64,000 nt of DNA from an uncultured Spirochaetota bacterium (lineage in GTDB: Bacteria > Spirochaetota > Brevinematia > Brevinematales > JAOACQ01): positions 1,440,001-1,504,000 of the forward strand of contig CAVYGN010000002.1 of assembly GCA_963768055.1 (NCBI GenBank). Reading direction: 5' to 3'. Both the position numbers and the translations under genes were made by a program. The notes below the pieces were generated by a model, which saw nothing but the letters and a program-made list of their open reading frames with translations, was not told the DNA's origin and made no database searches. How positions within the stretch are numbered: the stretch's first letter is position 1; every line of letters starts with the position of its first letter. Shown piece after piece: positions 1 through 64,000 of the stretch.

Positions 1-60
1 TAATCCGACTTTGTTGCGAATTAAATCCGCTTCTTGTAAAATATTACCCTGGAGGTAATT

Positions 61-1044
61 ATGGCCAGGGTTAATATTACCGTTTCGATAGTGGTCCCGA
101 TGTATAATGAAACTGAAAATATTGATAGATTTTATAAAACCGTCACAAGGGTTCTCGAGTCGTCAAAAGAGAGTTTTGAAATAATATGCGTTAACGACGG
201 CAGCACTGATGATACACTGGAGCGTCTTCTAGACCTGCGCAGGCAGGACAAAAGGGTTAAAATAGTCGATTTTTCCAGGAATTTCGGAAAGGAGATCGCT
301 CTTTCCGCAGGTTTGGATTTTACAGCAGGCAGGGCCGTCATACCGATTGACGCCGATCTGCAAGACCCCCCTGAATTGATCCCGGATCTTATATTAAAGT
401 GGAAGGAGGGATTTGATGTAGTAACTGCCAGGAGGATCAAACGCAAGGGGGAAACCTGGCTTAAGAGGGGTACAGCGGCTCTTTTTTATAAAATTTTCAA
501 ATCTTTTACATCATTCGATATTGAGGAGAACACAGGCGATTTCAGGCTTCTTGACAGGAAAGTGGTAGACGCCTTGAAAGAGTTGAAGGAACACCATCGC
601 TATATGAAGGGGCTTTTCTTCTGGGTGGGTTTCAGGCAATGCTCCATTGGTTTTGAGAGGGATGCCCGGTTTGCGGGCAAAAGTAAATTGAGTTACTCTA
701 AATTGATCAGTCTCGCAGTGGAAGGATTAACCTCCTTCAGTCATATTCCGCTAAGGGCAGCCAGTTATCTTGGAATAATAATATCGTTTTTTTCTTTTTG
801 TTATGCGGCTTTTGTCATAATAAAAAAAATCGTTTCGGGCGATCCTGTCCAGGGCTATGCTTCTATGACCGCGATAATTTTATTTCTCGGGGGAATCCAG
901 CTTTTGACTATCGGCATAATTGGGGAATACATCGGAAGGATTTATAACGAGACCAAAAGAAGGCCTCTCTACATCGTAAGGGAAAAATACGGTTTCGGTT
1001 CCGGCGTACGGAGGATGCATGAGCTTAAAAAAGATCCTGAATAG
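61..1044 (+). CDS. gtrB: GT2 polyprenyl-phosphate glycosyltransferase (GtrB/YfdH family)
   Basis: VVPMYNE, VNDGSTD, FSRNFGKE, DADLQDPP, TGDFRLLDR motifs, two C-terminal TM helices, IGEYIGRIY-KRRPLY; GGAGG RBS. Confidence 0.9.
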   Translation: MARVNITVSIVVPMYNETENIDRFYKTVTRVLESSKESFEIICVNDGSTDDTLERLLDLRRQDKRVKIVDFSRNFGKEIALSAGLDFTAGRAVIPIDADLQDPPELIPDLILKWKEGFDVVTARRIKRKGETWLKRGTAALFYKIFKSFTSFDIEENTGDFRLLDRKVVDALKELKEHHRYMKGLFFWVGFRQCSIGFERDARFAGKSKLSYSKLISLAVEGLTSFSHIPLRAASYLGIIISFFSFCYAAFVIIKKIVSGDPVQGYASMTAIILFLGGIQLLTIGIIGEYIGRIYNETKRRPLYIVREKYGFGSGVRRMHELKKDPE

Positions 1045-1477
1045 GACAAATATCGCTCAGTTTATTAAATTCGGGCTTGTCGGGGTCCTCAACACACTTG
1101 TCGGATTCGGGTCATTTTTGATATTTAACCTCCTGTTTAATATTCAATACGTTATCGCTAACGTTCTCAGTTATATTCCCGGCCTCGCGAACAGTTTTAT
1201 CTGGAATAAATTCTGGACATTTAAAAGCAGCGGAAACAGGAATCTTGAGGCTGTACTCTTCCTTGCGGTATTCGTTCCCTGCTTCCTGGCCCAGAACGCC
1301 GTGCTTATTTTTTTAAAGGAGATCGCTAAACTAAACGTTGTCGTTTCACAGGTAATTTCAATGTTAATTTATACCGTGCTGGGTTTTATACTTAACAAGA
1401 CCATTACTTTTAATAAAAAAATCGTCGGGAAGGGTAATGGAAATTCACAAAGAGGCACGGAGACAAGAAGAAACTAA
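1019..1477 (+). CDS. gtrA: GtrA-family flippase
   Basis: QFIKFGLVGVLNT and NSFIWNKFWTF motifs, four TM helices; overlaps gtrB. Any ATG start may lie a few bases from the ORF-track start. Confidence 0.85.
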   Translation: MSLKKILNRTNIAQFIKFGLVGVLNTLVGFGSFLIFNLLFNIQYVIANVLSYIPGLANSFIWNKFWTFKSSGNRNLEAVLFLAVFVPCFLAQNAVLIFLKEIAKLNVVVSQVISMLIYTVLGFILNKTITFNKKIVGKGNGNSQRGTETRRN

Positions 1478-1540
1478 AAGTACGGATTCTTTTCGTCCAA
1501 CCCCGTTTCTGCGCCCTTTGCGCCTTCTTTGAGGTGAATT
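1442..1540. repeat. Imperfect inverted repeat of the purine-rich CGC(A/T)AAG / CAC(A/G)GAG repeat family
   Basis: AATTCAC 1442-1448 pairs with GTGAATT 1534-1540; AGAAAC 1469-1474 pairs with GTTTCT 1505-1510; purine-rich left arm, pyrimidine-rich right arm. Confidence 0.55.
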
Positions 1541-1723
1541 ACACCGTTAGCAGCGCTATCATCTAAAAAATGAATTAACAATTTTGCTTCCCGAATTTTT
1601 TACCGATCTCCGTTGCTCTGTTTCTCGTGTGAAAATTCGTTCCGGATCCATCGCGTTCTTTATTCCTTTACTTTGAATAAATCTCCATGTTATAATCATT
1701 TAATTCGGGCAAGGAGGGGCGGA

Positions 1724-2185
1724 ATGGAAGAAAAAATCGGGAAGCCTGTAAAATTCCCTGAATTGATTAAACTTGAGACGATAGAGGGGGAATGGGTTTC
1801 AGCCGGGGCTGAGGGTAAAACAAGGGAGCATTTCAGGAAGGCTTGCGACGGCTTTTGCTATCTGACGGATATCGAATCGGAAACACCCGCAGGCCTTATG
1901 AAAGGCCATGGAATAGTTTTCTACGACCAGGCGATCAAAAAATTCAGGATGGAATGGTATGATAATTTCACCAATTACATTACAGGCGAAGGAAAGTTTA
2001 CAGAAGAAGGAACTTTTATAATGATAGAAAAATACAGCAGGGATGGCCGCGCTTATCTGGAAAGGCATACTGACAAAGTTATCGACGGCGCCAGAAAACT
2101 TCATACCGTGGAAAATTTTATCAACGGGGAGTTCAAAAAGCTGAGCGAAATGTCATTTGACAGGGTTGGCCCTGCTAAGGGTTGA
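1724..2185 (+). CDS. Hypothetical protein, DUF1579-like beta-barrel
   Basis: ATG 1724 after AAGGAGG; IEGEW, G-G--YD---KKF---WYDN pattern; extended -10 TGTTATAAT upstream. Confidence 0.6.
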   Translation: MEEKIGKPVKFPELIKLETIEGEWVSAGAEGKTREHFRKACDGFCYLTDIESETPAGLMKGHGIVFYDQAIKKFRMEWYDNFTNYITGEGKFTEEGTFIMIEKYSRDGRAYLERHTDKVIDGARKLHTVENFINGEFKKLSEMSFDRVGPAKG

Positions 2186-3635
2186 CGCCAAGAACAACCT
2201 TTAATTTAATTCCCTCTCCCTGCGGGAGCGTTACGTAACCTCCGGAAGCATTGAAATTGGTCCAGGGCTTGCCGTCGATCTTGGCGCTTTTAATAACAAC
2301 GCCGGGATCTTCCAGGATTTTGACATAATGTTTTTCACCTGCATCGGAGTCGAGTTTAAAGTAAAGCTCCGCTGTGGATTTATTTACATAAAGGCTGGTG
2401 TAAAGATAATTGAAAAGCGCCTGTTCCATTGTATGATATGCGGATTTATAAAGGTTCCCCTTGTATTCATCAATAATTCCCCCGGTTTGACTTACAGTCG
2501 GATAAACTTCCCCGTAACGATGGTCTACCTGGTATGTATCCCAAAAATAAGAACATTCCCTGAAATATTCCAGATATTCAGGTTTGCCTGTAAACCGGAA
2601 GAGGTTAAGCATAAGCACATTTCCCTCTTCCTGGGTCCACCAGTCCTTAACGGTTTTCCTGAACCCCGGATTTTTTCCCTGGAACTGGAAGAACCAGCCG
2701 TAATTTTCCTTGTCCCAGTTATTTTTTATCTGGTAGGAGGCGATAAGGAGGGCCGCATCGGAATATTTTTTTTCTCCGGTGAGCCAGTATGTACGCATCA
2801 GTACCCAGGATGTTTTGAGGTTATGGCCCACCCAGAGCCATGGATCGGTTGAATTCCAGTTCCCGTCATAGTATTCGCCCACATACCCGGCTTCCGGATC
2901 TACCATGCGCGCTATGACTATATCTGCGATTTGCTTGAGGTCTTTTAGAATAGCCGGGTCTTTTTTTACAAGATAGTAATAAATGAGGTATGCCGAACAG
3001 GTGTCAATTTCCGCGTTAAATGATTTTTCAGTTGTTATAACGCTCCAGTCGCTTCCGACCTTAGCGTAGTATCCGCCTTTTTCACTGTCCCAGGCTTTCG
3101 TCTGCATCAAAGCGTGGGTTTTTTCTACGAACTGCAGGGCGTTTTTATCATGAGTTGTAAAATAGTAGATCACGGGGCCAAGATTACCATAAGTTTCGTC
3201 AAAAAGATTTTTTGAAGAAATTTTAGGCGTTTTATCGGAATTTATATACTCGTACCATCCCCCGTTAACCCTGTCCCATCCATAGTTGGTCAGATATTCC
3301 AGGCCATGCCGGGCTAATTTCAGGTATTTATCGTCGCCGGATAACAGATACGCGGCTGAAAACCCGAAGACAGCCCTTGAAAGCATCCGCGGATATTTGC
3401 CTTTTTCCGACCCGATAGAGCCGTCCCTGCCCACATCCGTAAAAAACCCGCCGTTATCCCAGTCGGCCGTTTTTTCCCAGAATGGAATTATTTCGGTAAG
3501 AGCCTGTTTTTTCCAGAAGCCGGGATCCTGATAAACGTTCAGATCCGATTTCTGTTTTAGATCCTCGCTGTATGAAAAGAGGAAAGAGAAAAGCACGATT
3601 ATTATAAAAAGCGCTTTAATATAGTTTTTAATCAT
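2175..3635 (-). CDS. Exported AGE-family (cellobiose 2-epimerase / N-acylglucosamine 2-epimerase-like) protein
   Basis: IIPFW-D--NGGF, MLSRAVFGFSAAY, WDRVNGGWY, GHNLK, WWTQEE, KSAYH; N-terminal signal peptide. Confidence 0.8.
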   Translation of the reverse strand: MIKNYIKALFIIIVLFSFLFSYSEDLKQKSDLNVYQDPGFWKKQALTEIIPFWEKTADWDNGGFFTDVGRDGSIGSEKGKYPRMLSRAVFGFSAAYLLSGDDKYLKLARHGLEYLTNYGWDRVNGGWYEYINSDKTPKISSKNLFDETYGNLGPVIYYFTTHDKNALQFVEKTHALMQTKAWDSEKGGYYAKVGSDWSVITTEKSFNAEIDTCSAYLIYYYLVKKDPAILKDLKQIADIVIARMVDPEAGYVGEYYDGNWNSTDPWLWVGHNLKTSWVLMRTYWLTGEKKYSDAALLIASYQIKNNWDKENYGWFFQFQGKNPGFRKTVKDWWTQEEGNVLMLNLFRFTGKPEYLEYFRECSYFWDTYQVDHRYGEVYPTVSQTGGIIDEYKGNLYKSAYHTMEQALFNYLYTSLYVNKSTAELYFKLDSDAGEKHYVKILEDPGVVIKSAKIDGKPWTNFNASGGYVTLPQGEGIKLKVVLGVNP

Positions 3636-3701
3636 TTATAATCTCCCAAATAAATATAATTCAATCAAATTTGATATATCTAAAATGAATTTTCATGGGT
3701 T

Positions 3702-4268
3702 TTATTCAAGGTGAAATTTTAAAGTCAGAAGCATGCACACCGCTCTGGCTGCTCCCCCAATTTTTGCCGGTCTGAACCTTGCCGACGATACAGCTTCTAA
3801 AGCAGATTTCGACAGTAAATCGCTGGGCGATTTCTGGATTTCGACTTTTTTTACATTTCCAAGCTCATCGATGTACAGCATTACAAGTACTTTGCCTTCG
3901 ATGCCGGTCCTTCGAGCCTCTTCGGGATATTTCGGACTGATCGGAGATAGCGGTATAGGGAGTTCTTCGACCTGATAACTTGGGACATAACCGCTTAAAT
4001 CCAACGGGCTGCCGCCGCCGGTATCTTCATTATCCTCTTTTTGAAGCTCCTGAAAGTTTGTGTTGATAACCGGCTTCATCTTTTTATTAGCCGCCTCGCC
4101 CATGACAAAAGGTTTGGGAGTCTTCATATCTATCGAGTGTTTTTCATCGTTAAGCTGAACATAGGTATCGTTAGTCATTATGAAACCTGCCTGGAATCTT
4201 AACATTAACAAAAACAGAACAAGCAAGTGAAGAACGGCGGATATACCTACGAAACGCAGCATTTTCAT
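3702..4268 (-). CDS. tonB: Energy transducer TonB
   Basis: N-terminal TM with S---H (SAVLH); PKYPEEARRTGIEGKV and RFRPA TonB C-terminal domain. Confidence 0.9.
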   Translation of the reverse strand: MKMLRFVGISAVLHLLVLFLLMLRFQAGFIMTNDTYVQLNDEKHSIDMKTPKPFVMGEAANKKMKPVINTNFQELQKEDNEDTGGGSPLDLSGYVPSYQVEELPIPLSPISPKYPEEARRTGIEGKVLVMLYIDELGNVKKVEIQKSPSDLLSKSALEAVSSARFRPAKIGGAARAVCMLLTLKFHLE

Positions 4269-4281
4269 AATTCTCCCCCGG

Positions 4282-4704
4282 CTATCTTTTTATTTCAGTC
4301 CCGAGCAGGATCTTCTTTATACCTATTTCCTTTATGGCATCTATTATGCCGATGATTGTACTGTACCGGCAGTTTTTATCGCCGTTTATGACAACCGCGG
4401 AATTTTCGCTGTTTCCCACTGTATTCAGGATCTTCGTTTTAATCTTTTCAGCATCGGCCGGCATGCTGTATTCCACGTCGTCAATAAATATTGCCCCCTG
4501 TTCTGTCACCTGGACAGTCATCCTCATAGGCTTGTCCTCGGTCTTCGTGCTCTTTGTTTCCGGCAGGTTGATTTTTATCTTCCCCTGGTATATCAGGGGC
4601 GTGGCGATAATAAATATGATCAAAAGAACCAATACTACGTCGGTAAAAGGCGTAATATTGATATCGGTCATCAATTTCCTTTTTTCTGATCTCTTTTTTA
4701 TCAT
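4282..4704 (-). CDS. exbD: ExbD/TolR biopolymer transport protein
   Basis: INITPFTDVVLVLLIIF motif. Confidence 0.9.
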   Translation of the reverse strand: MIKKRSEKRKLMTDINITPFTDVVLVLLIIFIIATPLIYQGKIKINLPETKSTKTEDKPMRMTVQVTEQGAIFIDDVEYSMPADAEKIKTKILNTVGNSENSAVVINGDKNCRYSTIIGIIDAIKEIGIKKILLGTEIKR

Positions 4705-4707
4705 AGT

Positions 4708-5334
4708 TTATTTCCTTAATAAATCGAGGGTCTCGGAAGCGCAGATCTCCATATCCGTAGCGATATTGCCTATATTGTTCATCAAAGTGTTATAAGCGAT
4801 GACTGTCGGAACCGCTACAAGAATACCTGTGGCTGTTGTAATGAGGGCTTCTGCAATACCCGCTACTACCCCGGCTATGCCCGTCCCGCTGCCTGCTGAA
4901 AGAGCAATGTCCTGGAATGCCCTTATAATGCCGATAACCGTACCGAACAGGCCGATATATACTACAGTGCTCCCTATGGAACCAAGTATGCCCGTGAATC
5001 TTTCAAGTTCTTTAACTTCAATGCTGATCTGCCTGTCCATCGCGTTAGTTATTTTTTCTTCGTTCTTTCCGTTAAGAAGAAGCCCTGATTGAACCACCTT
5101 GGCTAAGGGAGAAATTACTGTCCCTGAATAGGCTATCGCACCCTGCAGGCTGTTATTTTCGATATAACTTCGTATCTTTTCCATGAAGACCGGCCTTTTC
5201 ACTCTGGTTTTGCTCCTGAGATGAAATACCCTTTCAAGTATGAATGAAAGAGATATTATCGAGCAGATCAGAAGAACGGTCATTGTAAATCCGCCCATCT
5301 GTAGAATATCCCAGATCGATTTTCCGACAAACAT
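4708..5334 (-). CDS. exbB: ExbB/TolQ proton channel protein
   Basis: IGLFGTVIGIIRAF and GIAEALITTATGILVAVP motifs; AGGAGG RBS. Confidence 0.9.
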   Translation of the reverse strand: MFVGKSIWDILQMGGFTMTVLLICSIISLSFILERVFHLRSKTRVKRPVFMEKIRSYIENNSLQGAIAYSGTVISPLAKVVQSGLLLNGKNEEKITNAMDRQISIEVKELERFTGILGSIGSTVVYIGLFGTVIGIIRAFQDIALSAGSGTGIAGVVAGIAEALITTATGILVAVPTVIAYNTLMNNIGNIATDMEICASETLDLLRK

Positions 5335-5367
5335 TTGTTCCTCCTGATAAATTAACTGAAAATATAT

Positions 5368-5383
5368 TGCAATTAATATGCCA
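5368..5383 (-). promoter_or_regulatory. sigma54 (-24/-12) promoter for exbB-exbD-tonB
   Basis: Minus strand TGGCATATTAATTGCA = GG-N10-GC, 34 nt upstream of the exbB start. Confidence 0.7.
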
Positions 5384-5505
5384 TTTTAGATAATATAACA
5401 CCGCATACTTTTAAATCTGTCACTTTAATATGAAATTATAACGAAAATTCAAGATAAAAACAAAAAATTAGACTCAATCATGGCAATTGTTTTTCACCGG
5501 CGGTT

Positions 5506-5548
5506 CACAAGCGCCCTTCGGGCCCTGAGGGCCCTAACGGGCACAAGC
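5506..5548. repeat. GC-rich palindromic module flanked by CACAAGC direct repeats
   Basis: GCCCTTCGGGC, GGCCCTGAGGGCC, GCCCTAACGGGC; shares CCCTAACGGGCAC with the element at 51034-51108. Confidence 0.55.
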
Positions 5549-5692
5549 AAACGCTCGCTTCATAATGATCTCTAATTGATAGCCTTTTTTTAATAATTGA
5601 TAATAAAAATTGCTTAATTCCGATAAGAATATTATTTTTAATATAAAAACGGATGATTTTTCGTTCATAATTAAAAGAAAATCCTGTTGAAC

Positions 5693-5719
5693 TTTAAGAT
5701 TTTCCTTCATTACCGATAA
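5693..5719 (+). promoter_or_regulatory. Putative sigma28 promoter of motAB
   Basis: ACCGATAA 5712-5719 with an imperfect TTTA/TTAA -35 element 14-15 nt upstream; second TCCGATAA at 5619-5626. Confidence 0.5.
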
Positions 5720-5755
5720 TATTATTATTACTTAAAACTTTATTGGAGGGAATAA

Positions 5756-6583
5756 GTGGGTATCGGTAGAAAGGGCCGCGATCTGGCCACGATCATAGGT
5801 ATACCGTTCGGTTTCGGAATGCTTCTGATAGCATATGTAATAGAAGGGGGTAACTTAGGCGCTCTGGTATCCAGCGTTTCGCCCTTCCTGATAGTTGTCG
5901 GCGGCACGATAGGAGCGACTATGGTGTCTTTCAAGATGGAAGACATATTCAATATCCCGAAGCTGATTGCCCAGGCCATGAGCGAAAAAGTTGTTCCTAC
6001 CAAAGATCTTCTGGAAATGTTTATTACCTTCTCGGAAAAATCGAGAAGAGAGGGCATATTGAGCCTTGAAAACGATATCGAGGATTTGACCAGCATCGAC
6101 CCGCTTATGTTCAAGGGTATGAAGCTTATAATAGACGGAACGGACCCCGAGGTTGTCAAGCATACTATCTCTAACGATATTTTCCTGTACGAACTGAAAA
6201 GAAGGCACGAAGCGAGCATATTCGAACAGGCGGGGGGGTTTTCACCGACTATGGGGATCGTCGGCACAGTTCTGGGCCTTGTAAACGTTCTGGGCAGGCT
6301 TTCTTCGCCGGAAGCCCTTGGCCCTGCCATAGCCCTCGCTTTCCTTGCGACCCTTTACGGTATCAGTTTTGCGAACCTGTTCTGGCTTCCCATAGCTAAC
6401 AAGATAAAGCTTAATTGCGCAAGTACCAAGCTCCAGAAGGAGCTTGTGCTGGAAGCCATGATAAGCATACAGCAGGGCGAGAACCCCAGCATCATGAAAG
6501 ACAAGCTCGAAGATTACCTCAACGAAAAAGAGAAGCAGAAACTTAAACAGCAGGAAAGCCCGACGGGCGAAAGGGAAAGGTAA
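5756..6583 (+). CDS. motA: Flagellar stator MotA
   Basis: DLATIIG, IVVGGTIGA, SRREGILSLE, AGGFSPTMGIVGTVLGL, AFLATLYG, GENP motifs; GTG start with GGAGG. Confidence 0.93.
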   Translation: MGIGRKGRDLATIIGIPFGFGMLLIAYVIEGGNLGALVSSVSPFLIVVGGTIGATMVSFKMEDIFNIPKLIAQAMSEKVVPTKDLLEMFITFSEKSRREGILSLENDIEDLTSIDPLMFKGMKLIIDGTDPEVVKHTISNDIFLYELKRRHEASIFEQAGGFSPTMGIVGTVLGLVNVLGRLSSPEALGPAIALAFLATLYGISFANLFWLPIANKIKLNCASTKLQKELVLEAMISIQQGENPSIMKDKLEDYLNEKEKQKLKQQESPTGERER

Positions 6584-6589
6584 GGTCGT

Positions 6590-7348
6590 ATGCCTGACAG
6601 AAGAAGGATCGACGATAATCCGGGCGACCTTATGAGGTGGCTTCTGACCTATTCCGACATGATAACGCTGCTTTTGCTGTTTTTTATCGTTTTGTACTCT
6701 CTCTCCGTTGTGTCACAAAAAAAATTCGAACAGATTATCGAATCCCTGGGCACTGTTTTCGGAGGGGGGAAGCCCGGCATTATGATCCAAGAGAATACCT
6801 CAATCGAAAGCATCACCCCTGAAAATCAGCCTTATTCCGGAAAATACCCCCTCTCAAGCAAAAGAGCGCATGAGCAGGCGTTAAGCTTTGAAAAAACGAT
6901 TTCCGCCCTTCGCCCTCTCGTAAGTTCGAGAAAGGTCAGGGTCCAGCTTGATGAAAGAGGGCTCGTCATTACTCTTTCATCAGATATATATTTCGATTCC
7001 GGTTCGGCCGAATTGAAAGACGAGGGCAAGGATGTCCTCGAGAAAATTTATCCGGCGCTCAGACAGCTCTCTAACAATATAAGGGTCGAGGGCAATGCCG
7101 ACGATGTCCAGATGAACCCGGAGCTGGCAGTTACGCCGAATCCTTCAAAGTTTTCATCGAACTGGGAATTGGCCTCTCAGCGGTCGATCAATGTGCTTAA
7201 GTTCCTGGTTTCCGGTGGAGTCGACCCGAAAAGGACATATTCGGTCTCGTACGGCGATGAAAAACCTATCGAACCTAACAAAGACCCCGAAAGCCGGGCG
7301 TTTAACAGAAGGGTGGATATTGTCGTCGTCACTGAAGGCGGGGAATAG
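6590..7348 (+). CDS. motB: Flagellar stator MotB
   Basis: RWLLTYSDMITLLLLFFIVLYS with conserved Asp; OmpA-like domain SNWELASQR and NRRVDI. Confidence 0.92.
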   Translation: MPDRRRIDDNPGDLMRWLLTYSDMITLLLLFFIVLYSLSVVSQKKFEQIIESLGTVFGGGKPGIMIQENTSIESITPENQPYSGKYPLSSKRAHEQALSFEKTISALRPLVSSRKVRVQLDERGLVITLSSDIYFDSGSAELKDEGKDVLEKIYPALRQLSNNIRVEGNADDVQMNPELAVTPNPSKFSSNWELASQRSINVLKFLVSGGVDPKRTYSVSYGDEKPIEPNKDPESRAFNRRVDIVVVTEGGE

Positions 7349-7408
7349 GGAACTTCCGCTAAGCCATGCAAAGAAATGCAAAGTATTGATTTTGACTTTG
7401 ACTGTCGA

Positions 7409-7822
7409 CTATCGACTGAATTGATGAGACATCGGCATAAAAGGGGATTCGGGATTGACAGTCAGCGTCTCGTTTGACATATCGATTACGACATCCATGT
7501 CTTCCATAGGAATCTGGCCCAACAAAATGGGGGCGCCGGGGCTTTCTATCATAACGTTGCAATTTGTATTTCTTTTAAGCGCAGAAACGAAAACATGAAC
7601 CACTGAATCAATATTTTTGATTACCGTTTTACCATCTGCGTATTTAACGGTTTTTTTATCAACGATCTCAAGCCCTAAAGTTTGAGCAAGATATTCCGAG
7701 ATTGACAGCATTCTTGCCCCGCTGTCAACCACGGCCTCGGTTTCTATCTGACGTGGGTTATCTGTTTTATTTGCGATATCGGCATAATTCGTAATGATGA
7801 TTTTTGTTTTGATCTGTCCCAC
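7409..7822 (-). CDS. Clan AA retropepsin-like aspartyl protease
   Basis: AVVDSGA catalytic motif, YADG, ILLGQIPMEDMD; GTG start with GGAGG; own sigma70 promoter TTGACA-N17-TAGAAT (7884-7856). Confidence 0.8.
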   Translation of the reverse strand: MGQIKTKIIITNYADIANKTDNPRQIETEAVVDSGARMLSISEYLAQTLGLEIVDKKTVKYADGKTVIKNIDSVVHVFVSALKRNTNCNVMIESPGAPILLGQIPMEDMDVVIDMSNETLTVNPESPFMPMSHQFSR

Positions 7823-7913
7823 AAAACCTCCATAGTGCAGACAAACATTTTTATAATTCTAAATAAATTTAAATAATTTGTCAAATGCACTGGTTAGGGA
7901 TGCGGGAAATTCC

Positions 7914-7939
7914 ATCGCAAAGCTGCCAAGAACGCTAAG
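7914..7939 (+). repeat. Left-boundary repeat of the AT-rich island
   Basis: ATCGCAAAGCTGCCAAGAACGCTAAG, 19/26 identical to the reverse complement of 14721-14746. Confidence 0.55.
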
Positions 7940-8206
7940 GGGTTTGAGAGTTTGAAGTTGAGGGGCTATCCGCGAAGCCAAGAAATGAAAAGGGCGGGGA
8001 AAACGGAAACACGGATTGCACAGATAACATCCATCCGTGAAGATGCTTTGATAGAAATAAATAATATAATTAGTTACGGATTTCACAGATTATTCTTTTG
8101 TATCCGAAAGTGGATATAAGAGTCGCTATGGAATGAGGAAAATACGAGTAAACTTCGCCGTGAAGCCGTGAAATTTGATTTATAAAAACAATAATATAAA
8201 TATATA

Positions 8207-8247
8207 TTGACACTATTTACAAAGTGCAGTAGACTACTAAATGTAGT
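8207..8247 (+). promoter_or_regulatory. sigma70 promoter with overlapping palindrome ACTAC-N5-GTAGT
   Basis: TTGACA 8207-8212, 17-nt spacer, TAGACT 8230-8235; palindrome 8233-8247. Confidence 0.6.
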
Positions 8248-8270
8248 AAATTATAAAAAGAGGTATTTAA

Positions 8271-8756
8271 ATGAATATTCCTACTAACTTAAAACATAAA
8301 CCTGTGATTATATCAGAAAATTATGATTCTGTCGATGGGAAATATGCATCTGATTCAGATGCCAAAGGTCTATCATTAGGACTTGCTCAATGGAATAGAG
8401 GAAGGAAAATAGACATTTCCGCAAAGATTTGGCGTCATACTGGAGATAAATGGTCAAGACAATCCGAAGAGATGCCTTTACATAGGGTTCTTGATCTAGC
8501 AATAATAATATGCAAAACTAAACTGTATTTTAAAAAATCATATGATGCTATTGAGGATGATGATAAGTACCCAAATTACCCAAAATTAAATGAAATAATA
8601 CCTTTGCAAGAAAAATCTTTAAATATTACGACTTGCTCAAATAATGAACATATTGAAGAAGATATTATGACATTTAAAAAATGCTTAAAAGAAGATGATG
8701 AATTTTTAAATGAACGTTTTAAATTATTATCAATCTTACTAAAAGAACTTGATTAA
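8271..8756 (+). CDS. DUF6530-family protein
   Basis: IPT-LKHKPVI-SENY--VDG, SDAKGLSLGLAQWN, KWSRQSEE-PLHRVLDLAI recognised family pattern. Confidence 0.75.
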   Translation: MNIPTNLKHKPVIISENYDSVDGKYASDSDAKGLSLGLAQWNRGRKIDISAKIWRHTGDKWSRQSEEMPLHRVLDLAIIICKTKLYFKKSYDAIEDDDKYPNYPKLNEIIPLQEKSLNITTCSNNEHIEEDIMTFKKCLKEDDEFLNERFKLLSILLKELD

Positions 8757-8896
8757 ATAAACTCCTCGGAACTCTGTCCCGAGATATTGTTCAAAACATT
8801 GGGGAACCTTTTTTAAAAAAGAAGCGAGGTAGAGCTTCGGAAAATTAACCGTAGAGATTAATGAGCTTGAAATGAATGATTTAAGGTGGTGCTAAA

Positions 8897-11542
8897 ATGG
8901 AAGAAAAAGAAAATATCTTTAAAAATGGATCAATTTGGCTTAATGCCGATTTTCACTTACATACAAGGGCTGATAAGCAATTCAAATATATAGGTGAAGA
9001 AAATAATTTTGTCATGGAGTATGTCGAACAGTTAAAGAAAACTGACACCAGAATCGGTGTAATTACTAATCATAATAAATTTGAATTAACAGAATTTAAA
9101 GACCTTCGTAAGAATAGTTTAAAAGAAAATATCTATCTATTACCGGGTGTAGAACTTTCAGTAGACGATGGCTCAAATGGAATTCATGCATTAATCATTT
9201 TCGAGTATGATACTTGGTTAAAAAATAATGATAATTTTATTGACCAGTTTTTAAAATCTGCTTTTGAAGGGATTGCTAATTATGAAAACAGTAGTACAAG
9301 ATGCAAATATAATCTATCAGAATTATTTAAAAAATTAGAAGAACATAGGAAAGAAGGGCGTGATACATTTGTTATAATGGCCCATATTGAACAAGATTGT
9401 GGTTTTTGCAAGGAACTTGATGGCGGTAGGATAACACCAATGGTACATGACGAACATTTTAAAAGGAATGTATTAGCATTTCAGAAAATTAGGACAAATG
9501 ATTTAAAATCCAATTTAATAACCTGGTTTGGAAATGAAAAAGACATACCTGCTTTTGTTGAAGGTTCAGATTGTAAAAAGATTGATGAAATAGGGTCACG
9601 TATACAAAAGGGTGTAGATGGTAATATAAATGAAAAAAAATGTTTTATAAAAATAGGAGATTATAATTTTGAAGCGATTAAATATGCATTAACTGATAAA
9701 GACAATCGTATTTCATATGACAAGCCTCCTTTAATAAATAATGCCTATATAAAATCAATATCGTTTGAAGGAGGTTTGCTTGATGGGAAACAGATTAATT
9801 TTTCGCCTGAACTTAATAATTTTATCGGAATTAGGGGAAGTGGAAAGTCGTCAATTATAGAGATATTACGATATACTCTTGGAATTTCTCTGGGCAACCA
9901 GGCTACAGATAAAGATTATAAAAACGATCTTATTGGATATGTACTTAAAAGTGGAGCTAAGGTTACTGTAGTGGTTGTAAATGAATACAAAAAAGAATAT
10001 CGCATTGAAAAAATATATGGTCAAAAAGAAGATGTCTTTGAAAGCAACGTAAGAATTGATGTTTCAATTAACGCAATATTTAAAGTACCTGTCTATTTCG
10101 GACAAAAAGATCTTTCAAACAAAGATATCAATTTTGAGGCCGATCTGGTAAAAAAACTTATTGGTAATCGTTTAGAAGAAATACGTTCCAAAATCAATGC
10201 AAAGGCTGATGATATAGAAGATATAGTCAACAAATTTAAAAAACTGGAAAACCTTGAGGACTTAAAAAAAGAGACAAATGAAGTAATAAAAAATTCTGAA
10301 GAAAAACTAAAAATATTTAAAGAAAAAGGGGTTAATGATAAACTACATCAGCAAAGCAACTTTGATTCCGATATTTCAATAATAAGCGATATTTACAAAG
10401 CATTAACAACATTTAAAGCTGATTTTAAAGTATTAATTGAAAATTATACTGTCTTTTTCAGAGATACCATTTTTAATTCTGAAGAAAATTTAGAAATCTT
10501 TCAAAATTTAAAAACAATATTCGATAGCATTAAATCAGAGTTTAATAAATTAAACGATATAAACAGAAATATTGACTTATCCGTATCAAAATTTGATGTG
10601 CTTAAAAAAAATCTTATGGAAAAAAAAGAAAGTTTGAAGGAAGAATTTGCAAAAATAAAAAGAGAAATTAATATACCCAATCTTAATCCAGATGATTTTC
10701 TCAAGTTAAACAGAATTATTGAAACTTCAAAATTAAAACTGATTGAAATTGAAAAATCAGAAACTAAAAGAAGGGATTATCTGAAGTCTTTAAATGACAA
10801 AATATCTGAATTAAACAATCTATGGCTTGAAGAATTTAAAATTGTGCAAAATGAAGTTCAAAGAATTAATGATTATGAAAGTGCCCTCTCTATTACAGCC
10901 GAATTTAAAAACAGACGAGACAATTTTTTTAATAAAATAAGACAAACTTTTAAAGGGAGTGGTATTACAGAGTCAAATTATAATAAAATATGCGATACTT
11001 ATAAAGACTTTGTAGAAATATACAGGGATAAGGAAAAATTAAATAATATTCTAAACGAAAACCACCTTGCTGAATTTAATAAAAAATTTATGGAAAATCT
11101 TTCCGAGTTGATAACTTATCAGGTGGAAACAAAATATACTATTAAATATAATAATAAACCATTAAAAGACCATTCGTTAGGTCAGCGTGCTACCGCTTTG
11201 ATTCTTTTTCTTCTTGCTCAAAAAGAAACGGATGTCTTAATAATTGATCAACCTGAAGATGATTTAGATAATCAGACAATTTATGAAGATGTAATCAAAC
11301 AGATTAAATTATTAAAAGGTGAAATGCAATTTATATTTGCTACACATAATGCAAATATTCCTGTGCTTGGCGACAGTGAGAAAATTATTTCATGTAATTA
11401 TTCTGAATTAAATATTGAAACAAATGAGGGTACTATCGATACCCCTGGAACACAAAAACAAATAGTAACAATCATGGAAGGTGGGGAAGAAGCTTTTAAT
11501 AGAAGAAAGAATATTTATGAAATATGGAGTTTAAAAAAATGA
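8897..11542 (+). CDS. PHP domain fused to SMC/ABC-type ATPase (TrlF/Ppl-like), putative anti-phage protein
   Basis: DFHLHT, ITNHN, PGVE, AHIE, GSDCK; Walker A GIRGSGKS, coiled coil, SLGQR signature, IIDQPEDDLD, FATHN. Confidence 0.85.
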   Translation: MEEKENIFKNGSIWLNADFHLHTRADKQFKYIGEENNFVMEYVEQLKKTDTRIGVITNHNKFELTEFKDLRKNSLKENIYLLPGVELSVDDGSNGIHALIIFEYDTWLKNNDNFIDQFLKSAFEGIANYENSSTRCKYNLSELFKKLEEHRKEGRDTFVIMAHIEQDCGFCKELDGGRITPMVHDEHFKRNVLAFQKIRTNDLKSNLITWFGNEKDIPAFVEGSDCKKIDEIGSRIQKGVDGNINEKKCFIKIGDYNFEAIKYALTDKDNRISYDKPPLINNAYIKSISFEGGLLDGKQINFSPELNNFIGIRGSGKSSIIEILRYTLGISLGNQATDKDYKNDLIGYVLKSGAKVTVVVVNEYKKEYRIEKIYGQKEDVFESNVRIDVSINAIFKVPVYFGQKDLSNKDINFEADLVKKLIGNRLEEIRSKINAKADDIEDIVNKFKKLENLEDLKKETNEVIKNSEEKLKIFKEKGVNDKLHQQSNFDSDISIISDIYKALTTFKADFKVLIENYTVFFRDTIFNSEENLEIFQNLKTIFDSIKSEFNKLNDINRNIDLSVSKFDVLKKNLMEKKESLKEEFAKIKREINIPNLNPDDFLKLNRIIETSKLKLIEIEKSETKRRDYLKSLNDKISELNNLWLEEFKIVQNEVQRINDYESALSITAEFKNRRDNFFNKIRQTFKGSGITESNYNKICDTYKDFVEIYRDKEKLNNILNENHLAEFNKKFMENLSELITYQVETKYTIKYNNKPLKDHSLGQRATALILFLLAQKETDVLIIDQPEDDLDNQTIYEDVIKQIKLLKGEMQFIFATHNANIPVLGDSEKIISCNYSELNIETNEGTIDTPGTQKQIVTIMEGGEEAFNRRKNIYEIWSLKK

Positions 11543-12708
11543 ATGCTATTGAGTTATTGGACATTATAAGTGCTGGCGAAACAAGCAGGGTACAGTTTAA
11601 AGTACAAATTACCTCACCTGATGATCTTGCATCTGAAATGATAGCATTTTCAAATTCTCTTGGGGGTATTATCCTGGTTGGGGTTAGTAATACAGGTCAA
11701 ATTGTTGGCTTATCATATAACGATATACAGGATACGGCAATACTGGCGGGTAATGTTGCTACTGATAAAATTATACCAACGGTTTATATTCAAACCGAGG
11801 TTATTACTTTTGAAGTATCTGGAGAAAGGAAAAATGTTCTTATTATCTATATTGAAGAAGGAATAAATAAACCTTATAAAACTAGAAATCTTGTCGTATG
11901 GAAAAAGCAAGGTTCAGATAAGCGTAGAGTGACTGACAGTAATGAATTATTAAGGCTTTATCAAAGTAGTGGCAACCTTCTTGCTGACGAAATGGAGGTG
12001 GCCAATACTTCTATTGCGGATATTGATATTGACAAATTAAACCAATTTACTATAAAAGCAATGGAAAAATCATTAGAAGAAATCGGACTAGATGTAGACC
12101 AAATTGTAAAAAATATTAATATTATGAGAAATAACCGCCTTACACTAGGCGGACTTTTATTTTTTGGTAAAAATCCACAGAAATATAAACCCGTATTTTG
12201 TATAAAAGCCATTTCTTTTTTTGGAAATGATATAGAGGGCTTAGAATACAGGAATAGTATAGATATTAACGGTACAATGCCAGAATTATTTGAAAAAGGC
12301 ATGGAATTTTTCAATAGCAATCTAAGACACACTCAACAGGGCCAAAAATTTAATTCTCTTGGTTCGCTTGAAATATCTAAAATTGCTATTGAAGAAGTAC
12401 TTCAGAATGCATTAATACATAGAGATTACTTGAAAAATGCTCCAATTAGAGTCATGATTTTTGACAATCGAATTGAGTTGATAAGTCCAGGGGCATTACC
12501 AAATAGTCTTTCTGTAGAGAATATCAAAGCCGGTAATGCAGTTGTTAGAAATAACTTGTTAGCATCTTATTGTGTAATAACAATGCCGTATAGAGGTTTT
12601 GGTTCTGGTATTAGACGAGCTATCAAAGAACAACCAAACATCGAGTTTTTTAATGACATTGAAGGTGAGCAATTTATAGTTAAGATAGCAAGGTCGATGA
12701 CAAGCTAG
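11539..12708 (+). CDS. Schlafen/AlbA_2 domain plus RecG-C-like (HATPase_c_4) domain protein
   Basis: GETSRVQFK, AFSNSLGGIILVGV, EEVLQNALIHRDY, FDNRIELISPG, GSGIRR; ATGA overlap with the upstream stop codon. Confidence 0.82.
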   Translation: MNAIELLDIISAGETSRVQFKVQITSPDDLASEMIAFSNSLGGIILVGVSNTGQIVGLSYNDIQDTAILAGNVATDKIIPTVYIQTEVITFEVSGERKNVLIIYIEEGINKPYKTRNLVVWKKQGSDKRRVTDSNELLRLYQSSGNLLADEMEVANTSIADIDIDKLNQFTIKAMEKSLEEIGLDVDQIVKNINIMRNNRLTLGGLLFFGKNPQKYKPVFCIKAISFFGNDIEGLEYRNSIDINGTMPELFEKGMEFFNSNLRHTQQGQKFNSLGSLEISKIAIEEVLQNALIHRDYLKNAPIRVMIFDNRIELISPGALPNSLSVENIKAGNAVVRNNLLASYCVITMPYRGFGSGIRRAIKEQPNIEFFNDIEGEQFIVKIARSMTS

Positions 12709-12831
12709 ATATTTGTCCTGAACGACTATAGCTATAACCTATACATTGGTCAACATACAACAACCTGTTATGAAACCAAAGTCATTATTTAAATTTAAGT
12801 ATTTTTATATTTATAGGATAGTTAAGGAAAA

Positions 12832-14586
12832 TTAATCAATACTTGGTAAAAAATCCTTCAATGGATTTTTTCCCTTAGCCTTATCTTTATCAATTTCTTT
12901 TAATATTTCATCTTTAACTTTATCAATGTTAGGTTTTGATTTTAAAAATCTCTGCGGATTAGATTTTTGCAATTCATTGTTGTAAATTAAAATAGTAGTA
13001 ATATAATCTATCATCTTTTGAGTCCTGTCATTTAATTGATTATTCAATAATTTGCGAGCAATATTTGAATCATAATAACCATATTTTTTCTTTATTATAG
13101 TCCAAATAAAATACATATAAATTAAGTTTGAGTAAAGTAAAAATTCTTTCGATAAAATTTCTTTTCTTTTTTCATCAGTAATTTCTTCTGTTTTAACTAA
13201 ATAATATTCTTGTTCTTTGTATTTTTGAATATTATTGTTGACTTTATCAAAAATATGATTTGGTAATAATATTTCATAAAAAGTAATATCTTTTTTAAAA
13301 ATTTGATCATAATGTTCAGCAAAAAGATTTTCACGATAACGTCTAGCATATATTGGATCGAACAAAGAAGAATATATAACTTGAGCTGTTCTTACCATTT
13401 CAATTACTTTATTATTATAATCTTTTTTGATAACTTTTCTATAGAGATTTTTTTCACCTTCTTTTCTTTCATAAAAATATGGAGGATCTAGTTTTTTTAA
13501 ATCATCTTTTATTTTTTTTTGTATACCATCATTTGAACGTAATTGATATGCTGAAACTGGATTCTGTGAATTGGTATATAAAGTGATATCATCTGTATCT
13601 TTTAAATTTGCTTGAATGATCCTAATCAACAAATAAACATCTTTTGGAATTTCTTTATTCTCATAAAATTTTTCATAAGCTTCAAAAATACTTACGGTAG
13701 TTTGACAACCATTTATTATTTGAGGGCCAGTAACTGATAAACTATTTTTATCATTTACAAAATTTTCTCTTATTAGTGAACATACTATTGTAATTCCATT
13801 ATTGTAATACCAAAAGTTTTTCCTATCTTTTTGTTCACCTATTGTATCTATTATTTGAGCATTTATTGTTCCTGATTTAGCGCCTTTATAGTATCTAATA
13901 TTTCTATCAAAGAGTTTATTTTTATAAATTTCATATATTTTTGCTAAAATATCGGCTTTAATCGAAAATATATAAGAAGGATAAATACCTAAATTATTTT
14001 TAAAATATTGATTTTCAATTATTGGAAATTCAACTGTTTCATCGGCTAAGGGATTTCCTTCGGAGATAGAAGCCTCATAAGTACTAATAATATCATCTAT
14101 ATCATGATAATATAATTGGATTCTATTGTTATAATCTTGAATATTATTAAATGTTATACGTTCTTTTTTTGACGAATCATTAAAAGTACCGGCAATAAAA
14201 TAATGTAATTCAACAACTCCTTCAGATTCCCAAACATCTTTAAATGATTCTGCCACATCAATTATTTGGGATTTTGAACTCAATTGAGAGGGATTTTTTA
14301 AAGTGTTTAAACAAGAATAGAATAATACAATATCTTTTTCACTTATTTCCTTGCGGCAATCATTTGAATATTTAGCTTGAATTAATATAAGTCTATTTTT
14401 CTCATATGTAATATATGCATCAATTCTTTTGTCTTCGCCATTATCAGTAATATAATCATTTACATCTGAATCCATAATATCATAATATGAATTTAATATC
14501 CACTGGATAAATGCTCTTCCTTCAGAAATTTTTTCTTTTTTACATATTGAATTAATATGATCTTTAAAACTCATTAAATTATTCAT
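12832..14586 (-). CDS. AIPR-family protein with N-terminal restriction-endonuclease-like domain
   Basis: DNGEDKRIDAY and IQAKYS; NIRYYKG, FWYYNNGITIV, QIINGCQT, TNSQNPV. Confidence 0.87.
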   Translation of the reverse strand: MNNLMSFKDHINSICKKEKISEGRAFIQWILNSYYDIMDSDVNDYITDNGEDKRIDAYITYEKNRLILIQAKYSNDCRKEISEKDIVLFYSCLNTLKNPSQLSSKSQIIDVAESFKDVWESEGVVELHYFIAGTFNDSSKKERITFNNIQDYNNRIQLYYHDIDDIISTYEASISEGNPLADETVEFPIIENQYFKNNLGIYPSYIFSIKADILAKIYEIYKNKLFDRNIRYYKGAKSGTINAQIIDTIGEQKDRKNFWYYNNGITIVCSLIRENFVNDKNSLSVTGPQIINGCQTTVSIFEAYEKFYENKEIPKDVYLLIRIIQANLKDTDDITLYTNSQNPVSAYQLRSNDGIQKKIKDDLKKLDPPYFYERKEGEKNLYRKVIKKDYNNKVIEMVRTAQVIYSSLFDPIYARRYRENLFAEHYDQIFKKDITFYEILLPNHIFDKVNNNIQKYKEQEYYLVKTEEITDEKRKEILSKEFLLYSNLIYMYFIWTIIKKKYGYYDSNIARKLLNNQLNDRTQKMIDYITTILIYNNELQKSNPQRFLKSKPNIDKVKDEILKEIDKDKAKGKNPLKDFLPSID

Positions 14587-14720
14587 GTAATACCCCTAAA
14601 ACTGCTAGTAATCCTTTTCCAATAACTACCTGCATTACATTTTAGGCTTATTTATCATTTATGGCAAAAATATACGAAATAACAAAACTCCATTTTCCGT
14701 CCTTCGCGTCCTCCGCTCCA

Positions 14721-14746
14721 CTTTGCGTCCTTTGCGTCTTAGCGGT
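14721..14746 (-). repeat. Right-boundary repeat of the AT-rich island
   Basis: Minus strand ACCGCTAAGACGCAAAGGACGCAAAG, within a pyrimidine-rich repeat tract 14691-14780. Confidence 0.55.
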
Positions 14747-14798
14747 GATCCCCGTCTCCATTAGCGTGGCTTAGCGGACAGTCTTTCCCCTTAATTAT

Positions 14799-14826
14799 TT
14801 GACAAACCTCTGTTTTCTTTTATAAT
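14799..14826 (+). promoter_or_regulatory. sigma70 promoter of rplM-rpsI
   Basis: TTGACA-N16-TATAAT. Confidence 0.75.
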
Positions 14827-14853
14827 ATATGGAAATTTTTCGGGTGGTAACGG

Positions 14854-15282
14854 ATGAAGACCTTTGTATTAAAAGCTTCCCAGATCAAAAGGCAGTATTT
14901 TGTCATAGACGCGCTCGGGAAACCCTTAGGCAGGATAGCCTCCCGCACCGCGCAGGTTCTGATGGGCAAGCATAAACCGACTTACACTAAAAACCTTGAC
15001 GACGGTGATTTTGTAATTATAGTCAACGCCGATAAATTCATACTTACGGGCAGGAAACCTAAAAACAAGATCTATTATCGATATTCGGGCTATGTAGGCG
15101 GCATGCACGAAACCACTTTCAAGGTTATGATGCAGAAAAAGCCATTATTTCCCCTTGAAAAAGCTGTAAAGGGAATGCTTCCAAGAAATAACCTGGCTAA
15201 AAAGATGATTAAAAAACTCTATCTTTATGCCGGCCCGGTTCATGATTTAAAAAATATCAAAACAAGCCCGCTCGAAATATAA
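14854..15282 (+). CDS. rplM: 50S ribosomal protein L13
   Basis: LGRIAS, LMGKHKPTYT, DDGDFVIIVNA, AVKGMLP. Confidence 0.97.
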   Translation: MKTFVLKASQIKRQYFVIDALGKPLGRIASRTAQVLMGKHKPTYTKNLDDGDFVIIVNADKFILTGRKPKNKIYYRYSGYVGGMHETTFKVMMQKKPLFPLEKAVKGMLPRNNLAKKMIKKLYLYAGPVHDLKNIKTSPLEI

Positions 15283-15297
15283 GGGAGGAAAATTAGA

Positions 15298-15690
15298 ATG
15301 ACAGATCCGATTTATGCTACCGGAAGACGCAAAACCAGCGTTGCGAGGGTTTTTCTTCTGCCTAAGGGCAGCGGTAAATTTACTATAAACAAAAAAGATA
15401 TAGAATCTTATTTTCCTTCAGTATATTGGGACATTGTGCGTATTCCCCTCAAGGCCTCCGAATTATTGGGTAAATACGATGTTTATGTGACTGTAAAAGG
15501 CGGCGGCACTACAGGGCAGGCGGAAGCGGTACGGCATGGCCTGTCGAGAGCTATCGATAAGCTTGACAGGGAAAAGTACCACAAGACTCTTAAAGACCTG
15601 GGCTTTTTGACAAGGGATTCGAGAATGGTCCAGAGAAAGCATTACGGACTCAAGAAAGCGAGGAAGGGCCCTCAGTATTCCAAGAGATAA
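15298..15690 (+). CDS. rpsI: 30S ribosomal protein S9
   Basis: [37 protein letters not shown]. Confidence 0.97.
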
Positions 15691-15786
15691 TTTTGCTTTG
15701 TCCGGGAATTTTAACTCTCAATAATCTGTAAATAGGAACGATTCTAAACTTTCTTTTCGTGAAAAAACATAGGGGTATGAAAAGAT

Positions 15787-16677
15787 TTATTTTTTTCTTG
15801 CCGTAGCAATACTGTGGGCCCCATTAATTTTATATGTTTTATTTTCATTCGGGTCTTTAAAAAATCTTTCCACTAATTTTACACAATCCGATTCATCAAT
15901 TAATTCAAACTCATAATTATTTAAAAAATATTCAATTTGACCCTTCTCAATACCAAAAACCCATTTCTCCCCATGTTTTCCCACCAATTCATTGATTCCT
16001 TTTGCGCCATAATTATATTCTTCTCCTTTCAGAACTGATGTGTAAATATAATCAAAAATGATCAGACTGCCTTTTGCTGAATACTCTTTGATTAATGAAA
16101 AAATATTGTCTAAAGATTGAGGGTCGATATACATTGTTAAACCTTCCAGAAGAAAAAGGCAAATTTTATTTTTCCGGAAGCCGTTTCTTTCTAATTTTTG
16201 ATTTAAAGTTTCTTTTTCAAAATCAATTGAAATAAATTTCAAATTGGGAGGGAATTCAATGTTTAATTTCCTGAATTGATTGATCTTGGCTTTTTGAGTC
16301 TTTGGCGAATCCAGTTCATAAACAGTTGCATTCTTCAAATTATCATAAAAACGGATTGCTCGTGAATCAAAACCGGCTCCTAAAATCAAAATCTGGTCAA
16401 AACCGCTTTTAAGGTCTTTAAAAATATAATCTATATAATTTGTCCTGGCAATGACATATTCATAAATTCCATAGTGAAAAAATAATTTTTTAAAAATATT
16501 TCTAAGAATATTTGATTTTAATAAAGTCTTAAAAAAGGGTGGTAAAATCATCGGAGCAATATAATCACTACTTTTTAAGAAAATATTTTGTTCATAAAAT
16601 GACATAGCTCTTGATAAACATGTTAATTTAGCTGTTCTTGATACTTTTGTATCGATTCGCTTTTGCCAAGAAGACAT
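15787..16677 (-). CDS. SAM-dependent methyltransferase (LCM/YktD-like)
   Basis: ARTNYID, QILILGAGFDSRA, YELD, LLEGLTMY; start ATG 16677 after GGAGG; AT-rich relative to neighbours. Confidence 0.85.
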   Translation of the reverse strand: MSSWQKRIDTKVSRTAKLTCLSRAMSFYEQNIFLKSSDYIAPMILPPFFKTLLKSNILRNIFKKLFFHYGIYEYVIARTNYIDYIFKDLKSGFDQILILGAGFDSRAIRFYDNLKNATVYELDSPKTQKAKINQFRKLNIEFPPNLKFISIDFEKETLNQKLERNGFRKNKICLFLLEGLTMYIDPQSLDNIFSLIKEYSAKGSLIIFDYIYTSVLKGEEYNYGAKGINELVGKHGEKWVFGIEKGQIEYFLNNYEFELIDESDCVKLVERFFKDPNENKTYKINGAHSIATARKK

Positions 16678-16717
16678 ATTGTCCTCCAAAGTTATGTCAA
16701 AGCAGAAGAGGGGGGCA

Positions 16718-18319
16718 TTAAAGCCTGATCCTGTCTTCGACCACGTAAGCCTTGCCGTTCTTTGCATTGATTATCACTTCTTTAATGCCTTCAACGAGCT
16801 TGCCTTTGACGGGCGCATAGAACCTGACAAGAGCCACGTAGATGGAACTGCCCGGTGTAATTTTAAAAGGCGTCGATGGGGTGTATTCGAATTTATCCAG
16901 GTACATGACATCACGGGCCGTCTCGCCGCTGAAATGTTTGTGTTTTACAGCTGCGTCCCTGGCGGCTTCCCTTTCGGCAGCGTCATGCGGATCTAAAACC
17001 GATATGTCGTTTTCAAAATTCAGCTGGGGGACAATGCGGTCCGGATCCAGTATAATGACGCCTTTAGCGGCTGAAATTTCATATGTCCGTTTGCCGTTCC
17101 AGCTTAATTTTAATTTTAATCCGTTTACAAGCGCGCTGATATCAGGGATTTCATCCATATTTCTGACTGCCCCATTGCGCTTGATTGATATGTCGGGAGT
17201 ATGCGAACAGACAGGCAGAAAATATTTAGCTATCTCGCAAACCGAACTATCGGCCCCGGCGTAGATACAAATTTCCGAAAGGGAAGGGCCGGCATTGGAA
17301 TCCTTTTTACCCGTAACATAAGTTTTTATATAATTAGTATATTTTTCAATTCCCGCTGTAAAAAAAGCGAAGTGGAGCATAGAGAAATTTTTCAGCATGC
17401 TGCTCACATCGCAATCGATCTCTCCTGTCGTGGTAAAACCATTGCTGATGACATTCTCATAATAAGAACGGCCGGGTACAGGGACCAGGTAAGCCGCGTC
17501 AGTCCTTATTTGCCCTTTATTGTCTACCAGCCTCTTGCAGAGATCGGTGTAAGCGAAAAGCTCGCCCCCTTCGAATTTAAGCAATTCCTTGAGCCATAAT
17601 CTGAGGAAAGCATACTTTATTTCTTCAGGTGTCGAACCCCCGGTAATCAGGAAGAGACTGTCCTTTTCAAAACGGACCATACCGGGAAGGGCCTGAAGAT
17701 TAATAATAATAATATTCTTTTGATCGAGGGGAAAAATGAGATTTTTATATGCTTCAAAGATATTATCAATATCCTTGATGGTCGAAATGTTTTTTCCATG
17801 GCAATAGACATCATAAGAAAGAGCTCCAACTGTATCGGATGTTTCACTATACCTGCCGCAAATCAACAGGGGTTTTTCATCGCTATCGAATATAAAACCG
17901 TCTCCGTTCCTGTCGGTGTAAGGGAAGATCAATCCTCTAAATCCTTCGGGGAGGCTTAATCCCGCGGTTACGGATCCTTTTTCATCGGGCAGGACCAGCC
18001 AGTCATCGGAATAAAATTCCTGGTTAATGATTGGGAGAGTATAAATTAGAATTATCCTGCCTCCGTAATTGGATATGACATTGTCGATAAGCAATGTATG
18101 GCCGTTCTGATAGAAATTCACCGATCCGTTCGACAGGGAACTGATGCTTAAAAGCCTTGCCCTTCCCGGCAGGGTCAGTTTGATGGAATTACTTTCGAAA
18201 GTATAATCGGCCTGAACTTTTAGAATACTTTGTGTCAACATAAGGCTCATCCTGGAGTGATATGGAAAAGTGAGGTTTTTTAAGGAGATGAGTATTAAAA
18301 CACAAATTACATATTTCAT
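16718..18319 (-). CDS. Exported hypothetical protein resembling a degenerate M1 aminopeptidase fold
   Basis: Signal peptide; M1-like segments (LSLPEGF, MLH, LDPDRIVPQLNFEND) but no HExxH. Confidence 0.55.
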   Translation of the reverse strand: MKYVICVLILISLKNLTFPYHSRMSLMLTQSILKVQADYTFESNSIKLTLPGRARLLSISSLSNGSVNFYQNGHTLLIDNVISNYGGRIILIYTLPIINQEFYSDDWLVLPDEKGSVTAGLSLPEGFRGLIFPYTDRNGDGFIFDSDEKPLLICGRYSETSDTVGALSYDVYCHGKNISTIKDIDNIFEAYKNLIFPLDQKNIIIINLQALPGMVRFEKDSLFLITGGSTPEEIKYAFLRLWLKELLKFEGGELFAYTDLCKRLVDNKGQIRTDAAYLVPVPGRSYYENVISNGFTTTGEIDCDVSSMLKNFSMLHFAFFTAGIEKYTNYIKTYVTGKKDSNAGPSLSEICIYAGADSSVCEIAKYFLPVCSHTPDISIKRNGAVRNMDEIPDISALVNGLKLKLSWNGKRTYEISAAKGVIILDPDRIVPQLNFENDISVLDPHDAAEREAARDAAVKHKHFSGETARDVMYLDKFEYTPSTPFKITPGSSIYVALVRFYAPVKGKLVEGIKEVIINAKNGKAYVVEDRIRL

Positions 18320-18327
18320 ATCGGCCC

Positions 18328-19935
18328 CTATAATAATATCCTGATTCCGGCATTAACGGTGAACCCGCCGTCAGGGACATCCGGCCTGTCGAAATTAAGC
18401 TCATTGAGAATGTTTTTGAAGATAAGTTCGGCAAAGATATCCTTGCTCAGGCCGACCGAAAACGACACATCCCATATCCATGCGGCGTCAAGGTAGGCGC
18501 CAACCTGGTATTCCTGCCTGTCTTTATATGTCATTTTGGTCAGGGCGGATAAGCCTAAATTTGTATAGTTGTATTCTATGCTCAAAGAAATGGAATTCCG
18601 GTTAAAAAAGAGGAGGTCATCCTGGCTGGGGAGCTTGAAAATATAAGAGGCGTCGACAACGAAATTATCGACGGCGATCAGTTCGAGAATTGCTTCCGCT
18701 TTCAGGACATTGACGTTGGAAATAGCATTGAGAAAGTAGAGGTCGTTACCGGAATCATAATTATAATCCAGGTATAAAGAATATTGTTCCAAACTCACGT
18801 TTCCCCTCAGATTGATAAAATCAAAGGGTGATAATTGGATTGAATAAAGATATACCCATTTTTCCTCGGGATATGTAAAGTGATAATCTATCTGGTTATC
18901 ATCAACGATCCTGTCTATTGAAAAGTTATTCTGCTCTCCATAAAGCCCCCCCTTCATAGATATGAAGCTTGAATATTTATAAAAAATCAGCAGATTCGGG
19001 GCCCAGAAAAATCCTTTGTAATCATACACGTCGAATTCCAAACCTCCCTGTACGGCAAAATTTCCTGACAGAGGAATTTTATTGAGCACGCCGATCCTTC
19101 CGAATTGCAGCAAATCGTTATTGTAGTCCGAGTACCTGTACTTCCCTGAAATTTTAAGAAAGTTATCCCTTCCCCAATCGGTTTCGAGATCGATATTTCC
19201 GCCAACATCCTGGAGTATTTTGTCGTTATATCCTGAAAGCAATTGATGATCCAGGTCAAGGTAATTGTAATAACCTTCTGTTTTCAATATTGTATTCATG
19301 CTGATCTCATAGAGTGCACCTAGGCTTACAGGTATGTTTTTTTTGGATTCGATCACGTTTGAGATATTGGTATAAAGCCCTAAGTCTCTGATATAATAAC
19401 CGAAAGAGCTGGTAATGTCGAGGTTGGAATTAACGGAATAAATAATATCTCCGTTAAAGTCGTCAATATTCATTGAAGTATTGAAATAATTTGTACCCTG
19501 GAAGCCTGTGTTATCTCTCATATTCCTGACATAAGTGAACAGGTAATTGAAATTATCCGATTTTTTACCCGTATTCATTTCAGCAATGATATTGTTATAA
19601 GACCCGTAATATAATTTGAAGCTTGAAAGTGAAAAATCTTCGTTTTGCCTCTGTTTAGTCATCTCAGCCTTGAACTTATCGCTTTCTTTGGATTTGGTAA
19701 GTTCATCGATATCGATGCCGACATCGTTCGAGGGACGTCCCTGGAGGATAGATTCGTTCTGGTTTGCAAGCGGGACTTTGCTTTCATCTTCAATGCTGAG
19801 CTTGATATCGGGAATTATGATTTTTGAATTGCCGCTTTCCTGTAGAAGCTCGTTTGTCGATGAATTAGTTTCTGAGGAAGCGATCGAAGCGGCAAAGAAC
19901 AGAAAGGCCGAGGCAATTAATAAAATGTTTCTCAT
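18328..19935 (-). CDS. Putative outer-membrane beta-barrel protein
   Basis: Signal peptide, alternating aromatic/hydrophobic beta-strands, C-terminal GFTVNAGIRILL. Confidence 0.65.
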   Translation of the reverse strand: MRNILLIASAFLFFAASIASSETNSSTNELLQESGNSKIIIPDIKLSIEDESKVPLANQNESILQGRPSNDVGIDIDELTKSKESDKFKAEMTKQRQNEDFSLSSFKLYYGSYNNIIAEMNTGKKSDNFNYLFTYVRNMRDNTGFQGTNYFNTSMNIDDFNGDIIYSVNSNLDITSSFGYYIRDLGLYTNISNVIESKKNIPVSLGALYEISMNTILKTEGYYNYLDLDHQLLSGYNDKILQDVGGNIDLETDWGRDNFLKISGKYRYSDYNNDLLQFGRIGVLNKIPLSGNFAVQGGLEFDVYDYKGFFWAPNLLIFYKYSSFISMKGGLYGEQNNFSIDRIVDDNQIDYHFTYPEEKWVYLYSIQLSPFDFINLRGNVSLEQYSLYLDYNYDSGNDLYFLNAISNVNVLKAEAILELIAVDNFVVDASYIFKLPSQDDLLFFNRNSISLSIEYNYTNLGLSALTKMTYKDRQEYQVGAYLDAAWIWDVSFSVGLSKDIFAELIFKNILNELNFDRPDVPDGGFTVNAGIRILL

Positions 19936-19958
19936 ACATTACCTCTTTTCATTTTTAA

Positions 19959-20663
19959 TTAAATCGTAAGGCGCTTGAAATCCTGTGCATAAAATCTTTC
20001 TCCGTTCGGTCCGAAATCCTCGAGCAGGGCGGGGACAATGGCCCCCGGTATCACGCTTTCAACCGGGTAAGGCGCCCTCTGCGAACCTAGATCAGTACGA
20101 AGCCAGCCGGGATCAAGATATGATATAAGCACGTTTGTGCCTTTTAATTCTGAGGAGATGTCCAGGGTGTATTTATCAACGGCTGCTTTAGCAACGCTGT
20201 AAGGAGAGAGGTCCGGCTGATCCTTAATTCCGGAGGTCATATTAATCACCCGTCCGAATCCCTTTTCAAGCATCCTGGGAATAAAAAAATCGCATATTTC
20301 CACAAGGGCGAAAAAATCCACTTCGAAAATCTTTTTCCATTCCTCTATAGGAATTGTCCAGACTTTCTGGCTCCGGCTCATAATGGCGGCGTTATTGTAT
20401 AGTATATCTATGTGTCCCGCTTTTTTATATGCATCCGTACACATTGATTTTATATCTTCGGGATTATCCAGTTCCCCCTCGACTGCTTCAACTTTAATTT
20501 TATAACCCTTGAGCAGTTCACATGTTTTTTCGGTATTTTTCATTTTTCTTCCATGGATTATTACATTGCAGGAGCACTGAGCCAGCCCCAAAGCTATCTG
20601 CTGGCCGATACCGCGCGCGGAACCGGTTACCAAAGCCCACCTGTTTTTCAGCATCTCATTCAT
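19959..20663 (-). CDS. Short-chain dehydrogenase/reductase
   Basis: [20 protein letters not shown] 20663 after GGAGGAG. Confidence 0.88.
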   Translation of the reverse strand: MNEMLKNRWALVTGSARGIGQQIALGLAQCSCNVIIHGRKMKNTEKTCELLKGYKIKVEAVEGELDNPEDIKSMCTDAYKKAGHIDILYNNAAIMSRSQKVWTIPIEEWKKIFEVDFFALVEICDFFIPRMLEKGFGRVINMTSGIKDQPDLSPYSVAKAAVDKYTLDISSELKGTNVLISYLDPGWLRTDLGSQRAPYPVESVIPGAIVPALLEDFGPNGERFYAQDFKRLTI

Positions 20664-20877
20664 AAACTCCTCCGATAATGAACTAATCCTCAAAAATCAC
20701 CGCTGTTCCATCCCTCCCTTTATACTTATCAAGAACAGAGATACGAAGAATGAAGATTATTTTATTTCAAGAGGGTGGATTTTGCAAATTAACCACAATA
20801 ACACCGGTTAAGGCATCGGGCCGGCTTGATATTTTTAATTGAAACTGATAAGATATTAAAATTTTAAAGGTGTTTGA

Positions 20878-21429
20878 ATGGAACTTAATTTATTATGCTC
20901 CGATGAAAACAGGCAATATTATTCCAAAAAATTGAATGAAAATGATATCTGGATTAACGACGCCGCTGAATTGACAATAGCGGAGAATACGGTCAGCCTG
21001 GATAAAGAGGGCGTTTTTATTGTTTTCGATTTCAAGAATTTTTCAAGGGTATTGAAGATACTGGACAGTTTGAAAGACAGCCTTGAATTGCAGCAGAATA
21101 CGGATATTATAGCTGTAAAACAGAAAGACGGCTATGAAGTTCTGAAAATTGAAGAGGTCAAATATTTTATAGCCGATGGAAATATTGTTTATTGCTATAC
21201 CGGGAATTTGAGGTATGAAATTAACAAGCGGCTTTATAGGGTTGAAAATGATCTGGCGAATAGGGGCTTTATCCGGATCAACAAAGCGACAGTAGTCAAT
21301 ATTATGATGGTGAATGAGGTAATCCCCTGGTTCGGGGGCAGGCTGCTCCTGAAAATAAAAAACAGCGGTGCAGAGCTGGAAGTATCAAAAAATTATTTAA
21401 AGCCTTTTAAAAAGATATTGGGGCTGTAA
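20878..21429 (+). CDS. Stand-alone LytTR-domain regulator
   Basis: FIRINKATVVN and LEVSKNY; no receiver domain. Confidence 0.85.
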   Translation: MELNLLCSDENRQYYSKKLNENDIWINDAAELTIAENTVSLDKEGVFIVFDFKNFSRVLKILDSLKDSLELQQNTDIIAVKQKDGYEVLKIEEVKYFIADGNIVYCYTGNLRYEINKRLYRVENDLANRGFIRINKATVVNIMMVNEVIPWFGGRLLLKIKNSGAELEVSKNYLKPFKKILGL

Positions 21430-21430
21430 T

Positions 21431-21889
21431 ATGCAAAAGTTATTGAAAGATGAATTAGAATCCCGCCAGATTATGATCAAGGTAACGGAAGATATCAGGT
21501 CGATCATTTTCATCCTTTTATCATCCGCAGTTTTGGGGGCATTAGTAGGTTTACCCTTTATTTTAATCTACAAAGGAGACCTTGTTATTAATCTTCTTAA
21601 AAGCTCTTTATTCGGGATCGGCATCAGCGTAATCGCCGCTCCGGCGTTTATTTTTTTTTATAAATATCACACAATCTGGTCTATGATGGCGGTATTTATA
21701 GTAATAGGAGCCGGCACTTTTACCGGTGCGTTCACATCGGGAATTACCGATATTACGATAATATTACTTATAATTTTTTCAGCGGAATTAGCCGGGATGT
21801 GCTTTACAGTTTATTCCTATCTATACTATCGCAAGATCAATAAAAAGCTGGCACAATACCAGGAGACGCTTAAAACAAAAGAAAGATAA
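21431..21889 (+). CDS. Four-TM membrane protein (LytTR regulatory system partner)
   Basis: Four hydrophobic helices, C-terminal KINKKL; 1 nt after the LytTR stop. Confidence 0.65.
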   Translation: MQKLLKDELESRQIMIKVTEDIRSIIFILLSSAVLGALVGLPFILIYKGDLVINLLKSSLFGIGISVIAAPAFIFFYKYHTIWSMMAVFIVIGAGTFTGAFTSGITDITIILLIIFSAELAGMCFTVYSYLYYRKINKKLAQYQETLKTKER

Positions 21890-21918
21890 TAATACAATCT
21901 GCCGCAATCCTGCCATAT

Positions 21919-21953
21919 AAAAAAAATAGGGGCTGTCCCAAAAGACAGCCCCT
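21919..21953 (-). terminator. Intrinsic terminator of ppdK (possibly bidirectional)
   Basis: AGGGGCTGTC/GACAGCCCCT 10-bp stem with adjacent A-tract between convergent genes. Confidence 0.8.
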
Positions 21954-21972
21954 TATATGCTATTTTCTTGTT

Positions 21973-24666
21973 TTATTTCGCCTTTTTTTCTTCAATGACC
22001 GCCTGGGCTGCGGCAAGTCGGGCTATGGGTACGCGGAAAGGCGAGCATGAAACATAGTTCATACCGGCCCTGTGGCAGAACTTTACAGACTTTAGTTCGC
22101 CGCCATGTTCACCGCATATGCCTATCTTCAGGTTAGACCGTGTGCTCCTTCCCTTTTCGATCGCCATTTTCACAAGAAGCCCGACCCCTTCCTGGTCCAG
22201 GGACTGGAACGGGTCGTCTTTGAAAACCCCGGCTTTTTTTTCGTCAACATAATCCGGAAGGAAACGGCCTGCGTCGTCCCTCGACATGCCAAGGGTCATC
22301 TGGGTGAGGTCGTTCGTCCCGAAGGAGAAAAATTCCGCGACTTCGGCGATCTTGTCGGCCAGCAGGGCCGCACGCGGAACTTCGATCATCGTCCCGACAA
22401 GGTACTTTATTGTCTGGCCGCTTTTTTTAATTATAGCATCGGCCACTTCCCTCGTCCTTGTTTCGAGTATCTTCAATTCTTTTTTATCTATTACGAGCGG
22501 ATGCATAATCTCGGGCTCCACTTTTATTCCGGCTTTCGCACATTCGCATGCCGCCTCGATAATGGCTGTGACCTGCATATCGAGGATCTCGGGATATGTT
22601 ATGCAGAGGCGGCATCCCCTGTGTCCCAACATCGGATTTGCTTCATGGAGCTGTTCGACGCGGTGTTTGACCTTTTCAAAAGGAACGCCGATTTTTGCGG
22701 CGAGTTCCCTCTGTTTTGGCTCGTCATGCGGGACAAACTCATGCAGGGGCGGGTCGATAAGGCGGATTGTGACGGGTTTTCCGTCCATGGCCTTGAATAT
22801 GCCTTTGAAATCCGCTTTCTGGAAAGGCAGCAATTTTGCCAGTGCCGATTTCCTGTCCTCGAGCGTATCGGCGACGATCATTTCCTGGATAGCCTCTCTT
22901 CTTTCTTCAGTATCGAAGAACATATGCTCCGTCCTGCAGAGGCCGATCCCTTCGGCCCCTAATTGAACCGCATGTTCGGCGTCGTAAGGTGTATCCGCGT
23001 TAGTCCTTACCTTCAGTTTACGGACCTCATCTGCCCATTTCATTATAGTATTGTATGATTCGGGAAGATCGGGCTTAATAAGTTTAAGGGCGGTTTTGTA
23101 TACCTCGCCCGTTGTCCCGTTTAAAGTTATCTCTTCCCCCTCTTTTACCGTTATATCGCCGACTTTGAATAATTTCTTATTATAGTCGATATCCAGTTTT
23201 TCACATCCCACGATGCAGCATTTGCCCCAGCCCCTGGCGACAACAGCCGCATGAGAGGTCTTGCCGCCTGTCGCCGTCAGTATCCCTATAGCGGCATGCA
23301 TTCCTCCGACGTCTTCAGGGCTTGTTTCCTTTCTGACCAGTATTACCCTTTCGCCCCTTTCGGCCCATTCCTCGGCGTCTTTCGCGTTAAATACGACCTT
23401 GCCTGCGGCGGCGCCGGGTACTGCGTCAATCCCCTGCACTATATAATTGGCCTTAAGCGCCTCTTTCTGCTTGGGGTCTATTATAGGGTAAAATATGCCC
23501 TCTATGTCTTTATCCTTAATACGCATGATAGCGTCTTTTTTTGAAATGAGTTCTTCGGCTTGCATATCTACTGCGATTTTAAAGGCCGCGAATGGAGAGC
23601 GTTTGCCCGTGCGGCACTGCAACATGTAAAGTTTTCCCTCTTCGACCGTAAATTCCAGGTCCTGCATGTCCTTGTAATGATTTTCAAGCGTTTTCCGCAC
23701 GCCTACAAGCTGTTTGTAAGCCTTGGGATCTGTCTTTTCAAAGTCGGACAACTTAATAGGGGTCCTGATGCCGGCTACTACGTCCTCTCCCTGGGCGTTT
23801 ATGAGATAGTCGCCGTAAAATGTGTTGTCCCCGGTATTGGGGTCCCTTGTAAAGCAGACGCCGGTCCCGGAAGTGTCCCCCTTGTTCCCGAAAACCATCT
23901 GGACTATATTGACGGCGGTGCCTATCACGCCCTGGATCTTTTCAACCCTTCTATAGGTCACGGCCTTGTCGGCCATCCAGCTTCCGAATACGGCACCGAT
24001 CGAGCCCCAGAGCTGTTCCCTGGGATCCTGAGGGAAATCCTTCCCGATTTCCTTCTTATATAAAAGCTTGAATTGCGAAAGAAGCTCTTCGAGTTCGCCG
24101 GCATCGACATCCGTATCGTTTACCTTTTTATTCTCGGCAACATTGATCCTTTTTCTTGTTTTTTCATTTTTTATCTTGTCGAAAATATGGTCGAATTTCT
24201 CCCTCTGTATGCCCATTGCCGTAGAACCGTACATCATTATGAACCGCCTGTAAGCGTCCAGCGCAAACCTCCTGTTGCCGGTTTTTTTGGCGAGGCCCTC
24301 GACCGATTTGTCGTTAAGGCCGAGATTTAATATTGTTTCCATCATTCCCGGCATCGAGATAGGCGCTCCCGATCTTACAGAAACCAGCAGGGGATAACCG
24401 GCGTCCCCGAGTTTTTTCCCGGCCAGCTTTTCCAGGGCCGACAGGTGTTTTTCGACCTCAGTGTCCAGGCCTTCCGGGTATTTCCTGCCGTTTTTATAGA
24501 ATAAGTCGCAGACCTCCGTGGAAATAGTAAACCCGCTTGGAACGGGAAGGCCGATATTAGTCATCTCGGCGAGACCCGCGCCTTTACCGCCGAGGAGCTC
24601 TTTCATCGAACCGTCGCCTTCGGCTTTCCCGCCGCCGAAGAAATAAACATACTTAGACTTTGCCAT
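21973..24666 (-). CDS. ppdK: Pyruvate, phosphate dikinase
   Basis: LLGGKGAGLAEM, SMPGMM, TSHAAVVARG phospho-His, GLCRTEHMF, SFGTNDLTQ, GICGEHGG; ATG 24666 after GGAGG. Confidence 0.97.
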   Translation of the reverse strand: MAKSKYVYFFGGGKAEGDGSMKELLGGKGAGLAEMTNIGLPVPSGFTISTEVCDLFYKNGRKYPEGLDTEVEKHLSALEKLAGKKLGDAGYPLLVSVRSGAPISMPGMMETILNLGLNDKSVEGLAKKTGNRRFALDAYRRFIMMYGSTAMGIQREKFDHIFDKIKNEKTRKRINVAENKKVNDTDVDAGELEELLSQFKLLYKKEIGKDFPQDPREQLWGSIGAVFGSWMADKAVTYRRVEKIQGVIGTAVNIVQMVFGNKGDTSGTGVCFTRDPNTGDNTFYGDYLINAQGEDVVAGIRTPIKLSDFEKTDPKAYKQLVGVRKTLENHYKDMQDLEFTVEEGKLYMLQCRTGKRSPFAAFKIAVDMQAEELISKKDAIMRIKDKDIEGIFYPIIDPKQKEALKANYIVQGIDAVPGAAAGKVVFNAKDAEEWAERGERVILVRKETSPEDVGGMHAAIGILTATGGKTSHAAVVARGWGKCCIVGCEKLDIDYNKKLFKVGDITVKEGEEITLNGTTGEVYKTALKLIKPDLPESYNTIMKWADEVRKLKVRTNADTPYDAEHAVQLGAEGIGLCRTEHMFFDTEERREAIQEMIVADTLEDRKSALAKLLPFQKADFKGIFKAMDGKPVTIRLIDPPLHEFVPHDEPKQRELAAKIGVPFEKVKHRVEQLHEANPMLGHRGCRLCITYPEILDMQVTAIIEAACECAKAGIKVEPEIMHPLVIDKKELKILETRTREVADAIIKKSGQTIKYLVGTMIEVPRAALLADKIAEVAEFFSFGTNDLTQMTLGMSRDDAGRFLPDYVDEKKAGVFKDDPFQSLDQEGVGLLVKMAIEKGRSTRSNLKIGICGEHGGELKSVKFCHRAGMNYVSCSPFRVPIARLAAAQAVIEEKKAK

Positions 24667-24915
24667 ATTTATATCCTCCAATTTTATTAGTGATTTCATC
24701 TGTTATGAATTGTGAGCACCTGTTACTGATTTAAAAAACGGCCCATCATATTTTAAGAACAGGCTGTAAATTTTGCAATTAATGGGGGGACGAAATCACA
24801 GGGAGACGCGGAGAAAGGGGGGCTTGTCTAAATCATTTTTCCAGTCTTACCGATAAAAAATGCTGCCTTCATCTTGATTATATTCGCCTGGTGAAGCCGT
24901 TACTTCTTGTGAATA

Positions 24916-25476
24916 TCATGAAATTAAGCTTTTTACAAGGGTTCTCAATTCCAGGTATGCCTTGTCGATATCGTCGTTAATAATGCTGTATTGATAGTTT
25001 TTTTCGTATCCCATTTCTTTTATCGCAGTTTTAAGCCTTAATTGTATGGTTTTCCTGTCGTCGGTTTTTCTTTCCATTATTCTTCTTTTGAGTTCTTTCA
25101 TCGAGGGAGGTATTATAAAGATAAGTACACTTTCAGGGATGGATTTCTTAATATTCATCCCCCCCTGAACGTCTACATCCATCAGGCAGTTTTTGCCGGT
25201 ATCTGTTATCCTCTTAATTTCAGTTTTCAAAGTCCCGTAGTAATTACCGTAGACTTCAGCCCATTCGACGAATTCATTGTTTTTTATTTTTTTTAAGAAT
25301 TCCTCACGGCTGATGAAATAATAATCGACCCCGTCCGTTTCGTTCGGCCGGGGAGAACGGGTTGTAGCTGATATTGAAAATTGCAGGCTTTCGAAATCGG
25401 AGAGCAGGCGCTTATAAAGACATGTTTTGCCTACACCTGACGGTCCGGAAATGACTATTATACTGAAAGATTTCAT
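24916..25476 (-). CDS. gmk: Guanylate kinase
   Basis: SGPSGVGKT, SISATTRSPR, DGVDYYF, YYGT. Confidence 0.95.
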   Translation of the reverse strand: MKSFSIIVISGPSGVGKTCLYKRLLSDFESLQFSISATTRSPRPNETDGVDYYFISREEFLKKIKNNEFVEWAEVYGNYYGTLKTEIKRITDTGKNCLMDVDVQGGMNIKKSIPESVLIFIIPPSMKELKRRIMERKTDDRKTIQLRLKTAIKEMGYEKNYQYSIINDDIDKAYLELRTLVKSLIS

Positions 25477-25479
25477 CCT

Positions 25480-26367
25480 TTACTCCAGGTTTCTAAGCTG
25501 CTCTCTTATTTTTTCGATTTCACCCTTGATAAAAATTGTATTTTCGATTATTTTGTAATCGGTTGATTTAGATGAGATCGTGTTTATCTCCCTGTTCATT
25601 TCCTGGCTGATAAAATCCATTTTTTTGCTGTCGCCCTTAATTTTTTCATTCAGGATGTTCTTGAACTGGTTCAGGTGGCTTTTCAAACGTACGATTTCCT
25701 CGTTAATTGCGGTCCTTCCCGCCATTATTTCGGCTTCCATAAGGATCCGGTTATTAGTCAGAGCGTCTTCAAACGATTCAGGGAGAAGTTCCATTAGCCG
25801 GTCCTTCAATCCCTGTTTGAATTTCTCCAGGTTCGGGGGATATAGATTATCAATATCTGCAAGGCTTTTTTCTATCAAAGATATAGAGGTTTCGAGATCG
25901 TTTTTTGTTTTCTCCCCTTCCCTGTACATCATGTCCAGTATCTTTAAGGAAACGTTCTTTATCATTTTGATCAGGATTTCATGAAGGTCTTCGAAACCGC
26001 CCATTCTCTCGATTTGAAGAATACCTCCGATCGAAAGAAAATCCCCAAGAGAAATTTCGTTATTGATATTGATCTCATTTTTCAATTCAGTGATAGCGGC
26101 CTTATATTTTTTAGCCAGTTCGTGGTTTACAACAATATTATAACTCCTGGCCTCTTTTTCAATGATCTTTATATAAAGATCGATTTTTCCGCGTTTTAAT
26201 TTGTCATATATGATATTTCTCAGTTCATTTTCCCATTCATCTATAAAAGCGCTGGATTTAAGTTTAAAATCAAAATACCTTGAATTGAGGCTTTTAAGTT
26301 CAACGGTGAGATCGTATTGATCCGTATTCATGAACTCATTGGCAAATCCGGTCATGCTTCTTATCAT
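25480..26367 (-). CDS. yicC: YicC/YloC-family endoribonuclease
   Basis: MIRSMTGF, SLNSRY, EEIVRLKSH, QEMNREINTISSK, EKIREQ. Confidence 0.93.
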   Translation of the reverse strand: MIRSMTGFANEFMNTDQYDLTVELKSLNSRYFDFKLKSSAFIDEWENELRNIIYDKLKRGKIDLYIKIIEKEARSYNIVVNHELAKKYKAAITELKNEININNEISLGDFLSIGGILQIERMGGFEDLHEILIKMIKNVSLKILDMMYREGEKTKNDLETSISLIEKSLADIDNLYPPNLEKFKQGLKDRLMELLPESFEDALTNNRILMEAEIMAGRTAINEEIVRLKSHLNQFKNILNEKIKGDSKKMDFISQEMNREINTISSKSTDYKIIENTIFIKGEIEKIREQLRNLE

Positions 26368-26382
26368 AAAAATACCCGCTTA

Positions 26383-27141
26383 TTATTGTTTATTTTGAGC
26401 CTTTATCGATTCCATTACATACTCAGCGGCTTTCTGCTCCGCTTCCTTTTTAGTCCTGCCTTTTGCCGCAGCCCTCCAATCGTTATGGACTGAAACAGAG
26501 ACTTCAAAAATTTTATTATGATCGGGGCCTGTTTCTCTGATGATTTTATATATCGGATATTCTTTAAATTTTGATACTGACCATTTCTGGAGCTGTGTCT
26601 TGTAATCCCTTGTGCCTGTTTTAAGCCTTTTTTTTATTTCCGGGTCAAGAATATGTCTGACAAAAGCCAGAGCTTTTTCAAAGCCCCTTTCCAGAAATAC
26701 CACTCCGATAATCGCTTCAGTTATATCTGCAGCCACTTTTTGCCTAGCCCTTGGATCGGAAAGGGTCTCTCCCTTGCCGAGGTTGATATATTCAAGCAGT
26801 TTCAGATCGAAGGCTATCTCCGAAAGCGTTTTTTCGTCAACAAGGCTGGAACGAAGAGCCGATAGTCCGCCTTCGGCAAGATGCGGGTTATTTATATAAA
26901 GCTGGTATGCGATGCATGCATTAAGGATCGAATCTCCCAGAAATTCGAGCCTTTCATAGGGCTCATTATATAAACCCGATTTATCTACGCATGAGGAATG
27001 GGTTAATGCCTTGTTAAATAATGAATAATCCTTAATTTTGAGGCCAAGCCTGGCGCAGAGCTCTTTTAATCTGACAATCCTGGCTTCGCTTAAGTGGGGT
27101 GTTTTCGGATTATTTGTATTTTTTGAAAACAAGCGTAACAT
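26383..27141 (-). CDS. rnc: Ribonuclease III
   Basis: ALTHSS, ERLEFLGDS, dsRBD DYKTQLQ and GPDH; probable ATG at 27141 overlapping the fabF end. Confidence 0.95.
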   Translation of the reverse strand: MLRLFSKNTNNPKTPHLSEARIVRLKELCARLGLKIKDYSLFNKALTHSSCVDKSGLYNEPYERLEFLGDSILNACIAYQLYINNPHLAEGGLSALRSSLVDEKTLSEIAFDLKLLEYINLGKGETLSDPRARQKVAADITEAIIGVVFLERGFEKALAFVRHILDPEIKKRLKTGTRDYKTQLQKWSVSKFKEYPIYKIIRETGPDHNKIFEVSVSVHNDWRAAAKGRTKKEAEQKAAEYVMESIKAQNKQ

Positions 27142-28357
27142 TGTGACCACCGAATCCAAATGAATTGCTTAGGCCGTATGTTATATCGCATGAAACGGCT
27201 TTATTTGGAACATAGTTCAGGTCGCAATCAGGATCGGGAGTATCAAGGTTTATTGTAGGATGAACTATTTTATCATTGATCATTTTAATGACTGCTATTG
27301 CCTCGATCCCTCCGGCCGCGCCCAGAGTATGTCCTATCATCGATTTTGATGAATTTATCAGTAATTTGTATGCATGCTCGCCGAATGCCGATTTAATAGC
27401 CATCGTTTCAGCCAGGTCGCCTGGAGGTGTTGACGTTCCATGGGCATTAATAAGCTGCACTTCTTTCGGATCTATCCCCCCCTTTTTCAAGGCGCTTTTC
27501 ATGGCAAGACCCGCTCCGAAACCATCGGGGTGGGGGGCTGTTATATGATGAGCGTCGCCGCTTACTCCATATGAAACGAGTTCGGCCAGTATTTTCGCTC
27601 CCCTTTTTTCGGCATGTGAAAGTTCTTCCAGGACAATTATGCCCGCGCCTTCGCCCATAACAAAACCGTCCCTGTTTTTATCAAAGGGCCTCGAGCCCTT
27701 TTCGGGAGTATCGTTATAATGTGTTGAAAGGGCCTGCATCTGGGTGAACCCGGCGAAACCCAGCGGGGACATTGCTGCTTCGCAGCCGCCTGATATTATG
27801 ATATCGGCATCGCCGACGAAAATGTGATTGAAGGAACAAGCGATCCCGTTCCCTGCGGAGGCGCAGGCGGAAGAAACCGCATAATTGGGCCCATGATAGC
27901 CGTACTCGATTGAAATATATCCCGAAGCGATATCCGAAATCAGCATAGGTATAAAGAAAGGCGAGACCTTTTTACGGCCGCCGGTATACATTTTTATGGA
28001 ATTATCGTAATATGTATTGATTCCTCCGATCCCGGAAGCAATTATAACCCCGACTCTTTCTTTATCTATATCAGAGTTTTCAATTTTGCTGTCTTTGATT
28101 GCTTCCCTGGCTGCTACCACGGCAAAATAGCAGAAACGATCCATTTTCCGGGCCTCTTTTTTTTCAATGAAATCCTCAATATTGAATTTCTCGTTTTTAA
28201 CCTCCCCACCGATCAGGCATGGTGAATCCTTCATATCTGCGTTAGATATCCTGCTGATGCCCGATTTGCCGGCTTTAAGCGCATCCCAGAATTCACCGAC
28301 ATTCTGGCCGAGGCAGTTTACGGTTCCCATTCCTGTAACAACAACCCTTCTGTTCAC
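27110..28357 (-). CDS. fabF: Beta-ketoacyl-ACP synthase II
   Basis: RRVVVTGMG, SACAS, NAHGTST, KSMIGHTLGAAG, SNSFGFGGHN. Confidence 0.96.
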   Translation of the reverse strand: MNRRVVVTGMGTVNCLGQNVGEFWDALKAGKSGISRISNADMKDSPCLIGGEVKNEKFNIEDFIEKKEARKMDRFCYFAVVAAREAIKDSKIENSDIDKERVGVIIASGIGGINTYYDNSIKMYTGGRKKVSPFFIPMLISDIASGYISIEYGYHGPNYAVSSACASAGNGIACSFNHIFVGDADIIISGGCEAAMSPLGFAGFTQMQALSTHYNDTPEKGSRPFDKNRDGFVMGEGAGIIVLEELSHAEKRGAKILAELVSYGVSGDAHHITAPHPDGFGAGLAMKSALKKGGIDPKEVQLINAHGTSTPPGDLAETMAIKSAFGEHAYKLLINSSKSMIGHTLGAAGGIEAIAVIKMINDKIVHPTINLDTPDPDCDLNYVPNKAVSCDITYGLSNSFGFGGHNVTLVFKKYK

Positions 28358-28367
28358 ATCATCCCCC

Positions 28368-29114
28368 TTAGTACATCACTATTCCGCCGTCGACTACAAT
28401 AACCTGCCCGGTTATATAATCAGAATCCGGTGAAGATAAAAATAACACTGCTTTAGCCACATCTTCGGGCTGCCCTATCCTGCCCATTGGGACCTGGGCC
28501 ATTAATTTTTGTTTTTCCGCTTCAGGGAGTTTATCGGTCATAGCCGATTGGATAAATCCGGGAGCGACTGCGTTAACATTGACATTCCTGGCGGCCAGTT
28601 CCCTGGCTGCGGTTTTTGTCAACGCTATTACTCCGGCTTTACTGGCCGAATAATTTGCCTGGCCGATGTTTCCCATCAAACCTATAATTGACGCGATGTT
28701 GACAATCTTACCGCTTTTCTGCTTCATCATAACCGGGAAAGCGGCTTTAATCCCGTTGAAAACCCCTTTAAGGTTGATATTCAGTACCGCTTCGAAATCT
28801 TCAGGAGTCATGCGAAGAATAAGATTGTCCCTGGTTATTCCGGCGTTGTTGACGAGAATATCGACGCCGCCCCATTCGTTTTTTGTTTTCTGGATTAATT
28901 CTTCAACTTCTTTAAAGCTAGTTACATCAGCCTTTATCGCGAAACTTTTTACGCCGAGAGCAGATATTTCTTCCGATGTTTGCACTGCCGCGTCCTGAAT
29001 AACATCGACTATCACGACGTTTGCCCCTTCCCCCGCAAGTATCATGGCGATAGATTTGCCGATACCCCTTGCGGATCCAGTAACGATCGCGTTCTTGCCT
29101 GAAAGTTTACCCAT
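28368..29114 (-). CDS. fabG: 3-oxoacyl-ACP reductase
   Basis: [29 protein letters not shown]. Confidence 0.95.
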
Positions 29115-29136
29115 TTTGAACCCTCCGGTTGTAAAA

Positions 29137-30171
29137 CTAAGCGCTTTGAGAATCTATTCCGTTCATATTCAGTTCGCCAAGACGTTTATGGAGCTTTCCA
29201 AGTATATCATGCCGGACGGCATTTGCGGCAGCTTTAATTGCGTATTTAACCGCCCTTCTCCCCGATTTGCCATGACCTATATAAACATTCCCGTTTACCC
29301 CGAGCAGGGGAGCTCCGCCGTATTGTTCAGGATCGGATTTTTTCTTAAGCTCTACCAATGCACCTGCAAAAAACGGCAGGGTGAGAATCGCACCTATATG
29401 ATGAGAAAGGGATTTTTTTAAAATGTTGGTAAATAACGTCGCGGTCCCTTCTATGGTTTTAAGAGTAATGTTGCCTATATATCCATCGCATACGATTACA
29501 TCCACTTCGTTCGAGAGAAGCTGGTATCCTTCGACATTTCCCTTGAAGTTTATATCCATTTCTGAAAGCCTTTTAAATACCGCCCTGCTGGATGACGTTC
29601 CCTTATGGGACTCTTCGCCGATATTGAGAAATCCTATACGGGGATTTGAGTTGGAAAGCATTTCTTCCGCGTAAATTTTTCCCATTATCGCGAATTTTGC
29701 CAGGTCATCGACTTCGCAATCCATGCTTGCTCCAACATCCAGAAATATATTGGCCTTACCGTCGATATTGGGCAAAAGTGAAGCAAGCGCCGGTTTTTTT
29801 ACGCCCTTGACCCTTCCAAGCGTCAAGGCTGAAGCTACTACGATGGCCCCTGTGTTTCCGGGTGAAAAAAAGGCCTGGATATCTCCGTTTTTCAGGGCCT
29901 GCAAGCCTTTCGCTATGCTGGAATCCTTTTTCTGCTTCATAACAGCCAGGGGATCGTCATTCATTGTTATGACTTCAGAGGCTTCAATTATACTTATCCG
30001 GTTGATGTTTTTGTTAAGAAGGTGTTCCCTGTTCAATACGGGCTGATAAATGTCTCCCCTTCCAATCATAACAACTTCTATACCGGGATCCTCATTAACA
30101 GCGTCAATACAACCATGGATAAGTTTCCTTATGTCTGTTTCGCCGCTAATGATATCAACACCGATTTTCAT
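29137..30171 (-). CDS. plsX: Phosphate acyltransferase PlsX
   Basis: [39 protein letters not shown]. Confidence 0.93.
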
Positions 30172-30185
30172 GAGGTTCTCCAAAA

Positions 30186-30383
30186 CTATTTTTCCTCTTT
30201 AACAACTTTAGTAATTATCTGTTTACCCTTGTAAAAGCCGCAGGATTCGCAAACCCTGTGAGGTAATTTTTTGGCGCCGCAATTAGGGCATATAGACATG
30301 GCCGTGGCTGAAGCCTTCAAATATCCGTTGGCTTTTCTCATCCGGCTTTTGCATTTAGCCGTTTTATGTTTTGGAACTGGCAT
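30186..30383 (-). CDS. rpmF: 50S ribosomal protein L32 (zinc-ribbon type)
   Basis: [23 protein letters not shown]. Confidence 0.95.
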
Positions 30384-30419
30384 GATATTTTCTCCTTTCA
30401 AAAATATTCCAGAACGTAT

Positions 30420-30448
30420 ATTTTATCCTTACCTGAAGCGATTGTCAA
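30420..30448 (-). promoter_or_regulatory. sigma70 promoter of the rpmF-plsX-fab operon
   Basis: Minus strand TTGACA-N17-TAAAAT. Confidence 0.75.
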
Positions 30449-30463
30449 AAAAAGCGGCTGAAT

Positions 30464-30553
30464 AAAAAACCCCGCCTTTTTTTCAAATGGCGGGGTTCAC
30501 TCACTAAAGTGAGTTTGCAGAATTGGGAGGGGAATCTAATTCTGCGTAAATCA
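30464..30553 (-). ncRNA. Candidate sigma28-dependent small RNA (three hairpins)
   Basis: Stem GCAGAATT/AATTCTGC with loop AGAUUCCCCUCCC; stem ACTCAC/GTGAGT; terminator AACCCCGCC/GGCGGGGTT ending in a U6 tract; sigma28 promoter directly upstream; 5' end estimated. Confidence 0.65.
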
Positions 30554-30559
30554 ATTGAA

Positions 30560-30586
30560 TTATCGGACAAAGCGTAACATTTTTTA
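30560..30586 (-). promoter_or_regulatory. sigma28 promoter
   Basis: Minus strand TAAA-N15-TCCGATAA (consensus TAAA-N15-GCCGATAA). Confidence 0.7.
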
Positions 30587-30666
30587 ATTATTTTTACTAA
30601 ATTTTAATTTAAAAAATTTGTAACTACCTTTCGCTAAGCAGCATTAAGGCTCTTTAATACTTTTAA

Positions 30667-30789
30667 GGGCGCTTCAAAAAACCGCCTTTCAGGCGGCAAG
30701 GTAGCGCCCATAGGGTTTATGCCCGTAGGGTGCGGTTTCATTACAATTAGAACATTATTTATTACAAGGTTAGTTTTTGGAAACTGCCC
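30667..30789. mobile_element. MITE-like element, copy 1
   Basis: Ends GGGCGCTTCAAAAAAC and GTTTTTGGAAACTGCCC, TTAA on both sides; no ORF. Confidence 0.75.
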
Positions 30790-33225
30790 TTAACCCATTA
30801 TAACTTTAACATCATGGTCCTTGCCGTCGTTAAATACCGGCAGGACCCGGCCTGTTATAGCATTGCCGTCGACAGTGATAGATTTTATCCCGCTGGATAC
30901 TTTTGAAGGGTTTGAAATATAAATTTTATAATTAGAACCCCTGAAACGGCGCACTACAGAATAACTATCCCATCCCTTCGGGATGCATGGATTTATCTTC
31001 AATCCCTCAAAATCAGGTTGAATACCCAGTATCCATTGCGAGATAACGACAAAGTGCCACCCGGCGGTCCCGGTAAGCCAGGAATTCTTAGCCTCCCCAT
31101 GACGTTTGGCGTCTTTCCCGGCTATCATCTGGGAATAAACGTAGGGCTCCATCTTGTGGATATCGCTTTCATCCTCGGTGTATGCCGGTGAAACCTTGGC
31201 CCAGTAATCGAAAGCATTATCGCCCCTCCCGATTACTGTTTCTCCGGCTATGATCCAAGCGTTAGAATGGCAGAATATTCCCGCATTTTCTTTATAGCCT
31301 GCCGGGTACGTCGAAATCTCTCCCATATTGATATAATACCTGGTAAAAGCCGGGTTCTGGAGAACAAGGCCGTATTTTGTATCCAGATATTTTTTGCAGG
31401 AATCCAGGGCTTTCTCGATATATCCCTTTTCAAGTCCGATCCCGGCCATAGAACAAATTCCCTGGGTTTCAATAAATATCCTTCCCTCTTCGTTTTCATG
31501 ACTGCCTATTTTATTGCTGAAATCGTCATAAGCCCTCAGAAACCATTCCCCATCCCAGCCATGTTCCATAACCGTATCTTTCATTTTTTTAAGCATATTT
31601 TCCGCGTCTTCAGCTTCCTTTTCATTTTCCATATATCTGCACATTTTCATGTAATCGGGCCCGCAATAGATAAAAAGACCAGCGATGAATACCGATTCTG
31701 CGACTTTTCCGTCCTTGCTGGTAGTAGTCTGGAACGATTCGTCGGGTGTCCCGGAAAAACAGTTTAAATTTAAACAATCGTTCCAATCCGCCCTGCCTAT
31801 GAGGGGAAGGCTATGGGGCCCTACATTATTGACTGCATGGTAAAACGAGCGTTTCAAATGTTCGAAAAGCGAAGCTTTATTATTCTCATTATTATCGAAA
31901 GGAACAATCTCCTTAAGAATTGACCAGTCTCCTGTTTCTTTTATATAGGCTCCGGTTGAAAGGATTATCCAAAGCGGATCGTCGTTGAAATTCCCTCCGA
32001 CTTCATTGTTCCCTTTCTTTGTTAAAGGCTGGTATTGATGATAGGCGCCGCCGTCAGGAAGCTGTGTCGCCGCCAGATCCAGTATCCTTTCCCTTGCCCT
32101 CTCGGGTATCTGGTGCATAAAACCCAGAAGATCCTGATTGGAATCCCTGAAGCCCATACCCCGTCCGATACCGGATTCGAAGTATGAAGCGCTTCTTGAC
32201 ATGTTAAAAGTTACCATGCATTGGTATTGATTCCAAATGTTGACCATACGCTGAAGCTTCTCATCGCCGGTTTCTATACGGTAAATTGAGAGGAGCCCTT
32301 CCCAGTATGACTTTAGTTCGGCGAAGGCCCTGTCAACGTCAACGCCTTTTTTGAATTTTTCTATCATTTCATAGGCTTTAATCTTATTAATGATCCCTTT
32401 GGACTGCCATTTTTCGGAATCGGGATTTTCAATATAGCCTAGAACAAAAATTAGCTCCTTTTCCTCACCGGGTTTAAGAGTAATGTTTATACTATGTGAA
32501 GCTACAGGGGACCAGCCGTCGGCAATGGAATTGCCTGAATGGCCCCGGATAACCGCCTGCGGGGCGTCAGGGCCGTTGTATAAACCGATAAAACTGTCCC
32601 GGTCGCTGTCATAACCGTCAATCTTAGTGTTTACAGAATAAAAAGAATAATGATTGCGTCTCTCCTTGTATTCTGTTTTATGAAATATTACGGAGTTTTC
32701 GATTTCCACTTCCCCGGTATTAAAATTTCTTTGAAAATTCGTCATGTCGTCCCATGCATTCCAGAGACAGAATTCAATATAAGAAAAAAGAACAATCTCC
32801 TTGTCAGAACCGGAGGTATTTTTCAATGTTAATTTATGAATCTCGCAATTTGTATGGAGGGGGACAAAAATAAGGGTATTGGCCCTTATCCCGTTTCTTT
32901 CACCTGTAATCGAGGTATATCCCAGGCCATGCCGGCACTCGTAAAATTCAAGGTCCTTTTTTACCGGTTTCCATCCCGGCGACCAATAGTCTCCGTCGTC
33001 GTTTATATAAAAATAACGTCCGTTATTATCGACCGGCACTTCATTATATCGGAAGCGCGTAATCCTTCTGAGTTTGGCATCTTTAAAAAAACAATATCCG
33101 CCTGCAGTATTGGAAATAAGCGAGAAAAAATCCTGAGTGCCCAGATAATTTATCCATGGGAATGGGGTTTGCGGGGTAGTGATCACGTACTCTCTATGGG
33201 AGTCATCAAAATGCCCAAATTTCAT
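30790..33225 (-). CDS. cbpA: GH94 cellobiose phosphorylase
   Basis: [73 protein letters not shown]. Confidence 0.93.
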
Positions 33226-33325
33226 TGTTAATTCCTCCTAAACGCGCTTTTATGGGGGTAACAAGGTGCGAGAATAAATGGCAATAAAACTTTATACTGT
33301 TTACTCGCTGCTCGATACTTTTTAC

Positions 33326-33377
33326 ATAAACGTTTATTTATTAGCAATATTATAAATTAAGCATAGGAATAGATCAA
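33326..33377 (-). promoter_or_regulatory. sigma70 promoter and LacI-type operator upstream of cellobiose phosphorylase
   Basis: TTGATC-N17-TATAAT (33377-33349); perfect palindrome ATAAACGTTTAT 33326-33337 just downstream. Confidence 0.65.
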
Positions 33378-33425
33378 GATTTAACACTTTAATTCCATAT
33401 CCTATAATAGTTAATCTATCAATTG

Positions 33426-34772
33426 TTACAGTACTCTTCCGGCTTTGATGACCGATGAGTAATATTTCCCGCTTAGTTTGACAGTCCTGGCCATATTGGC
33501 ATAATTTACGCGGACAATGCCGAACCGCTTTGTGAACCCCCAGGCCCATTCGAAATTATCCATCAGGCTCCACAAAAAATATCCCTTCAGATTCATCCCG
33601 TCCTTAATTGCACCGGAGCACATTTCAAGGTGGGTCCTTAGATATTCAAGGCGGTCTATGTCAAGTATTTCACCTTCATCGGTTTCATTATCATCGCAAG
33701 CTATGCCGTTCTCGGAGATAAACATAGGAACATCCGGAAAATAATCCCTGGAATGCTTCAGGGTATAATATAAAGCTTTTGGGGTAATTCCCCAGTTCAT
33801 TTCAGATTTCGGGTAAGATTTTGTAATTGGAATGATTTCATACCCCGCTTCGTTATCGCTTGCCCTTACAGGATCGCCGTAATAGAAATTATAGCCGATG
33901 AAATCGAGCTTCTGAGAGATTAATTTCATTTCTTCTTCAGTAAAATCAGCCATATCTTTGCCCGCTCTATTGGAAAATCCCCTGCTGTACGTTCCGGTCA
34001 TTAAAGGAAAGAGAATTTGCTGGTTTTTGTCGCTCCAGGCCTTGGAAGCTGCAGCGATATGCTCTTTTGAATCGTAAACCGGCCATGTATGGGCCGGAAC
34101 CTCAACAATACCGACAGATACCTTATTGTTCGCCGAAGCTCTGATCGCCGATACTGCCAGGCCATGGCCCAGAAGTGCATTATGGACTGTCTGGTTTATT
34201 ACTTTACTGCTTTCGATTTTACCCGGGGCATGCACATCAAAGGCATGAGCCAGCGTTGTAAAACAGAATATCTCGTTCATTGTTGACCAAAATTTGATCC
34301 TGTCGGATAGTTTATCTGCCATCAGTGCTGAATAATCGGCGAAAATTTTAGAAACCTCTTTATTTCTCCAGCCGCCGTATTTGTCTTCCAAAACCTGCGG
34401 CATGTCCCAGTGATAAAGGGTTGCAAAAGGTTCGATCCCTGCTTTCAGTAATTCATCGACAAGTTTGCTGTAAAAATCGATGCCCTTCAAATTCACTTTT
34501 CCTTCCCCTTCCGGAAAAATCCGGGGCCATGCAATTGAAAACCTATACGCATTAAGCCCGAGTTCCTTCATTAGCGCAACATCTTCCTTGTACAGGTGAT
34601 AATGGTCGCAAGCCCTGTCTCCATTATCGTTATTAAGAGTCTTTCCAGGCCTTCTGGCGAACTTGTCCCAGACGGAAAGTCCCCTGCCGTCTTCGTTAAA
34701 GGCGCCTTCAACCTGGTAGGAAGCTGTTGAGGCTCCCCATAGGAAATCTTTGGGAAAAGAAAAAGAACTCAT
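33426..34772 (-). CDS. bglA: GH1 beta-glucosidase
   Basis: FLWGASTASYQVEG, YRFSIAWPRI, TMNE acid/base, ISENG nucleophile, WSLMDNFEW; start 34772 probable (alternative 34790). Confidence 0.93.
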   Translation of the reverse strand: MSSFSFPKDFLWGASTASYQVEGAFNEDGRGLSVWDKFARRPGKTLNNDNGDRACDHYHLYKEDVALMKELGLNAYRFSIAWPRIFPEGEGKVNLKGIDFYSKLVDELLKAGIEPFATLYHWDMPQVLEDKYGGWRNKEVSKIFADYSALMADKLSDRIKFWSTMNEIFCFTTLAHAFDVHAPGKIESSKVINQTVHNALLGHGLAVSAIRASANNKVSVGIVEVPAHTWPVYDSKEHIAAASKAWSDKNQQILFPLMTGTYSRGFSNRAGKDMADFTEEEMKLISQKLDFIGYNFYYGDPVRASDNEAGYEIIPITKSYPKSEMNWGITPKALYYTLKHSRDYFPDVPMFISENGIACDDNETDEGEILDIDRLEYLRTHLEMCSGAIKDGMNLKGYFLWSLMDNFEWAWGFTKRFGIVRVNYANMARTVKLSGKYYSSVIKAGRVL

Positions 34773-34882
34773 AACCGCTCCCATGATCATGAACGTTCAA
34801 AGGTGGATAGAAAATAAGGGTATAATTATAAAAGAGTTCAATAGATTGGTCAATTATCGTCTGAATCTTTAAAAAAATATTT

Positions 34883-36433
34883 TCAGTTCGAGTCCTTCTT
34901 GTATGAACCTATCTTTTCCAGGATCAGCTTAAGGCTGTTTTCCGAATTATCGGTTAGATTAAATTCCAGCCGGAGATTCGCTGTATCGCTTTCCGTACGG
35001 TTGAAAGTCATCCGGATATCAGTGAAAAAATTCCCGATCAGGGCGGCGATAAAAGCACTGTCTCCCTTCCCGTTTTCGGTTATTTTTTTTATTAGCGTGG
35101 TCATATCAACATAGCCTGCAGCAGTATTTTCCCGCGCAAAATTTAACAATTCGGTCCTGACCGCAGGTTTAATATTGTTCTTTGAGACAAGAAAGTCTTT
35201 CAAAGGGGCTGTCGCAAAGTATATCCTGTCATTTTTAATAACAATGTAGGTGTTTCCGGATACCTTGTTCGCTTTCTTATCCGGTCCATTTTCAATAATG
35301 TATACGTTTTTATATTTTTTGTCCTTAGCTAGGGCTTTGGATTTTAATAGCTTGCCGATCATAAGGTTCATTTTACCCTTATCCCTGACCACCGCAGTAA
35401 GGCCCGGTTCTATATCACTTTTTTTGCGGCCTATATCAGTCGCAAAAAAAAGAAAATCGCCGCTTAATGCAGCTATTATGTCTTCTTTGTCTATCCCCAA
35501 TATTGAAAGGTTTTTATCAAGCCCTTTAATGAACTCAGATGAGATTTGATTCGTTTCATTTAATATTTTCATATCGGCGTCAATTGATAAAAAGCCTATC
35601 AGCTTATTACCCGGCAAAGAGTTGAATAAATTGGGCCCGGCCTTTTTTTTGCTTAAGGCATCATTATAACCATTTGTATTCAGTCCGATGATGTCGACAT
35701 TTATAACGGCTTTGCCGCTATAAAATTGAAAGTTTATTGCGGCTTCAGAAGCAGAATTTATATCTTCCAATCCATTAATACTTCCATTTAGAAGAGATTT
35801 TAATGAAAACCATAGTGAAAGATCGGAGGGTTTTTCCATCAGCCTTTTAATGCCGGTTCGGGATATGAAATTTGTATTACTCTCATTTGCGAACAATTCG
35901 GACATTTCATCCTGCAGGTTGATCCCGTCTATGTCCGAACTCAGGATCATTACCGCGCCGCCGGTCCATCCCATAATTCCTGAATCGGTTTCTATAAAAT
36001 TGAAATCATTTGTTTTTTTTATAGCCATGGAATTGCTTGCGCCCGATTGTTCTTTAATGAAATTCTCCAGTTTCGAGGAATCGTTCAAAGGGAAAATTAA
36101 TCCTGAAAGGAGCGTTTGATTGCTGTTTGTCAAAACAACAAACATGAGACCCCTTTGAAAAGGGTTCAATCCGATTTCAGAGGGATTTTCGATCGCTTTT
36201 TTAATAACGGCTTCGCCGGTGAATTTCCCTGACAAGCCTTTAACCCCATTCCAGGACAGGCCTTTTTTGACAAGCCCGTCCAGATTGAAAAACATTATGA
36301 CGGTGGAATGCGGGTGGGCGTACTTGAGAACAGGTATGTTTTCAATCTCATTCTGGGCGTATGATAAGTTGAAAGCTAATGAGGCAATAATGAAAGGCAT
36401 TATCATGACGATGATTTTCATGATTATTTTCAT
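34883..36433 (-). CDS. Exported hypothetical protein (DUF4836-like)
   Basis: Long ORF with signal peptide, own sigma70 promoter (36494-36466), C-terminal NLTDNSENSLK. Confidence 0.55.
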   Translation of the reverse strand: MKIIMKIIVMIMPFIIASLAFNLSYAQNEIENIPVLKYAHPHSTVIMFFNLDGLVKKGLSWNGVKGLSGKFTGEAVIKKAIENPSEIGLNPFQRGLMFVVLTNSNQTLLSGLIFPLNDSSKLENFIKEQSGASNSMAIKKTNDFNFIETDSGIMGWTGGAVMILSSDIDGINLQDEMSELFANESNTNFISRTGIKRLMEKPSDLSLWFSLKSLLNGSINGLEDINSASEAAINFQFYSGKAVINVDIIGLNTNGYNDALSKKKAGPNLFNSLPGNKLIGFLSIDADMKILNETNQISSEFIKGLDKNLSILGIDKEDIIAALSGDFLFFATDIGRKKSDIEPGLTAVVRDKGKMNLMIGKLLKSKALAKDKKYKNVYIIENGPDKKANKVSGNTYIVIKNDRIYFATAPLKDFLVSKNNIKPAVRTELLNFARENTAAGYVDMTTLIKKITENGKGDSAFIAALIGNFFTDIRMTFNRTESDTANLRLEFNLTDNSENSLKLILEKIGSYKKDSN

Positions 36434-36628
36434 TTAAAAACTCCTTTTCCCGGATTAATAATCTTATTTTAATAAAACCATTGCCGATTGTCAAAATGAT
36501 AGTTTGTTCAGGTTTTCCATTCCTTTATATAGTTTATTATTTTAAACCTCCTGATTTAAAGTGTAATCTTTGACATGAGGAGATATTGGTTTTAAAATTA
36601 TGCGAATAATGCTTGTAAAGGACCTTTT

Positions 36629-37825
36629 ATGATTGAATACGCAAAGAGAGTAAGGAAGCTCGAAACCTCGGCGACACTGGCTATGGCGTCCAGATCCAAA
36701 GAGATGATGAGGGCGGGTATAGACGTTATTTCATTAGCCGCGGGTGAACCGGATTGGGACCCTCCCTTTGAGGCAAAAGAGGCTTCAATGAATGCCATTC
36801 AGGAGGGAAACGCCCATTATACTGAAAACTCAGGCCTTCCAGCACTTAAGGAACTCATAGTCGACAAACTTAAAGATGAAAATAACCTGATGCTCGATAA
36901 AAAGAACATTATTGTAACATCAGGGGCGAAGTTCGCGCTTTATTCGGCGCTGCAGTCGCTTGTGGATGAAGGCGATGAGGTCCTGGTTCCCGTACCCTAT
37001 TGGGTCAGTTATGTGGAGCAGATCAAACTTGCCGGAGGGGTCCCGAAACTTGTTCTTACCGCTGAAGACGATGGATTTAAAATCGACATTAATGATCTGG
37101 AGAGGCACATATCATCAAGGGTAAAGGGCATAATATTAAATAACCCTTCTAACCCTGCCGGCGTGACATATTCTCAGGATGAATTGAAAATTATCGGCGA
37201 TATTGCAGTTAAAAAAAATATTTTTATTATTTCCGATGAGATTTATGAATATTTTAATTATGCAGGAAGCCACATTTCAATCGCATCGCTATCTCAGGAA
37301 ATCTTTAACAACACTATAACGATAAACGGTTTTTCTAAAGCATACTCCATGCCCGGGTGGAGAGTAGGTTATGCCGCAGCAAATGAAGAAATTATTAAAA
37401 AAATGGACGAGCTGCAAAGCCACTCGACATCAAACCCTAATACCATTGCCCAGCATGCATGTATTTCCTGTCTCAAGGGTTCAAAGAAATATGTCGAAAA
37501 GATGGTTTCCGAGTTCAGAGAAAGACGGGATTTCATTGTAAGAGCGCTCAACGGTATTCATGGCGTACGATGCCTGTTGCCTGATGGCACTTTTTATACG
37601 TTTCCAAATATTCAATATTACCTTGCCAAGGAAATAGGCGGCGCCATTCCGACCAACTCATCGGATTTTTCAGGGATATTGCTTGAAAAAGCCCATGTCG
37701 GAGTAGTTCCCGGCAGCGCATTCGGCCTTGAAGGGTATATACGCATATCCTATACACAACCCTTGAGCCGTTTGGAGGAGGCCGTTAAAAGGATCCGAAG
37801 TCTCCTTGACCGCATCGACCAGTGA
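36629..37825 (+). CDS. aspC: Aspartate aminotransferase family (class I PLP)
   Basis: AGEPD, PYWVSY, NNPSNPAG, SDEIY, NGFSKAYSMPGWRVG; promoter TTGACA-N17-TAAAAT at 36570-36598. Confidence 0.9.
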   Translation: MIEYAKRVRKLETSATLAMASRSKEMMRAGIDVISLAAGEPDWDPPFEAKEASMNAIQEGNAHYTENSGLPALKELIVDKLKDENNLMLDKKNIIVTSGAKFALYSALQSLVDEGDEVLVPVPYWVSYVEQIKLAGGVPKLVLTAEDDGFKIDINDLERHISSRVKGIILNNPSNPAGVTYSQDELKIIGDIAVKKNIFIISDEIYEYFNYAGSHISIASLSQEIFNNTITINGFSKAYSMPGWRVGYAAANEEIIKKMDELQSHSTSNPNTIAQHACISCLKGSKKYVEKMVSEFRERRDFIVRALNGIHGVRCLLPDGTFYTFPNIQYYLAKEIGGAIPTNSSDFSGILLEKAHVGVVPGSAFGLEGYIRISYTQPLSRLEEAVKRIRSLLDRIDQ

Positions 37826-37862
37826 TTGAAGTATTAATAAAAAATGGAGGTTTTTCTGAATA

Positions 37863-38375
37863 ATGGAAAAAGACATTTGCGGCTTTAATATCACATTTTT
37901 AAAGCAGGTCAATAATCTGATGATGGATTCAAATATCCAGGAACTTGAAATAGAAGAAGGAGATTCCCTGTATCTGCGCATTTCAAAGAAAAAATCGGTA
38001 ATTGATAAATCCGAATACAATGGCCAGCCGGAGCTCCAAGATATTATTCAAGCGCCGGCGGAAGCGCATCAAAAACCTCAGGTTCAAACAAACCAGGAAA
38101 AGCCCGTTAAAAGTAAATATGACGATGAGACAAAGTATTACAGGATCAAATCCCCGGTAATAGGAACTTTTTACGAGGCCCCGGCACCGCAGTCTCCCCC
38201 TTATGTAAAACCTGGAGATACCGTATCCAAGGATACGACTGTCTGCATTGTGGAAGCCATGAAGATCATGAACGAGATAAAAGCTGATGTCCAGGGAAGG
38301 ATTGTTGAAATTTTCAAGTCTAATGGAAGTCCTGTCCAATCGGGTGAAGCCCTCTATTTAATAGAATTAATGTAA
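37863..38375 (+). CDS. accB: Biotin carboxyl carrier protein of acetyl-CoA carboxylase
   Basis: IKSPVIGTFY and VEAMKIMNEI biotinyl-lysine motif. Confidence 0.93.
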   Translation: MEKDICGFNITFLKQVNNLMMDSNIQELEIEEGDSLYLRISKKKSVIDKSEYNGQPELQDIIQAPAEAHQKPQVQTNQEKPVKSKYDDETKYYRIKSPVIGTFYEAPAPQSPPYVKPGDTVSKDTTVCIVEAMKIMNEIKADVQGRIVEIFKSNGSPVQSGEALYLIELM

Positions 38376-38389
38376 GGCAGGTATGATAA

Positions 38390-39157
38390 ATGCTTGCTAA
38401 GCGCATAATACCCTGCCTTGACATCGACAAGGGCAGGGTCGTAAAGGGCATAAATTTCATTGATATCAGGGATGCTGGAGATCCGGTCGAGAATGCGATC
38501 TATTATAATGACGAAGGTGCGGATGAACTTATTTTCCTGGATATAACTGCAAGCCATGAAAAACGCAGTACTATGATAGAAGTAGCCCGAAGAGTGGCAC
38601 AAAGGATATTTATACCCTTCACAGTCGGCGGCGGGATAAGAACAATTGAGGATATAAGGAATATGCTTAACGCAGGTGCGGACAAGGTGTCAATAAACTC
38701 CGCGGCAGTGAATAATCCGGCTTTTGTTAAAGAAGCCGCAAGGGTATTCGGCAGTTCAACGATTGTAGTCGCTATCGATGTAAAAAAAATTGATGATTCG
38801 ATATGGCATGTTTTCATTAACGGTGGTAGAATAGACACCGGTCTAAATGGACTCGATTGGGCGGAAAGGGTCTCTAAACTCGGCGCGGGAGAAATTTTAC
38901 TTACTTCAATGGATAAAGATGGAACAAAAGAAGGTTTTGATAATGAATTAACTTCACTTGTCTGCAGCAGGGTATCCATACCGGTAATCGCCTCCGGCGG
39001 AGCGGGAAAGATAGATCATTTTCTGGAAGCGTTTGAAATTGGAAAGGCAAGCGCCGCTTTAGCCGCATCCCTCTTTCATTACCGTGAACTAACGATAACG
39101 GAGGTGAAAAATTATCTTAAAATACATGACATTCCGGTCAGGCTCGATTATTTATGA
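38390..39157 (+). CDS. hisF: Imidazole glycerol phosphate synthase cyclase subunit
   Basis: [34 protein letters not shown]. Confidence 0.97.
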
Positions 39158-39176
39158 GGATTAACAGGAGATTTCA

Positions 39177-39863
39177 ATGAAAAGATTAATGGGAAGAAGC
39201 ACCCTTGTAATATTTATTTTACTGGCTGATGCCGCCGTTTTTTTATCAGGACAGGAAAATAGTAAATCGGCCGTGGATTTTTTTAAAGATACGAGGAACG
39301 CCTCGCTTGAAGCTCTCCCCGATTCTTTCAACGCCGGTCTTTCAGGCCAGACGATTGAAAAAAAACTTTCAAGTATCCCCAGGGATTCTTATCTTGACAA
39401 ATCGAAGAGAATCACCGCAGCGGTTTTTTATTCAAAGGTTAAAGGTATTACGATCACGGTCCTTAATGTAGATGATCTGTACAGGGACATATATAAGGAT
39501 CTTCCAAGGCAGTTTTTCGCTTTCGATATTTTATTATCGGAGCGCTCAACCGGCGCTTTTCTTAATAAATATGAAATATCGTATTATGGAAACATGCATG
39601 ATCCGGTTGTTTTAAAATTGCGGATCAGGGGAGCTGAAAATACCGTATTGTTGTATATTGATCGGGTAAGTTACCGGATCCAAAAAATAGATTATCTCCT
39701 CGGTGAAAATTTAATGAGCTCAACACAGGTTTTCTATAGTGATTACAGTCAGAACGGGAAAACTTATACAATTCCTTACCGCTTTGTATCGAAAACAGGT
39801 ATCGGCAGCAGTTCCGAACGATCCGATGTTTTTGAAATGGTTAATATTACCTTAGGGCGCTAA
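39177..39863 (+). CDS. Exported hypothetical protein
   Basis: Signal-like N-terminus, AGGAG RBS; stop codon supplied by the downstream MITE end. Confidence 0.65.
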   Translation: MKRLMGRSTLVIFILLADAAVFLSGQENSKSAVDFFKDTRNASLEALPDSFNAGLSGQTIEKKLSSIPRDSYLDKSKRITAAVFYSKVKGITITVLNVDDLYRDIYKDLPRQFFAFDILLSERSTGAFLNKYEISYYGNMHDPVVLKLRIRGAENTVLLYIDRVSYRIQKIDYLLGENLMSSTQVFYSDYSQNGKTYTIPYRFVSKTGIGSSSERSDVFEMVNITLGR

Positions 39864-39988
39864 TAAAAACCTTCGGATAGGAAGCGCACCTGTCCTGGGG
39901 CCAGGCACCAGGGCCCATAAGGCATGCATATAGAGTGCAGAAACATATTATAATAAATAGTAATTTTCTTGAGACATTAGAACTGCCT
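39855..39988. mobile_element. MITE-like element, copy 2
   Basis: TTA-GGGCGCTAATAAAAAC to ATTAGAACTGCCT-TTAA; interior GCACCTGTCCTGGGG and CCAGGCACCAGGGCCCA shared with copy 4. Confidence 0.7.
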
Positions 39989-40074
39989 TTAAGTAATCGG
40001 TAGCAGTCGGAAAAATTGACAAAAGGTGTAAACATTTTACAATATATACTTGTAATTTTATTGACGAGGTTCTT

Positions 40075-41799
40075 ATGGGTGTGGATGCTATGAACGATAT
40101 TTTCCTTGAAGCCATGAAGAATGACGGGCAAGCAGCGGCCTTGGGGGGATTAGACTTTCAGAGACGTGTAAAAAAAGGGAAGGTTGTCGCTGTTAACAGC
40201 GGAGATGTTTTTCTTGACCTTGGAGGAAAATCGGAATGCGTAGTCCCCCTGTCTGAGTTTGAGCAGCTGCCTGCAATCGGTGATGAAACCGACGTAATAT
40301 TAAAGGAATCCAAAGATGGGGTAAATATAGGTTCGAGGACTGAAGCCGAAAAAATAAAAAAAATCGAGGAACTTGACCGTGCGCTTAATTCAGGTCTTCC
40401 CGTCAGCGGGACAATTGAAGAACCTGTTTATAAAGACAAGGTCCCGAAGGGTTTTACCGTTGAACTTGGATTCGGGATCAAGGCTTTTCTTCCTTTATCG
40501 CAAATCGATGTGAGAAAAGAGGAAAAGCTTGAGAATTTAAGGGGGATGGTAACGGATTTCGCAGTAATTGACGCGAAAAGGAATAACTATACTGTTTCAA
40601 GAAGGGAATTCCTTCAAAAAACAATAAAAAAATTATATACTGTATTTTTTGAAAAATTCAATGCCAACGATATAATCCATGGAAGGGTTGAACGGGTCGA
40701 AGAGGATTTTATCGTTTTGATGGCAGAAGGCATTCGTGTATTCATGCATGTTTCGGATTTTTCATGGAAATATCTCGATGATATGAGAAAGGTCATCAAA
40801 CTTGGCGATGAAATGGATGTCATGATCATTAAAATGGATAAAAGTAAAAATTCAGTTAAAGTGGGACGTAAACAATTTACTCCGGATCCCTGGCTTTCCG
40901 TTCAGAAGAAGTTCAGCCAGGGGGATACTGTCAAGGGTAAAGTAGTGAGTTACAGGAAAGACGGAGCGATTGTGGAAATCGAGGATGGAATTGAAGGATT
41001 TCTTTCCAATGATGAAATGTCATGGACTGAGAGAATTAGGGACGCCAAAAAATTTCTTAAACCCGGTACGATGGTTGAGATCAAGATAATAAATCTGGAA
41101 CCTGAAAGAAAAAGGCTTGATGTTTCCCTCAGGGACATCCAGGAAAACCCATGGGAAAATTCGGATCAGAATTACAGTTATGGAAGAAAAGTGGAAGGAA
41201 CGGTATCCTCGATCCTGGATTTCGGGGTTTTTATTAAGTTCGATGATGGTATTGAGGGCCTTATGCGCCGTGAAGATGTCGATTGGCTTGACAGTTCTGT
41301 CGATCTTAAAAAGAAATTCAGAAAAGGCGAGAAAATCCAGAGCATCGTACTTTCACTTGATAAAGATAAAGAAAAACTCAGGCTTGGATATAAACAACTC
41401 TCAGACAATCCGATCAAAACATTTACGATGAATTATCCGAAGGGTTCCCCTGTTAAGGCGGCCGTTAAAGCCATTATGGATAGCGGGGTCGTAGTGACAT
41501 TGGAGAACAACCTGGAGGGTTTCATTCATATTTCGCAGATTTCAAAAGACAAGGTTGATAATATACATGACGTTCTGAAAGCGGGTGAAGAGGTTTATGC
41601 CCTGGTTCGTTATGCAGATCCGAATAAAAATAAAATTGAACTCAGCATCAGGGACTTTTTGCTGAACGAAGAAAAGGTCGAAGTTTCAAAGTATATCGCC
41701 AGCGACAAACCCAACTCGAATATGGCAAGCATAGGATCTTTATTGAAAAAACAATTGACTAATATTGACGCGGAGAAAGTAAATGAAACATCAAAATGA
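40075..41799 (+). CDS. rpsA: 30S ribosomal protein S1
   Basis: Six S1-like repeats (AFLPLSQID, MHVSDFSW, DFGVF, GFIHISQI); TTGACA-N16-TACAAT upstream. Confidence 0.9.
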   Translation: MGVDAMNDIFLEAMKNDGQAAALGGLDFQRRVKKGKVVAVNSGDVFLDLGGKSECVVPLSEFEQLPAIGDETDVILKESKDGVNIGSRTEAEKIKKIEELDRALNSGLPVSGTIEEPVYKDKVPKGFTVELGFGIKAFLPLSQIDVRKEEKLENLRGMVTDFAVIDAKRNNYTVSRREFLQKTIKKLYTVFFEKFNANDIIHGRVERVEEDFIVLMAEGIRVFMHVSDFSWKYLDDMRKVIKLGDEMDVMIIKMDKSKNSVKVGRKQFTPDPWLSVQKKFSQGDTVKGKVVSYRKDGAIVEIEDGIEGFLSNDEMSWTERIRDAKKFLKPGTMVEIKIINLEPERKRLDVSLRDIQENPWENSDQNYSYGRKVEGTVSSILDFGVFIKFDDGIEGLMRREDVDWLDSSVDLKKKFRKGEKIQSIVLSLDKDKEKLRLGYKQLSDNPIKTFTMNYPKGSPVKAAVKAIMDSGVVVTLENNLEGFIHISQISKDKVDNIHDVLKAGEEVYALVRYADPNKNKIELSIRDFLLNEEKVEVSKYIASDKPNSNMASIGSLLKKQLTNIDAEKVNETSK

Positions 41800-42526
41800 A
41801 AAAACCGGTTTTGAGATTGCAATAGAAATTATATTCAAATACAGGGGTTATTTTATCCTTCTCCTTGTGGCAGTTGTAATTCTTATTTCTATTTTTGCAC
41901 TATCGTATTTTATAAATTCTTCGAACAATGATAAGGCTGACAGACAGTTTGACCTGGCAGAGCAAAATATAAGCGCCCTGGCCAATGATACTAATATCGG
42001 CGAAAGGTCTGAAATGATCCAGCAGCAGATGCAGAGTTTTTTATCGCTCATCCAGGTATATCCCAGGACTATAGCCGCCGAGCGCGCCAGACTGCTTATT
42101 GGAAAGTTCTACTTTGAAACATTTTATACCACAGGCAACCAGCAGCTTCTGCTGGCGGCTTACAGCAATTATAATTATGCGCTCCTCGCCGCCCGTTCGG
42201 ATTTTTACAGAACCCTGGCCCTGATAGGAAGGGCCCAATGCTCGGAACAGCAAAATGGTTATGTTAAGGCTTTTGAAGATTATAACCAGGTTGCAACTAA
42301 ATATACAAATCAGGGTTTCGCCCCGCTTGCCCTTATAAGCATGGCAAGATGCCGCGAGCAGATGTCCGACATACCCGGAGCAATAGATTATTATAAGCAA
42401 TTGATAAAAGAATACCCTGATTCAGAATGGAATTATTTTGCGAGGGGCAAGTTATATTTTTATACTGAAAAATTCCAAAATCAATCAAGCAATACTAATC
42501 TTCCGTTTTTGTCTCCGCTCCCTTAA
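41783..42526 (+). CDS. Membrane-anchored tetratricopeptide-repeat protein (YfgM-like)
   Basis: N-terminal TM, TPR motifs, YKQLIKEYPDS. Confidence 0.75.
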   Translation: MKHQNEKTGFEIAIEIIFKYRGYFILLLVAVVILISIFALSYFINSSNNDKADRQFDLAEQNISALANDTNIGERSEMIQQQMQSFLSLIQVYPRTIAAERARLLIGKFYFETFYTTGNQQLLLAAYSNYNYALLAARSDFYRTLALIGRAQCSEQQNGYVKAFEDYNQVATKYTNQGFAPLALISMARCREQMSDIPGAIDYYKQLIKEYPDSEWNYFARGKLYFYTEKFQNQSSNTNLPFLSPLP

Positions 42527-42578
42527 AATAACTGATCGCATCAGGTCTATGGTTTTAAATGGTTTTAAGGAATAAAAA

Positions 42579-43196
42579 TTGAATAATGTTTCGTTTCAAA
42601 ACCTTCTGGTCGAAAAACGGGAATTGATCCTGAATGCAAGCCTCGATGAATTCGCTTTGTACGGCTTTAATAAAGCGTCTACAAACCGTATAGTCAGAAA
42701 AACCGGGATATCTAAAGGGAGCCTTTTCCAATATTTCGGAAGCAAAAAAGAGCTTTATTATACCGTACTTGAACATAATGCCCGTTCGCTCATCGAGGGC
42801 CTGAAGAAAAAGCTGATCGATCTTCCTCAGGACTTCATCGAAAGGCTAAGGAAGATCCTGGAAATTGTTATGGATTCATACAGGGAGAAACCCCTTGTCG
42901 CCCAGCTTTTATGGTCGGTAATGGAAAAGACAGACAAGGAAAGCCTGGTTGAACTGGTCAACAGGATTCATTGGCAGACCCAGATGGATTTCTTCGGGCT
43001 TCTTTACAATGCGGACACTTCGGTACTGCTTTTCGGCATTGATGATACAATTAAATTCACAAGGTGGATCTTCGAAGGATTAAGGATTGAACTTTTAAAA
43101 GAAATACCAGAAGTCGATATAGAATTTTTTACAAACGCCTTCCTTGAAAAATCTGAAATTGCGCTGAAATTCCTGGCAAAATGTGTTTATAAATAA
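42579..43196 (+). CDS. TetR/AcrR-family regulator
   Basis: EFALYGFNKASTNRIVRKTGISKGSLFQYFGSKKEL HTH; TTG start. Confidence 0.9.
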   Translation: MNNVSFQNLLVEKRELILNASLDEFALYGFNKASTNRIVRKTGISKGSLFQYFGSKKELYYTVLEHNARSLIEGLKKKLIDLPQDFIERLRKILEIVMDSYREKPLVAQLLWSVMEKTDKESLVELVNRIHWQTQMDFFGLLYNADTSVLLFGIDDTIKFTRWIFEGLRIELLKEIPEVDIEFFTNAFLEKSEIALKFLAKCVYK

Positions 43197-43289
43197 TGGG
43201 TCCGGTAATTACTGATTTTTACACAGAGACACAAGAGGCATTTATTCCGGTCTATTGAAAATATTTAAAAAATATATTTTCAAAAACTA

Positions 43290-43373
43290 TTGACATGATT
43301 ATCTTATTGAGTTAAACTTCTTATGTGACCGGGCGGTCATATTTTTATTCTTCCTGAATGACCGGGCGGTCAT
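43290..43373 (+). promoter_or_regulatory. Promoter P1 with two identical TetR-type operators
   Basis: TTGACA-N17-TAAACT; TGACCG-GG-CGGTCA at 43326-43339 and 43359-43372. Confidence 0.75.
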
Positions 43374-43407
43374 GATATTGCGGGAAATTTGGAGACGAAG
43401 AATAAAT

Positions 43408-43459
43408 TTGACATTAGAATGGTTTTCTTATAGTATAAATGAAAATGATTATCATTTAC
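43408..43459 (+). promoter_or_regulatory. Promoter P2 with Fur-like box
   Basis: TTGACA-N17-TAGTAT; GAAAATGATTATCATTTAC is 15/19 to GATAATGATAATCATTATC with a perfect 7-1-7 core AAATGAT-T-ATCATTT. Confidence 0.7.
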
Positions 43460-43483
43460 AGATATTTATGAAGGAGGTTCGTT

Positions 43484-44218
43484 ATGATGAAATGGCTTCC
43501 GGTCTTATTGCTGGCTCCCGCATTCGTATTTTCAATAACGGCTGAAGAGATCGTCAGGGCGGTGGATAAGAACATGGTTTTCGACACTGAAAAAGGCTCC
43601 GCTGTCATGACCATCAACAGGGAAGGCAAAAAGCTGACTAAAACAATGACCCTGGTTGGAAAGAAAAGGGGGAATAGTAATGAATCTTTCTTCGAATTTA
43701 CAAACCCCGAGGATAAGGGTACTAAATATCTCAAAATCGATAATGAACTATGGATATACCTGCCTGACGCCGATGATGTTTTGAAGATTTCGGGGCATAT
43801 GCTAAGGCAGGGAATGATGGGAAGCGATATTTCATACGAAGACATGATGAGGGACGAAGACTATATAAGCAGGTACTCTGCCGTCATATACGGCGAAACA
43901 AATGTAGGCGGAGTGAAATGCTACGATGTGGTTCTTACAGCCAAAGTCGAGGACGTTACATATTACAAGGAAAGGCTCCTGGTCGACGAGGAAAAAATGG
44001 TGGAGGTTGAAAGGGACCTTTACGCAAAGAGCGGGCGTCTGCTTAAAATATTTTCACAGGGAGGGATTCAGACTTTCAAGGGAAGGTATTATCCGACCAA
44101 GTTTACGGTAAGGGATATGAAAAGGGAGGACTCGTTGACGACTATCGAATTACAGAGTCTGGAGTTTGACATCCCTCTTTCCCAGGAATTGTTCTCAAGA
44201 CAAAACCTGAAAAAATAA
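43484..44218 (+). CDS. LolA-like outer-membrane lipoprotein-sorting family protein
   Basis: Signal peptide; F-NPEDKGTKYL, LWIYLP, MMGSDISYED, LFSRQNL. Confidence 0.85.
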   Translation: MMKWLPVLLLAPAFVFSITAEEIVRAVDKNMVFDTEKGSAVMTINREGKKLTKTMTLVGKKRGNSNESFFEFTNPEDKGTKYLKIDNELWIYLPDADDVLKISGHMLRQGMMGSDISYEDMMRDEDYISRYSAVIYGETNVGGVKCYDVVLTAKVEDVTYYKERLLVDEEKMVEVERDLYAKSGRLLKIFSQGGIQTFKGRYYPTKFTVRDMKREDSLTTIELQSLEFDIPLSQELFSRQNLKK

Positions 44219-44250
44219 AATCCGGGAAATAAAAAGCGAAGGAGCTTATT

Positions 44251-45321
44251 ATGAAGTGGATTGTAAAGAAAATTATTCTTTCAGTTTCTTCGGTACTGAT
44301 AATAACGCCTCTTTCTTTCGCAGCGATAGACCTTTCAGGCGGCATTCGCAACGACGCCTATTTCATAAAGACGACAAATAATGTTAATTTTGACGACATC
44401 CTGGAAACAAAGCTTATTTTCTCCAGAAAGGCCGAGGAATGGCGTTTTTATGCCGACCTCAGAGTTTATGCATATTACGGCACCAACCTGGCACCTCAAT
44501 CCGCTACTCCGTTTAATTACGGTTTCGACCTCTTACGTGCTTTCATAAGGTACGAGTCGCCGATAGGCGTATGGACCGCCGGTAAGACATATGTAAATTT
44601 CGGCAACTACGGCATTTTCAATCCCTTTGAAATGAACAAGACCGTCGATTTCAGCGACCTGTCCTATGATAAGGACGGCTTTCTCGCCGCCCAATACGAT
44701 CATGCTTTTAACGATCTTTCGGGTTTCAAATTATTCGCGGGGCCCCAGGGAGGTGTAACTAACAGCTCCCTTGGCGGAAGCATTTACGGCCACCTGGAGA
44801 CTTTCGACGGAGGGCTGGTTTACAACAGGCTGGGGCTTAACACCAACAGGGCAGGGTTGTATCTGAAGGGAGACCTTGAAGTAGGGGTAAACCTTTCTTA
44901 CGCTTACCACTTCGACGATTACCTTACAAATAATTTCAGCGAGGCCAGCGCCGGGATCGATTACGGTTTCTTCGACGAGAAACTTCTTGTCTCTCTCACT
45001 TACTATTATGATGAAAAAGGCGCCACGAATACGAACGATTACCAGCCGTACGGGTTTGACGATGTCTATTTTAAAGCCAGGCATTATCTTTTCGGAGATA
45101 TTACTTATAAATACGACGAGTTCCTGAATTTCGATCTGTATCTTTTCCTGAACCTTGTAGATTACTCCGGAGTGATAGCGCCCTCCGCAACATACACCCT
45201 ATCCGACGGCCTAAACATTACCCTGATGTTCAGCTATATAACCGGTTACGATCAACAGGAATTTTCCCGGGACAATCTGGGAGAGTACTCGGTACTCGTC
45301 CGCCTGGACGCAAAATTATGA
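44251..45321 (+). CDS. Putative outer-membrane beta-barrel protein
   Basis: Signal peptide, Tyr/Phe-rich amphipathic strands, AGK--VNFG---FNP pattern. Confidence 0.65.
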   Translation: MKWIVKKIILSVSSVLIITPLSFAAIDLSGGIRNDAYFIKTTNNVNFDDILETKLIFSRKAEEWRFYADLRVYAYYGTNLAPQSATPFNYGFDLLRAFIRYESPIGVWTAGKTYVNFGNYGIFNPFEMNKTVDFSDLSYDKDGFLAAQYDHAFNDLSGFKLFAGPQGGVTNSSLGGSIYGHLETFDGGLVYNRLGLNTNRAGLYLKGDLEVGVNLSYAYHFDDYLTNNFSEASAGIDYGFFDEKLLVSLTYYYDEKGATNTNDYQPYGFDDVYFKARHYLFGDITYKYDEFLNFDLYLFLNLVDYSGVIAPSATYTLSDGLNITLMFSYITGYDQQEFSRDNLGEYSVLVRLDAKL

Positions 45322-45354
45322 ATAGAAATAATTCTTATATTAAGGAGGCGATTT

Positions 45355-46044
45355 ATGCTTCTTGAGGTTAAAAATTTAAATAAGACTTACAAAACGGGCA
45401 ATGTCGGTTTTCAGGCCCTGCATGATATCAATATATCGATAGACAGGGGAGAATTTACTGCGATCTGCGGCCCGTCGGGCTCGGGTAAGACAACACTGCT
45501 GAATATCATAGGGTGCATCGACAGTTCCGATTCGGGCCAGGTGCTCCTTGACGGAGTAGATCTTTCAGGCAAAAAATCACTCGATCTGGCACTTCTGAGG
45601 CGCGAGTATTTCGGGTTCATATTCCAGACTTACAACCTGATTCCGGTGCTCACATCCTATGAAAATATTGAACTTCCGTTAAAACTTCTTAAAAAACTCG
45701 GCGATTCTGAAATCAAAAAGAGGGTTCTGGAAGTCATGGAGGAAGTAGGGCTGTCGGGCCTTGAACACAGGAAGCCCCTTGAACTTTCCGGCGGGCAGCA
45801 GCAGAGGGTTTCTATAGCAAGGGCGCTTGTGAAAAAACCGAAGATGATCCTTGCCGACGAACCCACGGCAAATCTTGATTCGGCGAACGGCGAGTCAATT
45901 GTGCACCTGATGCATGAGTTAAATGATAATGAAGGAGTGACCTTCGTGTTTTCGACCCATGACCAGTTGATTATGAAGCATGCGAGAAGGCTTATCAATA
46001 TCCATGACGGCCGGGTCGAAAGCGATGTCAAGGGTAAAGGATAA
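45355..46044 (+). CDS. ABC transporter ATPase (LolD/MacB-like)
   Basis: GPSGSGKT, LSGGQQQRV, LADEPTANLD, STHD. Confidence 0.95.
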   Translation: MLLEVKNLNKTYKTGNVGFQALHDINISIDRGEFTAICGPSGSGKTTLLNIIGCIDSSDSGQVLLDGVDLSGKKSLDLALLRREYFGFIFQTYNLIPVLTSYENIELPLKLLKKLGDSEIKKRVLEVMEEVGLSGLEHRKPLELSGGQQQRVSIARALVKKPKMILADEPTANLDSANGESIVHLMHELNDNEGVTFVFSTHDQLIMKHARRLINIHDGRVESDVKGKG

Positions 46045-46078
46045 GTCCTGTAAAGGATTATAAATAAGGAGGCCTTAA

Positions 46079-47302
46079 ATGGGGTTTCTTTTTTCAATCG
46101 CATTCAAGAATGTCATAAGATATAAGAGAAGAACGGCCCTGACCTCCCTGGTGTTATCTTTCGGTATTATGATCTTTATTCTCATGGCGGGCCTTTTAAA
46201 AGGTTTCGATAACAAGTCGTTCGAAAACCAGATCCAGTTCGAAACGGGAGATTTTAAGATCAGGAGCGGCGTTTTTGACGAGGATTCTCCCCTTGATATC
46301 AGCAATTTTATTAACAACTATAAGAATGTTGAAAATATACTGAATTCAAAATCTTATGTAAAAAGCTACACGGAACGCTTGAGCTTTTCAGCCGACCTTG
46401 ATAATGGGAAGTCAACTTCCCCGATAGTGGTCATTGCTATAAATCCCGGCCGGGAAGATTCGGTTTTCACAACCTCGAACTTCATAGTAAAAGGCGGGCT
46501 TGAGAGGGATGGGGCGGTGCTCGGATATAACCTGGCCAATGACATGAACGTATCGATAGGGGACCAGGTTTATGTGACTTTCCGGAATGCGCAGGGGACC
46601 TACGACTCCGTAGAGCTTAATGTCACAGGAATTATTAATTCTCCCGATCCTCAGGTCAATAATTCTACTATATACATGAACATCTTCGACGCCCAACGCT
46701 ACCTGAATACCGATAGGGTCACCGAACTTGTATTGAAAACAGCGGATTACCGTGAATTTAAAAAATATGAACCGGATCTTATAAAAAGCCTCCAGGGTCT
46801 GAAAGTTTACGACTGGGAAAAACTTGGCCAGGATTTTATCAGGATAGGCCAGGCGAAAGCGCGAACTATCGGATTTCTCCTTTTTTTCATAGCTGTCATA
46901 GCGGTAATTGGAATTATAAACACGATGCTGATGTCGGTATTTGAGAAAAAGAGGGAAATAGGTACACTGAAAGCCCTGGGTATGACTGACGGCGATATTA
47001 AGACGATATTTGTTTTCGAAGGGCTTTTAATAGGCGTTTTGGGGAACCTGGCAGGGCTCGCAGCAGGTATTCTTTTCAATCTTTATTTTTCGGTTCATGG
47101 ATTGGACATTACTGCCTTGATAGGAACATCAAGCATGGATATAGGGTACAAGGTTATGGGTATTGTAAAGGCAGGCTGGGATATTGGCGCTATTTTCAGG
47201 GCCGTAATAGTAAGCCTCTTCGTTAGCATATTGGCAAGTTATTACCCTGCCAATAAGACCGTTATTCTACAACCGGCGGAGTGTCTCAGGACGATCCAGT
47301 AA
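46079..47302 (+). CDS. FtsX/LolE-type ABC permease, type A
   Basis: RYKRRT, large periplasmic domain, SVFEKKREIGTLKALG. Confidence 0.9.
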   Translation: MGFLFSIAFKNVIRYKRRTALTSLVLSFGIMIFILMAGLLKGFDNKSFENQIQFETGDFKIRSGVFDEDSPLDISNFINNYKNVENILNSKSYVKSYTERLSFSADLDNGKSTSPIVVIAINPGREDSVFTTSNFIVKGGLERDGAVLGYNLANDMNVSIGDQVYVTFRNAQGTYDSVELNVTGIINSPDPQVNNSTIYMNIFDAQRYLNTDRVTELVLKTADYREFKKYEPDLIKSLQGLKVYDWEKLGQDFIRIGQAKARTIGFLLFFIAVIAVIGIINTMLMSVFEKKREIGTLKALGMTDGDIKTIFVFEGLLIGVLGNLAGLAAGILFNLYFSVHGLDITALIGTSSMDIGYKVMGIVKAGWDIGAIFRAVIVSLFVSILASYYPANKTVILQPAECLRTIQ

Positions 47303-47348
47303 GGTCCTGTCCTGTAAGGCTCTTGTCCTGTAAGGAAAGGAGGTTGAT

Positions 47349-48560
47349 ATGGGATCCGATTTTAAATTCGCTTTAAGAAATGTATTAAGGAATAAACGAA
47401 GATCTTTATTAACCGCCGCTTCGATATTTACCGGTGCGGTCGTAATAGCGCTTATGATAGGTTTCATAAACGGCCTTATAGATAATTTCGAAAGCAATTA
47501 TGTGGATTACCAGACCGGTGATCTTAAGGTTACAACAAAAAACTATGTGAAGTTTGAAAAGTTCCTGCCGGTCGACGAAACCATGACCGGGACGGATCAA
47601 TTGTCTGAGAGTATAAAAAAGATCCCGGGGGTCGAAACTGTAGAGGAAAGGATGCGGTTCGGCATCCTCATGGGAAATGACCAGGATACCGTACCGGCGT
47701 TCGGGATCGGCGCCGATCTCTTCAGCTCAAGGCTTGGCCTATCAGGTAAAATATTAAAACCAGGTACTCTTGAAAAAGAGGGATTATACATAGGGTATGC
47801 TCTCGCGGATAAACTCCATCTTAAGGTTGGGGACGAGATACTGCTTGCCACAAAAACGACTTATGGAGGCCTGAACGGCATCAAGGTCAGGGTGAAGGGG
47901 CTTTTAAGCTTCGGCGTCGGGGTATTCGACCGTAAATTTTTCTTTCTCGATCTTGCGAATGCGAGGAAGCTTTTAAAAATGCAGAATCTGGGTACCGAGC
48001 TTCTTATATTTACAAAAAAGGGTTCATCCGTACCTTCAATACGGGAAAAGATTTCAAGCATCATCCCGAAGACGGATATCGTCAGGGACATCGCGGTTCA
48101 GGTCGGAGGAATATACAATCTTATGACAACGTACAGGTACATTTGCTATTTCTTCGACCTGTTGATCGTCCTGCTCGCCTCTTTCGTGATCATAAGCACT
48201 ATGATGCAGGCAGTGTTCGAACGGATGCGTGAAATCGGAACTCTTAAAGCGATGGGAATGACTGACAGGGAGATATTTGCAGGCTTTACTCTTGAAGGGG
48301 CGATAATAGGAGCGATAGGGGCCCTGCCTGGAGGAATATTGGGATACCTCCTTGTGCTGTTATTCTCCATCAGCGGTATACCCTTCGACCAGATGAAGAC
48401 GGTAGATATGCCTCTCAACTTCATTGTATATCCGTATATAGGGGCGAACGTTCTCATATTGACCATTTTAATGGCCGTTTTCATGTCAAGCGTTGCGGCA
48501 ATGATCCCTGCCAGGAGTGCGGGACGGCTTATGCCGGCCGAAGCCCTGCGAAAGCTTTAG
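47349..48560 (+). CDS. FtsX/LolE-type ABC permease, type B
   Basis: RNKRRSLLT, VFERMREIGTLKAMG, PAEALR. Confidence 0.9.
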   Translation: MGSDFKFALRNVLRNKRRSLLTAASIFTGAVVIALMIGFINGLIDNFESNYVDYQTGDLKVTTKNYVKFEKFLPVDETMTGTDQLSESIKKIPGVETVEERMRFGILMGNDQDTVPAFGIGADLFSSRLGLSGKILKPGTLEKEGLYIGYALADKLHLKVGDEILLATKTTYGGLNGIKVRVKGLLSFGVGVFDRKFFFLDLANARKLLKMQNLGTELLIFTKKGSSVPSIREKISSIIPKTDIVRDIAVQVGGIYNLMTTYRYICYFFDLLIVLLASFVIISTMMQAVFERMREIGTLKAMGMTDREIFAGFTLEGAIIGAIGALPGGILGYLLVLLFSISGIPFDQMKTVDMPLNFIVYPYIGANVLILTILMAVFMSSVAAMIPARSAGRLMPAEALRKL

Positions 48561-48578
48561 ATTGAACGGGAGGGAAAC

Positions 48579-49808
48579 ATGAAGTATTTATTTTCGTTCG
48601 CGCTGAAGAACATTCTGCGTTACAAAAGAAGAACAATACTTACTTTTATCGTACTTTCCGTGGGAATAGCTTTTTATCTTATGATGGTGGGAATTGTGCA
48701 GGGTTATAAAAAACAGTCAATCGATAATTTTATTCAGTTTGATACCGGGCATTTAAAGGTTAGAAGCGCGATTTACGATAAAGACGACCCTTATTCAATT
48801 TCAAATTATATAGAAAACGCGGAAACGGTGAAAGATGTCGTGAAGAAGAAAAATTATGTCAAGTCCTTTACTGAAAGGATAGAATTTATGGCGGAAGCGG
48901 ACAACGGCAGGGATTCGTCTCCATGCGTGGCTGTGGGAATCGATCCGGAAAGAGATCCGGAGGTCTTTTCTCTTTCCAATTATATCGTAAAGGGCAGGCT
49001 TGAAAAAAACGGGGTTTTATTGGGCAAATCTCTGGCTAAAGACCTCGGGCTTTCTATCGGAGATTCCTTTTTTATCACATTCCGGAACAGGGGAGGAATG
49101 TTCGACTCGATCGAACTTGCCGTTTCGGGGCTGGTCGAATCGGGTGATCCGGTGGTCAATGGTTCCATGCTTTTTATCAGGCTTGACGAGGCAAAGCAGT
49201 ATCTTGCCACTTCGAATGTGACGGAAATAACCCTGATTACAGATAATCCGGATAAAGATGATATCTATCGGAACGACCTGAAAAAACAGCTTCCGGAAAA
49301 TCAGATCGCAACATGGAGGGAGCTGGCCCAGGGAATTGAAGGGGCGGCTAAACAGGATGAAATTTCGACATATATATTCGTGATTTTTATCTCTATCATC
49401 GCAATTGTCGGAATAGTCAATACCATGATGATGTCGGTATTTGAAAAAGTCAGGGAAATAGGAACTCTGAAGGCTATGGGCATGACAGACAGCGATGTCC
49501 GGGGCATATTTGTAATAGAAGGATTTATTATAGGGACGGCTGGAGGGATTATCGGGATGATATTAGGCGGCCTCCTTGTATGGTACTTTGTGGCCGTAGG
49601 TTACGATATTACGGCTATGATGGGGAAAAACAATGAAAATATGATGGCTTCTTTAAGGCTTGCGGGAACGATCCGCGCGATCTGGGATATACCATCCTTT
49701 TTCTATGCTTTTTTCAGTTCGATCATAGCCAGTATGCTTGCCAGTTACTACCCTGCGAAAAAAACCACAGGGATGCAGGCAGCCGAATGCCTTAGGACTA
49801 TACAATAG
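48579..49808 (+). CDS. FtsX/LolE-type ABC permease, type A paralogue
   Basis: RYKRRT, VFEKVREIGTLKAMG; ends AECLRTIQ like 46079-47302. Confidence 0.9.
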   Translation: MKYLFSFALKNILRYKRRTILTFIVLSVGIAFYLMMVGIVQGYKKQSIDNFIQFDTGHLKVRSAIYDKDDPYSISNYIENAETVKDVVKKKNYVKSFTERIEFMAEADNGRDSSPCVAVGIDPERDPEVFSLSNYIVKGRLEKNGVLLGKSLAKDLGLSIGDSFFITFRNRGGMFDSIELAVSGLVESGDPVVNGSMLFIRLDEAKQYLATSNVTEITLITDNPDKDDIYRNDLKKQLPENQIATWRELAQGIEGAAKQDEISTYIFVIFISIIAIVGIVNTMMMSVFEKVREIGTLKAMGMTDSDVRGIFVIEGFIIGTAGGIIGMILGGLLVWYFVAVGYDITAMMGKNNENMMASLRLAGTIRAIWDIPSFFYAFFSSIIASMLASYYPAKKTTGMQAAECLRTIQ

Positions 49809-49818
49809 GGGGGCTTAC

Positions 49819-51033
49819 ATGCAAATGCTTTTAAAATTTGCTTTTAGAAATGTTTTTAAAAACAAGAAAAGAACTGTCCTAACGGCAAGCGCTGTCTTTT
49901 TTGCCGCTCTTATTGTATCGATAGCGATGGGGTGGATAAACGGGATGATCGATATGATGATGGCAAATTATGAGAAGTATCAAACCGGTGATTTCCGGAT
50001 CGCAACGGAAAATTTTTTAAAAAGGGAAAAATTTGTTCCGGTTGATGAAATCATTGCAGATTCCCGAGAGCTGATGTCAAAGATCCGTCTGATTCCGGAT
50101 GTTTCATCGGCGGAAGAGCGGATCAAATTCGGGATTATGCTAGCCAATGGCGATAATACTGTCTTTGCCTTTGGAATGGGGATCGATCTTAAAGATAGCA
50201 ATTTAAAGCTTCAAGAAAAAATAATTGAAGGAACGATAGAAGAAAGCGGTATTTACATAGGAAAAAATCTTGCCAAAAAACTCGGCGTCAAACTAGGCGA
50301 TAATCTTCTCCTCGCCACTAAAACCTCGGAAGGAGGGCTTAATGGAATAAAGCTTCCTGTTAAAGGTATTTTTAAATACAATGTAATTACCTTCGACGAC
50401 CAGTTCTTCTTTATAAGCCTTTTAGACGCCAGAAGACTTCTGAAAATCCCCGCGGGTACGACAGAATTACTAATATATACGAAAAACAGGGTTTCGGCGG
50501 ATAGAATCGGGAAAGAAATAAACGGGCTTCTTTACCAGGGCCTTTCTGCGAAAAATATGCGCGAACAACTCGGTAATCTTTACGATACTTTCGAAGTTAT
50601 GCGCTGGATTTACTATTTCATCTATGCGATCATTGTATTTCTCGCTTCTTTCGTGGTTGTGAATACTATGATGATGGCTGTTTTCGAACGGAACAGGGAA
50701 ATCGGGACTCTCAAAGCGATGGGCATGACCGAAGGAGATATTTTTATGAATTTCCTGCTTGAAGGCGGTATAATCGGTGGGTTGGGAAGCATAACCGGTG
50801 GGGCCCTGGGGTATATTTTTAACTTTGTATTCAACAAAACCGGATTTAATTTTGATTTCGCCATGCAGGGGCTCGCCGTACCGATGGAATATATTATCCG
50901 TCCCCTAATAGGCCCTGATGTGCTGATAGCGACAATCCTTTTCGGTGTCCTGATACCGGCGGCCGCGACGATTTATCCCGCAAACCGCGCGAAAAAATTA
51001 CAGCCCGCTGAGGCATTGAGATCAATTCACTGA
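49819..51033 (+). CDS. FtsX/LolE-type ABC permease, type B paralogue
   Basis: ATG 49819; LLATKT--GGLNGIK shared with 47349-48560; PAEALR. Confidence 0.9.
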   Translation: MQMLLKFAFRNVFKNKKRTVLTASAVFFAALIVSIAMGWINGMIDMMMANYEKYQTGDFRIATENFLKREKFVPVDEIIADSRELMSKIRLIPDVSSAEERIKFGIMLANGDNTVFAFGMGIDLKDSNLKLQEKIIEGTIEESGIYIGKNLAKKLGVKLGDNLLLATKTSEGGLNGIKLPVKGIFKYNVITFDDQFFFISLLDARRLLKIPAGTTELLIYTKNRVSADRIGKEINGLLYQGLSAKNMREQLGNLYDTFEVMRWIYYFIYAIIVFLASFVVVNTMMMAVFERNREIGTLKAMGMTEGDIFMNFLLEGGIIGGLGSITGGALGYIFNFVFNKTGFNFDFAMQGLAVPMEYIIRPLIGPDVLIATILFGVLIPAAATIYPANRAKKLQPAEALRSIH

Positions 51034-51108
51034 GGACGCTCTCTACGGGCGCCTTCGGCACCCTAACGGGCACCTTCGGCCCTTCGGATAATGTTATTAG
51101 AACTGCCC
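51034..51108. mobile_element. MITE-like element, copy 3 (short, degenerate left end)
   Basis: Right end GTTATTAGAACTGCCC-TTA; left end GGACGCTCTCTA directly after a TGA stop; CTTCGG hairpins inside. Confidence 0.55.
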
Positions 51109-51194
51109 TTACCCCCTTGAATAAAATCTATTCCGGCATTATATTATAATAAAAGCAGTAATATGTTCAATTGGCGAAACCAGCCGGAGGTAAT

Positions 51195-51692
51195 ATGGAA
51201 TGCGTTAAAAATATCGCCCTTGTAGCTCATGATAACGAAAAAAGAGACCTTGTAGAGTGGGTTAACTGGAACTCATACCAGCTTCTTGATCATAAGTTGA
51301 TTTGTACGGGCACAACGGGAAAACTTGTAGAAGAAGCGCTGGCCAAGAAAACAGACAGCGAACATCCCCTGAAAAATAAAATAATCAAGCTTAAATCGGG
51401 GCCGTTCGGCGGCGATCAGCAGCTTGGCGCTATGATTGCAGACGGTAAAATCGATATCCTGATATTTTTCTGGGATCCTATGCAGCCTCATCCCCATGAT
51501 GTAGATGTAAAAGCGCTGCTGCGGATATCCGTCCTTTACAATATTCCTACAGCATGCAACAGATCGACTGCCGATTTTTTAATTTCTTCCCCGCTTATGA
51601 ATGAGGAATACATGCCTGCTGTAAGGGACTATTCGGGTTATATAAATAGGAGTGTCAATATCAGTCCGGATGATATTAATAATGAAAAATGA
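51195..51692 (+). CDS. mgsA: Methylglyoxal synthase
   Basis: IALVAHD, TGTTG, SGPFGGDQQLG, FFWDP, PHDVDVKALLR; ATG 51195 after GGAGG. Confidence 0.96.
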   Translation: MECVKNIALVAHDNEKRDLVEWVNWNSYQLLDHKLICTGTTGKLVEEALAKKTDSEHPLKNKIIKLKSGPFGGDQQLGAMIADGKIDILIFFWDPMQPHPHDVDVKALLRISVLYNIPTACNRSTADFLISSPLMNEEYMPAVRDYSGYINRSVNISPDDINNEK

Positions 51693-51801
51693 GTTGATTA
51701 TTTTTATTTTTATTTTATTATAATAATTGTCATTGTTCAAACCGGTATTTTTTTTTCAAATTAACATTTTAAAAATGAGTATTTTTTCTGAGGATGTCAG
51801 C

Positions 51802-53838
51802 ATGAAGTCTTTTATCGGCAGAAGAATATATCTCACATATTTTGTAATAGTACTGGCAATGACGGTTATTATTAGTTCATTTTATTATTTCATATCGTAT
51901 TATTTTATACAGAAAGGGATAGAAGACAGGCTTTCAGGCGCGCTTTATGCTGTGGCATCTATGGCCGAGATACCGACTGCGGAAGACCTTCAAGGGAATA
52001 ATAAGCAGAAGGAACTTGAGCTGCAGAATAAGATCGCACTTTATCAGAAACGTATAAAATTAGATAGTCTGAGTATAATTCTGCCTGCCGGGTCTGAATT
52101 TATCGAAGTAAAATCCAACAGCATCAGCATAGTCACGAACTTGAATGAAATATTCCGGAAGGCGCTGGAAACAAAAGGCATTATCGCCGAAAAGGACTAT
52201 CACCTTGAAAATAAAGTACTCATAAGAAATGCCTATCTTTCAATTCAAAACCCGGAGGGGAAAACCGGGGCTGTTATTGAAGCCGGCTACGACCTGAGCC
52301 ATTTCAGGCTTCAACAGGCCATTTTCCTGATAGCTGTGGTATTTTTCATCGGGATGGCCGGCTCGTTCGGCCTTATACTCAGACAACTCCTCGAAAGGAC
52401 GGTTATCAAACCTGTAATGGAACTAAGCAGGAGCACAACGCTTGTCGCAGATGGTGCGCTGGAGCATATCATCAAGATCAAGGCTAACAACGAAATCGGT
52501 GAATTGGCACTTAATTTCAACAGGATGACGCAGAATTTGAGGGACAGCATTGAAAAAATCGAGAGTTCGAATAAAAACCTTCTTACCCAGCTTCTGACCG
52601 ATCCGCTGACCAATATGCCAAACAGGAAGAAATTTATGGAAGACCTGGTGTTGTGTTCGAACCCGGTTGTTATTATATTTAACGTCGACTGTTTTCAGGA
52701 AATAAATGATTTTTACGGCACAGAAGTTGGGGACATGATCCTGAGAGAACTGGCGAAACGGCTTAAATTTATTAACCTGGGCATATCTTACAGACTATAC
52801 AAGATGCATGCAGACGAGTATACAATATTAATTGAAAGCGCAGCGAACTTAAAGGACCTTGATCATTGGGGTATCTACCTTTCGGAAGAGGTTATGGAAA
52901 GGCCGTTCATATATAAAGACACTGAAATTTATATAACAGTAAGCCTGGGTATAGGGACTGCCCAGAACGTACCGGCCGGTGAAAGCGGCCTTGAGATAGG
53001 CAGGAATGCTCTCAGGAATGCGGATATGGCCCTGAAAAGGGCCAAGGTTTCCAGAAAAAAATATGTTGTTTATCAGGAATTCATGGAAATAGTAAAAGAA
53101 TATGAAAACAACATTCAATGGACTAAGAAGCTTAAAAGCGCTATAAAAGATGACCGTATTGTCCCGTATTTTCAGCCGATCCTCAACAATCATACCGGCA
53201 AAATTGAAAAATATGAGTGTTTAATGAGGATGATTGACGATAACGGGAGCATAATAGCACCTCTTAATTTCCTTAATACTGCTAAAAAGGCAAGATTATA
53301 CAGATACCTTACTAAAATGATGCTTGAGAAATCATTTGATTTTTTCAAGAACAACGAATATGAATTTTCGCTTAATATATCGCTAGACGATATTATGGAT
53401 GAAAAAACTATAGGGTATCTATATGATCTGATCAAGACAAGCAAGGAATCATCCTGCCGGGCCGTATTCGAACTTCTTGAAACTGAAAACATTGAAAATT
53501 ACAAGGAAGTGATTGAATTCATTAATTATGTAAAACAATGCGGATGTAAAATAGCAATTGACGATTTCGGTACAGGCTATTCGAATTTCTCGCATCTGAT
53601 CCATATGCAGATAGATTATATAAAAATAGATTCTTCCCTTATTAAGAACATTAACAGGGATAAAAACTCACAGATAATAACCCGTACTATTGCGAGTTTT
53701 GCTAAGGACCTCGGCTTGAAGACAATTTCTGAATACGTTCATTCCAAAGAAGTCTATGAAAAATGCCTGGAAATCGGGATCGATTACTCACAGGGGTATT
53801 ATCTTGGAGAACCTAAAAAGGGATTAATAGAGACTTAA
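51802..53838 (+). CDS. Membrane HAMP-GGDEF-EAL protein (degenerate GGDEF, probable c-di-GMP phosphodiesterase)
   Basis: Two TMs, HAMP NEIGELA, TDPLTNMPNR, HADEY in place of GGDEF, ECLMR, DDFGTGYS, QGYY. Confidence 0.88.
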   Translation: MKSFIGRRIYLTYFVIVLAMTVIISSFYYFISYYFIQKGIEDRLSGALYAVASMAEIPTAEDLQGNNKQKELELQNKIALYQKRIKLDSLSIILPAGSEFIEVKSNSISIVTNLNEIFRKALETKGIIAEKDYHLENKVLIRNAYLSIQNPEGKTGAVIEAGYDLSHFRLQQAIFLIAVVFFIGMAGSFGLILRQLLERTVIKPVMELSRSTTLVADGALEHIIKIKANNEIGELALNFNRMTQNLRDSIEKIESSNKNLLTQLLTDPLTNMPNRKKFMEDLVLCSNPVVIIFNVDCFQEINDFYGTEVGDMILRELAKRLKFINLGISYRLYKMHADEYTILIESAANLKDLDHWGIYLSEEVMERPFIYKDTEIYITVSLGIGTAQNVPAGESGLEIGRNALRNADMALKRAKVSRKKYVVYQEFMEIVKEYENNIQWTKKLKSAIKDDRIVPYFQPILNNHTGKIEKYECLMRMIDDNGSIIAPLNFLNTAKKARLYRYLTKMMLEKSFDFFKNNEYEFSLNISLDDIMDEKTIGYLYDLIKTSKESSCRAVFELLETENIENYKEVIEFINYVKQCGCKIAIDDFGTGYSNFSHLIHMQIDYIKIDSSLIKNINRDKNSQIITRTIASFAKDLGLKTISEYVHSKEVYEKCLEIGIDYSQGYYLGEPKKGLIET

Positions 53839-54035
53839 GGGCACTTCTAATAGCCGCCTTTTCGCCGGACAAGCCGGTACAAGCAAGGCGGATAGGTAGT
53901 GCTTGCGTTTATACGCAAGTATAAATGCACCTGTCCTGGGGACTGGCACCAGTCCAGGCACCAGGGCCCATTGGGCGATTTAATTATATTTAGAAAGCAA
54001 ATTGTTAGTAAACTCGCTTGTTATTGGAACCTCCC
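53839..54035. mobile_element. MITE-like element, copy 4
   Basis: TTAA-GGGCACTTCTAATAGC to GTTATTGGAACCTCCC-TAA; several internal hairpins. Confidence 0.75.
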
Positions 54036-54620
54036 TAAGAACTTTTTTGCGTATTTTGCGAAAATGTTTACCTCTATATTAATTTTATCTCCCTGCGTTT
54101 TATTTAAGAGTGACGTCTTATTCAATGTTTCCGGTATGGCGGAAACCTGGAAGCTGGATCCGTTTACATTAAAAATTGTCAGGCTTATTCCGTCGATCGC
54201 AGCCGAATCTTTTTCCACCATCCACTTTGTTAAAGAACTTTCAGCAGAAAATGTAAAACGGTAAGCTTCTCCTATTTTTTCCCGGGATAAAATCCTGCCT
54301 ACACCGTCGACATGTCCCTGAACCAGGTGACCGTCCATGAGACCCTGAAGCGATAGGGAACATTCCAGATTGACCCTGCCCCCCCGGCGTGCCGTACCCA
54401 TTGTAGTTCTTTCCAGCGTTTCAAAGCTGGAAAATACTGTAAAAGAATTCGATCCTGCTTCTTCGATAGTGTGGCATGCCCCGTCTATAGAAACGCTGGA
54501 GATTCCTTTGACCAGCCCGGCCAGGAATTCATGATCGGTTATAATTTTAAACCTTTTACCGTTGGAAAAGCTTTTAACCAGGGCTATTTCACCCGTGTAT
54601 TTAATAATACCGGTAAACAT
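54021..54620 (-). CDS. ribE: Riboflavin synthase alpha chain
   Basis: MFTGII, SIDGACHT, VNLE, GHLVQGHVDG, IDGISLT. Confidence 0.95.
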   Translation of the reverse strand: MFTGIIKYTGEIALVKSFSNGKRFKIITDHEFLAGLVKGISSVSIDGACHTIEEAGSNSFTVFSSFETLERTTMGTARRGGRVNLECSLSLQGLMDGHLVQGHVDGVGRILSREKIGEAYRFTFSAESSLTKWMVEKDSAAIDGISLTIFNVNGSSFQVSAIPETLNKTSLLNKTQGDKINIEVNIFAKYAKKFLGRFQ

Positions 54621-54635
54621 AATTTACTCCGCTCA

Positions 54636-55193
54636 TTATCTAACCCAATTTACTTTTACACTGGCGAATTCAATACTTTCAAATTCTTTACAGAACCTGG
54701 CCAGAATTGTCCTGGCGAAACCTTCCGTTTCCACCCCGAGTTCCTCAAGGCATGAGACTTCTACAGGCGCCCCTGTAGATTTAATATTTAAAGCGCTATG
54801 AATTAAAGTCGATATCGGGCTTGCAGTAGCGATTGAAACCGAAAGTTTTCTTTTATTGAAATAAAGATCATCCCCATTCCTTTCCACAAAAAGACCTTTC
54901 AGGTGCCCGTTCAATTCATCGCAAAGAATCGACATGAAGAGTCTTTGGAGGCAGATTGTCCCCGGAAGGTCCATATTGAAAATCTCAATTATGAAACTGA
55001 GCATTTTATCGGAGGAGATTCCGTCTTTTAATAAAATGTCTTCAATATCGACCATTTCCAAAAGATCGACATTAACAGGTCCTGAGAAAGATATAATGCT
55101 GTTTCCGGACAATCCGAAATTTTTATAAGCGAAATGAGATGTTAATTGAGTCCCATCGTATCTAATCTGTTTTTTGATTAATTTTGCCTTCAT
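54636..55193 (-). CDS. DUF366-family protein
   Basis: YDGTQL--HFAY, MVDIED, LQRL, R-GDDLY, KLSVSIAT recognised family pattern. Confidence 0.75.
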   Translation of the reverse strand: MKAKLIKKQIRYDGTQLTSHFAYKNFGLSGNSIISFSGPVNVDLLEMVDIEDILLKDGISSDKMLSFIIEIFNMDLPGTICLQRLFMSILCDELNGHLKGLFVERNGDDLYFNKRKLSVSIATASPISTLIHSALNIKSTGAPVEVSCLEELGVETEGFARTILARFCKEFESIEFASVKVNWVR

Positions 55194-55881
55194 TAAAACC
55201 CCAATGGTTTATACTTATGAATTTAGGCATAAAGTTGTTTTTATCAAGAGCCCTTTTTAACCTCTGACAGGATTCGCATAAGCCGCACATTTTGCTGCCG
55301 CCGCGGTAGCAGCTCCAGACAAATTCGAATGGGGCGTCAATGTCTATGCCCATTTTAACGATTTCTCTCTTTTTCATGTCGATCGTATAGCTTTTAACCT
55401 TCGGATGGTTCATCGTGGAATACCCGAAAGATTTATTGGTAATATCGATGAATTCACCGCTGTTATCCGGGAAGGTATGCCCCTCTTCCTCGTTAAATCC
55501 GGTAATGATAAGGTCTATATCGTATCTATCCGCATATGCCCCGGCAACGCTTAAAAACACCCCGTTTCTATTGGGGACCCAGACTGCTCGCGCGCTTTTA
55601 ATGGAATAGCCGGTATCATCAAGCCTCTTTTCGTTAAAATCAGGGATATTTCCCTTCGACAGGTTCGTTTCCATATCCGAGAGAAAAGGCAGAGGTATTA
55701 TATGGTGCAGAATTTTATATTTATCCGAGATTAATCGTGTCGCCTTTATCTCTTTAGACCTGCAGGCCTGGTTATAATCGAAGGTAAGTATCAATTCAAC
55801 TTCGGTATTCAGGTAAGCCTGTTTGAAGTTAACGACGGAGTCAAGCCCCCCGGATAAAAGCACAATGGATTTTTTCTTCAT
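55162..55881 (-). CDS. queC: 7-cyano-7-deazaguanine synthase
   Basis: LLSGGLDS PP-loop, WVPNRN, FPDN, WSCY-(x)-CGLCESC zinc site. Confidence 0.9.
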   Translation of the reverse strand: MKKKSIVLLSGGLDSVVNFKQAYLNTEVELILTFDYNQACRSKEIKATRLISDKYKILHHIIPLPFLSDMETNLSKGNIPDFNEKRLDDTGYSIKSARAVWVPNRNGVFLSVAGAYADRYDIDLIITGFNEEEGHTFPDNSGEFIDITNKSFGYSTMNHPKVKSYTIDMKKREIVKMGIDIDAPFEFVWSCYRGGSKMCGLCESCQRLKRALDKNNFMPKFISINHWGFNEGKINQKTD

Positions 55882-55943
55882 ACTGCCGCCTCTTGATTTA
55901 TTATACTATAAATCCGGAAAAATATCGAAAACTATCCATTACT

Positions 55944-56984
55944 TTATTGTGTTTTGATCGCCCCCTTTTCGACAAAAAAAACTTTATCTGTGTTTTTGAA
56001 TAAATCAAGGGAAGTGGTCGTAAAGAAAGTTTGAAAATTGACTGTTTTGTCAAGGAATTTAATTCTCGATCTTTCGTCGAGTTCTAGAAGCACATCGTCA
56101 AGAAGCAATATGGGGGCGGGTGTTTTTCCTGAAAAATAACCAAGAAGGGAAAGCTTTAACGCAAGGGCCAGAAGCCTGGTTTGCCCCTGAGAAGCGAAAG
56201 ATCTGGACTTTTTATCGAGTTTTCTGATCTCGAAATTGTCCCTGTGCGGACCGGCTACGGAACTTTTTTTATTATTTTCAAGTGTTTTATTTTCTTCCAG
56301 CGCCTTTATAAAAGACTGCCTGATGCCGCCTTCAATTTTAAAAGTATTGTAGTATTTTAATTCGACTTCATCCCCGTAAAATTCCGAATATATGGCCTTG
56401 ATTTTTGATCCGATATTATGCATGAAAATCAGCCTCTTTTCTATCAGGAGGCTTCCGTAACGGACAAAATCATCATCCCATATATAGACGTCCCTGGGTG
56501 AAAGTTTAAGTTGGGCGTTTCTCTGTCGCAGAACCCTCTGGAAAAGAAGCAGGGACTCTGCATAATCCGGGTCAAGGAGGCTAAGGGTCCTGTCCATGAA
56601 ACTTCTGCGCTCTTCGGGAGACCCCGAAACTATAGCAATATCTTCGGGAAGAAAGACTACAACAGGGCTCAGACGGATGAATTCGCCGTCCTTGACCAGG
56701 GTGCTGTTCTCCCTCAGTACTTTTTTTTGAAGGCTGTACCCGATTTCTTTTTTCTTGTTATCGAAAGACCCGCCGATATAAAAAGATGTTTTACCCCACT
56801 CTATAAGGTCTTCCATAGGAACCCTCCGGAAGGGTTTTCCCTGTGAAAGCGTAAAAACAGCTTCGAGAAAGTTCGTTTTACCGCTGCCGTTGTTTCCAAT
56901 AAGAACATTAAACTTTCCGAACCCGCTTAATTCAATCCTTTCATAATTACGGAAGTTAAGTATTTTTATAGCATTCAAACTCAT
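55944..56984 (-). CDS. recF: DNA replication/repair protein RecF
   Basis: NFRNY, GNNGSGKTNFLEA, GSPEERRSFMD, GPHRD, ASQGQ, LLLDDVLLELD. Confidence 0.93.
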   Translation of the reverse strand: MSLNAIKILNFRNYERIELSGFGKFNVLIGNNGSGKTNFLEAVFTLSQGKPFRRVPMEDLIEWGKTSFYIGGSFDNKKKEIGYSLQKKVLRENSTLVKDGEFIRLSPVVVFLPEDIAIVSGSPEERRSFMDRTLSLLDPDYAESLLLFQRVLRQRNAQLKLSPRDVYIWDDDFVRYGSLLIEKRLIFMHNIGSKIKAIYSEFYGDEVELKYYNTFKIEGGIRQSFIKALEENKTLENNKKSSVAGPHRDNFEIRKLDKKSRSFASQGQTRLLALALKLSLLGYFSGKTPAPILLLDDVLLELDERSRIKFLDKTVNFQTFFTTTSLDLFKNTDKVFFVEKGAIKTQ

Positions 56985-57005
56985 CGATAATGGATATCCG
57001 GTCTC

Positions 57006-58412
57006 CTATTTTGCCGGCAGCGGAGGTATTTTCAATTCCTGTCCGGGGTAGATCAGGTCCGGATCCTGGATCTGGTACTTGTTCGCCCTCCAGATAATAG
57101 GCCACAACGAATACTGGTCGTTATACATGAAGCCCGATATCTTCCATAGACAATCGCGGTTTCCCGGCCTCAGTTTAACGGTGTAGATCTGGAATTGTTC
57201 CCTGGCAAGTAAAATATCCGACATTCTTGAAGCTTCATTTGCATAATCGATAGCATCCAGGTATTCTTCCTTATTATAGGAATCTTCCGCCAATTTTAAG
57301 TATTTTTCAACCATTTCCTGAGTAATATCTTCATCTTTCACCGGTGATATCAGATTTGTCTGATTTTGAGGAGAAGTAACACTCTGGCTTTCTGTATTAG
57401 TGGAAATTGAATTGGAATTTGAATCGGATGAAATATTCGAATTCGATATGTTATCAGGGCTCAAAACATCGTCGCCGATATAGATATAGGGTAATTCGAT
57501 ATAAGCGAATAAACTCAGGGAACTCCTGAGAAAACTGCCTTTCATCCTTGTTTTTAATTGGTCTAATTTTTTCTTGGCTGAATTTATTGCGTCGGATGCC
57601 TGCTTCTTCTCCTTTTCTATTTCCTTTTGTTTATCTATATCGACTGTTTGCATCATGTTTGTACTGCCTTTCACCGAACTTTGATATGCGCTTTCAGCCT
57701 TTTTTTCGGCGGCATCGATCAGAGACTCAGCCTCTTTGGCCTTCGATATAGTGTTATCGAGTTCGCCATTCGTAAGCGAAGTCCTCGCATCATCAATAAG
57801 CGGTTCTGCCGCTTTAAGATCGTCCATAGCGAATTGTTTGACTATTTCCTTGTCGGCCGCTTCATCGTACTGGTTCTGAGCCGTCGCCACCTCGTCTTTG
57901 GCCTTGTTTACCATACCGGAACTGTAGTCTGCAAGGTCCTTGACTTTAGGATACAGCAAACTCCCGTTAGAATATATTGAGTCGTAATCATGTTTATTAT
58001 AAATTTCCTTGAGATTAGCATAATCATTGGTAACTCCGCCATATTTATCAGGCTCAAGTTTGCCTGCGAAATTCTGGTCGGCCGTAGTCAGCATAGCGCC
58101 GCATTTCTGGAAAATGTCCTCCGCCCTCGCAGTCCTTGCACTTTCGTAAGACTTGTCGGCGGCATTTTTGGACATTACAGCCTTGTCATGCGCTTCCTGA
58201 TTTTTCTTCGCATCAAGGAGATTATTGGCCTGATTCAAATCTTCCTGGGCTTCCATGTAATCCTGCGCAGCGTAAACAGGTGCGTCAACTGTTTTGGCTC
58301 TTTCCAGGGCGGTTTTTGCGTCCTCTATCTCTTTTGTCGGGACAGCAGGCCCGCAGGAGTAAAGGATAAAAATAAGAAAACTCGCTCCGATAATTAAACT
58401 GATATTTTTCAT
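57006..58412 (-). CDS. LysM-domain lipoprotein, LipL71/LruA-like
   Basis: Lipobox ILYSC after ATG 58412 (GGAGG RBS); helical repeats; C-terminal DCLWKIS, LWPIIWRAN, DPDLIYPGQELKIP. Confidence 0.75.
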   Translation of the reverse strand: MKNISLIIGASFLIFILYSCGPAVPTKEIEDAKTALERAKTVDAPVYAAQDYMEAQEDLNQANNLLDAKKNQEAHDKAVMSKNAADKSYESARTARAEDIFQKCGAMLTTADQNFAGKLEPDKYGGVTNDYANLKEIYNKHDYDSIYSNGSLLYPKVKDLADYSSGMVNKAKDEVATAQNQYDEAADKEIVKQFAMDDLKAAEPLIDDARTSLTNGELDNTISKAKEAESLIDAAEKKAESAYQSSVKGSTNMMQTVDIDKQKEIEKEKKQASDAINSAKKKLDQLKTRMKGSFLRSSLSLFAYIELPYIYIGDDVLSPDNISNSNISSDSNSNSISTNTESQSVTSPQNQTNLISPVKDEDITQEMVEKYLKLAEDSYNKEEYLDAIDYANEASRMSDILLAREQFQIYTVKLRPGNRDCLWKISGFMYNDQYSLWPIIWRANKYQIQDPDLIYPGQELKIPPLPAK

Positions 58413-58448
58413 ATTGACCTCCCTCAAGGGATAATTTTTAACCGATTA

Positions 58449-58652
58449 TCATAATTTATTATTCTGTCTGGCATCTTCAAGGGCATCTATAATTTCCTGA
58501 AGAGTATATTTTCTAAAATTCAGTGGGATTGTTTTAATATAATCAAGAATCATCGAGGGCTTTACCAGGTCCTTTATAATGCCGGGAAGTCCGCCTAAAG
58601 AATTCTTCATTAAGGTCAATAACGATTCCTTATCCGCGGATGATAAAGCCAT
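58449..58652 (-). CDS. Small hypothetical protein (67 aa)
   Basis: Fills the gap between co-oriented genes; GGGGGA RBS. Confidence 0.6.
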   Translation of the reverse strand: MALSSADKESLLTLMKNSLGGLPGIIKDLVKPSMILDYIKTIPLNFRKYTLQEIIDALEDARQNNKL

Positions 58653-58677
58653 GACTATTCCCCCCTAATTTCAAGCA

Positions 58678-60156
58678 TCAACTTAGCATATTCTTATAGA
58701 GTTCGCAGTATTTTTTAGCCGCCTTTTCCCAGGACCAGTCGTCTTTCATTGCGTTTTCGATCATTACAGCCCATTTTTCAGGTTCATTTTTGTATGTATT
58801 GATCGCTTTATTAAGAGTGCTGAGGAATTCATCGGGGCTGTATGATGAAAAGACAAAGCCGGTTTTACCGTCCCTTACGGTATCGGCAAGACCTCCAGTA
58901 TTTCTCACAACCGGTATGGTGCCGTATTTAAGGCTATAGAGCTGGTTAAGACCGCATGGTTCGAATCTTGAAGGCATCAGGAAAATATCCGCCGCTGATT
59001 CAATATAATGGGAAAGAGGAATATTGAAATCAATAAATACAGCCGTTTGTTTCGGGTACCTTTCCTCTATACTTTTAAGTCTTTCCTCATACTCGTTCTT
59101 GCCGGTACCCAATATAGTAAAATATACACCCGTTTTTAAAATATCATCGATGATCTCAAAAATAAGATCAAAACCCTTCTGGTCGACTAATCTTGAGACC
59201 ATGCCAAGGAGCGGTACATCAGGATTTGCATCCGCCAGGCCGCTGTCTCTCAAGAACATTCCCTTTATCTTCTTTTTGTCGCCGATCGTATTTATATTGT
59301 AGGTAATATTATATTTATTTTTGAGATGAATGTCGCTATCCGGATTCCATTCCTTGTAATCGGCTCCGTTTACAATACCTATTAATTTATTCTGGGAGAA
59401 TTTAATCTTGAGGATGCCTTCAAGGCCATTGCCGAACTCCGACGTCTGAATTTCATGAGCATAAGTTTCGCTGACTGTGACGATCATGTCGGAAAAAACT
59501 ATACCGCCCTTTAACAGGTTGAGATGCCCGTAATACTCAAGTTCGTTGACGGAAAAGTATTTCCAGTCAAGGCCTGTGATAGTGAACTGTTCGACCGGGA
59601 ATATTCCCTGGTAAGACAGGTTATGGATAGAATATACGGAGTAAGTATTTTTAAAAAATGAATCAAGCTTATACAGGGTTTTCAGATAGACTGGAACCAG
59701 ACCGGTCTGCCAATCATTGCATTGAATGATATCCGGTTTGAAATCACAGGCCTTAGCGCACTCAAGGACCGCTTTACAAAAGAATACGAAACGCTCCAGA
59801 CTGTCGCTATAATCTGTACGCGTCTTACCGTCCATATATATGCCGTCGCGCTTGAAATAAAACGGGTTATCGATGAAATAGTAGATAACTCCGTCATAAA
59901 TAATCTGGTCCACGCTGCCTTTAATATCATTGTCTTCGACCTGAACGGAAACTGCGGTGGTTTTTTCGATTTTGATATTATTCTTATCCAAATAATCATA
60001 TACGACGGTATATTTGGGAATAATTATCCTGACTTCCACGCCGTTCTTACTGATCTCGTTTCCGAGCGCACCGACTACATCAGCTAATCCGCCTACCTTG
60101 GCAAATGGAACGGCTTCACTGGATACCATTAAAACCTTGATTTTTTCATTTGGCAT
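58678..60156 (-). CDS. glgA: Glycogen synthase
   Basis: KVGGLADV, NDWQTG, IHNLSYQG, SRLVDQKG, MPSRFEPCGLNQ; ATG 60156 after GGAGG. Confidence 0.95.
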   Translation of the reverse strand: MPNEKIKVLMVSSEAVPFAKVGGLADVVGALGNEISKNGVEVRIIIPKYTVVYDYLDKNNIKIEKTTAVSVQVEDNDIKGSVDQIIYDGVIYYFIDNPFYFKRDGIYMDGKTRTDYSDSLERFVFFCKAVLECAKACDFKPDIIQCNDWQTGLVPVYLKTLYKLDSFFKNTYSVYSIHNLSYQGIFPVEQFTITGLDWKYFSVNELEYYGHLNLLKGGIVFSDMIVTVSETYAHEIQTSEFGNGLEGILKIKFSQNKLIGIVNGADYKEWNPDSDIHLKNKYNITYNINTIGDKKKIKGMFLRDSGLADANPDVPLLGMVSRLVDQKGFDLIFEIIDDILKTGVYFTILGTGKNEYEERLKSIEERYPKQTAVFIDFNIPLSHYIESAADIFLMPSRFEPCGLNQLYSLKYGTIPVVRNTGGLADTVRDGKTGFVFSSYSPDEFLSTLNKAINTYKNEPEKWAVMIENAMKDDWSWEKAAKKYCELYKNMLS

Positions 60157-60313
60157 TACGAGCCTCCGACAATCGATAAATAAGCAGTTCCAATACTTAT
60201 TTATCAAAAGCCCCTCAGAAAGTTGAACTTGAAATTAACAAGGTTATTTAACTAAATACGAGTTTTACAATCAATAGCTTAAAGGAAATATCTGAAAAGT
60301 CAAGTTATAAGTA

Positions 60314-60355
60314 ACGAATTACGAATGTCGAAGTGCGAGGTGCGAAGTTTGAAGT
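60314..60355 (+). repeat. Degenerate 7-nt tandem repeat (6 units)
   Basis: ACGAATT ACGAATG TCGAAGT GCGAGGT GCGAAGT TTGAAGT. Confidence 0.65.
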
Positions 60356-60356
60356 T

Positions 60357-60430
60357 TGTCATTTCGAGCGAAGCGTTTATCCTGTGGAAGAAATCCTCCA
60401 CAGAGTAGGGGCGGGGTCCTCGAAATGACA
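60357..60430. repeat. REP-like palindromic element
   Basis: Perfect 12-bp inverted repeat TGTCATTTCGAG/CTCGAAATGACA with inner hairpin CTGTGGA/TCCACAG. Confidence 0.75.
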
Positions 60431-60571
60431 TAGTTAGCTAAATTACCCCAAATATACTGTGGTTTCATCTCGTAAGATTGATATAACTAAACAAAAACAT
60501 TAAAATAATAGAAACGTAATCATAAAAAGTGACTTAGAGATTATAGCGTCTCCATGTTAAAAGGAAACTTT

Positions 60572-61303
60572 ATGAAATTCTTTATCATAAGCGACATTCA
60601 TTCGAATTATGATGCCCTTATGTCTTTTATGGAGTTTATTAAACCGAACTATGAACCTGGCGATGTAATGGCCTGCCTGGGCGATATCATCGGCTATGGG
60701 CCGAACCCTTCGGAATGTATCTCTTTTGTAAGGGAGAAATGCGATTATATTATATCGGGCAACCATGAAAGGATGCTCCTGGATAAGCAAATGAGGGAAT
60801 TCGCTAATGATAGAGCCCAGAGGGCAATAGAATGGACGGACAGAAAACTCAGCAATGAAGATAAATCCTTCCTTGCCGCACTTCCTTCAATGATAGATGT
60901 TGAAGGCAGAATGCTCCTTGCCCATGGTTCTCCGGGCGATCCTGACGCTTATATATTGAGGCATTCGCAGGCGCTTTCGGCAATATCAACGCTCAGAACT
61001 ATGAAGCGTTTTATTTGTTTTTTCGGGCATTCTCATTTGCCAGGGATCATTGATGAAAACGGGGCTTTTGATTATAAAGCCGAAAAGAAAGTCATTCTCC
61101 AGCCGTCTCACTATTATCTTATAAATCCGGGAAGTATAGGGCAGCCGAGGGACAGGGACAGCAGGGGCTCATTCTGCATTCTTGACGAGGATATGGGCCT
61201 TACATTCTTCAGGTTCACTTACGACATCGACAGGGTCTATGAAAAGATAAAAGAAGAGGGGATTCCGTCAGAACTGGGGGAAAGGCTCTATTACGGGGTG
61301 TAA
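60572..61303 (+). CDS. Calcineurin-like metallophosphoesterase
   Basis: ISDIHSN, LGDIIGYGP, GNHE, HGSP, FGHSH, NPGSIGQPRD. Confidence 0.9.
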   Translation: MKFFIISDIHSNYDALMSFMEFIKPNYEPGDVMACLGDIIGYGPNPSECISFVREKCDYIISGNHERMLLDKQMREFANDRAQRAIEWTDRKLSNEDKSFLAALPSMIDVEGRMLLAHGSPGDPDAYILRHSQALSAISTLRTMKRFICFFGHSHLPGIIDENGAFDYKAEKKVILQPSHYYLINPGSIGQPRDRDSRGSFCILDEDMGLTFFRFTYDIDRVYEKIKEEGIPSELGERLYYGV

Positions 61304-61330
61304 GGGGTAAAATATTTTAAGGAGCATATC

Positions 61331-62527
61331 ATGAAAATAGTTCTTGCATATTCCGGCGGGCTGGACACTTCAGTGATCCTTGCCTGGCTTAAAGAAAAAT
61401 ACGATGCCGAGATCATTGCCTTTGTGGCCGACCTGGGCCAGGTTGAAGATTTCGGGGCTGTGAGGGAAAAAGCCTTAAAAACAGGTGCGGCCAAGGTCTA
61501 TATCGAGAATTTGAAAGATGAATTTGTCGGGGGAGCCGTATTCAATGCGATTAAAGCTAACGCTGTATACGAAAACAAATACCTCCTGGGAACGGCTCTT
61601 GCCCGTCCGATCATAGCAAAAAGGCAGGTTGAAATAGCACTTAAGGAAAAAGCGGATGCCGTTTCCCATGGAGCGACAGGCAAGGGGAACGACCAGGTAC
61701 GTTTTGAAATGACATACAGGGCGCTGGCCCCCTCCCTCAGGATAATCGCACCCTGGAAAGAGGACGATTTTTTCAAAGCCAGGAACGACTTGATCGATTA
61801 CGCAAAGCTAAAAGGAATTCCCGTACTGGTGACAAAAGAAAAACCTTACAGCATGGACCCGAATCTTATGCATATTTCTTATGAGGGAGGTTTCCTCGAA
61901 GATCCTGCGAACGAATATGAACCAGCTATTCTGCAGATGGGGGTCGATCCAGGGGAAGCTCCCGACAAAGCCGAATATGTTGAAATAGGATTTCTGGATG
62001 GAATTGCGGTTTCCCTTAACGGAAAAAACTTGAAGCCTGCAGAGCTTTTAACCGGAGCGAATGCTATAGCCGGCAGGAATGGTGTAGGCCTTGTCGATCT
62101 TGTCGAAAACCGCCTTGTAGGTATAAAATCCAGGGGTGTTTACCAGACTCCGGGAGGGACTCTCCTGATGGAAGCCCACAGGGCCCTCGAGTCAATCACC
62201 CTTGAAAGGGACACAATGCACTATAAACAGCTTCTCGAGCTCAAGTATGCCGAAATGATTTACAACGGCCAATATTACCATCCCCTTCGCGAGGCGCTCG
62301 AGAAATTCTTTGATGAAACTCAGAAAAATGTATCCGGCACGGTAAAGATGAAGCTTTACAAGGGCAACTGTATCGCAGCCTCGCGCAAATCCGATAATTC
62401 CCTTTACGATATAAATCTGTCAACCTTTGAGAAGGGGGCGGACTATGACCAGAAGGATGCAAAGGGATTCATAAAACTCTTCGGGCTGCCTATGGAGGTG
62501 TATGGAAGAAAGCATTATCAAAAATGA
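61331..62527 (+). CDS. argG: Argininosuccinate synthase
   Basis: LAYSGGLDTS, HGATGKGNDQVRFE, ENRLVGIKSRG. Confidence 0.97.
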   Translation: MKIVLAYSGGLDTSVILAWLKEKYDAEIIAFVADLGQVEDFGAVREKALKTGAAKVYIENLKDEFVGGAVFNAIKANAVYENKYLLGTALARPIIAKRQVEIALKEKADAVSHGATGKGNDQVRFEMTYRALAPSLRIIAPWKEDDFFKARNDLIDYAKLKGIPVLVTKEKPYSMDPNLMHISYEGGFLEDPANEYEPAILQMGVDPGEAPDKAEYVEIGFLDGIAVSLNGKNLKPAELLTGANAIAGRNGVGLVDLVENRLVGIKSRGVYQTPGGTLLMEAHRALESITLERDTMHYKQLLELKYAEMIYNGQYYHPLREALEKFFDETQKNVSGTVKMKLYKGNCIAASRKSDNSLYDINLSTFEKGADYDQKDAKGFIKLFGLPMEVYGRKHYQK

Positions 62528-62552
62528 CCGGCGAAGGTAAATTATAAGCGAC

Positions 62553-63044
62553 CTAAACTTTAAAGTGTTTATTCCATAGCCTGGTTATGTTCCTTCCTTT
62601 GAATAATTTCTTTATATAATGGATTTTTATAACGTTGTCCTGTTCGACAAGATAAGCCTCTCCGATATAAGATACCGGCGCATTATTTTCATTCAGGGTT
62701 ATGCCGAAGGTTATTTTTTTTGCCTGAAGAACTTCGTTTGTTTTATTGGTAATACTCTCGTCAGTAAGGCTGTACGCATAAAGGACATATCCGGAGCCCT
62801 TTAGGCTGATCGATGAAAGTTCATCGTCAAAATCTCCGGAAATAGCCGACATCATTCCCTCTTTATTTTCTTCAGCCTTGAATTTAAAATAGCCCGATAA
62901 GACTTCTTCATATTTATTGATGTTACGGATGTTTTGAAACATCATCCACAAGTAAAAGCCCCCTGCGGCAGCGATCGCGACTGCCAGAACGATGACGTAA
63001 ATCTTCCAGCCGCCTTTTTTAACCCCGTTTTTTTGAACAGCCAT
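62553..63044 (-). CDS. Membrane-anchored hypothetical protein
   Basis: Basic N-terminus followed by a single TM helix. Confidence 0.65.
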   Translation of the reverse strand: MAVQKNGVKKGGWKIYVIVLAVAIAAAGGFYLWMMFQNIRNINKYEEVLSGYFKFKAEENKEGMMSAISGDFDDELSSISLKGSGYVLYAYSLTDESITNKTNEVLQAKKITFGITLNENNAPVSYIGEAYLVEQDNVIKIHYIKKLFKGRNITRLWNKHFKV

Positions 63045-63071
63045 ACCTTCCCCCAGTATCTATTTAATTAA

Positions 63072-63202
63072 GGGCACTTCTAAAAACCGCCTTTTCACGC
63101 CGAGCAAGTCGGCACAAGGGCGGCAAGGTAGTGCCCATAGGGCGGTTTCATTACTATTAGAATATCATTTATTAATAACACAGTTAGTTTTTGGAACCGC
63201 TC
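63072..63202. mobile_element. MITE-like element, copy 5
   Basis: TTAA-GGGCACTTCTAAAAAC to GTTTTTGGAACCGCTC-TTAA; interior colinear with copy 1. Confidence 0.78.
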
Positions 63203-63236
63203 TTAATTATATCATTAAATTTTAGAAAAATAAAGT

Positions 63237-63998
63237 TCAGGCGAATTTTTTCCTGTTCATAAACTCGTCAAAATTACCTATAATTATTATTCCTTTTTTA
63301 TATAGGATGACATTCTCATATTCTTCCTGTATGAGGCTCGTTGAACGGTCGATGGAAACCGAGACACCCCCGTAAATCGATTGCTTCGCTATTATAACCC
63401 TGTCAAGTTCATTATTCACTTTTTCGGCTTCCAGATAAGACTTTTTTTCCTCGTCAAGTTTCGATTTTTTTACAAGGAGTTCATTGTATTGCTTTACTTT
63501 CAATGCCAATTCCTGTTTTTTTTCAAGGGGAAGCGATGTCACCCTGGCTCCTATAATTCTAATTACCTCAATTATTTTCTCGAGCTGGCCGATTTGCCTG
63601 GAAAGGTCTCCATATTCTTTTTCATAATTAATTAAAAAACCGTAGAGGTCAGCCTGCCTGAAGTTTGTCAATTTTACAGATGTGACTTTTTTTTTGGGGT
63701 TTCCGATCATATTGGCTATTATTTCGAGCCCCGCTTCTATTTCTCCGCCTTCAATCCTGCCTTCGCCTTTTTCCATATGGATTGATTTTTTAGCCATAAT
63801 CCTTGAGTCAAAAACGAAATCATTTATAATGATATCCCCGTAAGCCTTTACCGAGGCGTTTTGAACATACTGGGCCTGGACGTTTTCTCCCGCAAAAACG
63901 TTGGAAGAAACACCCCTGATCCCGCCCCTTACAAATACATTGCCGTAGAGAGATTTTATTTTTGAATTAAAAGTGTCGCCTATGATTTCGATGTCCTG
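63237..63998 (-). CDS. FapA/DUF342-family protein, 5'-truncated by the window edge
   Basis: Frame stays open to the window end; beta-helix repeats (AGENVQAQYVQNASVKAYGDIII, IEGGEIEAG) followed by a coiled coil. Confidence 0.75.
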   Translation of the reverse strand, partial: QDIEIIGDTFNSKIKSLYGNVFVRGGIRGVSSNVFAGENVQAQYVQNASVKAYGDIIINDFVFDSRIMAKKSIHMEKGEGRIEGGEIEAGLEIIANMIGNPKKKVTSVKLTNFRQADLYGFLINYEKEYGDLSRQIGQLEKIIEVIRIIGARVTSLPLEKKQELALKVKQYNELLVKKSKLDEEKKSYLEAEKVNNELDRVIIAKQSIYGGVSVSIDRSTSLIQEEYENVILYKKGIIIIGNFDEFMNRKKFA

Positions 63999-64000
63999 GT

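Follow-up and report, generated by a model that had tools for sequence, protein, structure and literature searches.

A conserved small RNA gene of Brevinematales with a sigma-28-type promoter and complementarity to the fliP ribosome-binding site

Flagellar small RNAs and C-rich loop RNAs

Promoters of the sigma-28 (FliA/SigD) class have a -35 element TAAA and a -10 element GCCGATAA, about 15 nt apart. In RsaE/RoxS of Firmicutes, a small RNA (sRNA) with a C-rich loop pairs with G-rich Shine-Dalgarno (SD) sequences and blocks translation initiation; RNAs of this type carry several C-rich motifs and have metabolic targets. The RNA described here, about 90 nt long, resembles RsaE/RoxS in having an unpaired C-rich loop that matches a G-rich SD. 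However, it has a single loop, and with the 3' arm of its hairpin the predicted pairing reaches about 20 bp, on a single flagellar mRNA. RsaE is absent from the 25 weak Rfam matches of the window, the 64,000-nucleotide stretch of DNA analyzed in this study.

Control of flagellar assembly by sigma-28 sRNAs is already known from Escherichia coli and Campylobacter. The E. coli RNAs UhpU, MotR, FliX, and FlgO are described in the abstract of Melamed et al. 2023 (PMC10578931) as sigma-28-dependent, UTR-derived sRNAs, and were studied with Hfq. As far as that abstract goes, the likeness lies in flagellar-sigma sRNAs feeding back on flagellar synthesis by base pairing. The present RNA differs in that it belongs to a stand-alone gene, that no Hfq was found in the genome (Pfam PF17209; genome 94.75% complete), and that the predicted pairing is with an export-gate ribosome-binding site (RBS). 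The two are also unrelated in sequence, as judged from the lack of an Rfam match.

Campylobacter jejuni CjNC1 and CjNC4 (Le et al. 2015, PMC4626219) and CJnc170/FlmR (Konig et al. 2024, PMC11187230) are given in the respective abstracts as FliA-dependent, and cells that overexpress CJnc170 have shorter flagella and lower motility. For these sRNAs, an action on the 5' UTRs of flagellar genes of an earlier class is predicted or demonstrated there, with repression that is Hfq-independent in a reporter system (PMC4626219, PMC11187230). The late-to-earlier feedback logic is like that proposed below. However, the phylum is another one, homology is not detectable, and the Campylobacter targets that the abstracts describe are sigma-54-dependent, whereas the fliPQR-flhB operon considered here has a sigma-70-like promoter. 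The export-gate operon is absent as a target from the abstracts on the E. coli and Campylobacter sigma-28 sRNAs (PMC10578931, PMC4626219, PMC11187230). A full-text literature search found no paper on small RNAs of Brevinema, and by title and abstract it found nothing relevant on spirochaete sRNAs with FliA, or on sigma-28 together with an sRNA and fliP.

Anatomy and distribution of the RNA gene

All elements of the original prediction, which placed an sRNA with its promoter on the minus strand between 30586 and 30464 and a separate sigma-70 promoter for rpmF behind it, were found where they had been placed:

30681..30697, minus strand: terminator-like hairpin of the GH94 phosphorylase gene, which lies upstream of the sRNA; separate from the sRNA
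30560..30586, minus strand: sigma-28 (FliA)-type promoter, TAAA (30586-30583), 15 nt, TCCGATAA (30567-30560)
30517..30545, minus strand: hairpin 1, 8-bp stem in which GCAGAAUU (30545-30538) pairs with AAUUCUGC (30524-30517)
30537-30525, minus strand: 13-nt loop of hairpin 1, AGAUUCCCCUCCC
30499..30514, minus strand: hairpin 2, ACUCAC-UUUA-GUGAGU, 6 bp
30464..30497, minus strand: G+C-rich Rho-independent terminator, AACCCCGCC / GGCGGGGUU with a U run ending at 30464
30420..30448, minus strand: sigma-70-like promoter of rpmF, TTGACA-17-TAAAAT (11/12), downstream of the sRNA terminator
30383-30186, minus strand: rpmF coding sequence (L32), the downstream gene

Transcription of the sRNA is predicted to start at about 30553-30551. 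The 95 nt from 30556 to 30462 fold with -35.6 kcal/mol, compared with -16.0 +/- 3.2 kcal/mol for 200 dinucleotide shuffles (z -6.12), none of which folds as well (0/200). The loop of hairpin 1 is C-rich (a CCCCUCCC loop) and unpaired in the centroid structure. A 41-aa ORF (30445-30570) overlaps the sRNA; in relatives its start codon is lost or stops stand in frame, and since neither start codon nor frame is kept, the locus appears to be non-coding. With its own promoter and terminator, no conserved ORF, an open conserved seed, and a complementarity to a target that is kept in relatives (see below), the locus has the properties of an sRNA gene.

In the window's own genome, G000, and in G001, G002, G003, and G005, the sRNA lies directly upstream of rpmF; in at least seven genomes it is at least 2 kb from rpmF or on another contig. 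Its flanking genes vary by genus (GH94/PlsX, amylase-like, MTHFR/HD, TPR, GAPDH, metallo-beta-lactamase, DHH/PrmC). Because the RNA sits between unrelated genes in relatives, it is an independent gene, neither a leader nor a 3' UTR. The phosphorylase has a terminator of its own, so the sRNA is not the 3' end of that gene; together with the changing neighbors, this disposes of the case in which the hairpins are merely the end of the phosphorylase mRNA. The idea of a self-contained unit of about 90 nt is thus borne out by anatomy, by changing neighbors, and by an overlapping ORF that lacks conservation. It was also expected to be undescribed, and no Rfam 15 family reaches its gathering threshold in the window, nor is there anything meaningful at E values up to 10. 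The best sub-threshold matches are driven by the terminator (PyrR, 27.9 bits against 54; ncr1175, 21.6 against 60). The sRNA is a new RNA family, with a stand-alone gene rather than an origin in a UTR.

A BLAST search against 40 relatives recovered the sRNA core from 17 further genomes, spread over several genera and families, at 79–95% identity. A covariance model, R1, comprising the leader and hairpins 1 and 2, was built from 24 sequences. By this model, 18 of the order's 35 genomes (Brevinematales) contain exactly one copy each, distributed as follows:

Families with carriers: f1, 11/12 (G000 included); f2, 1/1; f3, 2/2; f5, 4/4
Families without carriers: f4, 0/4; f6, 0/12

Among 151 genomes sampled from the phylum, R1 has no convincing match outside the order; the weak matches are G020 (E 1.6e-3), G059 (8.6e-3), and a second site in G015 (5e-3). 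Scanning one genome per prokaryote species for an exact 20-nt pattern gave 14 stretches, and all of these duplicate loci already found; the records concerned are Brevinematales, Brevinematia, or Spirochaetota MAGs. Among metagenome contigs the exact-pattern scan returned 17 stretches, comprising five duplicates, eight new sRNA copies (one of them cut by the contig end), and four chance matches of the pattern (L091, L093, L099, and L101) that lack promoter and hairpins.

The loop of hairpin 1, its 3' arm, and the following A (AGAUUCCCCUCCCAAUUCUGCA, 22 nt) are invariant in 24/24 sequences, while the 5' arm changes solely to G-U pairs or, in one genus, is shifted. Since the 3' arm and loop of hairpin 1 are the same throughout, covariation is absent from this hairpin, and the invariance points to a constraint beyond folding. 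Over the 24-sequence alignment 90.4% of cells are paired, compared with 29–44% when partners are slid. Hairpin 2 has compensatory double changes at three of its six pairs (8 cells), with 95.7% of cells paired, and the covariation score was reached by 0/500 shuffles. The terminator stems are lineage-specific in sequence, occupy the same place, and are each followed by a T run; covariation is seen for hairpin 2 and for the terminator. Relatives therefore answer the question of conservation that had been raised for the locus: promoter and loop are kept in 24/24 copies, and hairpin 2 covaries. Genus g9 (loci L013-L016) is distinguished by an extra 5' hairpin of about 45 nt between the promoter and the C-rich hairpin, by a 5' arm of hairpin 1 shortened to GCAGA, and by a split fliP site (UUUGCAGA ... 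GGGAGGGGAU).

The TAAA-N15-TCCGATAA at 30586-30560 agrees with the sigma-28 (FliA/SigD) pattern. This pattern has three matches in the window against 0.64 expected, and 3/100 shuffles reach three, so that by itself it is not beyond chance within the window. The weight of the promoter comes from its conservation, given that the pattern alone is non-significant. The other two matches (55006-55030, minus; 58367-58393, plus) were discarded; each falls within or abuts coding sequence, and neither is followed by such a unit. An alignment of the 24 sRNA copies on the -10 element has CCGATA in every one (24/24), with 1.2–1.8 bits at the -35 TT(T)AAA and 0.1–0.4 bits in the spacer. The base that follows CCGATAA in homologues is T in 14, A in nine, G in one, and C in one. 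An invariant CCG and a variable base after CCGATAA fit sigma-28, and not the sigma-70 -10 hexamer GATAAT.

FliA is encoded in G000 (TIGR02479, 276.6 bits; curated cut-off 189.6), and fliA is above the cut-off in 34/35 genomes of the order. The motif TAAAGTTT...CCGATA occurs at a conserved position, 145–164 nt upstream of the best flagellin orthologue, in 19/30 genomes (five exact, 14 with one mismatch). Within G000 it is found at 0/17 MCP genes and one of three flagellin genes, and at flgM with one mismatch; a one-mismatch match is met by chance at 9% of long ORFs in G000, and in-genome support for a sigma-28 regulon is thin. Despite the result for MCP genes, an encoded FliA and a conserved motif upstream of flagellin are what use of this sigma factor for late genes would produce. 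The proposed sigma-28-type promoter of the sRNA is thus backed by its conservation in 24/24 copies and by the same motif upstream of flagellin across the order.

Two side observations concern other putative promoters of this type. The position of the flagellin promoter (loci L173-L194; G000 C2:234522-234549), 145–164 nt before the start codon, implies a long conserved 5' UTR, as judged from sequence. Upstream of motA (5756-6583; MotA Pfam), TTTAAG-N14-CCGATAA is present at window positions 5690-5719 (plus strand), about 36 nt before the start, and a second CCGATAA is found at 5621-5627 (plus strand), about 90 nt further upstream. It may be that motAB is sigma-28-dependent, possibly from tandem promoters.

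Complementarity to the fliP ribosome-binding site

The invariant element was scored by duplex energy against 7,874 crude ORF starts of G000. The best of these is the RBS of fliP at -36.2 kcal/mol (mean -10.2, sd 3.9; runner-up -27.5), in energies that ignore accessibility, and the 3' arm of hairpin 1 must first leave its 8-bp stem. In a prefiltered scan of both strands of G000, the fliP site is beaten solely by the antisense strand of the sRNA gene itself. The site is located as follows:

G000 C2:503461-503441: fliP site UUUGCAGGAUUGGGAGGGGUU; the GTG start of an ORF of 254 aa follows after 5 nt

This ORF is FliP (PF00813, 236.8 bits) and is followed by FliQ, FliR, and FlhB. The predicted duplex is 19–21 nt long (about -36 kcal/mol). 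The sRNA contributes 5'-CCCCUCCCAAUUCUGCAAA-3', consisting of the loop, the entire 3' arm of hairpin 1, and the linker, and fliP contributes its SD and about 12 nt upstream. The region upstream of fliP contains a sigma-70-like promoter and a leader of about 90 nt, which folds no better than shuffles (z -0.99); a local hairpin takes in the GTG start codon. The further high-scoring duplexes of G000 are inside coding regions, and another top match, at a 386-aa ORF, served as a control, with no complementarity kept in 21 relatives.

The original prediction of a motility-linked translational regulator with an anti-SD loop finds support in these comparative data, in that the loop matches the RBS of a flagellar gene. 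That gene, fliP, is outside the window, and the targets named within the window proved unspecific. The motA RBS GGAGGGAAU exists, but it pairs with -12.6 kcal/mol, and 25.8% of the 7,874 ORF starts are equal or better. The RBS near 1722 (given as ~1712) pairs with -16.3 kcal/mol, reached by 7.5% of ORF starts, and that near 48579 (given as ~48568) with -17.1 kcal/mol, reached by 5.4%. All three were rejected, since they pair no better than many genes.

The fliP locus was compared in 30 genomes (17 sRNA carriers and 13 without the sRNA). Among carriers the duplex is -22 kcal/mol or stronger in 16/17 and -27 kcal/mol or stronger in 15/17, with G010 weak at -22 kcal/mol. Among genomes without the sRNA, -22 kcal/mol is reached in 1/13. 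This one, G011, is 86% complete and has a fliP site without an assembled sRNA; its sister genomes carry the sRNA. Family f4 gives about -18 kcal/mol, from the G-rich SD alone, and family f6 gives -6 to -11 kcal/mol, which amounts to nothing. The conserved complementarity usually includes UGCAGAAU upstream of the SD, which is dispensable for ribosome binding. When the sRNA core of a genome is cofolded with the fliP leader of that same genome, the net gain is -9.5 to -34 kcal/mol for 16/17 carriers.

The exception is G006 (L025, L046), where the sRNA core is intact and the fliP leader has merely GGGAGG (-14.7 kcal/mol; cofold gain -3.3). G006 is 89% complete with 5% contamination, is the largest bin, and has duplicate matches for another gene; the bin may be mixed, or the genome may point to other targets. 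Since it keeps the sRNA without the extended fliP site, fliP would not be the only reason for the upkeep of the RNA. Because the sRNA core is constant, it shows no covariation with the target. It may be that the carrier families belong to a single clade, in which case the co-occurrence of sRNA and fliP site could go back to few evolutionary events.

The fliP leader (L040 4534-4440, minus strand; loci L041-L062) has features of its own. A conserved 5' hairpin, GUAGUAGUA...UACUACUA, stands right after the sigma-70-like promoter and is kept even in family f4, which is without the sRNA; it may be mRNA-stabilizing. A second conserved hairpin, GCACA...UGUGC, lies 3' of the first.

Other sequences related to the loop were also recorded. 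A coiled-coil protein of 2,940 aa, whose N-terminus carries a membrane segment (G000 C1:399800-390981, minus strand; loci L153-L171), has a GGGAGGGGAAU-type RBS in many of the carriers, but AAGGAGGAG in two genomes of f4, which is without the sRNA. The duplex predicted for this RBS has -21 to -28.5 kcal/mol in 11/16 sRNA-bearing genomes, G000 counted, and the RBS may be a second target. Ten places in G000 (for example C1:112214, C1:721229, C2:9333, and C2:1155842), none of them in the window, carry a multi-copy insertion element whose identical ends contain GTGGGTGGGGAATCT, a 15-nt near-complement of the sRNA loop. As the end of a multi-copy element, this match was treated as coincidence. Another element has three copies in G000.

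Proposed role and alternative explanations

The evidence makes it reasonably likely that 30553-30464 (minus strand) is a stand-alone, FliA-transcribed, trans-acting sRNA of about 90 nt that occludes the fliP SD in a late-to-early negative feedback. Dependence on FliA, pairing in vivo, and the repressive direction are what we infer from promoter and complementarity. With late flagellar expression under way, FliA-holoenzyme would make the sRNA. Its C-rich loop would contact the fliP SD, the duplex would then extend into the 3' arm of hairpin 1, and the 30S subunit would be kept off the fliP mRNA. As fliP is the first gene of the fliP-fliQ-fliR-flhB operon, synthesis of new export gates (FliPQR-FlhB) would be lowered, and the sRNA probably feeds back on flagellum assembly in this way.

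Of the other explanations, one would deny the RNA a gene of its own and make it the 3' end of the phosphorylase mRNA, the rpmF leader, or a small-protein gene. This reading, which the position just upstream of rpmF in five genomes and the overlapping 41-aa ORF might invite, is barely credible, and comparison with relatives already contradicts it: a separate terminator follows the phosphorylase and a separate promoter precedes rpmF, the neighbors differ, with at least seven genomes in which the sRNA is at least 2 kb from rpmF or on another contig, and the start codon and frame of the ORF are not conserved. It is improbable, though a little less so, that sRNA and fliP target are right but that a housekeeping sigma factor transcribes the gene, placing it outside the flagellar hierarchy. 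TTAAAA-17-GATAAT, with GATAAT lying within CCGATAAT, is a weak 9/12 sigma-70 site, and the sigma-28 motif is seen at 0/17 MCP genes. A sigma-70 site would not, however, account for the invariant CCG before ATAA or the variable base after CCGATAA, and the same motif is conserved upstream of the flagellin gene across the order.

The choice of fliP as target is more open to challenge. The RNA could be a general anti-SD regulator or could bind or titrate a protein, with the fliP match secondary, and we regard this as unlikely but deserving of serious consideration. The constancy of 22 nt across four families, with no covariation, would suit a bound protein or several targets as well, G006 retains the RNA without the fliP site, and the coiled-coil protein has a GGGAGGGGAAU-type RBS in many of the carriers, but AAGGAGGAG in two genomes of f4. 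On the other hand, no other duplex in the genome comes near the fliP duplex in length, and complementarity beyond the SD is kept in 16/17 carriers. A protein partner is also without a known candidate: no Hfq was found in G000 (PF17209), and although CsrA is encoded near flgK/flgL-like genes (G000 C2:559687-559839), the sRNA has no GGA motifs for it. Pairing with fliP might instead activate, for example by stabilizing the mRNA or opening an inhibitory fold, and the local hairpin that takes in the GTG start codon would speak for this. Activation is nevertheless very unlikely, because the duplex covers the SD itself and the leader folds no better than shuffles.

If the sRNA does repress fliP, a further and tentative possibility is that it forms the output arm of a flagellar assembly checkpoint. 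Completion of hook-basal bodies would free FliA, FliA would make the sRNA, and translation of FliPQR-FlhB would be turned off. As the export gate nucleates a new flagellum, the number of periplasmic flagella per cell end might thereby be fixed. In this scheme a second arm may reach other G-rich RBSs, such as that of the giant coiled-coil membrane protein. The comparison yields a sharp prediction, in which one invariant 22-nt element pairs with one conserved site at the fliP RBS. A further result is an RNA family that Rfam lacks and that can serve as a marker for four families of Brevinematales, whose carriers are mostly uncultured.
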